DNA of 64,000 nt from NCBI GenBank assembly GCA_051362555.1, contig CM120640.1, forward strand, positions 27,180,503-27,244,502, in the 5' to 3' direction. The position numbers and the translations under genes are program-made. The notes beneath the pieces are model-generated. The model was not told the DNA's origin, made no database searches, and saw only the letters and a list, made by a program, of their open reading frames with translations. Below, piece after piece: positions 1 through 64,000 of the stretch. Positions within the stretch are counted from its first letter, which is position 1. Every line of letters begins with the position of its first letter. Origin of the DNA: Lingula anatina (taxonomy: Eukaryota > Animalia > Brachiopoda).

Positions 1-126
1 ATTCTTTTCAAATTTATAATTCTCATTTCTAATAAATACAAATTTTAAGATAGAATAACTTTAACTAAGTACTTATTTTTTAAATGATAAAATATGTTGA
101 AGTAGTGAATATCTGTTTGTATTAAG

Positions 127-3100
127 GAAACTCTATGGAGAACAAGCCAGGTTTTTTGAAAGAGAAGTGAAGCCCATACTCAAGCACAAAAAGATGGGTA
201 CAGTTTCAATGGTTAACAATGGCAATGACATGCATGGATCTCAGGTAATACAACATTTTTTATTAATTAAAAAATGCACCAATAGTCAGTGAGGCGTATG
301 TGATTTATGTGATAATTTTGATTAGCTTTTGTGAGTCAGTTAGAAATAAATTTCAATTAAAGCTTAGTAATGTAACTCAAAGAAGAATTACTTCTCTTAG
401 AATTTATAGATTAGATTGATGATAGCTTTGTTTTAACATTAAAAAATGTCTTTTATTTTATTTTAGTTTTTCATAACAACTGGAGATAATTTAGACTATT
501 TGGATGGCTTGCATACAGTGTTTGGTGAGGTGTCAGAGGGTTTTGATACCCTCAGTAAGATAAATGAGGCTCACTGTGATCAAGAGAACCGTCCATTCCA
601 AGATATAAGGTGCACTATTAAGATATTGATTTTTAGTTAGCTTTTTTCTATATGTTTAATTTCGTACAATAAAACATCAGCTTTAGAGTTTTTTGCAGAT
701 TATTAATTAACAATTATTGACTTTTTTGGCTGATAGCGCATTTTCCTCAGATACATGTTATATCTTGCACTGTAACAATCATTGTTTGTAACATATTTAA
801 AATAAACGATGCAATGTTAGAAGGTTATAATTGATGACAACTCTGTATGCTTGATAGGATGGCATATAAACAGTTGAGTGCTTACTTTATATCCTATTAT
901 ATCCTATTTTGATATCTGCAGGATACTGCACACAATAATCCTAGATGACCCTTATCCTGACCCACCAGGGTTGGAAATTCCAGAAAGATCTCCTGAACCA
1001 AGCAGAGAAATGTTGGATGTGAGTTACTCATAGTATCATTTTTTTTTTTTCATTTTTAGAAATGTTTGAGCATATTTATTATTATTATTATTATTATTAT
1101 TAAAACATCAATTTTTAATGTCATTAATATAATTATTTTGCCAGAGTGGTCGCATAGGGTTTGATGAAGAAATAGATGACACCAAAGGGAAATCAATGGC
1201 AGAGATTGAAGAAATGATGAAAGAGAGAGAAGCTAAAGCAAATGCACAGATCCTAGAAATGGTAAGCTAGGTGTTTTGTACATAATTCCTCTGCTGATTT
1301 ATTTTAATAAGTGGATGAATAAATGGGACAGATAGGTGTGCTGAATCTAGTTATTTGAATGTTTACTTTACTTTTATAATTTCATAAACATTAGATGATA
1401 GCCTTCATGTATGTTACCAGTCATGTGTTAACTTAAATGTTCATCTATTATATTTGATATCATAGGTTGGAGATCTCCCAGATGTAGATGTTAAGCCAGA
1501 AGATAATGTGTTATTTGTTTGTAAACTCAACCCTGTAACAACTGGAGAGGACTTGGAAATTATTTTTTCAAGATTTGGAAACATATTAAGGTAACTTTAT
1601 TTGTATTATAGGAGTTACCATTTGGAAAGCTGCATATTTGTATTTAATATTTATTTAGGATATATTATGCATGCTTTTGTAGTATGTACCAAGGGTAGTT
1701 AAATGAAATAGATGTATTTGAAGTGTTAAACTTTTTTTTTACTGGATAGACCTAGACATGAAATATTCGAGATGTTTATATTAGTTAAAGAGAAAAATAT
1801 ACAAAGATTACTTTTTTTAGTTGTGAAGTCATCAAAGATCAGAAGACAGGTAATTCCTTGCAATATGCATTTATTGAATTTGAAAAGGTAGGTTATTGTA
1901 CACATTTTATTTTAAAAGGCATTTCAAAAGATTTGAGAAAAAGAGTTTTCCTAACTAACTTTTGAAAGTCTCCAACTTAACGAAAGCACCATGTAAAAGT
2001 ATATTTTATATCACTAATGTCTTTTTCTTCATGTGGTATGGAAGTACAATTTTTACATAGTGTATTAGCTGTGTTTAAGACTGTTTTAAAAGTTCTTTTT
2101 AAATTAAAACTCAAATTGATTCTTTTTTTTTTATTATTGTTCTCATCTCATACACATTTACATGTCCATTTAGCTTTTTACTCCTCCTGAACACTGGAAT
2201 TAAAGCTCTTTTAATTTGACAGTATTTTAATAGATTGTTATTTTATTGGTACTTGTTGCTTCTCATTTGAACCATTCTTCAGAAGCAAAAAATTGATAAC
2301 ATTGGGGGATTTGTGTTTCACCTTATTCAGGCTAGCGAGTGTGAGAATGCATATTTTAAGATGGACAATGTATTGATTGATGATCGAAGGATACATGTTG
2401 ACTTCAGCCAGTCTGTAGCTAAGATTAAGTGGAGAGGAAAAGGTATGACATTTACACAAATAACAAGGGCATACATAATTGAAAATGACAACATTGACTG
2501 TTTTAACTATTTAAAAATTGTAACTTTGTTAATTATTAAAATTATGAAACATGTAAGACGATTTAATTTTTTTGAGTAAGGAGTAGCACAGATATAATGC
2601 TTCTCTATGTATGTTCAGTATTCCCCAAAATGATTGTTCAAGTAAATAAACCTAGTGTTGCTTTAAGGAATTGTACATTGTTTTTTGAAATGAATCAAGC
2701 ATTGCTTTGAGATAAATTATATCGTATAGAAATTGTATTTTGTTTTTTATCAGGAAAAGGAGTTGAACATGTTAATGAAACCCGTCAAAAAAGTCCACCA
2801 ACATACGTGTTGAAAAACCAAGAAAGAAAAGACAAGTATCCTTTTAAAAGTTAAAGCCAAAATTTTTGTTTGAAAAACAAAAGTACAAGTTACCTTTATA
2901 ATGCTTTACCTGTGCACACGTTTTCTTATAACTCAATAAAAGCATCGTCATTTCTTGCATTTTCTTGTTCTAAGTGGTGTGATCTGGTGCAATTGTATTT
3001 TGATAAAAATCTGTAGCAATTATTTTAAAAAGATGGCAATCTTATCTGGTTTGGTATATATTTAATGTGAAATCCTTAATGTGTCATAGCAGGTATGATT

Positions 3101-3752
3101 TTGTATATTCTGATGAAGAAGTTGAAGACTCGAAGAAAAATAAGAAGCATATAAAGGACAAAGATCGCAGGTCTAGATCCAGGGAGAGAGATAGAAAACA
3201 AGGAAAGGTAATTACTTTCACAAATAAGATATCTCCAGAATATTGTATAACTGTCTTATATTCCTTTTGGGTGGGGATTTTTTTAAGTAAAAGAATTTAA
3301 AGACTCAACCTGCAACTTTTATGAGAAATAAGAAAAATTAAAAAATCCACTGATTTTAAAAAGATGACCGATGTATATGCTACAATACTTTGATATAATA
3401 CTTATCAATTTCTTAGAAAAGTGAAAGAAAAAGGTCAACAAGTCCCTCATATAGGAAAGACAGGCAAAGAGATCATAGACGGCAAAAGGAGAGAGAATGG
3501 GACAGAGATACAAGAGAAAGAGACCGGGATGATGACAGAGAAAGAAGAGAAAAAGACAAAGATCGGGACAGGGATAGAAGAGATAGATACAGAAATGAGG
3601 ACAGAGACAGAAGAGACAGAGAGAGTGAAAAACGTAGGGACAAAACATACAAAAAGAAAGACAAAAGCAGAGCAAAGTATAGTGAAAGTTCAGATGAGGA
3701 TTTTAAAGAAAGAGACAAGTTTAAACGCAGAGACAGGTCTCGGAGCAGGTAG
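127..3752 (+). CDS. PPIL4: Peptidyl-prolyl cis-trans isomerase-like 4 (cyclophilin + RRM + RD/RS-rich tail), 5'-truncated by the window, multi-exon
   Basis: Exons 127-244, 467-609, 922-1018, 1145-1261, 1466-1590, 1821-1887, 2331-2442, 2754-2835, 3093-3207, 3417-3752 join in frame. Cyclophilin motifs: '[34 protein letters not shown]', '[21 protein letters not shown]'. RRM: '[61 protein letters not shown]'. RD-rich tail ends in TAG at 3750-3752. Confidence 0.96.
2836..3092 (+). other. U12-type (minor spliceosome) GT-AG intron in PPIL4
   Basis: 5' splice site GTATCCTTTT at 2836; U12-like branch TCCTTAAT at 3073-3080; no polypyrimidine tract; acceptor TAGCAG at 3087-3092. Splicing keeps the frame (..[13 protein letters not shown]). 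Confidence 0.88.
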
Positions 3753-4340
3753 CTGATCAATTAAAGAAGAAAAAGCATACAAATAAAATCAAGTTGCATA
3801 TATTCACATGCACTCTTATCAGATATATGCATAATTTGTGTACATTTTTAAATTTTGATAATTGTTTTCAGTGTATCTCAATACTTTAAAGCAAGAAATA
3901 AATATTTAAAACATTTTTATAAAATTTTATTACAAAGTACCTAGACCAGCTAGTGTAGTTTCAATAGTTACATAAACAGCAGAGAAATGTTTTTAAAAAC
4001 TGCTATGTATGCATTAATCAATACAATTTCACAAACTTCCATTGACATTTTCATTAACAATACCTCAAAACTTTAAGATATTTAATGCACCTTACTGTTT
4101 GACTTTCAAAGTGAAATATTGTTAGAACATTCCATTAGTCTCTTAAAAAAATTTATTATTATCATCAGTCACGTTTCCGGCTGTGCCCATGTTGTGCATA
4201 CATTAACATAACTTTGAATATATGATGGTATAATAAGCTTCATAGATAAAATAAATTCAAACCCTGTCTACCCTGGCTATGAACTCGAGGGCCATTAGTC
4301 TTTATTTGGAATGGAGACTCACATATTCTAACAAATTATT

Positions 4341-6808
4341 TTAATGCATCAATGAAGGCACAGTTGAGCCTTCTCTCATCTTGTTCCTGAGCTGTATTCT
4401 CAAATCGCTGTTCTCAATGGAATGCCACTTGTAGTCTTTCCCAGTCATGGGTTCTGCTTTCATTTGATATAACACTGTTAGACATATACCATCATTTACT
4501 GCTTCCAAATCACCCGAATGTTCAACTGACAATACACCACAAACTTTGATGTCTGGGGTATTTTGTCCAGAGTTTAGAGCAACCTGTGGAAGAAGACATA
4601 GCTCTCATTTTCTTTCTAGACTTTTTGATTGCATGGTTGAAACTTAAAACAAGAAAAGGGTTTTACAGTTATAATTTTTTTAAAATTCATTTATCTTTAT
4701 CACATGGTCTATATGTGGATGAAATTGTGTAATAATTGTAACCATTTTGATTAACACAAGTTTCCATGATGTATACCTGATAGTGTGGTACAAACCTGTA
4801 AACATCTTGAAACTGCATACTTGAGATTGTCTTTTCGCCCATATATTACTACTACTGGTAAATGAGGGAAATCCTTACTGCAGACTAGAACTTTCTCCCT
4901 GTCACTTAAAAGAAATCCACGATTATTTCATTGTTTGTTTATAGTTGTGTAAAAAGTGTAGAAAAGGATTTGGTGAATGGACAGCATTTCTGTTTAAAAT
5001 TAAGGGTTAATTCTTCTCACTATATTGTATATGTTGAAACAAATCATGAAAATATGTATAAAATATTTTATTTCCTTATAATATATTTTGCAATGAAAAG
5101 AATAAAAGTCCAATGGATCATACCTGCATACAGCAACAATGAAAAGACGAAGTAAACATTTTTGGTGTGGTGTTATGAGAGGCATGCAAGGAGGAGGCCT
5201 TCCTTTATCATCCAAATTATGGTATCTTTGTCCTATCTCTATTAAATAGAGAATATCCTTCAACCTGAAATTTAAAATTTAAATATGAACAATAGGGTAT
5301 ACATATGCATCGTCTTTCACCAAGAATTCTGAATATTTAAGGAAAAAATTTGCTCAACAAAATGGGCCTTCTTCCTATGCAATTTAAATAGACAGGAAAT
5401 TTATATTTTGGATGAACATCTTTAGAACCAGAAACTTAAAGAGATAATAACTGATCGTTTTGGCCAAAAAAAAATTTTCCTGGAGTAAACACCAATCTTC
5501 CTATATTTACCAATGGTTAATGAATCCATTTCTACATTCAAAGTTAGTCCCTGTTTTTTTTTCTTAAAAGTTTGTTTTTATGTAATAATCTCTTAAGAGA
5601 TTATAACAAATTATAGCCATCTAAGGAGGTCATGTGGTCCGATGACAAGCTCAGATATCAGAATAATAGCTATAACTGCCGTTTTTGTGGTAAAACAGAA
5701 TATGTTATATTTCATTGAGTTGTTTACAATGTTTCTATTGTTAAATATAGATCTCATACGAAGAGTTATTATCCCTTTAATGCAGGTGAGTGCACTGATA
5801 CCTGAGAGGTAGTTCTTCTTTAATGCTTTCCACAGAGTACCATTTTGCTTGAAGTGATTCAGCATCTTGCTCTTTCAGGGTTTTTAATTTCCCACCTACA
5901 AAAAATGGATATATTGTTTTGTGCATGAGAAACTATAAAAATTTATTTTGATAGGTCAAGTAGTTCTTCCCACATTGAAAATTGAAAATTGAAAAATTGT
6001 GTCATCAGCAAAATATTTTCATTATTTACCTGTTACTTTTCCAGTAAAAGTAAACCTATACCAGGTACCGCATTGTGTTTCAACTGACAAAAGTGTTTGG
6101 GGTTCAAATTCCAGACCAGTCTCCTCCAACACTTCCCTTTTAGCTCCTTCCTGAAAAAAGTATTTTGAACAAATTCAAATTGGGAGATTTTAAATCCATC
6201 CTTTGATTCATTTTTAAAACCAGGTTTCATTTTAATATGTCCTGGGAAACTGATGATTTAGTTTCATTTGGATAACAACTTCTTACAGAAAAATAATCAT
6301 TATCATAATGACTTAAAACAGAAATGTTACCTTCAGTGTTTCATTTGTCTCCAGCCTTCCTGCAGGTAGATACCATTTCCCCCGACAGGACTCCTTTGCT
6401 TCCTGCATCATGAGGACTTCATTCTGGTCATTTATTAACAACCCACATACAATATAACATACAGTTCTCTTGGTGTGGGGTATAAAGGCCACTGCAAAAA
6501 AAGTAAAAATAATTATGAATAGCCAATAATAGTTCAAAAATGCGTAGATCTTTTCATTTGGTTACTTAAAAACTCTTGTACATTGTACTTTATCCAAAAT
6601 TGTCCTTAAACTATTGGCTATAAAAAATACCTTATTCACCTACATGCTAAGGATATTTATTATGTCGCTAGACTATGTACCGGTATTTCTTATATCATAT
6701 ATGTATCATACCAGGGTTTGGATCATCTATGTCAACATTCAGAGTTGGAAGTCCAGTGTTCAGCAAGCAATGCTGCAGCTGAGTTTCAATATCATTACAG
6801 GTAGCCAT
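4341..6808 (-). CDS. NUDT18: Nudix hydrolase, 8-oxo-dGDP phosphatase NUDT18-like, multi-exon
   Basis: Exons 6808-6712, 6491-6331, 6150-6030, 5895-5802, 5264-5124, ~4904-4777, 4583-4341. 'EVLMMQEAKESCRGKWYLPAGRLETNETLK|EGAKREVLEETGL' contains the Nudix box. Also 'WYRFTFTGKVTGGKLKTLKEQDAESLQAKW' and 'CGVLSVEHSG..NDGICLT'. A non-coding first exon probably ends at the donor at ~7445. Confidence 0.9.
5440..5776. mobile_element. Non-autonomous DNA transposon (Kolobok-like MITE), copy 1, in a NUDT18 intron
   Basis: TTAA on both flanks (5436-5439, 5777-5780); TIR AG(A/G)GATAATAACT..AGTTATTATCCCT; 337 bp; inverted homologous copy at 32263-32599. Confidence 0.85.
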
Positions 6809-7439
6809 GTATTTTTGTGGATGCAAGCTACAAAACAAAAAAATAAAATAAAATAAAATAAAAAAATTAATGAAACAAATAAATTTCTCTTAGTATTATA
6901 TTTCAAGGAAAGCTTTTGCATAGAACTTCACTTGCCTGGCAGTTACGCCAGTGGTTCAGTAACACACACTACACACTAAATGTAGAAAAGGGCAGTGCCA
7001 TTTCATTTGCTCATTTCTTTCACTAATCATATTTCATGTACCATTTTTATCTTTATTTCTGAAATTATCTACCAACAAATCACTGGCTAGATACTAATAT
7101 ATGGTGACTCCTGTCCATGCATCCACACAGTGACACACATGCACATGTTCACACACACCCAACTCTGCAAAAGAGATTTTTCTAAGTTTTTTTAAATATT
7201 AAAAACATTCGCTGTTGCCACTGACATACGGGATGCAACAGCAACACTCAACTTGGCACGGCCATGACACACAAGACAAGCTAGCAAAATATCAAAAATA
7301 ATCAGCAATCACCCCAACATTTTTCATTCAATGCGTCATTTTATCTTTGTAAACGCCTTTTTCGACTAGCATAAAAGACTGTTTTTATTGTTGCCTATTC
7401 CTTTACTTAATGAACACTCATTCATTTCCGTCTTTAGTG

Positions 7440-7545
7440 ATTTACCATTTCTTTCCGCCAGGTGCCGCTCACATGCCGGAAAAGGGTGCAACGCATGCGT
7501 TAGATTTCCTTTAGTTTGTGGACAAACAATTCAGCGAGGTAAAAT
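7440..7545. promoter_or_regulatory. Bidirectional promoter NUDT18 / ZDHHC
   Basis: CpG-containing patch with a minus-strand donor at ~7445 (AATG|GTAAAT) and a plus-strand donor at 7539 (GAG|GTAAAA); ETS-like CCGGAAA at 7476; NRF1-like 12-bp palindrome AACGCATGCGTT at 7490-7501. Confidence 0.7.
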
Positions 7546-7710
7546 TTCTCATATTATCACTGTTTAAAGTCGTTTTTAACTTTCTTTATTGATTTTTATA
7601 TGATATCTTTTTACGTTCCTTTAAGGAAGATCATTTACTTTTTCAGATCTAGACGTGAAACCGGCATATTTAGGATGATCTGATGTTGATGATTTTGCAA
7701 TGTCCGTGAG

Positions 7711-10700
7711 ATGACAGATGCTGAGTACTCGCCTGTTGCTACTGATTCTCCCACTAAACTGTCAGTCGAAGAAATAGTGAAGATGTCACATACGGCACGG
7801 AAATGGGAGGTGTTCCCAGGGAGGAACAAATTTTGCTGTGACGGAAGGATCATGATGGCCAGACAAGCAGGGATATTTTATTTCACATGCATTCTGATCA
7901 TTGGGACATGTCTGTTGTTCTTTATATTTGAGTAAGTAAACAATGTGTTATGAACTTCAAATCCATATTTTTAAAAGATTTTTTCTATATTGTATTTCTA
8001 GTTAATGTAGTGCTTAATTTGAATGAAATGGGAAGAAGTATATGAATCTGCTTGGCTGATGATTAATTTTGAAGAGTTAGTTTGAAATGGTTTCTCTTTT
8101 GTTTGCCCTGAATTCAGTGAAGAGCAGTATCAGAAATAAAAAAGGGAATATTTTCAGCTTTCTAAATAGAACATATTTATTCAAGCTTCATCTTAGGAAT
8201 CTAAGATAAATAATACTGTGTATCTTATGATAGTGGAATTCATGAATATAACATTGATTATATATTCTTAAAGTATTGAATGATTAAATTCATAGTTGGG
8301 AAGTACTATGTAATTAAGGAAGGTTTGTGTAAGTAAATCACTGGTTAAGCAATTTAGATCAAAATTTTATAAGATCAGATCATGCATTCATACAAGTTGC
8401 AATACAAGGTTACATCATATTTAATTAGATTGAATAATTTTATTTAGATGAACAATGTATACATTCAAGGCTACTGAGTTTATTGTTATGGCAGTTGACT
8501 TGAATTTGAAGTTATTTTCTTTGACATTTGGTTCTTTTTGTCATACTCTGGACTTAGCAAAGCTGATTTCTTCTTTTTCTACTTAAGCATGCTATCTAAC
8601 TATTATCAAATATCAGTCAGGTTATTGAAAATTTAAATCTACCTACTTATTTCCACACAAAAACTTCTTATCGTGTTTATTTTGGTAATTGCTTTCCTGA
8701 GTCATCAGTTGATTGGTTCGTGAATCTAAAAAAAACAATAGAGACAGAATGACTCTATAATATCACATTATAATGAATTTGAACCAGAAATTGAAGCAGA
8801 GTCGGTGGTAGCCCTTTTGTACATTTTATTATGATATTTTCTTGCACAAAGCACCACCTCTTGTATCAAAGCTACTAAACAGCCCATCATTATTATTTAA
8901 CTTTCTCAGTCAAAGTGCAGTTTAAAAAAGGTGCACCATTTTTCAGCTTTTATTATGATATTATGACAAAGAAAGGTGTTTAAAAAATCTCTTTAAATCT
9001 GCACAGTGGTACAAGCAGGTAAATTTCAAGTAAGCCACTGAAAAAATAATAATAAATTGAAAAATGCAAATACTATGGCTAGAAGTTTCCACTGCATTTA
9101 AATTTGTTTCTTCAACCTGGCATATTGGCAAGAGTAGATTAGTCTTTTTCCTATCAACTTTCTCATGAGAATATCAGTGTGAGTTTTGACGTTAATCTTA
9201 CACCTTTATCATCCTCCTCATGCAGATGCATCCAATATCATGTTCCTTATGCTTTGCACGAAGTGTCTAGCCATCATCAGATTTGAAATCTCCTATATCT
9301 TCTGATTGCTCTCTCTAGCAACACAACCAATAGAGTAGAGTGTTCTTCCTGTATACTGAGGAAGATGGTTTGATCCTTGGCCAGTGAAAGTCACCTTCTC
9401 ATTTCTACAATAGTTGAAATTGGTGATACATTATTGAAACATCAGTTTTGATTAATACTTCATAATGATAGCTTGTGCCTCATATAATTAACTTTAGGGA
9501 AAGTGAGCATTGTTTACTGCGTGTTGATGTGGTTTGCATGATTTATCCTTGAATTCATTCATCATGAAGTGGTGCAAGGTTGATGAACACTAAATGGTTT
9601 GATTGTTCAAATACACAACATATCCTGTATTAGTTATTACTCTCTGAAGTTGGTTGGCACTTTTCCTTATGCTAAGTTTTGATAGTAACTTTGGAAACAG
9701 GATGTTGAAGATATGAGAAGCACATTATAGGCATGTTAGAAAGTATGTTTATTTGAATAACTAAAAATGATAAATCTTTTAAAAAATGAAATTTGTGAGA
9801 TGTTTGACATTTGTGAGAAAATTAATTCTCTTACTGTTTTCAATGGTATCTGATCACATGCTCTGGTTTTCCAATGGACATTTATTTACTGTATATTTTG
9901 ATGCTCTCTAAGCTCATGTATGAATTATATAACAGTCCTAATTTCAAAGGTCACTTCCAGAAAACTGACAATCAGAAACTGAATGAAAATGCAAAAATAA
10001 ATTATCATAAATTTCCTTGACAGTAGATTAGTTATATTCTTGCTTGTTGGCCTGAATGTAATATATCAGAAGACTAAAAATAACAAATGTTCATCAACTA
10101 CATTAAAACAAAAAATGGTCTTGAAACTGATCTGTGGTTTTATCTTTACCTCTTCTGTCAGTCATGGCATCTTATTAAGAAAGGGAAGTAAGAGCTGCCA
10201 CTAAGCTGCAGTTAAACCCTGCACCATCTGTTTTACTCAATTTTGTTTTAGAAACAAACTATCTTTGATTCGTAATTGTAATTTGCGGTTATCGAAGTCC
10301 CAGTGGTAGAGATAAAACTTACATATAGGTCATTAGAATGGTTCGGCATCATTTGGTATACAGTCAGTTTTCTTATCTTAAATCTACATTAGTCTGACCA
10401 TTGGTGGATTTAAATGTTTTATGTGTGTGGGATGAGTACATTATAAGGGTTGTATAAAGCCAATAACTGCCTCAAACATTGATCTCAGAAAGAAAAGTTG
10501 TTCTCAAGGCCATGTTTGGTAGAGATTATTTGGGAATATATCAATTTTATTTGATGGGAATATTCATGATTGAAAAAGTGTCCCAAACTGACTTTGACTG
10601 GGTTCCCATACCTACTAGTAGATCGATCTAACAGGATCTATCCATCTCCAAGGGGTTTCTTGCTAAATTGCTTTCAGCTTAAGCAGCTTAGATGTCTGGC

Positions 10701-13072
10701 ACGCCTACTGAAGCTGCTAAGCAATAATTAATTACCCCCTAGCAGCTTCATTAAGCATTACAGACGTCTAAGCTGCTTAAGTAAATTGCAATTTAGTGAG
10801 AATCCCCTTGGAGATAGATCGATCCACAGTTAGTACGATAGGGTCTGGGAATGGTCCCTTGGATCACTTCATGCACCATAGCATATTCTTTGGATTAGAT
10901 TTACATTTACAAAGGGGTTGATACTAGCTTGATAAATATGCAGTACACAAGCACTGTACATAACTACTTTAAATAAACAACAATAAAAATTCATCAGAAA
11001 GTGAAAGTCATATAGAAATTTGATATCAAGTACCAGTTGAAATTATACTTCAAACAAAGTTTTAGTAGATCTATATTTAAAAAGTGCAAGGACGTCCATC
11101 ATGTTTGAGAAGATAAATGTTTTCATTATGGGATAACAGATGACAAGCAAGATGTTACATATTGCACAACTTTCCTACATGATCACTACTGAGCACATTA
11201 AACATATCAATTTTGATTTACTTCTTAAAGGTTTATCTTGATGCATCTATATAATGAATAAAAATTCATAATATTGTAATATCTAAGATATCTGTGAAAA
11301 TGCCTTACTATTGTTTCATATGCATTGCAGATGAGATATGCAACTGTCTATTTGAAAGGGTTAAAATGTTAGGACAAATATATTATTATGTATACCATTT
11401 TCAAGCAGCATCTGTATTGATACAGAATGAGCAGTGCATTAGTCCATTGCAAATACCATTTTGTATGTAGCTTTTTTTTTTTATCCTGTGAGGTCACCTT
11501 GAAGCTCTGGTAAAGAAAGTATTTAGCCCTTTGAAGTCATAATGATTTAAAATCAAACTTTGATGGATATCGTGAAACTATTTACAAAAAAGCATTGCAG
11601 AAATAACATTTGAATGTTAATGCATTAATTTGTGTGTATAAATAATGTATACACATGCACAATATGTAGAAACAGTTACACCATTATGCCAGGCTAACTA
11701 GGTTGTAATTAAGGCCTCTCTCCTGTACTTTCAGTGCAGGCGGAAGTGTGTTGTACATGCTTTCTAACATCTGATGATATATTTTTATTTTAGAATACCA
11801 CAGGTATTTCTGTTTGTCTACTTAGATGCAAGTTGTCTCACATTAGCACAGGGTATTATGTAGATAAGTATAATATAGACACCAGATAGATCAGTTATTG
11901 ATTAAATCATACATAGACTCTGAAACCCATTACCAAGAATGTATTTACCAAATTGGTAAAAATCAAAATTATACCTGGGTAAACAGTTAGGATTTTGGTA
12001 CCTGTGAGCTCCAGCCATTTTATCTTTCTACAGACAGTTGTATATGGTGATGTTAAGCAGTGTTAAAATAAGGAATGACATTGATTGAAATATGTATTGT
12101 AATGATAGACGTGATTATGTAGTAGTCTGCTGGAAATGAAAGGTTGGGTTTCTGTGCACATACCAATTAGCAAGTTCAACTGTTTCTTTTAGATCAGTAA
12201 TTGTGCCTTTGCTTTATATGTTACTCACCAATATGAAATTTACTTAAATACATATTTCTACTACTGCTTTAAAGAATGTAGCACACTACTAGATTTTTAC
12301 CAGGTTGTGAAACCTTTAAGATGTCAAAAAATTATAAATATATATCATGAAATGAATAAAATTTTAATACTTAATAATTTTGCATGTAAAAACAGATTTT
12401 TAAATACAATTCAAAATTATAATTTCTTGTTAATTCAGGAATGTGGAAGGTTAAAAAAATTTTCAGGTTTTTAAGAAAATGCTGAATTACTTGTACAGCT
12501 TGAAATATTGCTTCTTACACTTCTGGATGTTGTTAAATTGCAAATCAATACAAGAACGTGCTGCAGTATTATGTGTACTTGCTCTGTGTAATAGTATGAT
12601 TCACACCAGGCTTGGGTCACCATATGACTGATGACTTAGGAGCTAAAGTATTGAAGAATTTGTTTGATACCTTAATTTTATTTCCTTGCATTTATCATAG
12701 GGTGGCAATTTTTATATTGGGGTTTCATATTTTGGTACATATTTCTTAGAATGGTAGAGTGGCTTTCATGATATTTTGAAGATATTTATACCATTGAAAG
12801 TAAGATTGATGAAATGTGTTTAAAACTGAAGCAAATAATATGTCTTAACAATGATCTTTGCAATAAGTTTTGACCTTTGCTTTGCAATATTCTTTTGTAG
12901 AAATGATTCATTTGGAGAAAATATATGAGGAAAGATCATAACATTAAAGGATTATTCATCCCTCCACTGTGAGATACAAAACTATTTTGAAAAAAAGGTT
13001 TTTGTCTGAATTATGCATTCCTTTACCATACTGGATCAATTTATCAAAAGAATACTGCAAATTGAATATGTG

Positions 13073-13113
<41 letters not shown>

Positions 13114-13681
13114 GGAAAAGTTTTAAAAGAATTTTGAAGGAAAATAACGGTACCTCATGTAAAATTACTAGTATGTCGTCCTCATCCTTCCATTTCCAAG
13201 GAAGTCATGTATTTGTGGCCAATGCCATAACAAGGGAAATGAAATGAATTGTTTATTGACTCTGTAAGAGTACACAAAATAACCTGATTTATAAAAAAAA
13301 AAACCTGATTACTGAAATTTGAGGTTTCTTTGGAAAAGACTGCATCATGATCAATAACTAAGATTACTGTTTTAATAGATCTTGTTTCCTTTTTCCTTTT
13401 CATTCCTCTCTTTTCTTGTCAGGTTGTAATGGCACAAATAGAAAGGGATGTGCTAACCAATTAGTAAGCAGGGCTTTCTAGTACACTAACTGAAAAATGT
13501 GCGTCTAGGGCAGCACTCTGGGGACCTTGTAGCACTAAGACTGAATTAAATCTTTATGAATCACCCTTGTATTGGGCCAGGCCAGGAAATTGTATTTATT
13601 GATGCCAATATTTTATGGAAGAACAAGAGTAATTCTTATGAATTAGTCCCTAAATGATGTTTTGGTGTTTTGTTTTTTATT

Positions 13682-13741
<60 letters not shown>

Positions 13742-16691
13742 TCAAGATTTCTTAAGTGATGACAGTTATTTTTTAATTAACACAGAAATGATATTTAGTT
13801 TTTTTCTCTCTCTTTCAAGTTGCAGATATTTTGTCGAGACGTATCCTTCATTTGGGTTTGTTGTCCCTTTGGCTGCAGGGCTGTTGTTCATCTTTGTTTT
13901 ATCCACGCTTTTCCGCACAAGCTTCAGTGACCCTGGGGTGATCCCCAGGTCAACACCTGATGAGGCCGCAGATCTGGAGAGACAAATAGGTAAGTTCCTA
14001 CTACCCTTGGATCTGTTTTACAAAGGTTCTAGAGGTGAAGATAAATCTAACCAAACTGTAGACCAAAAGAAGTTTACCATGAATTTCTAGGCTCGTTTAC
14101 GTAATTTCTTGAAAGTAAGGCTCAACACCCATTGTAGAATTGCTATGATATTTGTTTTCCTCACAGTGGGGAGGGTTGCTTTTTAAGCTTTGTCAACTGA
14201 AATTTATTATGAGCCAGTTGTTCATGTTACTTTCCAAGTCATATTATTAGCAGGTCAAGTTAAAGTCTGTGAACACATGCTTATGAGGTCAGAAAAATTA
14301 AGCTGTGTTGGGGAGAGGGGAATAGAATGAGGGATGATGCTGAAAGATGAAAACATTGATTGAAGAAAATTTAACCTGGTCATAGCAATATTAATTAAAT
14401 GTGTTGCATATCATCTGTTACATGTCTTAGAGATTTTCAACTCATAGGATCAGCTATGTTTCTGTCTTCAATGTTGCAGAGGTTCCAAGTTCATGCCAGC
14501 CGAATTATAGACCTCCTCCAAGAGTCAGAGAAGTTATTATTAAAGGGCAGAAGGTTAAGCTGAAGTTTTGTTATACCTGCAAAATCTTTAGGCCTCCCAG
14601 GGCATCACATTGTAGTGTCTGTGATAATTGCGTAGGTAAGTAAAAAAGACAATTTAACTTTCATTTTACAGTGCACCCAGTTTGATAATTGATCTGATAT
14701 TAAGCACAAAAAAAAAAAAACGTTGGAAAAATGGATTTAAATTATGCCCTCAGTATTAGGTGCCACAGCTCAATTCAAGTGAATTTTTATTAAATGTTGA
14801 ACTTTATCCATGATACATTTGATACAGTTGTTGCAGAAGCTTAGGTATATTTTCTCACTTTCCTTTTGTGCACTTCCTGTAATTTCTTCTTTTTTTAGAT
14901 CTGATTTCATAAAATCTCCAATGTAAGGGACATATGCTTCCACAAAATAGTTAAATGTGTGTAGTAAATGTAATAACAGCAGAGAAGGTATAAGTTGCTG
15001 TTAATTGTGTAGTAAGTCATTGACCTGAATATACTCATATATATGTATATAGCTCTTTAAGTAATACAGGATCTGGCTTCTTTGTGAAATATTCAAACTA
15101 GACAGGGGTAGGGCTGTGGTAGGGTAAAGCATTACCAGAAACTGTATTCAACTGACATAAAGTTAAGTCTTAGGACTTAAAGAGTGAAAGTCTTAAGACT
15201 TAAAGAGTGACATTGAGAACACTACAGTGATAAATCAGAAATAAGCAATTATTTTTTTTATTGTGTATATTGTGGTAAATTGATGTGAATATGATCTTTA
15301 CAGATCATATAAAATGAATTTTTGTGATAAATCTTTGTAAATGCACATTTCTGAATACCCTTATAGCAGCGCCTCTGTAAAGAGGTTCATACGCTTTATA
15401 ATCAATAAGCTCCCATGTTTTTGATAATCTTAGCCGTTGATTGAAGAAGCTATAAAAGTAATTGATATAAGTGACTATTCTGCTCATATTAGGATGTCTC
15501 ACAGTTATTTTTCTTTCTATACACAACATTCATGTTTTTGTTGAGGTTTGTTTTTGTCTCCATTTCAGAACGTTTCGACCACCATTGCCCGTGGGTGGGG
15601 AATTGTGTTGGGAAGCGTAACTACAGATATTTTTATCTCTTCATCATGTCATTGTCTGTCCTCTGTCTCTTCATATTTGCTGTGGTGGTAACACACTTAG
15701 TATTAAGTAAGTATAAAACATGGTTTTGTCTTTCAGAGTAATTTTCAGATAAATTGATCAGTACATGTTAGTACTGTTTTGTAGCTAAGATGAATTATCT
15801 GGTGACACCTTACAAGAAATACTGTCATGTCAAATCATTGTGATAATTACTTCACCAACCAGTTGTTCTTTGCAAATAAGGTGCACTTTATATAGCTTGA
15901 AAATATAAATCCCAAATGATCTCAATTATACTATATGAAACTGTTATTTGTTGCATTTGAAATATCTGAGATATTGAGACAAGGCAGATTCATCTGCTTT
16001 CCCTTTGTTTAAACAATGCAAACTCATTTATTTCATTATCATGAATCATTATTTGTTCTCTTTTTCAGGAACTCAACAAACTGGTCAGTTTCTTATTGCT
16101 CTACGGGACTCCCCAGTTAGATATCCTTGCAATGTGTTTAGCAGTTCATTCATTAATAAAACCTTGCTCAGTGTTATTGTAATTGGAGGAAACACATTTA
16201 GGGGCAAAATGCATTAAGGGGGTGGAACTTAGAAAATGTCAGGGATGTTCAAAATCTGTTCAAATTGTTGGAAATGTCTTGTATGTCTGTTTGTGCCTTA
16301 ACATAGGTCACTATTGTGGAGGCCCTCATATGCTTCTTTTCTATTTGGTCCCTCATTGGACTTGGGGGATACCATACATATCTGACAGCCACAGGGCAGT
16401 CCACTAATGAAGACGTGAGTTCAATAAAATGCCTATATCTCTGTGCTTTTCTGTCTTTTTGTTTAAACATATCTTAACACATTGATTTGAAATCATGGAA
16501 ATAATATCACAGTCAGTGGTATGTCAGGGCAGGATTACAATAAATGAAAAGGACGACAAGTTTGACTGATTTGACCTTTATCATGAATGCAGAATGTGAA
16601 TTCAATCCAAAGCTGGTGAAAACAATGTCTAATAGTCTGGCAGATGGATTTTACCAAATTTAGGACAATTCTAAACACATGGTCCACTCCT

Positions 16692-16725
<34 letters not shown>

Positions 16726-18579
16726 TAGTTGATGTACATGTAATTCTTTATTAGAGAATGCTAGCAGCCTGCTTTTGCTGGTAGCAGCACAAGCAATTGA
16801 GTGGTCTTGATGGCAGCAGGGAGAGCATTAGTTTTCATCTTTGCTGCCTTTCCTAAATCAATACCTACAGGATTTCTGCTTTGGATGTTGTTGTTGTTGT
16901 TTTTTCTTTTTGATTTTCATCCTTTTTGTGTGGAACAATCACCAGTTCATTTAGATTTATGTTTTTATTTCTAGTTAATCACATTTAAGTACATTATACC
17001 TCTCCTTAACTTGGTCCCACCATTATAGAAGCAGTAGTTTGTTTTTTCTCTGTGTGGTCCATTCTTGGCTTGGCAGGTTTTCATACTTATCTCGTGTCAT
17101 CTAATCAAACAACTAATGAAGATGTAAGTATAAGTGTAGCCTTTGTTCACCAAAGTTTTAATAAGCATGAATCGTTGTAAATGCATTTCACATGATGTTT
17201 ATCTTCCTATTTCATTTGATTTGTTTATATTTGATTGGTTTGATTTGATTTTGTAAATGTCTGGTATATGAATTATACTTTTGTTATCAGAATATTTTAG
17301 GTTGTAAGTGTAATTTCATTCTTTATATTGCATGGAGGAAAATATGGAGAACTTGAAATAATTTTTTTCTAAATGTAGTTAAAATACTTGGGAGGGTTGG
17401 TTTCATTGATAGTTCTTTTCTAAATGTGCAAATTCTTGGCATTGATCAAAATATAGCAAATGATAATATTGCTATCCTACTCTTTTTTCTTTCAGATCAA
17501 GGGATCATTTTCATCAAAAAGGGCTCAAGATAATTTCAACCCTTTCAGTCAGGGTTCCTGTATAGGGAATTGCTGTGAAATCATATGTGGCCCAGAATAC
17601 CCCAGGTTAGTAATAAGCCCTGGCGTCTGTTAGAATTATTGGTGGAGGAAGACCTATTGAAGACCGACTGGAATTTCCTTTTATTGCTATTCGTTTGTCT
17701 GTCATTTTTAAATGTCAGTGATTATTGCATTGGGAAACTGTGAGAGATTTGATGCTGTATATTAAAAATAAGACGTTTGAAAGAAAGAAAAAAAAACTGG
17801 CCACAGGTAAAAATGTCATTATGAGAAGCCACATGTTTTTGAAATCGGACTTTTTTTTTTCATGAAATTGATTGCAGCTTACTAGACAGAAGGGGCTTTG
17901 TGGTGCCAGATGAGACACCAGTCCAAATGTCACAGCCATCTGACATGTATCACAACCAATCTCCTAAAGAAAGGAATGCTGTCAATGTGAGGCATGAAAG
18001 CTATGGAAGCACTGTGGATTCACATGCACAGGTAGCAGCTGTCAAGTTTAGCCACGAACAAGTGAGATTATTGGGTCTTTTTTTCAGTGCATCATGACAT
18101 CATTTATTTGGATCTTTTCTTTCTATTTTTTTTTTTTTTTCTATTGGTATTTTAACCATACTATTAGCATTAGAATTCAAACAAACAGGAGTATGTATTG
18201 CTTAACGAGGATCACTAATTGCAGTGGCTTGAGTGTAATGTTGAATGTTACTTCTTCATCCATTGTGGTATAAATTCTTGGAATTTATATTTGCTCATTA
18301 TGATTTCAGCCTCAAAAGAATTATTCCAATCAGAATGACTACGTAGTACCACCAAGTGCCCTTTCTTCAGAAAACTCGATGCCCAATAACAGACTTCCAC
18401 CAATAAGAGGTAAAGGCAGAATTTTTTAATGAAAATATTTTAAATTTTTTCACAAAATTTGTTAAGTTAACTTTTAAATTATGAATTTATATTTTGTTGA
18501 CTTAACATGATTGATATTATGCAGCCTTTAGATAGTAATCATGTAACAGTAGATCTGTTTTATTTCTGTAGCAGATTAA
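7711..18579 (+). CDS. ZDHHC14: Palmitoyltransferase of the ZDHHC9/14/18 (Drosophila approximated, yeast Erf2) family, multi-exon, alternatively spliced
   Basis: Exons 7711-7931, 13820-13989, 14480-14635, 15569-15706, 16069-16120, [16312-16414 or 17021-17123], 17496-17605, 17878-18031/18061, 18310-18409, then one of several possible last exons (nearest stop at 18579). Motifs '[17 protein letters not shown]', '[11 protein letters not shown]', '[48 protein letters not shown]', 'TTNEDIKGSFS', 'NPFSQG'. Assignment among 9/14/18 is approximate. Confidence 0.93.
10603..10850. mobile_element. Hairpin (foldback) MITE, copy 1, in a ZDHHC intron
   Basis: Long imperfect palindrome: ATCTCCAAGGGG/CCCCTTGGAGAT, CTTAAGCAGCTTAGA/TCTAAGCTGCTTAAG, GAAGCTGCTA/TAGCAGCTTC, termini TTCCCA..TGGGAA; related to 22751-22952. 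Confidence 0.8.
13069..13113. repeat. (TG)n microsatellite
   Basis: Direct reading; one interruption. Confidence 0.95.
13692..13741. repeat. (GATA)n microsatellite
   Basis: About 12 TAGA units. Confidence 0.95.
16121..17020 (+). other. U12-type AT-AC intron with two alternative U12 acceptors (AC at 16310-16311 and 17019-17020)
   Basis: Donor ATATCCTTGC at 16121 falls exactly where ZDHHC homology breaks. Branch GCCTTAAC (16295-16302) is followed by ataggtcAC; branch TCCTTAAC (17003-17010) is followed by ttggtcccAC. Both restore the reading frame (phase 2). Confidence 0.93.
16312..16414 (+). CDS. ZDHHC mutually exclusive exon A (TM4 + STNE variant)
   Basis: 103 nt, open frame (S)[36 protein letters not shown] acceptor, GTGAGT donor. 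Confidence 0.88.
17021..17123 (+). CDS. ZDHHC mutually exclusive exon B (TM4 + canonical TTNE)
   Basis: 103 nt, open frame (S)[36 protein letters not shown] acceptor, GTAAGT donor. Confidence 0.92.
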
Positions 18580-19911
18580 TTACAAGGTGAGGCTCTGCTG
18601 TTCTTATTTTAATGGCCTTTATAAAGATGTCCATCAACTTTGCAACCATGCAATACCCTGGCACTGGCTTTTAATTGAAAATCGCCGCAGAGCTATGATT
18701 ATAATCACTACGGATATTTGAAAGATATGTAATCAATATCATGCAATCGGCCTGTATATCTAGAAAGAAATAGATTGGTGTGTCACATGAAGCATTCATG
18801 TTGATTGCTCTCACAGGAAAGGGATACAGGTGTGTTTGCATAGGACTTGATATGAACATTTATTGTCAGACTTATGGATACCATAAATTAAAGGATCCAA
18901 GCACAGGAAAATGTCTACATTAAATGTTTGTTTTATTCCCTTAAATGTTTCATTGAGTTGGGTAATACATTGCTGTCTTGTAGTCTCTTTTGAAACAATA
19001 TTGCTTGGGTTATTGCTTGGGAAAATGAATCTTTAAATGTCAGTTTGATTCTCAAATGATGCACATGAGTGGTGAGAAGGATTCACATTTGCCTGATGAA
19101 GGCAGTGCAGTTTTTTTTCAGGTTAGATATAAATTGAAAACCTTGCTTGAAAACCTGGGCTATATATAGCACATGCTGCTGGCAATTGAAGTCAGATGAT
19201 TAACATTTTCTTTTTTTTTTTTTTTTTTAGTTCATTCTTTCTCATGGTTATCATTTCTATCTTTTTTACTTTCACTCCTATTACCATAACCACACTTATG
19301 GGTAGAGGGATAATTCAAGCACACTTTTTATGCCTGCTGGTGGGACTTTAAAAATAGCAAGCACTAAAAGGACATACCGTAGTGCTGTAGTATTTTCATG
19401 TTTAAGCAGCTTAGTTGCATTTACTGCCATTCATTGGTTTGTTGGACAGTGGATATATTGATATGTTTTGCAGTTTCCCATTACTCTGACCCTTCCCTTT
19501 AAATTAATTGACAACATTTGATTAGTTTTTTTTTTCTCTGAAAACATTTCCTCACAAATTGGATGTTTCAGAAATAGATGATAACAGAATATGTTGTGTT
19601 CATCATTGAACACTCACCCTTTTTATCATTTTTTTTTCTTGGAACACACTCTACCATACCAACTAGAAATAAGGCAAATTATTATTATTATTATGCACAT
19701 TCATAAATCCCTATAATACATGAATGAAATGAATCAAAATGAAAAAAATTAAATAAATTTCACCTTAGCCATGGCCAGTGTGAACACATAATCTCTTGTC
19801 AAACTTAACTGACAAACATCTTGAATCTCCATTCTAGAATAAATTGAACATTCTCTTTTTGGTTGCTATCTTCTGTACCGAGTTCCCATTAAGTATATCT
19901 CCTGTTTTCAG

Positions 19912-19961
19912 GTGGTTCTCTGCATTCCTATCAAACTCTTCCTACACCTACATCACCATGA
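19912..19961 (+). CDS. Candidate alternative coding 3' exon of the ZDHHC gene
   Basis: Acceptor ctcctgttttcAG, phase-1 compatible, (G)GSLHSYQTLPTPTSP*; donor-like GGTAAGT at 19985. Confidence 0.45.
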
Positions 19962-20121
19962 TCTTTTGTAGTGTGATTCTGTAGGGTAAGTAGATTGGTG
20001 TAGTCTCTTCTGCACACACTCTGCCAGTCACATGTGAATTTTTGTCTGTGTAATGCAGCATCTAAAAAAACGTATTATTATAGTCAGCATTATGATTTAA
20101 CATGCTTGCATGTAAGATGTA

Positions 20122-20162
<41 letters not shown>

Positions 20163-22750
20163 TATTTACAGAAGGCATGTTTATGTGTTGGTTGTGACTG
20201 TGATGCTTTCATGGTTGTTTTTATGTGTTATTACTCCATTATGGATCAGTTCACAAGGAAAATATTAAGTGTGGAATCCTGAAATGGTATCAGAAATACA
20301 ATACAGTGCCTTAGTAAAAGAAAAAATTGATTTTCTTGTCGAAAGGAATTGTATGTTTTTTTCACAGTATTATGTACTAATTACTTTCTGCCCATGTTAT
20401 TATTTATTTATCCATTTAAAATTTTTATTTATTTATTTATCTTTTACGAACAATATTTTTTCTGAATTCTGAGTAATAGCATAAATGAAGCCATTCATTT
20501 TTCATAAAACGTACAGAAATATTCATCATTTTTTTGTTTGTGGCACTTGTATAGTTAAACAGTGTTTTGTTACAGCACTAGTGGAATTCATGTGTCTGAT
20601 TGAATGCTGCAGGAGATCTTAACAAAATGCCAAATGTAATAAGAAATGCCTTGTCAGAAAGTAAACTGTATTAAATCCCTCAAAGGTCTATTCTACAAAG
20701 TAACACGAGATGCAACAACTTGTCACACTCACTTTCCCATAGAGAATACTGAACACTGCCTTGAACATTTTCTCAAGATTGGCTTTCATGTGAATAATCT
20801 GAAACAATAATAGCTAAATCTTTGCTGTGGTTCTAAAGCTATTATTGCAGATAGAGACCATATTCTGAAGGGGAAAGAGTAAAATTGACTAGATTTAATG
20901 GTAGGAACCTACTACTTGTACTGATTAAAAAAAAGCCCTTCTGTTGTGTTTTGCATGTTTGCCTTCTGTCACTCTTTTTATGGACAGATTCTCTGTGTCC
21001 AAGCATAAACCAGTACTTGCCTCTTTTGTCACCATTAAAGAAAAACTATGTAACTTATTTTCTTAAAATTACAAGTTTTTTTAGGACCCAAATACATTTT
21101 AAGTAATATAAGAAGACTTGATAGATCTGATTTTTTTTCTTAAAGTCTTTTGTGAATTTCTCATGCATTGGCATTTTTAATATGCATATTTGAAGTCCCA
21201 TGGATATGAAGCCTTATGACTTATGCTAGATAGGGTTTCTATTGTCCACAATGACAGCAGTATGTAGTAACAATTGATGGCAATTAAACTGCTCAGAATT
21301 ATCTAATATTGCATCCAACTTGACAAAAACATTTGGTGCACTGTCATCTTTAAATTGGTTGTTCATCGCTTTTAGTTTTAATGCCACTGCTCGTGTCAGC
21401 TATCAAATTCTTCATACATATGTCCATTTGACAGCATTGCTGTCTTTTTTGAATGAATGACCTGTGTAAAGATATCATTGTACCCTAAAAAGTATCAATA
21501 TATAGAGTATTTTGCAGAAATAACCCTTAAAAAACTGGCAAAGCAGCTCCTTGAAAATAATTATATTCATGTTAAAAGATGCTTATTAAAATTGAACAAA
21601 AATTGGCAGCGTGGCACTTGCTTAAGCAGGATTTCCATAAAGTAATAAGAAGGATTTAGTTTTGTAAGCTGCATGTTTGTCTAGCTTTACAGAAAATTGA
21701 TGCATGGATGTGATTACACAACTCAGCAGGCAATTTGTTTGGATTTAGATATTGTTGATATGAAGTAAAACTGAGAATGCGCCTCCGTACTAAAGGCACT
21801 ATTGTTATCTGTAACAATTCATTGTAGTAGTGCCTTTTTTTCCCCTCACAGATTGTTGTTATCATTAATGAATAATTATGAAGTAGCTGCATTGTAGATA
21901 TTCAATTGAATTTAAGGTAGCATTTGGCATGCTTTCATGTTCTTTGCTATAGACTTTCATATTAACATGGTTTTATTAGCTTAATGGCTTATTTAAGAAA
22001 TGCTGATGATGCAGTATATCCTGTTGCCATGTATCATTGATTTAATAGTGGACAACATGGATAGATATTTGTATTTATAAAAGTTATATAAAAACAAGAA
22101 AAATATATGTCTTATACAAGTGCTATTTTCATTACTAGCGCAGTTTGAATTATTCATGCCAGCTTGATAATTCTGATCTTTTTTAAATGTCCATTTTCAT
22201 TGAAGATATCTGGTTAACTCTTTTCATATAACTCCAGAAAGGGTATTTTGCTTTGCACAAAATATGTTACTATTGGCCATATACAAAACTCCATATGGAG
22301 ACTGGGGAAATGAATAAAAATTCTAGCTCACACTCACACTTTTACATGAGATAAAAGAGCATATTGTTTCCATTGGATAATGTTGGATTTAACTCTGCTC
22401 ATCTGTGTTATAATTCTTTTTGCATAAGAAGTGGTATATTGAATGCAGCCACTGACTTGATTTCCAGAAGTATCCGTCAGGTGTAGTGCCTGTTGGTGGC
22501 CTTTTATCACTACTTTTGTCATTTGGATGTCTAATCATTCTTCCATTTTCTCTGACAAAAATACAAATACATGGTAGATAGATTTAGACATTTACAAACT
22601 CTCCGAGATTCAATCCATTTAATGGGGCATGTGAAGGCATGGGGACCATCAGGGGATTAGGGCGGCTTGCTTTTTGGTGAGGCCAGCCATATTTAATCAG
22701 TGGACCAGTTAGGCCACAGATCATCTTTTCTGAATGCACTCTTAGACCCC

Positions 22751-22952
22751 ATTCCCACAGATTTTAGATCAATCTATCCCAGTGGGGAGTCTCACTAAAT
22801 TACAGTCAGCTTAGGCGGCTTAAGCGTCTGTCCTGCTACTAAAAGCTGTAAGGGGGGAGTTAACTACCGTGCACGCTTGGCTGACATCAATTTAGTGTGA
22901 ACCCCCAGGAAGTTAGGTCGATCTCGATGGATCGATCTAAATCTATGGGAAT
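22751..22952. mobile_element. Hairpin MITE, copy 2
   Basis: TIR ATTCCCACAGATTTTAGATC..GATCTAAATCTATGGGAAT; inner CACTAAATT/AATTTAGTG; similar to 10603-10850. Confidence 0.75.
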
Positions 22953-23140
22953 GCACTCTTAGATGTCCCATGCCTGATTGATACCCATGCTACCTTCTAC
23001 ATAAGGAATAAAAAAAACCATTCTAGAAAACAGCTGCCTGGCACACAAGTGAAATTGATCAGAAATTGAAGGTGGGCATTCACCTGTGTACCATCCATAT
23101 AAAGCCATCACTGAGTGTAATCTTGTCATCTTCATTGCAG

Positions 23141-23280
23141 GCCATGAGGGAACAAGTGCACCAGCAGGGATCAGAGAACAGTTACCAGGGGAAGACAAAG
23201 CATCAGGCTTGTATTCAAATTCTGATGGCACCATTACACATGTGGAAGCCATGAAGGACGTTGGACCTGGGGATGTATAG
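23141..23280 (+). CDS. Candidate distal terminal exon of the ZDHHC gene
   Basis: Acceptor tcttcattgcAG, phase-1 compatible with the donor at 18410; open frame (G)HEGTSAPAGIREQLPGEDKASGLYSNSDGTITHVEAMKDVGPGDV*; GC-richer than flanks; AATAAA at 24849. Confidence 0.6.
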
Positions 23281-26200
23281 ATCATACACGTGTATTATAA
23301 GAAAATTTTTTCTATGATTGACATTTTTTAATCTCAAAAGGCTTATTGAATTTGTGAAATATAAGGACATTGATATACATGTGTATTATAGGAAGTACTT
23401 AGTTTAGGGCATGCGTACACACACATACACACACACACACACTAAAGACAATGAATATGATGATCAAAATTTGGGCACAGTAGCTTCCAGCTTGGTTGAA
23501 CCTCAAGACATTTGTTATGGTGATGCTGTTTGCTCAAATGAAGGCTGGTCTGCAGTCTGGCCAAACACATATTTAACTCCATTACAATATGACTGTTACC
23601 AAACAAATGATAGGAAATCATGTAACCAAGAAAAGGGAGCTGATTCTTTTGTGTGAATCAAGTTATTTTTGCAGTTCTTTTCTATCGATGTTTATTTTCA
23701 TAAATAAGTTAAATTGGCTTAAAGTGGATGCTTCAACTGTCTCACTTTGTGAGACAAAAAAAAAAACAAACATATTTTATGTATGATGTCTGATAGAAAT
23801 GCTTTAGTTTTTGGCTGATTTGGTTTATCTAACAGAGGTCTCCATTCCTTTTTGATAATGATATGTTGTGTATAGTGAGGAAGTTTTTCAAAAAGTCTGG
23901 ACTATTTTAGTGATATAAGGAAACATAGGTTGCAGTAATCTTATACACAACACTAGTAGTAGTAGTGATAGTCCAAAGCTGTACATAACTAACTATTAAA
24001 TATTTCCATATACCTATATAAGATTGGAGTGTATAATACTGTGCTATATCCATCTAGATTTATGTTTGTTGATTTAAATATACAGACCAATTGAAAAGGA
24101 TAACGTAAAAACAACATTTAAGATATGAAGGGATTCAGTCCTTTGCTAGGATTAATTGAGATTTTTGTATCTGTAGTAATACCTGTTAATCAGTTGGTTG
24201 CTGCTGCAGGCCCACCTTAGAACAAAACGCGTATCTTCTTCCAATATAAGATAATTTTTTTAAAATGTAGTTAACATATTGGAAGCCCATTGTTAGATTC
24301 AGTAACATCAGTTCAGTACACGGTTACAAACTATAAATATTGTGTAAATTTTATGAAAAGCTCCATCAAGTTTTTAAATGATTGAGAAATTTATTTATTT
24401 GGACTACCTGGTAACTATCAGCACTAACTCAGTAAAAGTGAAAAAGGGTAAATATGAAAAGATTTTCTCCTTTTTCAATCAGATTTTTAAAAAGGAAAAT
24501 GGTGGGTATGGAAATGTCAGGAGATATTTGTAGTGTAGCTGGCTTCACATTACTCCGATTACTGTATTTACTACCAGCTGCAGGCATATTGAGGATATAT
24601 TCTGAGCCTATACTTACACAAATTTATGTAATTAAATTATTATTATCATCGAATGTAGGGTTATTGTGAAATCAAATGAATAACAAAAGTGCTTGGAAGT
24701 ATGCCGTTTTCCAATTTGCTCATATGTTATCTTGTAATAATTTTGTACCTGCAATCTAAGTAACGTTTCTTCAATTTTCATATTTGTTTGTTCTCAGAAA
24801 TAGACATTACTGTAAATCATGTGGAATTATCTTATGGTAGATTTACACAATAAATAAGACTTATTTAAATACTTAGACTTGCTCTGAATGCGATTTCATT
24901 TATTCTGTCATTTGTTATCATTGCAAAAATAACTTAATTTTGGAAGTGCCAGCGTGGCTTTGTTTGAATTGCCAATATTCAAAGCATCACCCCCCTGACT
25001 CCCAGATTTTAATGACAATTATCCTAGTTTTATACCAGTAATTAAAAAAAAAATACCTGATAGACTTGACTTTCTTTGGATTTTTGTATAGGTACAGGTT
25101 GTATAGTGACAATACTTTAGTATGGCAAAAAATTAAAGACAAAAAATGTACTGCTCAAAGTCTTCTTATCCATATCTTCTTGTCAAATTTGCATGATACA
25201 TTTATATGCAAGTTGGACTTCAACTCCAACTTGCTTGGAAGCCATCCATTTTTATCTTCATTTTCACAAGCCTACAAAAAGTAGATTCCCCACCCCCATC
25301 ACCAATTCAGAGAATGACCTTTGAAAGCAATTTGGATGGTCATTTAATTGTTTTTCAAAAGCATTCACAGGTTAGTACCCCCCCCCCCCCCTCCTGTGTA
25401 CAGTCTGCAGACTTATGAAATTGGGTTAAATATGGACGACCCAATATGTGATCCTCCAAAGGAAGAAAGAAATCCTTATAATTTAAATGAGGTAGATCCT
25501 CTAATTTGCAATTTTGTAGTATATTTGCAATTTTATGGTTCCAGAAGATGATAAGCTTTGGTTCTTCTTTATAATTATCGACTTTGGACAAGTTCACCTC
25601 TTCGCAATGTTTGACCTGAAGCTTGAACAATATGGTTAAATATTGAGCACACATGACTGCCTCTCAACCAATCAATCAGTATTAAAATTATGATCATGTA
25701 ACAAAGAATACCTACTGGTGTGCAAATAGAAGTTTTTATTATTGATCTTTACCCCATAAAAAGGACAAAGAGGAAATATCAATATAATGCCCAATGAAAT
25801 TAAATGGATTTGCCAATACTACTCTATCACGAGTAAAGATAAAAGTTTGAAACACTATTTCAATGTATCCTGTATAATAACTATACAAATCTACTGTGAA
25901 ATGTTTAAGAATGGCCAAATGCACTTAACACTCATCACATGCATTAAGCAATCATTAAATATTAATATGGCACAAAGCTCAGTAAATAATATGAAGAAAG
26001 TATAATGAATACTGGATAAACAATTGTAATAAATGTAAAAGTGCATGAAAATATTTCATGGATCTGAGTAATAAAATAGTAACATAAAACAATTTAAACA
26101 ACAGCTTATTAAATGAAAAGCGAACAACACGAATTCAAACTACTGAGGGAAAGAAATACAATTCAAAGTCAAACAAAATTAATGATTCTCACACGTGCTA

Positions 26201-27168
26201 TCAAATATGTATGTAACATCACATTAACATCATAACAGTTTTAATATATTTACTTATTTATGGGACATAATTCAACAATCCTATATAATATTATTAAAAA
26301 AATAAAGTATGGAATAAAATATGGAAAATGCCTATAATCACTTATTAATGCCCTTTAAAATTTAACATAAAAATTTGCCATTCAAGAACATGGAAAAAAC
26401 TGTATGTTTATCAATATCTCAAAAACATTCCTTAAAATGAGTGAATTTTTTAAGTGAATCTGCACATAGTAGTGAATCCACAAACAGTAAAGGCAGATAT
26501 TTATCTTATGGCATTCTGTGAAATTGACTGACCAAATTATTGAGTTAGGAAAGACTAATTACCATATACTGAATCACTGTAAACTGCCTTATTCCAGTTA
26601 GAGCGAGGTAGATTATTTAGATGCAAATATTAGGCTAGTAAGTTAGGGCAATGCTTGCTGACATGTGCAGCAGGCAAGATTTATTCAGCTTTGCTCAAAA
26701 TGCATTGCGAGGACAACTTCCCCTCTCGCAATTCTCAAATTTTGTTGAAGATTCATTTTTGTCAAGCCTGCATTGCAACTATTGAGCCTACCAAAAAGCT
26801 CTGTTGACATCAACTCATAAATATTTTTCTAAATATAGCAATCCCTATTCAAAGAAGGGCAATGCTTAAACATCAATTTGTAAGTGCATGCTCAATTGTT
26901 CAATTTTGTATTTCTACAAAATGTAACTTTCATTTCAGGAAGTATTCCTTGATCAACTGCACAAGCTTACAACAGTTTTCCCAAATGTGTTAACTGCCCT
27001 CGTGTACCTGTATACATGTGTTTCCTGCTGATGTGGTCACTCTAAATCTTGTGTGATCTTTCAGTGTATTCCATATGACAAAATACAATTATCATGCCTT
27101 CGAACATATCAGCATCAGTTCTTTGATCTGCTGAGATACGGTACACTAAATACCACCCCATGAACAAA

Positions 27169-30100
27169 CTATAAAACAGATTCCTTTGCAATAACTACTT
27201 CTCCCGTACCAATAGTATCCTCCTGGATGTTATCTGGCTGTTGCAGTGACCAACGTTTAATGCTTCCATTTGGTTTCTTGTTGTGCTGAGCCCCGTCACT
27301 GTGGTGCCTTTTCCTTTGCGCGTCACTCTCACCACTGGTCTTGGGAACAGTTGCTGTAGAAGTGCCATCAGTTTCTGCTTTACTGATGGTTAACTGAGGG
27401 CCTTGACCACCAGGTTTGTTGATATTGTCTTCTTCTGTTAAAAAAAAATGCTTAGAAATTAACTGGGCAAGTTTTAACCATTGAAACTAGAGATAAAATT
27501 ACTTAAACTTACAAAAATATGCCTCTAAGGTGCATCTATAACCTCTCATCCCATGCACTGTTAAATGTCTGCCTGACATACAATGTACTCGATCTACACA
27601 CATGCCCCCTGAACTAAAAAATCAAAACTGTTAATATATCAATTAACACTAGGTCTGAAATCGGTCTCATAAATGTATACCATGTGTTAGACTCTCTGTA
27701 TTTTGAGGTAACCCAGGGATTACAGAAGGAACAGCAAGGAAGCCATTCTTGGTTGTAAACTGCTTCTTGGCTTTTTCTAGGTCTTCCTCTTGTGGGGATC
27801 CTTTCCATGGCTTCCCATGATGCATCTGCCAAATTCCGTCTGAGTGGATGTAATACTTCAGGTAGTCCTCGTTAGCTGTAATTGAAAATATGCTAGAATG
27901 CTTGTTTTATTTTTAGAAAGCAAAATATACATGCACTTACAGTAGGTATCTGACAAATACTAGAAATGATCCATTAAAATTTAAAAACTGTTCTTGTGCA
28001 CCATGCAAATGTTGGAGTATCTGTATCTGAGAAACCATGATTATGCATTATAATAGATGCTTTTTGAAAAATAAATTATTTTTCAAAATCTGCAAAGCAT
28101 TTTGCATAAACGTACCTGCCCACTCCTCTTCATCATCATAACTCTCAGTTGCCATGGCTGCAAACTCTTCCAACTCGAACACAGCAGGAAATTGCTGGAG
28201 GAGTTAAAGAAATAATGTAAATGCGAAAACAAACTACAATTTTTCATTGAAAAAATAACTTGAAGCCACTGTAGGGGCTCTGAGAAGGGATGGGAAGGGT
28301 TCCTCAGATTAGCTATCAAGTAAAACATGCAAATGAAAGAAATTGCATGAGATACTGGGGCACCCCTGGTCCATTGTTCTCCTATTAAATGAGAGACACC
28401 CTCTCATCCAAGCACAATTGTACTAGAATAGTTCAGTATTTCATGCACAAGTTGATGTTACCATCATAATTTGAGACATATGTCTACTCAAAAGATATGC
28501 TTGTCCTGTTAAGAAAACTCAAATTACTAAGGCTAAGAATTGCTCTCATTAAGGTATATGTACATCTGCATTAAACATGTTACACCATGAAACACAAATA
28601 TGTTATTTTTCAACTGCAAGATCACTTCAAGCAGCCGAAAGAACCAGAGTACCATTTCTAATGTTAAATATCTGATGTAAGCTCATTTTTGTAATATTAC
28701 CTGCTTATGTTTAGGGATAAGGAACATGATGGCTGCTCCAATTATTGGAGGAATTCCAGCATACCAAAATGAACTGTTGTATGATCCAAAATGGTCTTTC
28801 AACATCCCTAAGAGAAAAAAGTGTTATTAGTCACTAATAAATAACATACAACTGATCAGAAGTTACATAAGCAGAATCCCCCAATGCAATTTTGTGCGTG
28901 TGTGCATGCATGAAACGTTTTATTGGCTTTCTCAGTGATTAATATCCACATCTCTGTATTTTATAACAATTTCAAAAAATAACCTTCCTTTTACTTTTGA
29001 TCACTAAATTCTAGATCTTTAAAGTGAACACATTTACATTAAATCATGTCAATCACACATTCCAAACACTCCATTTCACATTGCTCTCACCTCCTATTGG
29101 TGGTCCAATCATCATGGGGACGGACATTAGCCCTAGCAGAAAGCCTACAGCTTGTGATGCTCCCTTTGAACCTACTAAGTCAAAGGCAATGGGTCCAAGA
29201 AGACAAACAAAACATCCATCACACAGCCCCATTATCAGGACAATTACCACAAAGACTGCAAAATGTGTAGCAAAAGGAATGCACAGGGTACAGATGCCTA
29301 GGACAACAAATGCTGCTTGCTGGAGACGGATGCGATTTACCCACTTCACGTCTGCTAGCTTGCCTGAAACCAAGCGGCTTACACCAGAAGTGCCACCCAA
29401 GCACATGATGAGAATTTCAGAGTTGGCACTTTCTCCAAGGACATCTTTCACATGTTTTACCTAAAATATATAAATGAGAGGTTTCAGTTTTTTTTAATGT
29501 CCCTGCATCTACTTTGTAAAAGAAAGACCTAGAACTTATAACTGACAGCAGCAAGTTCCAAAGATTATAGAAGTTGATTCAAATCATCATAACACTAAGC
29601 TCATCTTTTTATCAGTATCCCCCCTTTTTTTATTAATCATGTTGAACATGGATAAGTACTCCTAAATTAATGTTAAAATAAATAATTAGTGCATAAGCCA
29701 TCTCAGGTCTGTTAATAAAAGTCTAAAAGCAGAAATGCATTAGCACTGGCAATATGGCAAGTGCTGAATCTGCACTACATTTATTCAAAAGTTCTTTTGG
29801 GCTACTAGCTGCAACTAATGTTTATAAAAAGTATCCTGTAATAGACCTGGCTTCCCATCAAGGTAATCAAGTTTGATGTAACATGTCTATTAGTATGAAC
29901 ACTTGTTAACCACGGTCAACAAATCATTATGTGTGAACATGTTTGTGCAACTGTTTTGGAGCAGTGGACTGTTTTCACATCACTTTATACATTACAAGCA
30001 CCTGTACATCCATTTAGCCTCCTACTTAAGTAGCCACTTGGTTACTGTACTGCTGTGTATCCTTGACTTAAAAATGTTAAGTCTATGCATCTGTGACACC

Positions 30101-30982
30101 ATCTCCCAGAGAATCTTTTTAGTGTAGCTTACTTTTTTGGATAAAAAACTCATTTCAAAGACTATTTTAATCACTGTCTTTTTTTTTCTTTTTATAAAAA
30201 TGGAAACCTAGTGTCCTTCATTCAAATCAAATAGGCAACTTACCAAATAGGCAAATGGAATAAAATATCCAAATAGGCAGACAGGAACTGCAATCACCCA
30301 GATAACATAGCCCTTCTGTCGCCAAATCTTTACATTGAGAAATCTGCGTGTCCAGCGCATACAGTCACTCATATTTTCAGTAATGGTTGCTGTTGACAGG
30401 AATTGTTCCACTCCACTGTGTTGGGACTTTGAGGGGTGAACGATGAGGGGTTTCCAGCTGATGGCACAAAGAAATAATAAGGCAACCAAGGCAACCAAAA
30501 TGTGGACAGTGTGTTTGAAGCCGATTGTGTGTAAGGCATGCTTGAGCACATATGGCAAAACTATGGTAAATATAGCACTTCCTAAGGTCACTATTCCGTT
30601 GACCAGACCTAAACGCTTTTTGAAGTAATGTCCTAATATTACCAGGGACGGAGTATAGACCAAAGAACAGCCTGTACCCAATAGTATACCATATGTCAGA
30701 TACATCAGTTCTAGTTGTTCTATAAATGAACTGGCCAGGATGCCTGCAGTCGCAATAAGGGCACCCGCACATGCTGTGACACGTATTCCCAGACAATCTG
30801 TCAAAATGCTTGCAATCATTGACATAAAGAAAGTCATTCCAACACAAAGAGATCCAATCCAAGCTAAAAAAAAAGAGAAATGTTGATTATACATCAGTTT
30901 TACAAATAACCTTGGGAAATTTTGACGGAAAATGTGTATTTGTGATTCAAACATCTTTGTGTTCTTCACTGATAACACACAA

Positions 30983-31058
<76 letters not shown>

Positions 31059-32975
31059 ATGTCTAAAAAAAATTCTATTTAAAAAAAAATAACTGACCTG
31101 TCTTTCTTACCTTCATTTTTTAGTATGAAAAGTATGCCTGACAATCGGTTATTTTGAGGTTCATCAAAATTCACAGAATTTATGGCATGGGTTTTTTTTT
31201 ATTTTCAAACATTGTTATCATAAAGGACATTCCTTTAGTGTTTACAACTGAAAAAGTAACTGATGGCTGACATAAAAATCCTGCGGCTTGATATATATAC
31301 TAATAGAGGTGGAAATCTGAGCTTGCTTCGAAAAAGAGGAAGAAGTGCAAGTTCTATTTTTAAAAGTGTTTGGAACTGGTTCATGCACCCTTCAGTAGCT
31401 CTAAAGGTCAAAATGCAGCTTGTGTGTAGAGTTGTTTACTCTGCTAAGATGTTAAAATATCAATGACAAAATATGATCTTTACAACAAGTAAAAGAACTC
31501 CAAAACTGCTCATAAGTACATTTTGCTTCAAATACAACTTTGTTTTAATATCATTATGGATGACAACAACACATTAAACCCTTAACTAATAAGTATTTTT
31601 CAAACTCCAGTTTGCTCTGAGTCGAGTGCTAAGTCATGCAGCTTGAAAATATCAAAAGTTATCTAGCAGAAAAACAGTTTCTTCCACATACAAAAGGCAA
31701 CATTTTTGATAGGTTAAGCTGAGATTCTTTTGTGGTCATGGCTTTCTCTTATTTGGAGAACACAGCTGCTTAAAAATTTAATCCAGACAACTGTTGTCCA
31801 CATCAGTGTTGTAACTGATGTATCCTGTTTTGAGTTTAAGCTTTGAATATCATATCTTTAAGAAATAATTCCATGATGGTCAAAACTACCATTCTACTTA
31901 TTGTATGTCTTCTGAGAAGCACACACACATACACACACGCAAGTATGCACGCACACATACATACACAGATACACACACACATACGTACACGCAATCCATT
32001 GTTGACTATCCTCTACCAGGGCTACGGTGAGATTTTTTTCACCAGATATTCACATTTTCTCTGGCTGATTTTGTTCACATTTCTGTTCCGTGTCCAGTGA
32101 GAATTGTTCCACCAGAATGTCAGAAATGAGACCATAACCCAGTTAGCCTCTGGTAAAGTGTAATTATTGGCCAGTGCTGGCCACAGTATAGTCAGTGTGA
32201 ATATACCAGTAAATAATGCTATCATTAGTTAAACAAAGTTTGCTCAACAACGGACCCCTTAAAGGGATAATAACTCTTTGTATGATATCTATATTACACA
32301 ATAAAAACATTGTACACAACTCATAGAAATATAATATATTCTGTTTTACCACAAAAACGGCAGTTATAGCTATTATTCTGATATCTGAGCTTGTCTTCAG
32401 ATCACGTGACCTCCAATGATGGCTATACTCTGTTATAATCTCTTAAGAGATTTTAACAAAAAACCAAACTTTTAAGAAAAAAACCAGGGACTAACTTTGA
32501 ATGTAAAAATGGATTTATTAACCATTGGTTAGTATGGGAAAATTGTTGTTTACTCCAGGAAAATTCATTTTTTGGCCAAAATGAAGAGTTATTATCCCTT
32601 TAATTTGCAGAGATAGAGAAAAATATACGTGTATATTATACATTTCATTTCATCTGAAAATTATAGACAAATGATAATTATTCAAAAGATCTACAAATGT
32701 TGAAACTTACATGTTCTAAAAGTTGCATGTGGGTCATCCTTTGCGTATGCCTCTAGCATCTTAGGAAAAAGAATACCAAAATTGTTGAGAATTCCAAATA
32801 TTGTCCCATTTGTCCAACAAGAGGCCAAGCATACCACCCAGCCCCAGCCCCCATCAGGGGGAATAAACTCCAAGTGGCAGGATCCTTTTGCAGGCTGTTC
32901 TTTATCTTCGGATTTCAGAGGTTCCTGCTCTGGCTCCACAATCTTGGGTGCATCTCCTTTCCCTTTAGTAACCAT
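27169..32975 (-). CDS. SLC16A10: Monocarboxylate transporter family member, SLC16A10/SLC16A2 (MCT10/MCT8)-like, multi-exon
   Basis: Exons 32975-32711, 30863-30244, 29460-29091, 28807-28701, 28194-28116, 27875-27681, 27434-27169. Motifs 'PPDGGWGWVVCLASCWTNGTIFGILN', 'AWIGSLCVGMTFF', 'YTPSLVILGHYFKKRLGLVNGIV', 'MGLCDGCFVCLLGPIAFDLVG..ASQAVGFLLGLMSVPMMIGPPIGG'. Non-coding first exon donor at ~35918. Confidence 0.92.
30985..31057. repeat. (CT)n(CA)n compound microsatellite
   Basis: Direct reading. Confidence 0.95.
32263..32599. mobile_element. Kolobok-like MITE, copy 2, in an SLC16 intron
   Basis: TTAA flanks (32259-32262, 32600-32603); TIR AGGGATAATAACTCTT..AAGAGTTATTATCCCT; 337 bp; reverse complement of 5440-5776. 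Confidence 0.88.
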
Positions 32976-35899
32976 TTCTGTTACTGTTTTTAAGCTCCGT
33001 GAAAAGATAACAAGTTGCAACTAGCCCTCCAATTAGTGTGTCTCCATTTGTATAGCCTCACAACCTAGATGAAAACATTATTATATTTTACAACACAACA
33101 GCTTCTTTGTGATTTATAATGCAGTACAGTGTTATCCAGGATTTAGAACATGTGATACGTAACTATGTTTACGGTACATTTTTAGAAACCCAAACAACTG
33201 AGGCCAACCAATTACGTGCACAATTATTAGAAACGCAATAACCTGCGAATTATTGGACAGCATTTACAGGCACCAACTCTAAACATTTAAGGTCGGAAAA
33301 TTTACCAAAAAAAACATTTTCCAAATAATCAATAAATGAAAATAGTTTTAAAAAACATTTATGGAATTCTTTTTCAGTTTTTTTCCATAAAAATGTATGC
33401 AATATTCAAAGCAACAATGTACTGATCCTACGGCTAAAATTTCTCTTATCCCAAATCTAAAATGAATTTGATGAATTTCTTTGATCAAGTATTAAATATA
33501 ACTCTCTGCTTAAAAGCAAAGTATTATATTTAAAATGCTCAAATCACCTTTTTACGTTACTGACACACTGTAGACAGTATGTAGATCTTCACCTTTTCAC
33601 ATTACTGATACACTGTAGACAGTTTGTAGACCTAACTTTTCATTGTAATGAGCATCTCTTTAAATACCTTTTGGCCAACTTGGAAAATTGCCAACTCACT
33701 AGAAAAATGCAGGCTATGAACTAAAGCACTGCCATATCCTAAATTAATAATTGAACTTGGTGAAGCCTACTGCAGAAGGTCAAATCAACTTCTGTTGCTA
33801 ATGAACTAACACTGTCAATTACATTTATGACAACATTGACAAGGCATCTATACTAAACAAAGAAAAATAAAGGATTTGAAAAAATTGTTAAAGCCGTAAA
33901 AGGTGAATGTAACTTCACTGGTGGGGAAAAAAACTAAAATTCGAATACAGATAAATTCTTTACAATCTAAAATAGAAATCTTTGACCGCTAGACAACTTC
34001 ATCGTTATCTATACACCTGTTGACTCAACTGCACCAAGTGCAAACCCACAGTGTGTATTAGGAAATAACACTTGTCTGTGGTTCAATGACTGGGCTTGGA
34101 AAGAGAAAAAATATGACGAGAAACAGTTGAACATTTTTGTAATATTTTGCAAACAAGGAAAATATCAACGTCAAAAAAAATTGTGTTAGAAAAAGGTCTA
34201 TTATATCATAATGACATTGGTTTCTCATTTCTATTGCAAAAAAAATATATCCTCAAAAATGTTTTAATATCCAATCATAAAAGAATATAAATTGCACTTG
34301 AAAAGAAAATGCAATCTAGTTCCAATTTTATTGCACTTTGAAACTAGAGCACATAGCGATAACTATTAACTTGACCAATATTATATCTTCATATCTGGAA
34401 CTCAAATGGGTCAAGAAGATATAAGGTGCTATATATAGATAAGATGTCAAAGACAAGAGGTTTAATGTTAACAAGGTCAATGTTAACTACAAAAACCAAG
34501 CAGAGCTATTGCCATTCTTTATTGCTAACATGTGGTTCCGTGTGTGAGTGTATGCACGTACATTCATGCATTTATTGTTTCTGCAAAAAAAAAAATTCAC
34601 TGAAAATTTTATACATGTCTAATTCCTTTCACTTGGAATGTGCTATAGATGGCAAATTTAACAACTATTAAGTTTTAGTAAAAGACATCTTTTTCTGCTT
34701 ACATGTGTCTGCCATGTTCTCTTCAATTTTCTTAAAGATACATTGAAAGTTAAATTTTTGCAAAAAAAAAAAAAAATAAAATAAAATAAAACTGACCAAA
34801 TGCCACCATTTAGTTTCAAATACTATAATTTAAAGATATACAAGGGGACATCATTGTATAATTTCTGCTTTATTTCTGTTCTATATATAACCCTTGGACA
34901 TTTCTGATAACTCATTTGAAAAGAATGCAATTGCATGCACAGCTACGGCCACACACTGGAGTGATAATTATGTAATGCATGTGAAGTGCTAAGTCATTAA
35001 GCGAACTTTCACTGACAGGGGTGATGGATAAAAAGGTCAATTGCCTACCAGGGCCCTTACCTCGAAAGCATCGCGTATTGTGCCTGAGCACAAGCATCTC
35101 AATTCCATAACTCGCCCCACATAATACAGTACATTGTTGCCTCTATTCGCAATATGCGATGCTTTCAAGTTAAGAGGACCAGAAATTTAAAGATGATGCA
35201 GTTTTAAAGCTATTTTTTACTGATAAGGAATTTGATTTTATGATATGTAATGTTGACTTTATTTTAGTCTTTAAAAAAAAACTAGGGACATGGTTTATAT
35301 GGATTACTAGGAATCTACGCTTGCCTTATACTAGTAAGTAACTTTAAACAAAAGCCAAGTACCATCAAACTGAAAACCACAGCGCCAAGGAACATCATTT
35401 ACTGCAGCTGTATTTATACATCTATATACTTACTTCTATTTAGATACATTTAAATGTGACACTGTCCAACATTTAGATTTTTAAAAAAAGTGTTCAAGCT
35501 ACCCCCCCCCCCCCCACACACACACACACACATTTTCCCCCAGATTGCATGTCAGTTTGAAACAAGAATGATGGCGTCTGTATAATTTGCAGTGAAGAGT
35601 TATTATTTTTGTCCCATAACCAAATTACTCATAACGCGATGTCAATCCAAAAAAGTAAAATGAAGGTCGGGTGCTATTTTTAGTCCAAACGTATGGTTTC
35701 CAAACAAAAAAACAATCCAATGGGTATGTTGACTGTTGTGTCCCGGTTGTAAAGTGATAACTGTACAAAAACAGAAACACATACGTCAATATGAATGGCA
35801 CTTAATGAAAGGACAAGGTAACATACCTCATTTTGTGTCTCGCTCACATATGAATGCAAATAACAACTGTAAAATGAGCTTTTCACGTTAGCTGCAGCA

Positions 35900-36230
35900 T
35901 GACATCTTCGTTGTTTACCTTCGAGTGAACCCGCTTTGCGGACCCAATAGCAAATGGATCAGCTGCTAGTCATGTGATCTTTTTATCAAATGACGTAAAA
36001 TTGGCCAATTTTTTTGGTTTGGTTTAAGCAGTTTTCCTATGTATTCCTTTCCAAGTCAAGAATATTAATCATAATGTAGAGTTTACGTGTTTTATGTTCT
36101 AAGTAAAAGCATTTGGAATTACGACTTTATTACAGATTTCGGCAGTTCTCGTTAATCCATAATCATGTGATCTAAGTTCGAGAGAAAAACGAGAGTAGGA
36201 GAGAGGAAGAAAGTCAAGGCCTTCAAAATG
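35900..36230. promoter_or_regulatory. Divergent promoter region SLC16A10-like / SRRM1
   Basis: Minus-strand donor CGAAG|GTAAAC at ~35918 and SRRM1 ATG at 36228; TCATGTGAT E-box-like motifs at 35970 and 36163; CRE-like TGACGTAA at 35991; YY1-like AAAATGGCGG at ~36392. Confidence 0.6.
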
Positions 36231-39200
36231 ACTGATGCAGGCTTTTTCAAGGTTAGTCGCTGATTTTGAAGGGTGCAAACTTCGCGTTTCATAAAAGATC
36301 CATTAATGCAATCTTCCCCTATTGTTACTCTCATGTGAAGTTAATGGCGCTCCAAATGTTGCTGAAACTGCTACACGTGGTGCAAAATATTAAAATGGCG
36401 GATACATCTTGGTCCAAAAAAAGGCGAAATGATCAACATCAAGCACTCCTTTTTAAGAACTCCTTCTTTACAGTAGTGTACTCGAGTCTGAAATAGAAAA
36501 AGAAATCTTGAATTGTTTTCCCGAAACGCCTCTGTTTCAGAAGCGCTCAGTGTTTATTTTAACTCTAACCTATGAGTTTTGTCATAGATGGGCAAATGAT
36601 CACAATATCGTAATGTGAAATCATCTCAACCAATTACTGACATTTCCAATCCTGCCATCAACAGTTTCTAGCCTCTGAAGTCTTCACCTGAACTTCATGG
36701 CTTAATCACTGGCATCAGTTTTCTCCGCTCATAACAGAAATCACAGAAACCATGGTCAGAGTCCAATATTTCAGACAACAGCAATATTGTTTATTCAAGC
36801 TTGCAATAGCATAATCTGGATTTTTGTTTGACTTGAAAGTTGCACTGGACCCTTCTTATGCTAAGTAATACTTTACCAGTAAAGTGCATGGGAATTAAAC
36901 ACACACTTCTTCCATAAAAATGAAAGATAATTTGAAGTAAAATTATATGTAGTAATTGCATTAATATTACCATTTTCAGGGTACCAGTGCAGAGCAGGAT
37001 AATCGCTTTGCAGACAAAAAGAAAAAACTAATGAAAACTATGAGGTTTTCTGAGTCTATAGACAAAAAGGTTTGTCATTTAAACAAGTCTCCTTTTTTAT
37101 TATAGACAGTTTATTATATATAGAAACATCTTGCTTAAGAAGGTCAAATTTGATAATGAATATATCTTTCCAATTGGTCATTTATATTTTTCAATAATTC
37201 TGGGGTAGCACTCATACTCAATTTAGCCCAAAGTTCAAACTGGCCTTAAATGGCTTTGTTTTAGTCAAATTAGAACCATTTGGAGAAAAAAAAGTGATGA
37301 AAAATACATTTTAGTGAAAAAAATGCTTGTGCTACCCTAGTAAGTACAGTTACTTGGGAAGCACAATCTTATGTTAACTTCACATACATATCTCTTCTGA
37401 AACCATTGATGCTGACATGTTATGTCAATTACTAAGACACTTAAACTTTAATTTTGCTTTTAACAGTGATTGCGAAAGAGATCGAAAACTTACCAGACAT
37501 GTGGGCTGGAGCAAATTAAAATTTGTCAGCCCACATCTTTTTTTACCAGCCCACAATAAAATGTAATAAGACGTAATGGACTACATAAAGCTTCAAGTTT
37601 AAACATCGCAGGCTCTCTCCTTGACAGTGTAGCAAGCGCTGAAATGTGTGATTTGCTGTCTTCGTGGTCCTTGAGGGCACTCGTTTTAAAGTTTTTGCAC
37701 CCAGATATAAATGAGTTTTGCAATGTTCCCGTGCCATAAAACTTTGCACATTTAGTGCATGTCATGGCGTCCTCGTCGTCATCATAATACACCCAGGGAT
37801 GCAGTAATTTCCATTTTGGGTTAAAACTCCCTTTCCGTGTTTTATCGTACTCTTGAAAAAACGCTTTTCTGCTAATGTTAGTAGTATTTGGGCTTCTTTT
37901 TTCACTATTTTTTTCAACAATACAGGGCTAGACACTAACTTTTGTAATATATTTGACCTGTTCGATTTTCAATCCAACCTGTCCACAAAACCAATATTTT
38001 TTTCTATTCATACCTTTGAACTTTGTCAATTAATACGTGTAGTCATACATTTAAATTCATGTATATATTACCAAAACATTCAATCACATGAACCCCGAAA
38101 ATGCACCTTAAAGTGAATTTATGTTCAGATATAAAGTTGTTTTTTCATACTTGTGAACTCCTGAAGATTTAATCTTGCATATAAGTCTGATATTTAACAT
38201 CAGGGCTTCTCCTAGGATTTGGGGTACAGGGTCTACTACTGGTAATTGTAAGTCTGCAATTTGATAACAGATTCACATGAAGTTTAACCAAAGCTAAAAA
38301 AAAACCTGAGCAGGAAGTGGGGAGGTGGTACTGTTAAAATAATTTTATAAAAATATTCAAATTTTATAATATTTGAATAAAGTTCAATGAAAATTATATA
38401 TATTATTTTATTTATTCATTATTTTATATTCATTTTATAATACTTTACTTATATTTATGTCAACAATTTAACTTCTTAAGGGGTTATCACATGTTTGATT
38501 TTTTAAGAATATATGAATTAAATAAAATCAGCATAAAAAGGTTCCCCTTCTTTCTATTTAAATTCTCATATTGGTTATTACTTATTTCTTCCTTACATCA
38601 ATATAACACTGGTATATGAGAGCAATGTTAATTTGTCATATTCCAGCACTAAATTTTAAACTGTAAATAACAGAGGTGATGCTAGAGTCATTAAAGAAAG
38701 CATCACACAAAATTTCAGGTTGTATTTTGGCAAATAAACAACATTTCAATAAGATCTTCAGTCCCAAAGATTTCACTTTCTATAGTGAGTAGATAGCATA
38801 CCACGTGTTTGATTGACAGGCAGTATGTTGCCTTGACAACGAACTAGATACAGCCAGTTCATCCAGACCAATCTGGCTCCAGCACAGTACTTGTGTAGTT
38901 TCTGTTTTTGGAAGTGTCTTTATTACAAGAGCACGTAGATTTTAACTAAATAAATGTTCAGTAGTGAACCTAATATGTGAATAAATCTTGTCTATGAAGT
39001 TCTGGAGGGTGTTCACTTTCATAATTTGGCGGTAAGTTTGCTCAGAATTCGTTTTGCGACTGTATGTGTTTTGTGCCAAAAGTAGGTCACTCTTTTCAAT
39101 GTTGTCTAGGAAGAGGCAAAAAGACGTTAGTATTCAACAAAAAAATTTTTTTTAAGATTTTTGATCCAAATTTCTCATAAAACATGACCTGTCCGTCGGA

Positions 39201-42200
39201 CAGCCAACCCTGCAACTTCACCTGTCCGCGTGATCGATAAAGAAACGTCAATTACTGGTGTACTACCCAATCAGATAAAAACCACACATTTGATACAAAA
39301 TATCTACTGCGTGCTCAGAAAAGGATAAATTCAGATGAGGCGAGTTGAAGAGCCGAGTTGTCCCTGTTAAGAAATAGACTTTAGTCCGTCGGTCATGTGG
39401 GCCGATGAGTTTTGAGGATGTTCCAGCCCACAGAATTTTTGCCGGCATATGGCCGTGGTCCGACGGCTTTCGCAATCACTGTTTTAATATGATATATTTA
39501 TTTTTAGGTGGATATGTCTAAGATAAACTTGGACACAATAAAGCCTTGGATAGCCCAAAGAGTAACGGATCTTTTAGGAGTTGAAGATGACGTTATTGTT
39601 GAATTCATTTATAATCAGTTAGAGGAAAAGGTACAGTAAAAAGAAATATCTGTATGCTAACCAGTGCTAGCATTTATTGTTCAGAATTTAAAATCGGTTA
39701 TAGGAATAGATGAAATCAGAGAACTGCTTCTAGCAAATCTTGCTGTAAACTTGCCCTGATTGTAAATGTGAGAAGTACGCTCCTTTTTGATTATCCTTTT
39801 GCTATCGCATTCATTTGTAGGTCAGTATATATTTTTACCAAATACTGAGCCCCCCTATTTTAGTTGCGACAGGGTAAAACCTTTTAATTTTTTTCTTTTT
39901 GGTAATTGATCTTAATAGCAAAGGGACTGAAGTCTGTGTATTTATACTTCACGTTTTCCTCTCACACAATAGATAAGCTCTTTAAATTACCGACCCAATG
40001 AATCACAGGGACTTCAAGTCAGGAACTGAATGATCGCTGATTCGCTAGCACGGTTCAATTTTGTTATAAGTAAATATGACAGCACGAGAATGGCGGTGAC
40101 TTACACGAGGAAACCAGGTACTTAAGGAGTTGTCTTCTTTTTGTAATTGGCACTGTTAAAGGTAGAACTTTTCATTTATTCCTTATTTTAAAAGTAAACT
40201 TTATGCATCCTATAAACATTTTTCAAGATAGCTTATTTTTTTTCCTTTCCAAGCGTACAGCATGATGTATGCTGAGACTTCCACTGATTTTTGTTCGTAT
40301 TTCTCCCATCCCCAAATTATTCTGAAGGTGTACTGAAGAATCCCTCTCGATTGCTGAACAGTGCCAATTATGATGAGACAGAGTAGTGAAAGAGTACTGG
40401 TAATGTAGTACATTTAAGTAGTTTGGGTGTGAGAGGTTTCCCAGTGGCTGATTGGTGCCAATGTCAGTCTGTTCTCTGAAGTGAGATCCCTCAACGACCC
40501 TCTGTCAACTAGGTGAAAATGTCTGTGTTCTTCATCTGAGGTTTGGATTCCCGCATTGCCTTCTCCGTGGAAGAAATTGGTTTTATTTAACCACAGTGGA
40601 GAACACAGAAGAATTTATAAACAATTTATAATGTAATAAATGTAATGAAAGGCTATATTGGGTTTGTTACGAAAAGAAACCGGGTCTCATATGGTTTTCT
40701 TCCCATCTAAAATTTTACAGAATCCAGATGGAAAAGAGATGCAGATAAACCTCACAGGATTTCTCAATGCCAAAAATGCTCGCACATTTATCAGTGAGTT
40801 GTGGGACCTCTTACTAAGTGCTCAAGACAACATCAGTGGAATACCTACTGTGTTCTTAGAGCAAAAGAAAGAAGAAATTAAAAAACGACAGGTACTTTGA
40901 ATTTTTTTTTATTTGACTGGCATTCTCTTTACTTTAAGTACAACAATTTTCCAGATTTCCTATGATTTGCTATTTCATGAGTTATTTTTTTCATCTGTTA
41001 CATGTGTCACCTAACTTTGATTATTGGATAAGTTTGGTAAAAAGCTTTATTTATTGCCCATGTATAAGGCTGAGCAAGAACACATTCGTGCCAATCTGGA
41101 GAAGAGGGAAAAGGAGATCAAGGAAGCATTGGCCAAGGAGCGTAAAGACAGTGAGAAGAGAGACCAGGACAAAGACAAAGAAAGAGACAAAAGGTATTTA
41201 TGGAAATGGGATATTGTATGGCTTTTTTTGTGGATTTGTCTTAAACCTAAAGTTTGATCTTTTGTAGATTTTAAGGATGTTCTGGAAGGGGTGGTCTTCT
41301 TCTGCTTCAAAATAACTGTACAAAATGAAAGACTGATGTGTGGATTGGTGTACTTGACAAGTTTTGCTTTTGAAATTCTTCTCTGCCTTTACAGTGTGCA
41401 TATTGTTTTTATTAATTGCTTTTGTGAATAACTTTCTAGAAGACGCAGGCGTCGTGGAGACAGAAGCCCATCCAAGTCCCCAAGGTTACGTCCATCCAGA
41501 TCAAGAACACCAACTCCAGAACCAAAGAAAGACAAGGAAAAGCAGTCTGGAACTGAGGAGTCAGATATTGAAATAAAAAATAAGACAGTAGAGGACAGGT
41601 AAGATTTTAATAATTCAATTTATGAATTTTGGAAATTTACTCTGCTCTAGCAGTTGTAGGCTAGTAATGTTCAAGACAAGTTTTCAAGTATGCAAATTTT
41701 GTAATGTTCAGGCATCTTGTAAGATAATTGCTCAAGGTTTTATAATGGTTTATTATTAGTAGTAGTATTAATATTATTATATTGAAGAAAAAATGAGAAT
41801 TGAATTTGTATTAGAATGCTTCTTGGTGCTATTTTCAGTCAAGGAAAGGAAGATGAAGATGTGAAGCCTGTGAATGGGAATGCATCAGTGGAAGAAAAAG
41901 AAAGCACTGAAGAAAAGGGAAAAGATAAAGAAATGGACAAAGCACCTTTGGAAACAAAGTAAGATTCCTTTGTTTCAACTTCTTATCATTTGCTAGAATT
42001 TACGTGATCAAGGGTGCCTTTTACTCACTACACACCTTGTTTAGCCTGTTTTCATAATTTCTCTTTAAGCTTCAATTGCTAGAAAATTCTGATGTCCCTT
42101 AGCATTAGCTAGATTTTGATGTTGACCTGACATATTTTCATAAGACATGTACAGGTAAAAACTGTATTTTATTTCTTTTAGGAGGGAATCAAAAGAAAAA

Positions 42201-45200
42201 TCAAATAGATCTGAAAGCAGATCACCCTCACCCAAAAAGAACAAGGCAAGATCCAGGTCAAGAGATAAAAGAAGCAAATCAAGGGAGAAAAGAAGTCGGT
42301 CAAGGGACAAAAGAAGTCGGTCCAGAGAAAAAAGAAGTAGGTCCAGAGACAAAAGAAGTCGGTCCAGAGACAAAAGAAGTAGATCAAGGGAAAGAAGGAG
42401 GTCCCCTAGAAGAAGGTCACCATCACCAAGGAGGAGGTCACCATCACCAAGGAGACGTTCTCCACCCCGTAGAAGACCTAGAAGAAGTCCATCTCCAAGG
42501 AGAAGATCACCTAGGAGGCGCAGCATATCTCCAAGAAGACGTAGCATATCACCTAGGAGACGTAGTCGGTAGGGCTTGTTATTGTGACTTATTTTTGAAT
42601 AAATTCACTTGGCCTGTTCAGAACTTTGATGTTCAATGTTTAGAATGATATTTTTTTTCATGGACAGTCACTTTTCAGGAATAATTAATAAAGCTAAAAT
42701 ATAGTTTGAAAGCCAGTCTTATTGGATTATTTTTCTTGTTTGGACATTTCTTTCAATAATTTTAGCCCTTTATTTAATGTGGAAGTTTGGGGCTGGCTTT
42801 CAAGACTCAAAGATTTTATATTGCTGTATTCTTTTGTCACTCTTCATGTTTACACTGTTAAAGGTCATCCACCTTGTTGAACATACACGTTATATAATTG
42901 GAAATCTTGAATTAAAGGTCACCCAGGAGGCGACCATCACCGAGAAGACGACGCTCATCCACGGGCAGCCCAGTTAGGGGACCAAAGACAAGGAAAAGGT
43001 CCGATTCATCTGAAAGTCCTGTGAGAAAAGCAGCAGCTAGCAGATCTTCATCTTCAGCCAGTCCTCCTCCAGTAAAGAAAGCACCTCTGGAAAAGTGAGT
43101 TGTCACAAAAAGATGCATTATTGAATGTTTGGTAATATATGTTTACCATTACTTCATAACTTGTGCTAAAATTGGTTATATGAAGATCTCTGAAAAAATT
43201 ATTAAGTGTCTGACATTTCCATATTTATTTTGCAAGGAAACCACGTTCCTCAAGCAGCAGCTCTAGCTCACCATCACCCCCAGCTAAGAAAAAGATGGTC
43301 AGGGATGAAAGTGATTCTTCACCAGAACATAAGGAAAAGGTGGGTATACTTACTGAAATTATTTTCCATTTACTTCATGTGTGTAAATAAATATTTCATC
43401 TAAGCTCATGGCAATCTAATTTTTATTTATTCATTTTTTTTTTTTAGAAAGCAGATGAAAATTATTCAGATGCATCTCCAGATAAACAGAAATCTGTGCA
43501 GAAAAGAAGACATTACAGGACACATGAAGATTTGGCAAAGTCTGACAGTTCATCAGATGAAGAGGACGCAAAACCTGCTGCAAAAAGTGAAAAAAGTAAT
43601 TTTTAGAGATTTGCTTGATGCTCTCATTATACATTGTGTGGTAAAGAATTTTTTGTGCATGTTTTACCTATTTAACCAAAAATTGCTCAACAATTTGTTG
43701 GGTATCAAGCTTTTTTTATGTTCTTTTAACTAGATCGAAGAGACAGGGACAAACCCAGTGATGGTACAAGAAGACGTAGGAGTTCCCCATCCCCTCGTGA
43801 TCGATGGAGGAGAAGGTCCTCTCCTTCACCAAGGCGCAGACCATCACCTAGGAGACGGTAAAGATGCCCATCTTTATTTTCTCTAATTACTGTAACTTGT
43901 ACAGTCTGTAAATAAGTAGGGCTTATACAAACTCGAATTTCTCAAAGTTCATCATTTTTTCATTGAGACTAAGTTTTGTGTAGTGCACATTAGTGTATAT
44001 TTAGTGTGCATTAAGTTGCGTGTGTATGAACCTTCAAATATATTTTGCTTGGAATCAATTTTCTTTTACAGTTACTACTCACCAGACCGTTGGCGTTCTC
44101 CTCCTCGCAGAGCTGTTCCAAGGCGCTCACCCCCAAGAAGGAGGTACAGATAATATGTTAATATGACAGATTAACTTATTCTGAGAAAATTAAAAAGCAA
44201 AAAAGAAAATGAATTTAAAGCAGCAGCTGACAAGTCTTGTTAATATCTCCTCCATCCCAAATTACCACAAACATTCACACCATCATTTGTACTAAGTAAA
44301 CAAACAACGCAGGATATTGGTTGTTTGAGATAAACAAATCAAGGCCACATTTATTATAAAACCTTACTAATGAATTGTCTTGAAAAATAACTTTGACACT
44401 GTAACAAATGACTTTCCTAATTTGAAACAAACCAAAAAAAATGCATTGAATTATGTTTCACCTTACCAGATCTCCTTCACCAAGAAGACGTTCACCTGAG
44501 AGATCTCCTGTCAGATCAAGACCAAGACGTGAACCTAGCAAATCTGCTTCACCACCACCCAGGAGAAGACCATCACCATCTGATTCTCCTAGAAGACGAC
44601 CAGCTCCCGCTGTCTCTTCACCAACTAAAAGGCATCATTCCTCTTCTACATCACCACCACCTAGAAGACACCGCTCCTCTTCTGCAAGCCCACCAAGGAA
44701 AAAAGCATCCTCTCCGCTTAAGGTTACTCGTATGTCATCAGAGTCACCATCACCTGTAAGGAAAAGACCTGCACCTTCACCAAAAAAGCGTCAGCCTTCA
44801 CCTGCAAGATCCCCTATGAGAAAAACTGTGAAAAATTTGCCTGCAAGAAAGAGAAAGTCGCCATCTAGGTCACCACCACCTGCTCGAAGAAATCACTCGC
44901 CATCTGCTTCATCATCCGGATCAGGTTCACCACCACCAAAACCAAAAATTACTAAACCAAGACCAGAGAGTGTTTCCCCATCACCACCACATAAAAGTAG
45001 ACCAGAAAGACCTCGCTCTGTCTCTGCTTCTCCGCCAAGACAAGAAAAACCAAAAAGGACACACAGCCCTTTAAGAAGTCGGGAAGCTGAGGAAGCTGGT
45101 GGAGACTATAGAACTGTAAAGAGGTCTGGAAAGGTGGAGCCCTCATCTCCCCCAGCAAAGAAACGGGATTTGTCACCAGATGTAGAGCAATCGCCAAAGA

Positions 45201-45951
45201 AAAAAGTCTTGAAGGAGAAAGCTGCATCAGCAAGTCCATCTGATGTAAGTATAGTAATTTCAATCAATTATATTTGGTTTGTATTGTAACAACAAATGAG
45301 AAAAAAATGGGAATCTTTTTGTTTGAGGTACAGATAAATGATTGGTATAATATTTTTAGGCCTCTGACAATGAAGCTGGAACTAAAAAGAAAAAGAAGAA
45401 AAAGGACAAAAAACACAAGAAGCACAAAAAGCATAAGAAGCACAAGCATAAGAAGGGAAAAGATGGAGAGGTAACATCTTAATTCTATCTACAACAGTTG
45501 AAAGAATATTCATGGGTTTTCGTGAAGCAATAGAGATATAATTAAGTTTTTTTAATGCTAATTGAATTGTGAAATATGTATATTTTGTACAACTTTATAC
45601 ATGTATCTTCTTTTATTAGGGTTCAGGGAGTGGAGAGGAAAATAGCTTAGAGGACCTGGAGAAAAAATTGAGAGAGAAGGCTCTGAAGACACTCCAACAA
45701 TCAAAGGTATGGAACTTGCAGGTTCATGAAATGTACAATTTTAATATTTCATCCAGTTTGTTTTTTAAAAACTCAATGGCTAAGATAAGTTTGTGTATTT
45801 CTGTTTGTAATTATGATGTTTATTATTTTGATAATAGGCTAAGAAAGATGACCCTAACAACATGGATGAACTTGAGAGGCAGCTGAGAGAAAAGGCATTA
45901 AAATCCATGCAGCAGAAGGCAAAGTCTGCCAGTGACGGAAGCAGTAGCTGA
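36228..45951 (+). CDS. SRRM1: Serine/arginine repetitive matrix protein 1 (SRm160; PWI domain + RS/SP repeats), multi-exon
   Basis: Exon 1 36228-36251 MTDAGFFK; exon 2 36980-37068 GTSAEQDNRFADKKKKLMK; exon 3 39508-39630 VDMSKINLDTIKPWIAQRV..VEDDVIVEFIYNQLEEK; exon 4 40721-40891 NPDGKEMQINLTGFLNAKNARTFISELWDLLLSAQ (PWI domain). Then many RS/SP-rich exons (e.g. 42182-42568, 44470-45245), a KKHKKH exon, and C-terminal LREKAL motifs; TGA at 45949-45951. Confidence 0.96.
37464..39481 (-). mobile_element. Internally deleted hAT-type DNA transposon with a TTF-type zinc-finger relic, in SRRM1 intron 2
   Basis: Perfect 15-bp TIR CAGTGATTGCGAAAG..CTTTCGCAATCACTG; TTTTAA on both flanks; subterminal TGTGGGC/CAGCCCACA repeats; minus-strand frame ~37850-37620 'FNPKWKLLHPWVYYD..MTCTKC..SFISGCKNFKTSALKDHEDSKSH' resembles the N-terminal zinc finger of ZNF862-like hAT transposases. 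Confidence 0.88.
39973..40117 (+). other. Candidate poison (PTC-containing) cassette exon in SRRM1 intron 3
   Basis: Acceptor ttttcctctcacacaatAG, donor CAG|GTACTT; in-frame reading ISSLNYRPNESQGLQVRN*. Confidence 0.55.
42253..42395 (+). repeat. 21-nt coding tandem repeat (SR[D/E]KRSR heptads) in SRRM1
   Basis: About 6 units of TCCAGAGACAAAAGAAGTCGG-like sequence. Confidence 0.85.
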
Positions 45952-48402
45952 TAACTGTATGCGACACAAGAACATTTTAGATATGAGACTATACATAACC
46001 AGAATATTGATGTAAATCCAATGTTTTTACTGTTATTGCACCAGCCTGTAAAAATGGAGGAGGCATGGAATTAAAATAAACTTTTGCTTAACTTAAATTT
46101 TGCTTTTTTTTTTTTTTTTCAATGATTCATTTAAAGCCAACTTTTAAAACTTGGTAATGAGAGCTGTACATCATTTAGGTTCTATCACCACGCTGTAAAT
46201 AAGGACATGATGGCTGTATAAAAAAATGCATCAAAATATGAAGCTACTCGAGAACTTTTGTTGGTTTGTGCCAGTTTAAATTTTGGCACTTTTTTTAATG
46301 AATTGTCAACAGATGTGCTTTGTTTAAGTAATTTGTGCAGTATTTGACGTTCCCAGTTAGGGCGTTTTTGCATTATTTGATCTGTTCAATTTTCTGTTAC
46401 CAGTTCAAATAGCAACACAGCTTACAAAATCTCTGTGTAGAGTTTACATTTGTACTCTTCTCATCAGCAACAATTTTCATCTGAGGCTAAGGGGAAGTTT
46501 TTTGCTTGATATCACTGACAAATTGTAGACTACCAAAAGTCTTGGATGGAAGTTATTTTAGAAAGTTCAGAATGATATGTGTCATGTAATTAATGTGATT
46601 AAAGCATGATGGTCTTTGCAAATAAATTGTGGTAGTTGCACTGATTGTGTTTTTCTGCAAATTTTGATGAAATTTATGTAAGTGTAATGCTTTTAAGTTT
46701 TTTTCGTACTTTAATTTTCATTTTTACATAAAAAAACAATGTAGACTTCAAAAATTGGGTTAATATGTCGTTTCCTCTTTTGGTCTGAATTGGTCAGAAA
46801 CGAATGCACCCAGCCTAAAACTATTGTAATTAACTTAGGGGGAGGGTGGAAGGAATGAGCACCCATCCACCCCAGCAACATTTCTGTTACATCCTGTACG
46901 ACATAGGGCCACCTTTTCTGGACTAATGCTTGTCTGATGACGATAAATACCTGTGGTCTCCTTAAACAAACTGAACCAAAACCATTAGTGACAGTCACAC
47001 ACAAGCCATATTTCATGCTTTAATTCTGTGCCTAGTGTCAGCATAGAAAGATTTATATGCAATTAATTGTAAAAGATGGGCTAATTTTAGAACCGACTTC
47101 ACTGGAAAAACAAATTGGATCAAAAGAACTGTATCTACCAATAAAGACCAGTGTTGTTTTGTCTAATTTCCTGTTATGAAATGGTATTATTCAATCTTTA
47201 GAACAACTGACAACAGCAGTGAGAGTTCAACCAAGTATTCCACAAAAGACAAGTCAAGCTATTGTGACAGTGTCATTAAATGTTGGCAGTTGTGACTAAA
47301 AAAAATCTTGCTCATCAAAAGCTAAACAGGAAGTGGACTGGAGTCCAGTTTGCTTGACTTTTCACAGTTCTCAGCGTAATTATGTTTTAAAATACATCAT
47401 TTTAATATTTCAATTTTTTTCTTTTACAAAATCACACAAGTACGCACTGCTTAATAAACAGGTGTTTCTTTTGATTCAAAGTTGGTGAAAAAGTAGGTTT
47501 CATGGAAACATTAAGTGAGCCCTTCTCAGCCTGCCTTACAATTTAACATTCATGACTATCAACATGTTACCCTATCTGCCTAACCCAGACTGTGGGCAAA
47601 GTTCCCGCTAACGTGAATTATATTGCAGTTTTGTGGTATGATCAAGCCAGATATTTTGATTGGTTGATGCAAACAAAAACGACAGGTACGCAGTACCTAG
47701 CCTACATGACCATTCCAAGATGTGTGACAGGATATTTCTTCAATCCACCTGGTTGTCTGGACAGAAGAATTTCTTTTTCCCCCTTAATTGCACATTACAC
47801 TTAAATGAACACAGTTTTGAAGAAGTGCTGTCTTGGTACTGTATTCTGGCAATGTGTGGACTATAAAAATAGGAGCAAAGATGGTGAGAACAGGTGCTAA
47901 TATTGTAATTTTGTGTACTTATTTTCCTCCCTGCCATACCTTAAATTCATCTTACAGTCTATCATTAAATGACCTTGAATTAAAGTGATTTAATCAAGAA
48001 TTTTGACACAGTGATTAAAAAAAACAATTAAAAGTCACATTTTTCTTTGTTGCTCTGTATAAGGCAATAATTTATTAATAAATAATACCTTGGTAAATGA
48101 CTCATTGTGTCAGAGATGTGAGAGGGTGGCCAGTTTACAGTCATCAGCATAAGGGTTGTCATAACACATTTTATGCAAAATAATTTTTTTCAATTGATTA
48201 AGTTACATTCATTTTCCACCGTTGAACCAACCAATCACTCTCCAGCTTAGCTCAACATCATGGGCCCAATTGCTGTCCATTCCCTTTAATAGTAATAAAC
48301 ATTTCAAGCTGTCCAGATTTTTTGTTTCTTTTTAACTTATTGTTCTTAGGAAAAAACACTTTAATGAGCTTCAGATTCCATGCCTTCCTCGTCACCTTGT
48401 GG

Positions 48403-51400
48403 TCACCTCTTTCTCTGTGGCATCCATTTGTACACAGCAGCCATTTCCTTTGTCTCATCAGCAACCTTCTTTTTCCTAGCTTTTTTGTCCTGGAATATGT
48501 AATATTTTCTTTTTGTGTAATATGAAAATAACATTAACCTAAGATTTTGCTTTGAAAAAACTCTTAAGGTAATTCAAGGTTAAGAGCATTTAATTTTACA
48601 AAATTTAGTCAAATCATCACAAAGTTATTCAAATTCAATCAATTACCATACATATATTTGGAACAAGACATCTGATTAGCAAAAGTGAAATGATAGCAAA
48701 AACACTCGTAAAAGCTATCTATAAGAATGTACCATTAACAGTTTCTTCATTTCCATCTTCTGTGCTATTACATGAAGGTGTCTTTCTCTTTCTATCCTTT
48801 TGGAAAGTTCCTTGTATTTTTTCTTTCGTTCCTCTGCAAATTCCTATACAATTGAAAGATAATTTGATCTCAACTCTCTTGTCTCTTGTGGACAATTTTA
48901 AAAGTCAACAAATCAGGTTATAGTATTCTCAATTGGAGCAATGACTACTTCTGACTGATCATCAGACTTGATGACGAGGAATTTAAAAATTCATCAGGTT
49001 TGATCATCATAAGCAAGGCTTTTGTAATGAACCACTGATAGGAAATACAAAAATACATTTTTAAAAAAATAAAATCCAGACTCAAGCAGTTAGTGAAAAA
49101 TAAATTGTTGAGGCAAAAAACTGAATTGTCAAGTACACTGTCATTACCTGAACTGTATCTTGGTCAAGACCACTCTGATATGTTTGAGTTTTCAACATGT
49201 CCAAGGTTGGGCGGTTGTATGTTCTCCCAAGTAAACTGGGGTGAGTGTTGAAACGTTTGGCTACATCAAACGATTTTGCTGAAGTTGCAAGTTTAAATTC
49301 ATAAGTAGGATTTAACAGGTCCAAGTGTCAAAATCATTCTCTATCCATTTTTTTTTTCTCTCATCATTATCATCACAGAGAAAAAATCTGACAAAAGTAT
49401 TGAATGATCAACAAATTTAACAAGAATTTCCATTCTTAATTATAAACTATACAATTAAAATGTACGTCTGAATTTTTCTTATTTACTGTTCACTTTTCAT
49501 TTTAACAATTGTATGTTTTTTTAAATGCATACAAATATATTAAAATGTATATGCACTTACCTTCTTTCTTTGAGTCTACAAAAAATGTATGCTTATTTTT
49601 TGGTTTTTCTTCACCTTCAAGTAAATGCAAACTTCCTTTTAGCTTTTCTATTTTCTATAATTAAATAAAGCAACAACATAAATTAATATACAACAAAGTC
49701 AAACAAATAAAAATTTTAATTCTTAAAATTTAAAAGAAAACTGCACAATACACATGCAAATTTATTTTAGACATTTTCTGACTTTGATTTGTCCTTTATG
49801 TTATGCTAAGGGTGATTATTATTTTGAAAATATAGGACAGTCACCCATCAACATGGTCTCATACACCCTGTTGTTTTCCATGATACAAATGAACACTGCA
49901 TTTTAGTGATGATGAGCCGTGTATTATATTTCTTTAGTAATGCCAACTTTAAAAAGGTTCAGAATGAGCCAGCTAATTTAATGTCACAATAAGCCATGTT
50001 TCTACTTATACCGTTTGTCTCACAAATGACTGATAAACCTACGATGGAACTTGAATGAAAAGATTTGTCCCACAGCAAAGTTTAGAAACCATAACTATAA
50101 ATAGGTCACTTGGGTCATGTGATGTCATTTGAATTTAGTCAAAAAAAAACTCAACATGTGTTGAGGTTTCATTAACTGGTTTAGTAGTTTTATTTTTTAG
50201 GCCCTTGCAACAAAGGAGAAAAAAGAAAAAATTAACTCAAAAGTTAGCAGAAGGCTCCATTTAGAGGATGGAATAACAAAACAGTGCAACAAAATACACT
50301 GAAAATTATGGGAGAAAGCCTGGCACGTGTAAACGAGCAGGTGTTTCATGAGGCCCAAAATGTTAAGTAATAGATATATATCAATTCATGTCAAAATTAT
50401 TAGAAATTAATTCAAATATCAGTTTTAATTATTCTTCACTCCCTTTTTAATGCCAAATAAATAAGGGGCAAGGGAAAAATAAACATTTTATGCGCAACTA
50501 ACTAGACTAGGTTGCAATGACCTCAGTCTGGTACATGGCAAGTGAGCGTCTTTGAATGAGCGCCTTTAAACACCCACAGCAACAGATATTGGTAGACTTA
50601 AAAAATATAAGAATTATAAAGAAGAGGTTCTTAAGTTTCATTTGATGTGCAACACAGATGTTCATTAAAAGAAACTTTGTAACAAGAAACAATCAGTGCC
50701 AAGAACAGGTGTGCAGAGGCTACTGCAAAATATTCCTTTACCTTCAATTCAGTGCTTCGCTTGTAATTGATATATTTTAGATCTTGGGATTGCATTAATT
50801 TCAACTGTTCTTCACTATATGCTGGGGGAGAGTCATCATTTTGGTGCACACCTTCCTGAAAGTAAATCATCAAATAGCTCTTAAATATCCTAATTGAATT
50901 ACAAATTTTAAAAATCCAATAAAATACCCAGGTACATTCAATACCCACAATGAGACATTGCTTTAATTTCTTAAATATTGAATGGCATTGTAAGTTAAAA
51001 AAAAACAGTAACAGGTGATCTATCATTTCAATGGAAAACAATTAAGTAAGCTTTCAAAAGTTTATAACATCATCCCCTCACTCGCAAGACTAGATGAATT
51101 AAAAGTTATTGTAAATCTCAAATAAAAGAGAAGACAATTCAAAAAAAAAAAAAAACTAGCAAAAATGTTCATTAGCATTATCAAACACAAACTATTAGCT
51201 TATGGCCAACCTAGGCGAAGGTCACCCATGAATAGGGACGGGGGGTCGATCTACCTGACATTCATAAGAGGGTGCTGGCCACTCTACCACCTAGCAGTCA
51301 GTGAGTTTCAACATCTACTCACATCAGTCTGATGAAGGCCTTCAACCAGGTTGGCCGTAACCTAACGGTATGAAAATATTTCCACTTGTGTTTGATAATT

Positions 51401-54400
51401 TTCATTAACGAAAAAAAAACTACTTTTTAAAAAACAATGGCTACTTTTCCAATCCATGAAACCATATTTTCTTACAGCAAAAATACAACCAAAAATATTC
51501 AGAATTTATTATGCCTGATCATTTTTCTTCCATAACACTTTTGGAGTCAAATTCCTCCAATATTGACATTTTACCAACCACTTACATCACCGAGAAGCAG
51601 ATAGTTAAGATGGGGTAAAATCACTCACACCACAATGGGACAACTCTGCTTCACAGATTAATTTCTTAATTTCCCAAGAGTTGCAAATGATATGCTAAAA
51701 AAGACATGTAAATCTAGTAGTGAAAGCTGGCTTAAAATCGTAATGACAGCTGGAGGGAAGGTGAACAGGGATCACATTACAGTCAACAATTGCAGCAAAC
51801 CACAGGGAAATCGAAGCTGTTTTTTATAACACGCTGGAGAAACAGATGGCTAAAGACCTTGTCAACTTTATTGGCCACATACCCTAAAACAGTAGGAAGT
51901 AACCATACACTGACATTTTTTGCTTTTTCAAGTTTCATTTTTTTATAAGTTTGTCGTTTGAAATGTAGTGATTATCAAAGCACTGTTTGTTTAATGAACA
52001 ATGACACAAATTTGTGGATTTGATTTTCATACTTTTCTGTACAAATTACAAAAGACTATCATTTCTTGGTTTCAACAAACTAAAAATAAATAATAAACTG
52101 CAAAAATGACAGTCAAGTTTCATCTGACACAGGACTGCCTACTAATGCCTAACCATTTCTAAACATCATCCTCAGCTATGCATTTTCACTGGACTTTCTA
52201 TCCATCATTACTTGTCAAAACTTTTCACAAATGTATGCTACCACCAATAAAGATGATTAAAATTACCAAAATGATCAAAATCCCTCAGTGACTACAGCTG
52301 TATATTTTGATTCCCTTAGATATAATCGGCAAGATTAAAAGGTGACAATATGAGTATGCGAAATAATTCATCATGAAGTCCCAGAAGACCCCCAAGGGGT
52401 TTCATAATGATTGCTTTAATCTACACAAAACAATTTTCTGAGCACTCATTTCTGACACCTTGGTGGGACTTTTGAAAAAGTAGATAAGCCCTAATTAGTT
52501 TAATGGGCCTTAAAAACTTGATGAAATTTACTTGGTTATTGATGCATTCAAATATCAAGAGTGGTGAGTTGGAAATTTAAGAAAAGTCCATTTATTTTGT
52601 CTCAATTAGCATTTGTTAAGTGCCACATTCAGAGCAAATGAAAGCATTTTATTAACATTCTCTTTCAATATGTTCTAAATATAACTTAGATATATTTTTA
52701 AAAATATTCTTCCAAATAGATTGAATAAAAAATCTCTAGTGAGAAAGACATCTTAATCAAATTGTTACGAACCAATTTATCAATTTCTCATATTTTTGCG
52801 GGACTTAAAAAATACATGAAAATTGTCAAATGTCCATTTAAGAGGAAAGTATTTGAAAGCTTTTTTGCAAGATAACTGTGATCTTTACATTAACCTTTCT
52901 CTAAAATACAAGAAGCATCGGGAAGATTTCCTTGTCTTTCAGATGAATCCAATTTGCAAAAATGTTGTGTCAACTTGTCATAACAGATTCAGACTGCAGA
53001 GCATCAGGAGAAAAGCTCGGCAGTTCATGCTGATAGCTATTAGTACTGATTGTAGCCTCTGATTTCCAGGCAATTTATCAACACTGTCATCCTCAATAAC
53101 TGTCTTTCATTTACCGGATGACTATTATTGGGTTTTGTCAACTTTAACATTTACTTGTTGTCACAATGTCTTTGTTACTTCATGGCTGCTTTATCAATTA
53201 CTGAAAATAAATTGTCATTTAGAGATAAATGAGAAAAAATATAGATTACAGAAGTGTTGGTAAATATTCCATTTTGACATGTATGTAACATACCTACAGG
53301 TCAGAAATAAATACACACTTTGGCATGTCACAGTTGTTATCAATGGGGCAAATAAACAAGTGTTTGACTCACAGAATTCTTCATTAAATTTAAAATTACT
53401 AGCACCGTTTTATTTTTTAGTAAATCACTTTTGGCAATGTTAAAGCTATAAGTCTTTAATTTAGGCTACCAGTCAATCTATTTACTTTTGACTAACAGTG
53501 TTCATATCTCTGTACAATTCAAGCTTGGTTCAAAGCCGCATAATGGAATACAAATGGATGCATAACTAGGAATGAGGTTAAATAAAATCTTTGAACTGCC
53601 CTGTTAATGTGGAGGCATCAGAATATTATCTGGCAGATACCAGCTTATATCTGTCTTGTGTTAAATGGTCAACATGGCTTATACATACTATTTACATAAG
53701 ATACAATGATTTCACTTAGCAGAAAGGTTGACAAGCTGAAAAAAGCAAATGTTTGTTGTTGCCTGCCATATACATAATTCAGGGTTGTTATCCACTAGGT
53801 GGCACTACAAAAGTTATTGATCACAGTATCTTGAAGAAAACAGTGAATGAAGTAGTCTGCAGTAATGATGAAAGTAATGCTGGTCATGAAAAATTTTATT
53901 TTATGTAACAAAAAGATATTATCAACTTAATGATACAAGAAACAACCAATACATTTTATACATAAATTTAAAACTTCTGATTAATGTCATTTAATTAACT
54001 TTTCCTCTTTTTTTTATCCACAAAAAACGAAATTAATATTTTTATTCTACTTTGGACATTACGGGTAATATACAAAACTAGTTGTAACAAAAAATATGAG
54101 TCTTTCAGTCTAAGAAGTTTTCTACTGTTGAAACATTGTATTTGTGTTTATTATTATTGCTTCCTAAACATGCTTATGAAAGTAGGCTTTAAAATATGAT
54201 CACTGATGTCAGAGAGGGATAGAACTGCAGAAATCTTCTCAAAAAAAAAAACTGCTATAAATAGACAGGAAATATGGCAATCATTGTAAATTAGTTTCAT
54301 TCAAATTATCATGTTAAATATTCATTAGTGGCTGCTATCATTCCCACATTAATTTCCAGAAAGAAAATAAAAAACTCTCAATCCTTTTTTTTTTAATTTT

Positions 54401-56350
54401 TCATTTGAGTTGCTTCAAATATTAATCTTTTAAAAAAATATTTAGCAAATATTGTAAAAAATATTTTCAAGATACAAAATGGCTAGAAAGAGATTAATCA
54501 GTCAAATGACATAAGCTTGCTTTTCTCAATACTGACCTTTAACCTTGTGTTGACCATTTTGAAATAGAATTCATCTGGGTTTTTGTCCAAAGCTTTCTTC
54601 TTTAAAGATTTGATCGTGGCTTGTTTTCTCTGATAATCTCTAAAATCAAGATATAAAATTAACAAAGCTAGTCAGGGCCATATGTTAACCTCAGGCACCA
54701 GGTAGCCCTGTAGGGTTACCAACAGCCAAGGTGTGATAGCTGGAGTTTTTTTAACAAATATATATGTTTATATCAGGATTTGACATGAAATATTTTCAAG
54801 CACTTGCCCAGTCAGGCAAAAAGGTGTCAAAATCAACTTGCCCCGCTCCAAAAAATATATTTTTTTAATTATAAGAGGGGGGGGGGGAGAGGGGTGTACA
54901 CAGTGAATAAATAATTTAAAATAATGTGTTTGGGAGGAGGTTACAAAAACTTAATTGCCACACCTGAAAATCACTTTTTTCAAACAGTGCTTGTTCCTCA
55001 AAGTTAAGGATTCCAATTATTTTTAATTGATATTTTCTAAATTTCTCATTATTGATGTATCTGCAAGGGGTGGGGGTACCTCCCCTAAAGAAATTTTGAA
55101 ATATGAATAAATATTTATGGGCAGTGCAGTTCACTACCTGAGTGACTTGATTTGAAAATTACATAAAAAGAGGGACTCTGCCCTCCCCCACCCAACCCCC
55201 TTTCAGTTTCTGGGGAAAAAAATCACACCAAAATTCTCCACTATCTGAATCATAGTTCTTAACTGTACCAAATGGCACTGTTTGCTCTCCAAAACACCAA
55301 AATTTTTCATTGCCCTTGAACGGACCCCCTAAACCACATACCAAGGGTAGGCTTTGCACCTGAGGCCTGTCCTTTCTAAAAAATCAAGCCCGCCTTCAAA
55401 TAATCCTGGATCTACCCCTCAGCATTACATTTGAAAAAACTTCCTTTACATGAAATGGGACACGATGACTAACATACACAGTAAAATCAGAACAGAGTCT
55501 TTAAACACAGCAACTGACGACTACTGTATATATGCAATCATCTTGCTGAAAATATCTGACACCACTTACGTTGCTCGCAGTTTGTAGTCTTTTTTCTTCT
55601 CCAAAAGTCCAAGATGTGCCCTGCTACTCGGCTATAAAAAAAAAGGTTTTTATGAAATTGGTGCTTCCATCTGATCGTGATTTTAAAACAGAACATTTAA
55701 ATTCACAATAATCATCTGAACAAAGCAAGAAAACAAAGAATATTTCTTGAATAGAACAGTACCTAATATCTATGCTTATATAAAATAAACTGTGTATATT
55801 GAACATGTATTTTAATACATCTTAAAAGATGTGTTTTGTATACTTTTGGGTGGAAGACATCACCTGATCCAAAAATGGGGGCATCACAGCATTTGTACGG
55901 TATATTGTTTATCTGTACATTTATTTGTTTTTGACTACTGGGAAATATCATCTATATGTTTAATATGCGACACTGATGTCTAAGGTCGAAATGCTGTCTG
56001 TACACACAGTGAAATATCAAGACGTCTTCTTGGACAAGTACAAATAACAGATGTAGTTTCCCGTCTTTAGATCTCTTGACCACGTTTTCTTTACACACTG
56101 AGCGTGCTAGTACGACAATGAATACATTTAAGCAAATTAAAAAAGGAAGACTAGAGGCTGCTTTTATGGAAAAGATGGAAAATTTGAGTCAAATTAGCGA
56201 CCCCACAGCTCCAGTTGCAGCACACATCCATGAATGATGAAGTATTTGGGTGTTGGGGGCAGTTACTTAAGATAAGGCTATATTATTTACCTGATTCCTC
56301 TCCCTGTGAGTCTTTTGGTGCGATTTTTTTGCATTCTTGAACGTCGACAT
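48403..56350 (-). CDS. UTP11: U3 snoRNA-associated protein 11 (SSU processome), multi-exon
   Basis: Exons 56350-56291, 55631-55570, 54639-54537, 50855-50742, 49654-49561, 49278-49148, 48843-48733, 48489-48403: [103 protein letters not shown]. Confidence 0.96.
51177..51399. mobile_element. Short inverted-repeat element with a tRNA/SINE-like core, in a UTP11 intron
   Basis: Perfect 14-bp IR ATTATCAAACACAA..TTGTGTTTGATAAT; inner ~33-bp imperfect IR (TTATGGCCAACCT/AGGTTGGCCGTAA); degenerate A/B-box-like motifs on the minus strand. Confidence 0.55.
54775..55420. repeat. Cluster of degenerate DNA-transposon/MITE fragments in a UTP11 intron
   Basis: ACTTGCCC repeats after CAGG, G/C runs next to AAATTTTGAAAT, and a CTGGATCTACCCCT terminus-like motif; no paired termini resolved. 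Confidence 0.35.
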
Positions 56351-56379
56351 CTTTGCTTTGTGTATAAATTAAGAAATAC

Positions 56380-56535
56380 CGATTTGTTTACGTTTCACAC
56401 ATACGAACACATGGCCACTACAATCGGAAATAGCGATAACATTGATCTGCGCACGTGCTGCTAGATGTTTCTAATCTCTCAGCATTAGAGAGCAAGATTA
56501 GTCTAAATAACGCACGTACACTCACTTCGGTCAAT
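56380..56535 (-). promoter_or_regulatory. UTP11 proximal promoter
   Basis: CpG-containing; ETS-like CGGAAA at 56425; NRF1/E-box-like TGCGCACGTGC at 56448. Confidence 0.5.
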
Positions 56536-57722
56536 ATAACGTATATGCATCTTAGTTCTGATGTTCATTTGCTTTTTTTCATGAAAATGCATTTTAAGGT
56601 AATAATTAAATCTGCATAATAAGTTTCTACAACTTTTTTAGATTTCATGTTGTATTTCTTGGGAAACTAAGTTATCGTTAATTGGCAGTCAAGGTAGGCC
56701 TACTTAAAAAGCAATTAGAAAATTAGAATTAAAAAAATTTGAATTTCAATTTGAAATGAAACTGATGTAACTGAAAGGGTTTCGTCAAATTAATATAAAA
56801 TTTCTATTTTTAAGCTCCTGAAAACACGTCAGCTATTCACCCACTGGTGAATGGTTACAACCCGTCCCAAGGCCCCAGAAAAACACTGGGTAGTAATTTC
56901 AGAGACTCGAGTTTAATTTACGGAAAAATTTGATTTTGAAGTCTCCTGTCGATTAAATTGTGATATGAGTAGAGCCGTTTAATCACTGCGCGTGCCAAGT
57001 TTGTCATTTTCTTACCCAATTTTGTTTTGGTCGTTTGAGATTTCAATTAATTAACTCGACAGCGCTCTAGGAACTTAAACCAAATTTTCTTAACCCCGTC
57101 GTGGCTTTAATTTTGCGGTCCCTAACCTTCAATCCGCAAGAGCTCTTCTTCTCCTAGTATTTTCTTTTGAAGCAATCGAGCTTAATTTGTCCAGGGAATT
57201 CGTCACTGATTGCGGATTTCGAGTGTCACAGGACCTTTGCAACGCACGCATTTCACCCTTGCTCCCAACTCCCCGAACTGTAACAAGAAATTTCGATTTG
57301 CCCTGCACCACGAGGATTGAGATAGGCGTTACAAGAATTAACTTCTAATTTGTTCTATTTTCTAAACCATGAAATTGTCTTCTGATAGCATGGATTTTAG
57401 CACAAGGCGATAAGAGAAGACGCTGTCAGGATGTCGCATCTGCTGTGACTAATGATAATGTTTTACTCGATCTATTGCACTGTTGCCACAGTGATATTTT
57501 GATATTGCCATCTTCTTTTATTGCTAATTTTTCCCGTTTGGCCACCAACCATCGGTCAGTCGGGTTTATCTGTTCATTTAATGCTCATATATTCTTGATG
57601 TACCAATGAATTATTCCTCTTGATTTTTAGGTTTTATTCTTTAAATGTTTTTGTTCCCTTACTTCTTTTCTTTGATTTTTTATCATTTAATTTTTGTAGT
57701 GAATTTCATTTCGCGTGTTATT

Positions 57723-57732
57723 TCTCTCTCTA

Positions 57733-57776
<44 letters not shown>

Positions 57777-57815
57777 ACCATGACACATACACACGCACAC
57801 ATACAAGCACACATA
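57723..57815. repeat. (CT)n(CA)n compound microsatellite
   Basis: Direct reading. Confidence 0.9.
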
Positions 57816-60810
57816 CTTTTAAGTCCCCAGCCGTCAAACATGCCTATCGCATACAAGCACCGACTCACCTATACTAAACGTGCGGCGCAATGCACTTGTC
57901 TGCCCACCCCGCACACCCATTATCCAGCAGAGAGGATCTATCACATGTCATCTTTTTCACATTGTCTGAAACTTGAAATCTTTTATAACTCCATTCCATT
58001 TTCAAAATGGTTTACTTAAGGGAAAATTTAAAACACTAATTCTTTTTGTTGTGTGATGGGGCTTTTAATTTGTGTGGTTTCCGCACGCACAGAAAAATGC
58101 AGATTTTCAATTGAAATTAGGCCTACATGATTAGCGATTAATATTGCCCGCGAAATTTACCGAACGTTTCTCTTTAAAACATTTCCATTTGAAAGGAACA
58201 TTAAATTGAATTAATTGTTTATCATAATCATTCCTAACCCAACAGCAGGACTTGTATCGATCATATGTCGTCCCTTGAAACTCCTCTAAACGACACTCTT
58301 GCGATATTACGAGAAATCCACGTCGTTTCGGTAATAAATCTCCGCAGGACTTTTCTAATCACAGCGGGTCCAGATCGGAGCGCAACTTAATTCTGTTTTC
58401 GTTCTTTTCCAAATGGATTAGTGCCTGATCTGAACGGGGGCTAGAACCCAGCTATCTCCGTCTAACTCAATTTTCATTCGGAGGATCGAAGGTAAACGAC
58501 AATATATAAATTAACGAAGATTGATGATCGTTTCGAAAATTCAATTTTGTTGCAATTAAGACAAATAATAATCTAGTAATAAAATTGAAAACGTCACGTG
58601 ATTTATGGAAAGAATATCGTTCTTTACTAGTGTTCAAACATTTTTTTCTGTTGTTTGAGACATCAGTTACCACAACCAGGTCTATAGATTCATGGGTTTT
58701 AAAATGTGTCCCACTCTGTACTATTTCTTGTCCAAACTGTATAAAATAAAACATGTTATCGAAAGCCTTTTTTAACTTGCACAAACAAGTAAAATTATAC
58801 AGATGTATATGTATCAAAGAGCCTAAATTGTTCTCAGCTGTTGAAAAAATTCATCGATTCATTTATTACAGCAGAAACCCATATTTCCTTGAAACACAGG
58901 TATTATTATAAATTATGCACATATAAAAGGCTTAATTTCGGGCTGTGTTTTTTTTTTAACTTGCTATATTGTTTAGAAGGTAATGGCTTTAAAATGTTAT
59001 TTTTTTTAAATCATCAATGTTCTGACAAACACCTCCCTTTGTAGCCTCGTCTTCCCTGTAGCCAGATTACCTCCTTTGTTGTTTTAAAATATACAGTATA
59101 TATATTTTGAGTAAAGTGATAGAGAGCCTTAATTTGATAGTTGTGCTCAAAATGCCACGGAGGCCATGATTCACTGAGAGAAACCCCAACCGTTTCTATG
59201 TATGTCAAATTTCGAACAGCATCTTGCCTGTGTTTTACGTGATACTTCAAAATTATAATAAAACCGTATCTGAGGGAAGGCAAAATAACGTGACGAGTAC
59301 ATAAGTTCAAGTCACAGAGCAGTGTTGTTATAGGAATGTAAATAAAGACAAGAACGATGCAAATGGCAGATTGGTCAATTTCAACGATTAGCAATCCTGA
59401 ACGACGCACATGTATATTCTCCTTGCCCTCTGTCGTAGTTGTCATAATTTGTTGTTCACTAAGCCGTGCGATGATGTGTTCATTATAGATAGCAATAATT
59501 AGATCAAGGTATTACGGCGAGCTGGATCGATAGATTAAAGATAAAATTAGAACCATTCATCGACAGGCTACCACAGTTGATGCTCTGATGTAACCCTCCA
59601 AACTCTATCAAATTTACGTCAATAAAATGAAGTCCAGTTATGTCAGCATCAGAATTAACGACTGTCTGTTTGATATGATGTAAACTTGCTCGATGTCCTT
59701 CCCTAACATTGCGGAGAATTTATTTCATTTTCGGTACATGATTGCACCTTTCTACATTAAGTGTTATTTGCGTGCTCGCACCAGTAATGCATTTCCAGTT
59801 AATATATTTATATTCGATTGAATGGAGCAAGCTCGTTCTCTAGGCAAAATCGTCTTTTGGACGCATCATAGAATGAAAATTATGGAGTAAAACATTATTT
59901 AGCGAAGGACATGATTTTCGTTTTCAGCTTAAGATTTTTTCTCTCTTAATATCATTTACTGTACAACTCATAGTGTGAGTACGCGTACCGTGAGGAACAG
60001 GGTCAGATTGATTCTCTATTTAATTGTTATCCTAGTCAGTCATTGGATAAATGTACCAAAGTTGTCAGATTGACTCAACTTTAAGTAGAAAACGCTAATC
60101 AAATCAGTTGTTTCATAGATAATTTCAGCCGCTCCATAAAACGTGATTTTCTCTTCATATCTAGTCATGATTACGGAGAAAACTTTATTACAAATGTTGT
60201 GAAAGAAAAACTGGACCATCTCACGGTCTAAAGTGAATATGTATTTAAGTTGAAAACATTCTAATGGTTATTCTCTCTCTTTCAGAGAGCATTTGCATTA
60301 TATATGTAATATATATTGCGTATCATTCCTGCTGAGCGCTTCTTGATTTTTTTGTATTAACAAGTCTCAGTTAAACGTCCAGTGTTCGTCTATTATTGAG
60401 AAATCGCGTCGCGAGAAGAGTAATATCAGTGAGATCAAGTGTGCTTAAAGTAAATCTTCTTCATTACAGAAGATAATACATTCCTGGAGGCATTTTTCTG
60501 CACGTTGTCTCCAAGAAAATATGTGTTTCTTTCTTTTGTTATCTATGTGTTCTGCTTTCCTCAATTGACACTATTATTGGACGGTATATAAAGTAGATAT
60601 AGCGAACTCTATAAATAAATTCACCCAGATCATTAAAAAAATATAATTATATCATTATTGAAGAGTACGAGTGTATCCAAATAAGGTGGAGATAGCTGTT
60701 TGCTGTGGTTTATAGGCTTATTAATTACTTCTATGGCCTGTGTGTACTTACTAGTGATGAAAAGACAGAAAACTATAGGCAGGCTGCTCTTTTACAATAT
60801 TTATTATGAA

Positions 60811-61122
60811 AAGCTAAATAAGATGTTTCTTTATAGACATGTCTAATAATACAACACAAGTTTTACACTTATTAGTAATTAAGTGAAATAGCAAAGACAT
60901 AAAGGAGCATAAATGTACAGATAAACAAGTGAAAGTGTTACACAACTTAGGAATTTATGAAAAATAAGTTAACACCCGTATACAGTGTGAAATATACATG
61001 GAGCCCTGTAAGTAGATATTCTTTAGATAAGCTAAATAAGATGTTTTCACATATAGACATATTTATAAATACAAAACAAATTACACCGATAAGTAAATAA
61101 TGTGAAATTGCAAAGAACAAAA
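60811..61122. repeat. Diverged ~95-bp direct repeat, two copies about 218 bp apart
   Basis: AAGCTAAATAAGATGTTT..ATAGACAT..GTGAAAT.GCAAAGA at 60811 and 61029. Confidence 0.75.
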
Positions 61123-61439
61123 CACGGTTTTATTATTCATTCGGCAATGTTTAAAGAACTGGTTCTCTGGGACGGAACGGATGTATGTAAGCATATCTAC
61201 AGATATTTGTTAACAATTACAAAAGGAAAACATAATACAAAAAAATACACATTAGCTTGAAAAGGGCCGATTTATTCCTATGCTTCATTTAACATTTATG
61301 CTTGCTTTTACTTGTATTTAATTTTTTTTTCATTTGTGATATACGTCTATTAATTCCAAAAGCCGTTAAATTCATCGCTATTAAGTAAGAATCGATCAGC
61401 GAAAACTCGAGCATTGATCCATGTAATGGAAGTCAGTAA

Positions 61440-61670
61440 GTAATTAGCTCGTGCACGATGTTGCTATGGTAACAAATCTGGTAGTTTGCAGGTGCAGGTA
61501 CAAGAGGGCGTCACGGTCAGTAGTAGTGTGTGCCTGTCTGTGATTTTTTTCACCACACTTTCCTTACAACTTGGCAGGTAAACGCAGGTGTTTGTGTGAC
61601 ACCATGGTGTTGTCATGACAACCCGAGGTGCGTCTTGCCGCTGACGTGCACCTGAAATAACCTGTTGCTG
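61440..61670. promoter_or_regulatory. Candidate enhancer/promoter with RFX X-boxes and E-boxes
   Basis: GTTGCTATGGTAAC (61460-61473), palindromic GTTGTCATGACAAC (61609-61622), CAGGTG/CACCTG x3, CRE-like TGACGT. Confidence 0.55.
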
Positions 61671-64000
61671 TTGTTATTTCGTCTTACTTCATACGCATAA
61701 GCATTCGAAAATTTGAAACGGGATAAAGAGTTAATCTAGTGACGAACTAATTGACTTTTATATTATTCTTGCATGGGAGACAGGTATTTTCAACGGACTT
61801 TTCAGCAATGTTTGCGACGTAGCAGGACCACGAAAGATGAAAGTCAAGGTTATTTTTTCAGTCTGCTCTCATTTGGTTATATTTGTCTCCATCAAGTCCC
61901 CGCTGTGGCAGTTAAAGTCCTTCTATATCTATATAAGTATACTTTCGTTTTCTGCTACTCCTTTTTTGTCTTTCCCCTTCAGGTATGTTGGTGGTACGGG
62001 GTCTGTGGTAGGCCTACGTGCAATACCACTCCTGTGGATGAAAAAAAAAGATAACAATAACTTTTACAATAATGAAATTGAAAAGCATGTTGAGAATTAT
62101 AATGGACAACCGGGAACTTTGCTTAAAGTTTTGCTGACTTTTCATTTATAACATTGCATACAATCATAGTGATGGTAATAATAGTGATGGTCTAGAAGAT
62201 GGCAAAATCTTTAGGAAATCCTGATCACCGTATTTCCTGACACGCTCAATTTGATGTTATCGCCTCTAAATAGCTACAAGATAGGAAAGCGTGACATAAA
62301 TTACTTCAGAGAATGTCATTTGCTGTCACAGCCTTTTCAAGTGTTTTATGGGTGACAAGAGCAACGACATCACCGCGACGTCGCATCTTGTCCAAGGCTT
62401 CCAGTAGAGGTTGTCTTGGAGACACGTACGGAGGAAGAAGTATTTAATGACGACTGAATTGCCCCAGGGTGGAGATAAACGATAAGACAAGCAACCCCCG
62501 AGCTTGAGCAAGCGATGGATAGCTAAATGTCGTTTATTTTTCTTTGACCTTAAGTTTAACCTCTTCTGCCGCATATCCTGTAAATGTTTACGTTTTTCTT
62601 AAGAAATACACATTATATTCAACTACAAATACATCTAGACATCGAAAAAATTCCATAAGACTACAAAATAGAAGCTTTTCTAACAAGGCATTTTTACAAT
62701 GTGGATCACTTGCGTATGCAATTATTGATCAATAGTTATGTTAATCGTTTGTCATGAAGTAAATAAAGTGTACATATATGTATTTTACGGGTTGTAGGTC
62801 AATCAAACAAAAATGACCAAATGCTTTACAGGAATCTTCACAATTTCCACCTCACCAGTTACAATTATTTCCCTTCAGTCGGAGAGTACTATATCAGGGG
62901 ATTTAGTCGAAGAAAAATCTGGTTTTCGTCATGCTGATGGTCATCTAGAGATTAAACCCATCAAATTTTTAGTGAACAAAAGTATACCTTGTCTCGCGAC
63001 AGGCGTAACTAATAACGGAGAGATGTGGACCCCGATTAGACAACGATGTCGCCTCACGTTAAAGACAAAAGAAAGGTAAAATCTGATAAACTAAAACAAA
63101 GAGTAATAAGAGAGTTGGTAACGTCATCTACGAGTTCTGTGAGACCTTTAAAAGGGAGGATTTGCGGATTTTTTAAAAATCATCCTTTAAGTTAATATGT
63201 CACTCTCTCTAAAAAGCCGATAACAATTCTTATTTAACAGAAATACAGGCAGCACATTCTTTGACCTAAAACCGTAAGGAAGTTCCTCAATTAATCCCTA
63301 TCTTTCATTACGACAAAATGGCAACACGCATTTGGCCAGAGAAATCAACCATGAAAAATGTCTTCTGCTTCCTCTGTATGGTATGGGCGCCTGGTGATAA
63401 CATACAAGGGGGCGCATCGCCCGCTATCTACACCGCTAACAACAAACAAGGCGACTATCGCAATTTCAAAATTGCTATCATTAGACTGGACAATCAAAAT
63501 CCGTAAAAATCGGACTATTATTCGCACGGCTATCCGTATATTAAATTATTTACTGGGGCCTGGTGGGGTGTTTTGTGGCCGAATCTTTTTCCTCATTTCC
63601 TATTCAGATTTTATCAACAAGTCTGGGTTTGTATACGTCCGACCACTATAGGTAAACTGAGGTCTTGCACGACTATATATAGCAACGCGCCAAATGATTA
63701 GCATAAAACATCACTTTTCGAGAGTTTTCGTGTCTAAAACTGTTTATTTTTAATGCGATTTCATGAAGTAATAAAATACTCATTCACCTGCCCAGGACAA
63801 GTACAGAAAGTTAGTGCATTGTACGAAGACCTTCATTAAATTATGTTCTTTACTATACCGTCGGCTTAGTTGTCCAAAACTTAAGGGGCGATATTACTTC
63901 CATGGGTTTAGTCATAAATTTTGTCTAGTTTAAAACTTGATATAAATCTTAAAGGTGTGCAAAACTGTAAGGATAAATTTTTAACAATTCTTTATCTAAT

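Follow-up and report, generated by a model that had tools for sequence, protein, structure and literature searches.

The exon pair and its host gene

The window (the whole 64,000-nucleotide stretch of Lingula anatina DNA that was analysed) contains a gene that, judged from its sequence and translation, is the Lingula ZDHHC9/14/18 (app) palmitoyltransferase (Table 1). The protein matches Pfam DHHC PF01529 and has the DHHC domain, four membrane helices and TTxE motif that characterise the family; its best match is ZDHHC9 (E 2.5e-130 to PDB 8HF3; orthologous family). Beyond position 18410 the gene runs on into alternative last exons. RNA joints of the gene were seen from 15706 onward. RefSeq already holds both isoforms, A and B, and the RefSeq model XP_013390812 reads on from exon A into the intron.

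Table 1. Features of the ZDHHC9/14/18 gene and its alternative exon pair (window positions)
Feature	Position	Strand	Evidence and remarks
ZDHHC9/14/18 (app) gene	7711..18410	+	sequence, translation; match to Lingula anatina XP_013398673/4
Coding exons before the alternative pair	7711-7931, 13820-13989, 14480-14635, 15569-15706, 16069-16120	+	
Constitutive upstream exon	16069..16120	+	52 nt, phase 2 end inside Ser codon; joint 15706^16069 in RNA
U12-type AT donor ATATCCTT, common to both alternative introns	16121..16128	+	motif; AT..AC RNA joints
Exon A U12 branch site GCCTTAAC and AC acceptor	16295..16311	+	one mismatch to TCCTTRAC; 202 junction reads
Exon A, derived copy	16312..16414	+	residues 247-280 of XP_013398674; fourth helix, STNE; RNA
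Hybrid intron, 606 nt	16415..17020	+	U2 donor GTGAGT, U12 branch site, AC end; no joint listed
Exon B U12 branch site TCCTTAAC and AC acceptor	17003..17020	+	consensus; 169 junction reads
Exon B, ancestral-like copy with TTNE	17021..17123	+	followed by U2 donor GTAAGT; sequence, RNA
U2-type acceptor	17476..17495	+	16/17 pyrimidines, then CAG; 3 mismatches in the best U12 branch-like match
Constitutive downstream exon	17496..17605	+	phase 0; sequence, RNA
Coding exons after A or B	17496-17605, 17878-18031/18061, 18310-18410	+	

The tandem exons A and B with their common U12 donor are real, and all coordinates given for them in the original prediction hold. Both exons are 103 nt long and run from phase 2 to phase 0, with 62/103 identical nucleotides and 21/34 identical amino acids. 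They encode the fourth membrane helix and the TTxE motif, corresponding to chain residues 226–259 of 8HF3; isoforms A and B differ at 13 of 34 residues across this region, and the motif itself reads STNE in A and TTNE in B. The alignment-based fold of the protein is reliable for membrane helices only, and the single-sequence fold is poor (pLDDT 46).

The splice signals are also those that had been predicted. CCTTAAC is found at 16296 and 17004 and is followed by 9 and 10 nt, respectively, to the AC end, and each exon is followed by a U2 donor, so that the intron between the copies is a GT(U2)..AC(U12) hybrid. Within the gene, branch sites with at most one mismatch to TCCTTRAC occur only in the two alternative introns; a U12 branch site was looked for at the downstream acceptor and none was found. 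Counted as bare motifs, RTATCCTT (7 found vs 5.15 expected) and CCTTAAC (4 found vs 7.24 expected) are not enriched in the window. The U12 case is based on placement and not on motif counts: two of the four CCTTAAC lie directly before the homologous exons, and the joints are found in RNA. With an RTATCCTT donor, CCTTRAC near the AC end and both ends used in RNA, the alternative introns belong to the U12-type AT-AC class. GTATCCTT at 13841 is located within a coding exon and was taken as a chance match.

Use of the exons in RNA

Eight of nine listed raw-read runs from the same species were mapped (X6 was left out), 6–30% of each run being read; the deep runs all come from a single study and the libraries are mostly of poly(A) type. 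The threshold for listing a junction was 3 reads at 2 starts. All four predicted junctions were found: 16120^16312, 16120^17021 and 16414^17496 in 8/8 runs and 17123^17496 in 7/8, with the AT..AC ends used exactly as expected in every run. Junction reads numbered 169 for exon 5 to B and 156 for B to exon 7. Exon A, whose absence from the RNA of every tissue had been named as part of one outcome that would speak against the prediction, was entered by 202 reads and left by 112. Use of A and B is near-equal, exon A taking 54% of entry and 42% of exit reads. Split by study, the A share was 0.49, 0.76 and 0.42 (three studies with unlabelled tissues; chi-square p 0.004, at low counts and with non-independent reads). 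The excess of entry over exit reads at exon A is unexplained. At the cryptic AG sites 16305, 16973 and 16988 no joints were listed in these runs.

The junction joining A to B (16414^17021), which had been predicted not to occur, and the one skipping both exons (16120^17496) were not listed in any of the eight runs, with 639 junction reads at the cluster. In the worst case of up to 2 unlisted reads per run, the A+B product is bounded at 12.5% of the reads that leave A, and the skip-both product at 4.1% of those that leave exon 5. Transcripts with A only or B only keep their frames open through the exon at 18310–18410. As had been pointed out, inclusion or skipping of both exons shifts the frame, 103 not being a multiple of 3. 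More specifically, the A+B frame stops at codon 284 and the skip-both frame at codon 245 (numbered from the ATG at 7783), 325–414 nt before the end of the exon at 18410.

Since both forbidden products carry premature stops, steady-state RNA cannot separate spliceosome incompatibility from nonsense-mediated decay (NMD). If NMD were the cause, both products would be made at appreciable rates and then removed, and the U12 intron would be incidental to exclusivity. The stops lie well ahead of later junctions, most runs are from poly(A)-type libraries, and such exon lengths occur in 60% of human clusters according to Hatje 2017, all of which would suit this explanation. We nevertheless consider it unlikely: it needs GT..AC or AT..AG splicing, neither of which is listed among the reads at the cluster, and the downstream acceptor has no U12 branch site. 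Moreover, NMD usually lets some residual reads through.

Distribution and age of the exon versions

From the protein sequences compared, the A/B system is not Lingula-specific and spans three invertebrate phyla. Two or three versions of the segment are found in 16/22 lophotrochozoan species labels and in 0/5 outside, counting labels with at least two proteins examined. Annotated two- and three-way versions occur in molluscs and a ribbon worm (nemertean), and three-version ZDHHC genes in bivalves (mussels, scallops). With exon A as query, no close copy came up outside Lingula; the nemertean variant turned up only via cluster members. The segment ends with ATGISTNED in the nemertean alternative version as compared to ATGQSTNED in Lingula exon A. 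The original prediction spoke of an independent case in a palmitoyltransferase; the case is far wider than one species. A homologous event in flies, raised there with the homology left unconfirmed, gains no support from the sequences compared: three Anastrepha app proteins have one version, and many fly-like single ORFs continue straight over the U12 position.

A metagenome search gave 32 loci, 26 of them true and the others chance matches (L003, L004, L012, L015, L024, L026). Of the exon sites at the 26 loci, 27/28 end in AC; the remaining one ends in AG and has a U12 donor of GT type. A branch site was part of the search pattern itself. In human and mouse, the ZDHHC9/14/18 donors are ATATCCT (AT-type U12). 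Together, these AC ends and donors indicate that the U12 intron is ancestral. Two loci (L008, L009) repeat the double-acceptor layout, and in both the upstream branch site is the weaker one; L014 has a partial second exon copy. G precedes CCTT in 3/3 upstream copies (window, L008, L009) vs 1/15 other distinct exon peptides (Fisher p 0.005, for non-independent rows and a pattern spotted post hoc).

Between A and B, pS is 0.875 (saturated) and pN 0.23, and the introns flanking the two exons align no better than shuffles. The saturated synonymous sites indicate that the exon pair is old, and by the same comparison it is constrained. In the exon tree, built from 50 rows and 34 columns, 3/47 inner branches are starred. 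An odd Mya model (P0410) was kept out of this tree, and a partial Ruditapes protein that lacks the segment was also set aside. In AU tests, two groupings did better than the free tree, namely Lingula A with Lineus X2 (p 0.61) and the mollusc copies all together (p 0.83); p was 0.075 for Lingula A+B, 0.115 for Lineus X1+X2 and 0.20 for upstream-type copies across phyla. None of the five groupings is rejected, so the tests do not choose between one origin and two.

Exon A might instead be a decaying or near-neutral duplicate, spliced without a distinct role. Its terminal branch is the second-longest of the exon tree (0.81), its residues L14, G18 and S30 are found in none of 125 distinct homologous stretches, and XP_013390812 runs from it into the intron. 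This is improbable, however, as the frame of exon A is open, it takes about half of the reads, pN stays low beside saturated synonymous sites, the second Thr and the Glu of TTxE are kept, and the nemertean segment end resembles its own.

Proposed mechanism

Most probably, exons A and B are spliced singly via AT-AC introns from their common donor and are likely exclusive through minor/major spliceosome mismatch; overall, our results support the interpretation of the original prediction. The duplicated unit would have comprised the exon, its U12 acceptor and its U2 donor, leaving GT..AC ends on the inner intron and AT..AG ends on the skip-both intron. Such introns would be a substrate for neither spliceosome alone. 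U2/U12 incompatibility would then be the cause of exclusivity, and NMD would clear forbidden products that leak. The barrier is not absolute, as indicated by U2 use of the MAPK12 U12 acceptor when the minor spliceosome is impaired (PMC8329584).

The U11-bound donor would pick one of the two U12 branch sites, and weakening of the proximal one may offset the positional advantage of exon A. It had been proposed that this competition picks the isoform. The sites do differ in the expected way, GCCTTAAC having one mismatch and TCCTTAAC being the consensus, but exon A, with the weaker site, is not the rarer isoform, so branch-site strength alone is not deciding. That steric hindrance or a competition between docker/selector RNA pairings enforces exclusivity is most improbable: a 12-nt, 92% complementary pair (16130–16141/16473–16484) could loop out exon A, but there are, by raw count, only 2 inverted 12-nt pairs in 1537 bases and no common docker with two selectors, and ~590 nt separate the A donor from the B branch site as against the <50 nt steric range in Hatje 2017.

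Comparison with known systems

Spliceosome incompatibility is a textbook route to exclusive exons. Few cases are described (5/629 human clusters in Hatje 2017), and the principle was shown experimentally by JNK2 minigenes (PMC1874599). Lingula is reported to be rich in minor introns (PMC10639083). Exons 6a/6b of vertebrate JNK (MAPK8/9/10) resemble the Lingula pair in being tandem homologous exons with an unspliceable U2/U12 hybrid intron and one copy per mRNA (PMC1874599, PMC8329584, PMC3584512). The hybrid intron is thus shared, whereas the orientation is not: in JNK it has a U12 donor and a U2 acceptor, and the competition is between two U2 acceptors and between two U12 donors, while Lingula ZDHHC is the mirror image, with a U2 donor..U12 acceptor hybrid and two U12 branch sites competing for one donor. 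The JNK U12 donor is GT-type and the 72-nt JNK exons keep the frame, unlike the AT-AC introns and 103-nt exons of Lingula. TMEM87A/B exons 11/11a are likewise mutually exclusive at a minor intron without joining reads (PMC6717393), but they have the JNK-like orientation and are 72-nt in-frame, vertebrate and tissue-specific.

The 80-nt exclusive pair of MAPK14 (p38 alpha) probably has the same orientation as Lingula ZDHHC and is likely a closer precedent than JNK, although its U12 donor is GT-type and the gene is unrelated to ZDHHC. In the Hatje supplement it is an annotated homologous pair, frame 1-0, with a length that is not a multiple of 3. The corresponding rows of the Olthof supplement give the minor intron donor as ACC|GTATCCTTT and, for mouse MAPK14, high CAT4 (downstream exon skipped) and CAT9 (exon inside intron) values. 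From these rows, the exon pair would follow the minor-intron donor. No literature text calling the MAPK14 pair incompatibility-locked was found in our search, which did not include the Hatje Appendix with its five cases. Human ZDHHC9/14/18 (8HF3) and fly app are orthologous by family, and all three human genes have an AT-type U12 intron; in mouse, the minor intron of Zdhhc14 has an exon within it. In contrast to Lingula, the vertebrate and fly proteins retrieved, by a search favouring close matches, have one version of the segment.

Implications

The literature search found no published description of the Lingula ZDHHC exon pair. The mechanism itself is already known from JNK, TMEM87 and, probably in the Lingula orientation, MAPK14; new here are the AT-AC ends, the three invertebrate phyla and the three-way versions. 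The incompatibility cases compared are vertebrate and GT-type, and Lingula ZDHHC is an RNA-confirmed AT-AC case and a compact natural test of acceptor choice by the minor spliceosome. The three-phylum spread and three-version bivalve genes suggest that the mechanism scales past pairs, and an exon-swap role may help to explain retention of the minor intron.

A broader reading is possible, though we offer it only tentatively. An exon behind a minor intron may be a self-locking expandable cassette, its duplicates exclusive from birth at any copy number. This route might have been used once in a brachiopod-nemertean line (ATGxSTNED), independently of that in molluscs, and once more in mussels and scallops, where it led to three copies, with the proximal U12 branch site weakened each time and minor-spliceosome activity setting the fourth helix. 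If this is true, spliceosome incompatibility would lock a three-way array, and the switch would have been maintained for >500 million years, given the age of these phyla.

Both enzymes are predicted to be active and to differ in the acyl chains, substrates or partners that they prefer. The swapped helix belongs to the acyl-chain cavity of ZDHHC9/14/18, a family that palmitoylates Ras, and isoforms A and B are natural structure-function variants of it.

Splicing of the exon pair

The gene encodes a palmitoyltransferase of the ZDHHC9/14/18 (app) group, with a DHHC domain by Pfam. Its exon pair is real, expressed and old, a variation on a known mechanism. On re-reading the sequence, the features were found where the original prediction had placed them, with the motifs it had named.

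Exons A and B with their neighbouring splice signals, as read from the sequence
Feature	Position	Length	Signal before	Signal after
Constitutive upstream exon	16069-16120			donor ATATCCTT, directly 3'
Exon A	16312-16414	103 nt	CCTTAAC + 9 nt ending AC	GTGAGT
Exon B	17021-17123	103 nt	CCTTAAC + 10 nt ending AC	GTAAGT
Pyrimidine-rich AG acceptor	end at 17495			

By themselves, the donor and branch-site motifs are not over-represented in motif counts over the window. A branch site with at most one mismatch to TCCTTRAC is confined to the two introns that lead into A and B; the gene's other introns have two or three mismatches. Translation of the spliced forms keeps the frame with A alone or B alone and reaches a premature stop with both or neither, which bears out the predicted frame break.

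Eight of nine same-species RNA runs, from three studies, were mapped to 15500-18450, a junction row requiring 3 reads at 2 starts. All four expected junctions were recovered. Entry into A (16120^16312) had 59, 4, 4, 48, 62, 8, 10 and 7 reads across the eight runs (total 202) and entry into B (16120^17021) had 40, 2, 10, 51, 46, 4, 11 and 5 (total 169), both with AT..AC ends. Exit reads numbered 112 for 16414^17496 and 156 for 17123^17496 (0 in run X5). The A+B junction 16414^17021, predicted to be absent, and the skip-both junction 16120^17496 gave no row in the eight runs at this threshold, from which worst-case unseen shares of 12.5% for A+B and 4.1% for skip-both are computed.

Exon A accounts for 54% of entry reads and 42% of exit reads. 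This gap may be a mapping effect, since the ends of A and B are nearly identical, or intron retention after A, as run X4 shows some read depth, though low, over that intron. Pooled by study, the A share was 0.49, 0.76 and 0.42, a weak hint of regulation. Further downstream, donors 18031 and 18061, 30 nt apart, are both spliced to 18310, a difference also between RefSeq X3 and X1. Past 18410, loose read ends agree with a choice of two last exons, one near 19915 and one near 23142.

Encoded segment

Both isoforms are already annotated, since RefSeq XP_013398674 (X2) carries exon A and XP_013398673 (X1) exon B; Lingula anatina proteins match a 40-residue query at exon A with 100% and 97% identity. 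A second RefSeq locus, XP_013390812 (P0001, 303 aa), has its end read from exon A into the intron (16415-16474); it is probably a duplicate that arose in assembly, or a model that is incomplete. The exon corresponds to residues 247-280 of the Lingula protein and matches residues 226-259 of the best solved relative, human ZDHHC9 (8HF3). In a structure model built from an alignment, the fourth long helix spans 244-272 (block pLDDT 88 and 82 across residues 241-260); the exon thus encodes the TTxE motif together with this helix.

Between A and B, pS is 0.875 (saturated) and pN 0.23; second codon positions agree in 30/34 cases and third positions in 10/34. Alignment of their flanking introns scores no higher than that of shuffled sequence. 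B is close to the family consensus. Residues L14, G18 and S30 of A occur in none of 125 distinct homologous stretches, S30 turning TTNE into STNE. According to a review (PMC8059564), the second Thr and the Glu of TTxE contact the DHHC domain. Both are retained in A, which is therefore likely to be enzymatically active, judging from its sequence. That the helix swap affects acyl selectivity is only a prediction, because known chain-length residues sit in helices 1 and 3 (same review).

Mechanism of exclusivity

The exon was evidently copied together with its own U12 acceptor and U2 donor. This leaves a GT..AC intron between the copies and, when both are skipped, an AT..AG intron that lacks a U12 branch site, so that neither spliceosome would find a matching pair for A+B or skip-both. 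NMD would clear leaked products. We infer incompatibility as the cause of exclusivity from JNK2 work (PMC1874599); here its effect is inseparable from that of NMD. Steric hindrance and RNA pairing find no support in the sequence analysis of the region. A 12-nt inverted pair lies around exon A (16130-16141 / 16473-16484) and begins 10 nt inside the U12 intron; its pairing could loop the exon out, but it is probably due to chance.

The original prediction had a weaker upstream branch site competing with a consensus one. G precedes CCTT in 3/3 upstream copies vs 1/15 other distinct peptides, and GCCTTAAC sites scored below TCCTTAAC sites in the Olthof table (e.g. 80 vs 93). With A used about half of the time, the weak proximal site probably balances instead of losing.

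Ancestry of the U12 intron

The U12 intron at this position is ancestral. ATATCCT donors are listed for ZDHHC9, 14 and 18 of both human and mouse (PMC6717393 supplement rows). A metagenome pattern scan returned 34 stretches in 32 loci, with a true exon in 26 of the 32, at 28 sites (27 AC-ended, one AG-ended with donor GTATCCTT); since the pattern required the branch site, this speaks for presence and not frequency. L017 and L022 encode a peptide identical to that of human ZDHHC14. In 12 loci, several redundant, the whole stretch from the donor to the following exon is covered and contains one copy. In L005:934-1081 (minus-strand orientation), a single-copy locus, the orthologous intron has become a U12 intron of the GT-AG subtype. 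Many fly-like or arthropod-like single Logan ORFs (P0003-P0073) run continuously across the U12 position, which suggests that these lineages lost the intron.

Supplement file 6 of PMC6717393 gives CAT9 0.95 and CAT4 0.80 for the mouse Zdhhc14 minor intron in the tenth tissue column, taken as testis from the order of other sheets, CAT9/CAT4 0.32/0.26 in the eleventh, and 0.16/0.15 for human ZDHHC18 in the first. These values are the signature of an alternative exon within a vertebrate minor intron.

Spread, precedent and origin

The pair had been proposed as an independent case of incompatibility. It is more widely distributed than that proposal assumed, and less unprecedented. Among named proteins, a partial sampling resting on gene models, 51 species labels have the segment, 27 of them with at least two proteins. 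In 16/22 lophotrochozoan labels with at least two proteins the 34-residue segment differs between the same flanking residues. Two versions each occur in Lingula, Lineus (nemertean), a chiton, Octopus sinensis, three Haliotis labels (one pooling two species), Pomacea, Babylonia, Ostrea, Magallana, Mya and Mytilus trossulus, and three each in Mytilus edulis, Mizuhopecten and Argopecten. The other six (Patella vulgata, P. caerulea, Pecten, Aplysia, Gigantopelta, Mytilus californianus) have one version, as do 5/5 labels outside lophotrochozoans (Priapulus, Myxine, Stegodyphus, human ZDHHC14, Anastrepha); the sole named annelid in the set has one protein.

Two copies are present in each of the metagenome loci L008 and L009, preceded by CCTTRAC..AC and followed by GTRAGT, with no further exon match between; L014 holds a partial first and a whole second copy. 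These contigs, which end short of the flanking exons, are probably bivalve, because their upstream-copy peptide is identical to one in Mya and Dreissena.

Incompatibility-type clusters in human number 5/629 (Hatje 2017), or six in a preprint. JNK and TMEM87A/B are oriented the other way round from the Lingula pair (PMC8329584, PMC3584512, PMC6717393); supplement rows indicate that MAPK14 probably shares the orientation of the Lingula pair, with a GT-type donor. 'ZDHHC' is absent from the main text of PMC5740500, PMC10853781, PMC10639083, PMC6717393, PMC9741552 and PMC11347168, the accessible parts of PMC3557258, PMC3342872 and PMC8883539 hold nothing decisive for this case, and no paper on the event was found in the literature searched, which left out most subscription papers. 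A reviewer comment on Hatje 2017, available in part, states that incompatibility accounts for pairs only; the bivalve genes with three versions would test this view.

We lean slightly towards two or more origins of the duplication. Segment position 28 is E, Q or D in 30/30 mollusc rows and N in 17/20 others, and G28 occurs only in the Lineus alternative version (terminal ATGISTNED) and Lingula A (terminal ATGQSTNED), 2/20 non-mollusc rows. These residues favour separate duplications, one in an ancestor shared by brachiopods and nemerteans and one in molluscs. Trees constrained to these groups score above the free tree; the tree tests rejected no alternative grouping, and the two rows with G28 both sit on long branches. 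P0338 (Lineus longissimus X2) and P0387 (Argopecten X3) are strongly diverged alternative versions; P0338 lacks the near-invariant CFFS.WS core, yet has the same length and keeps STNED.
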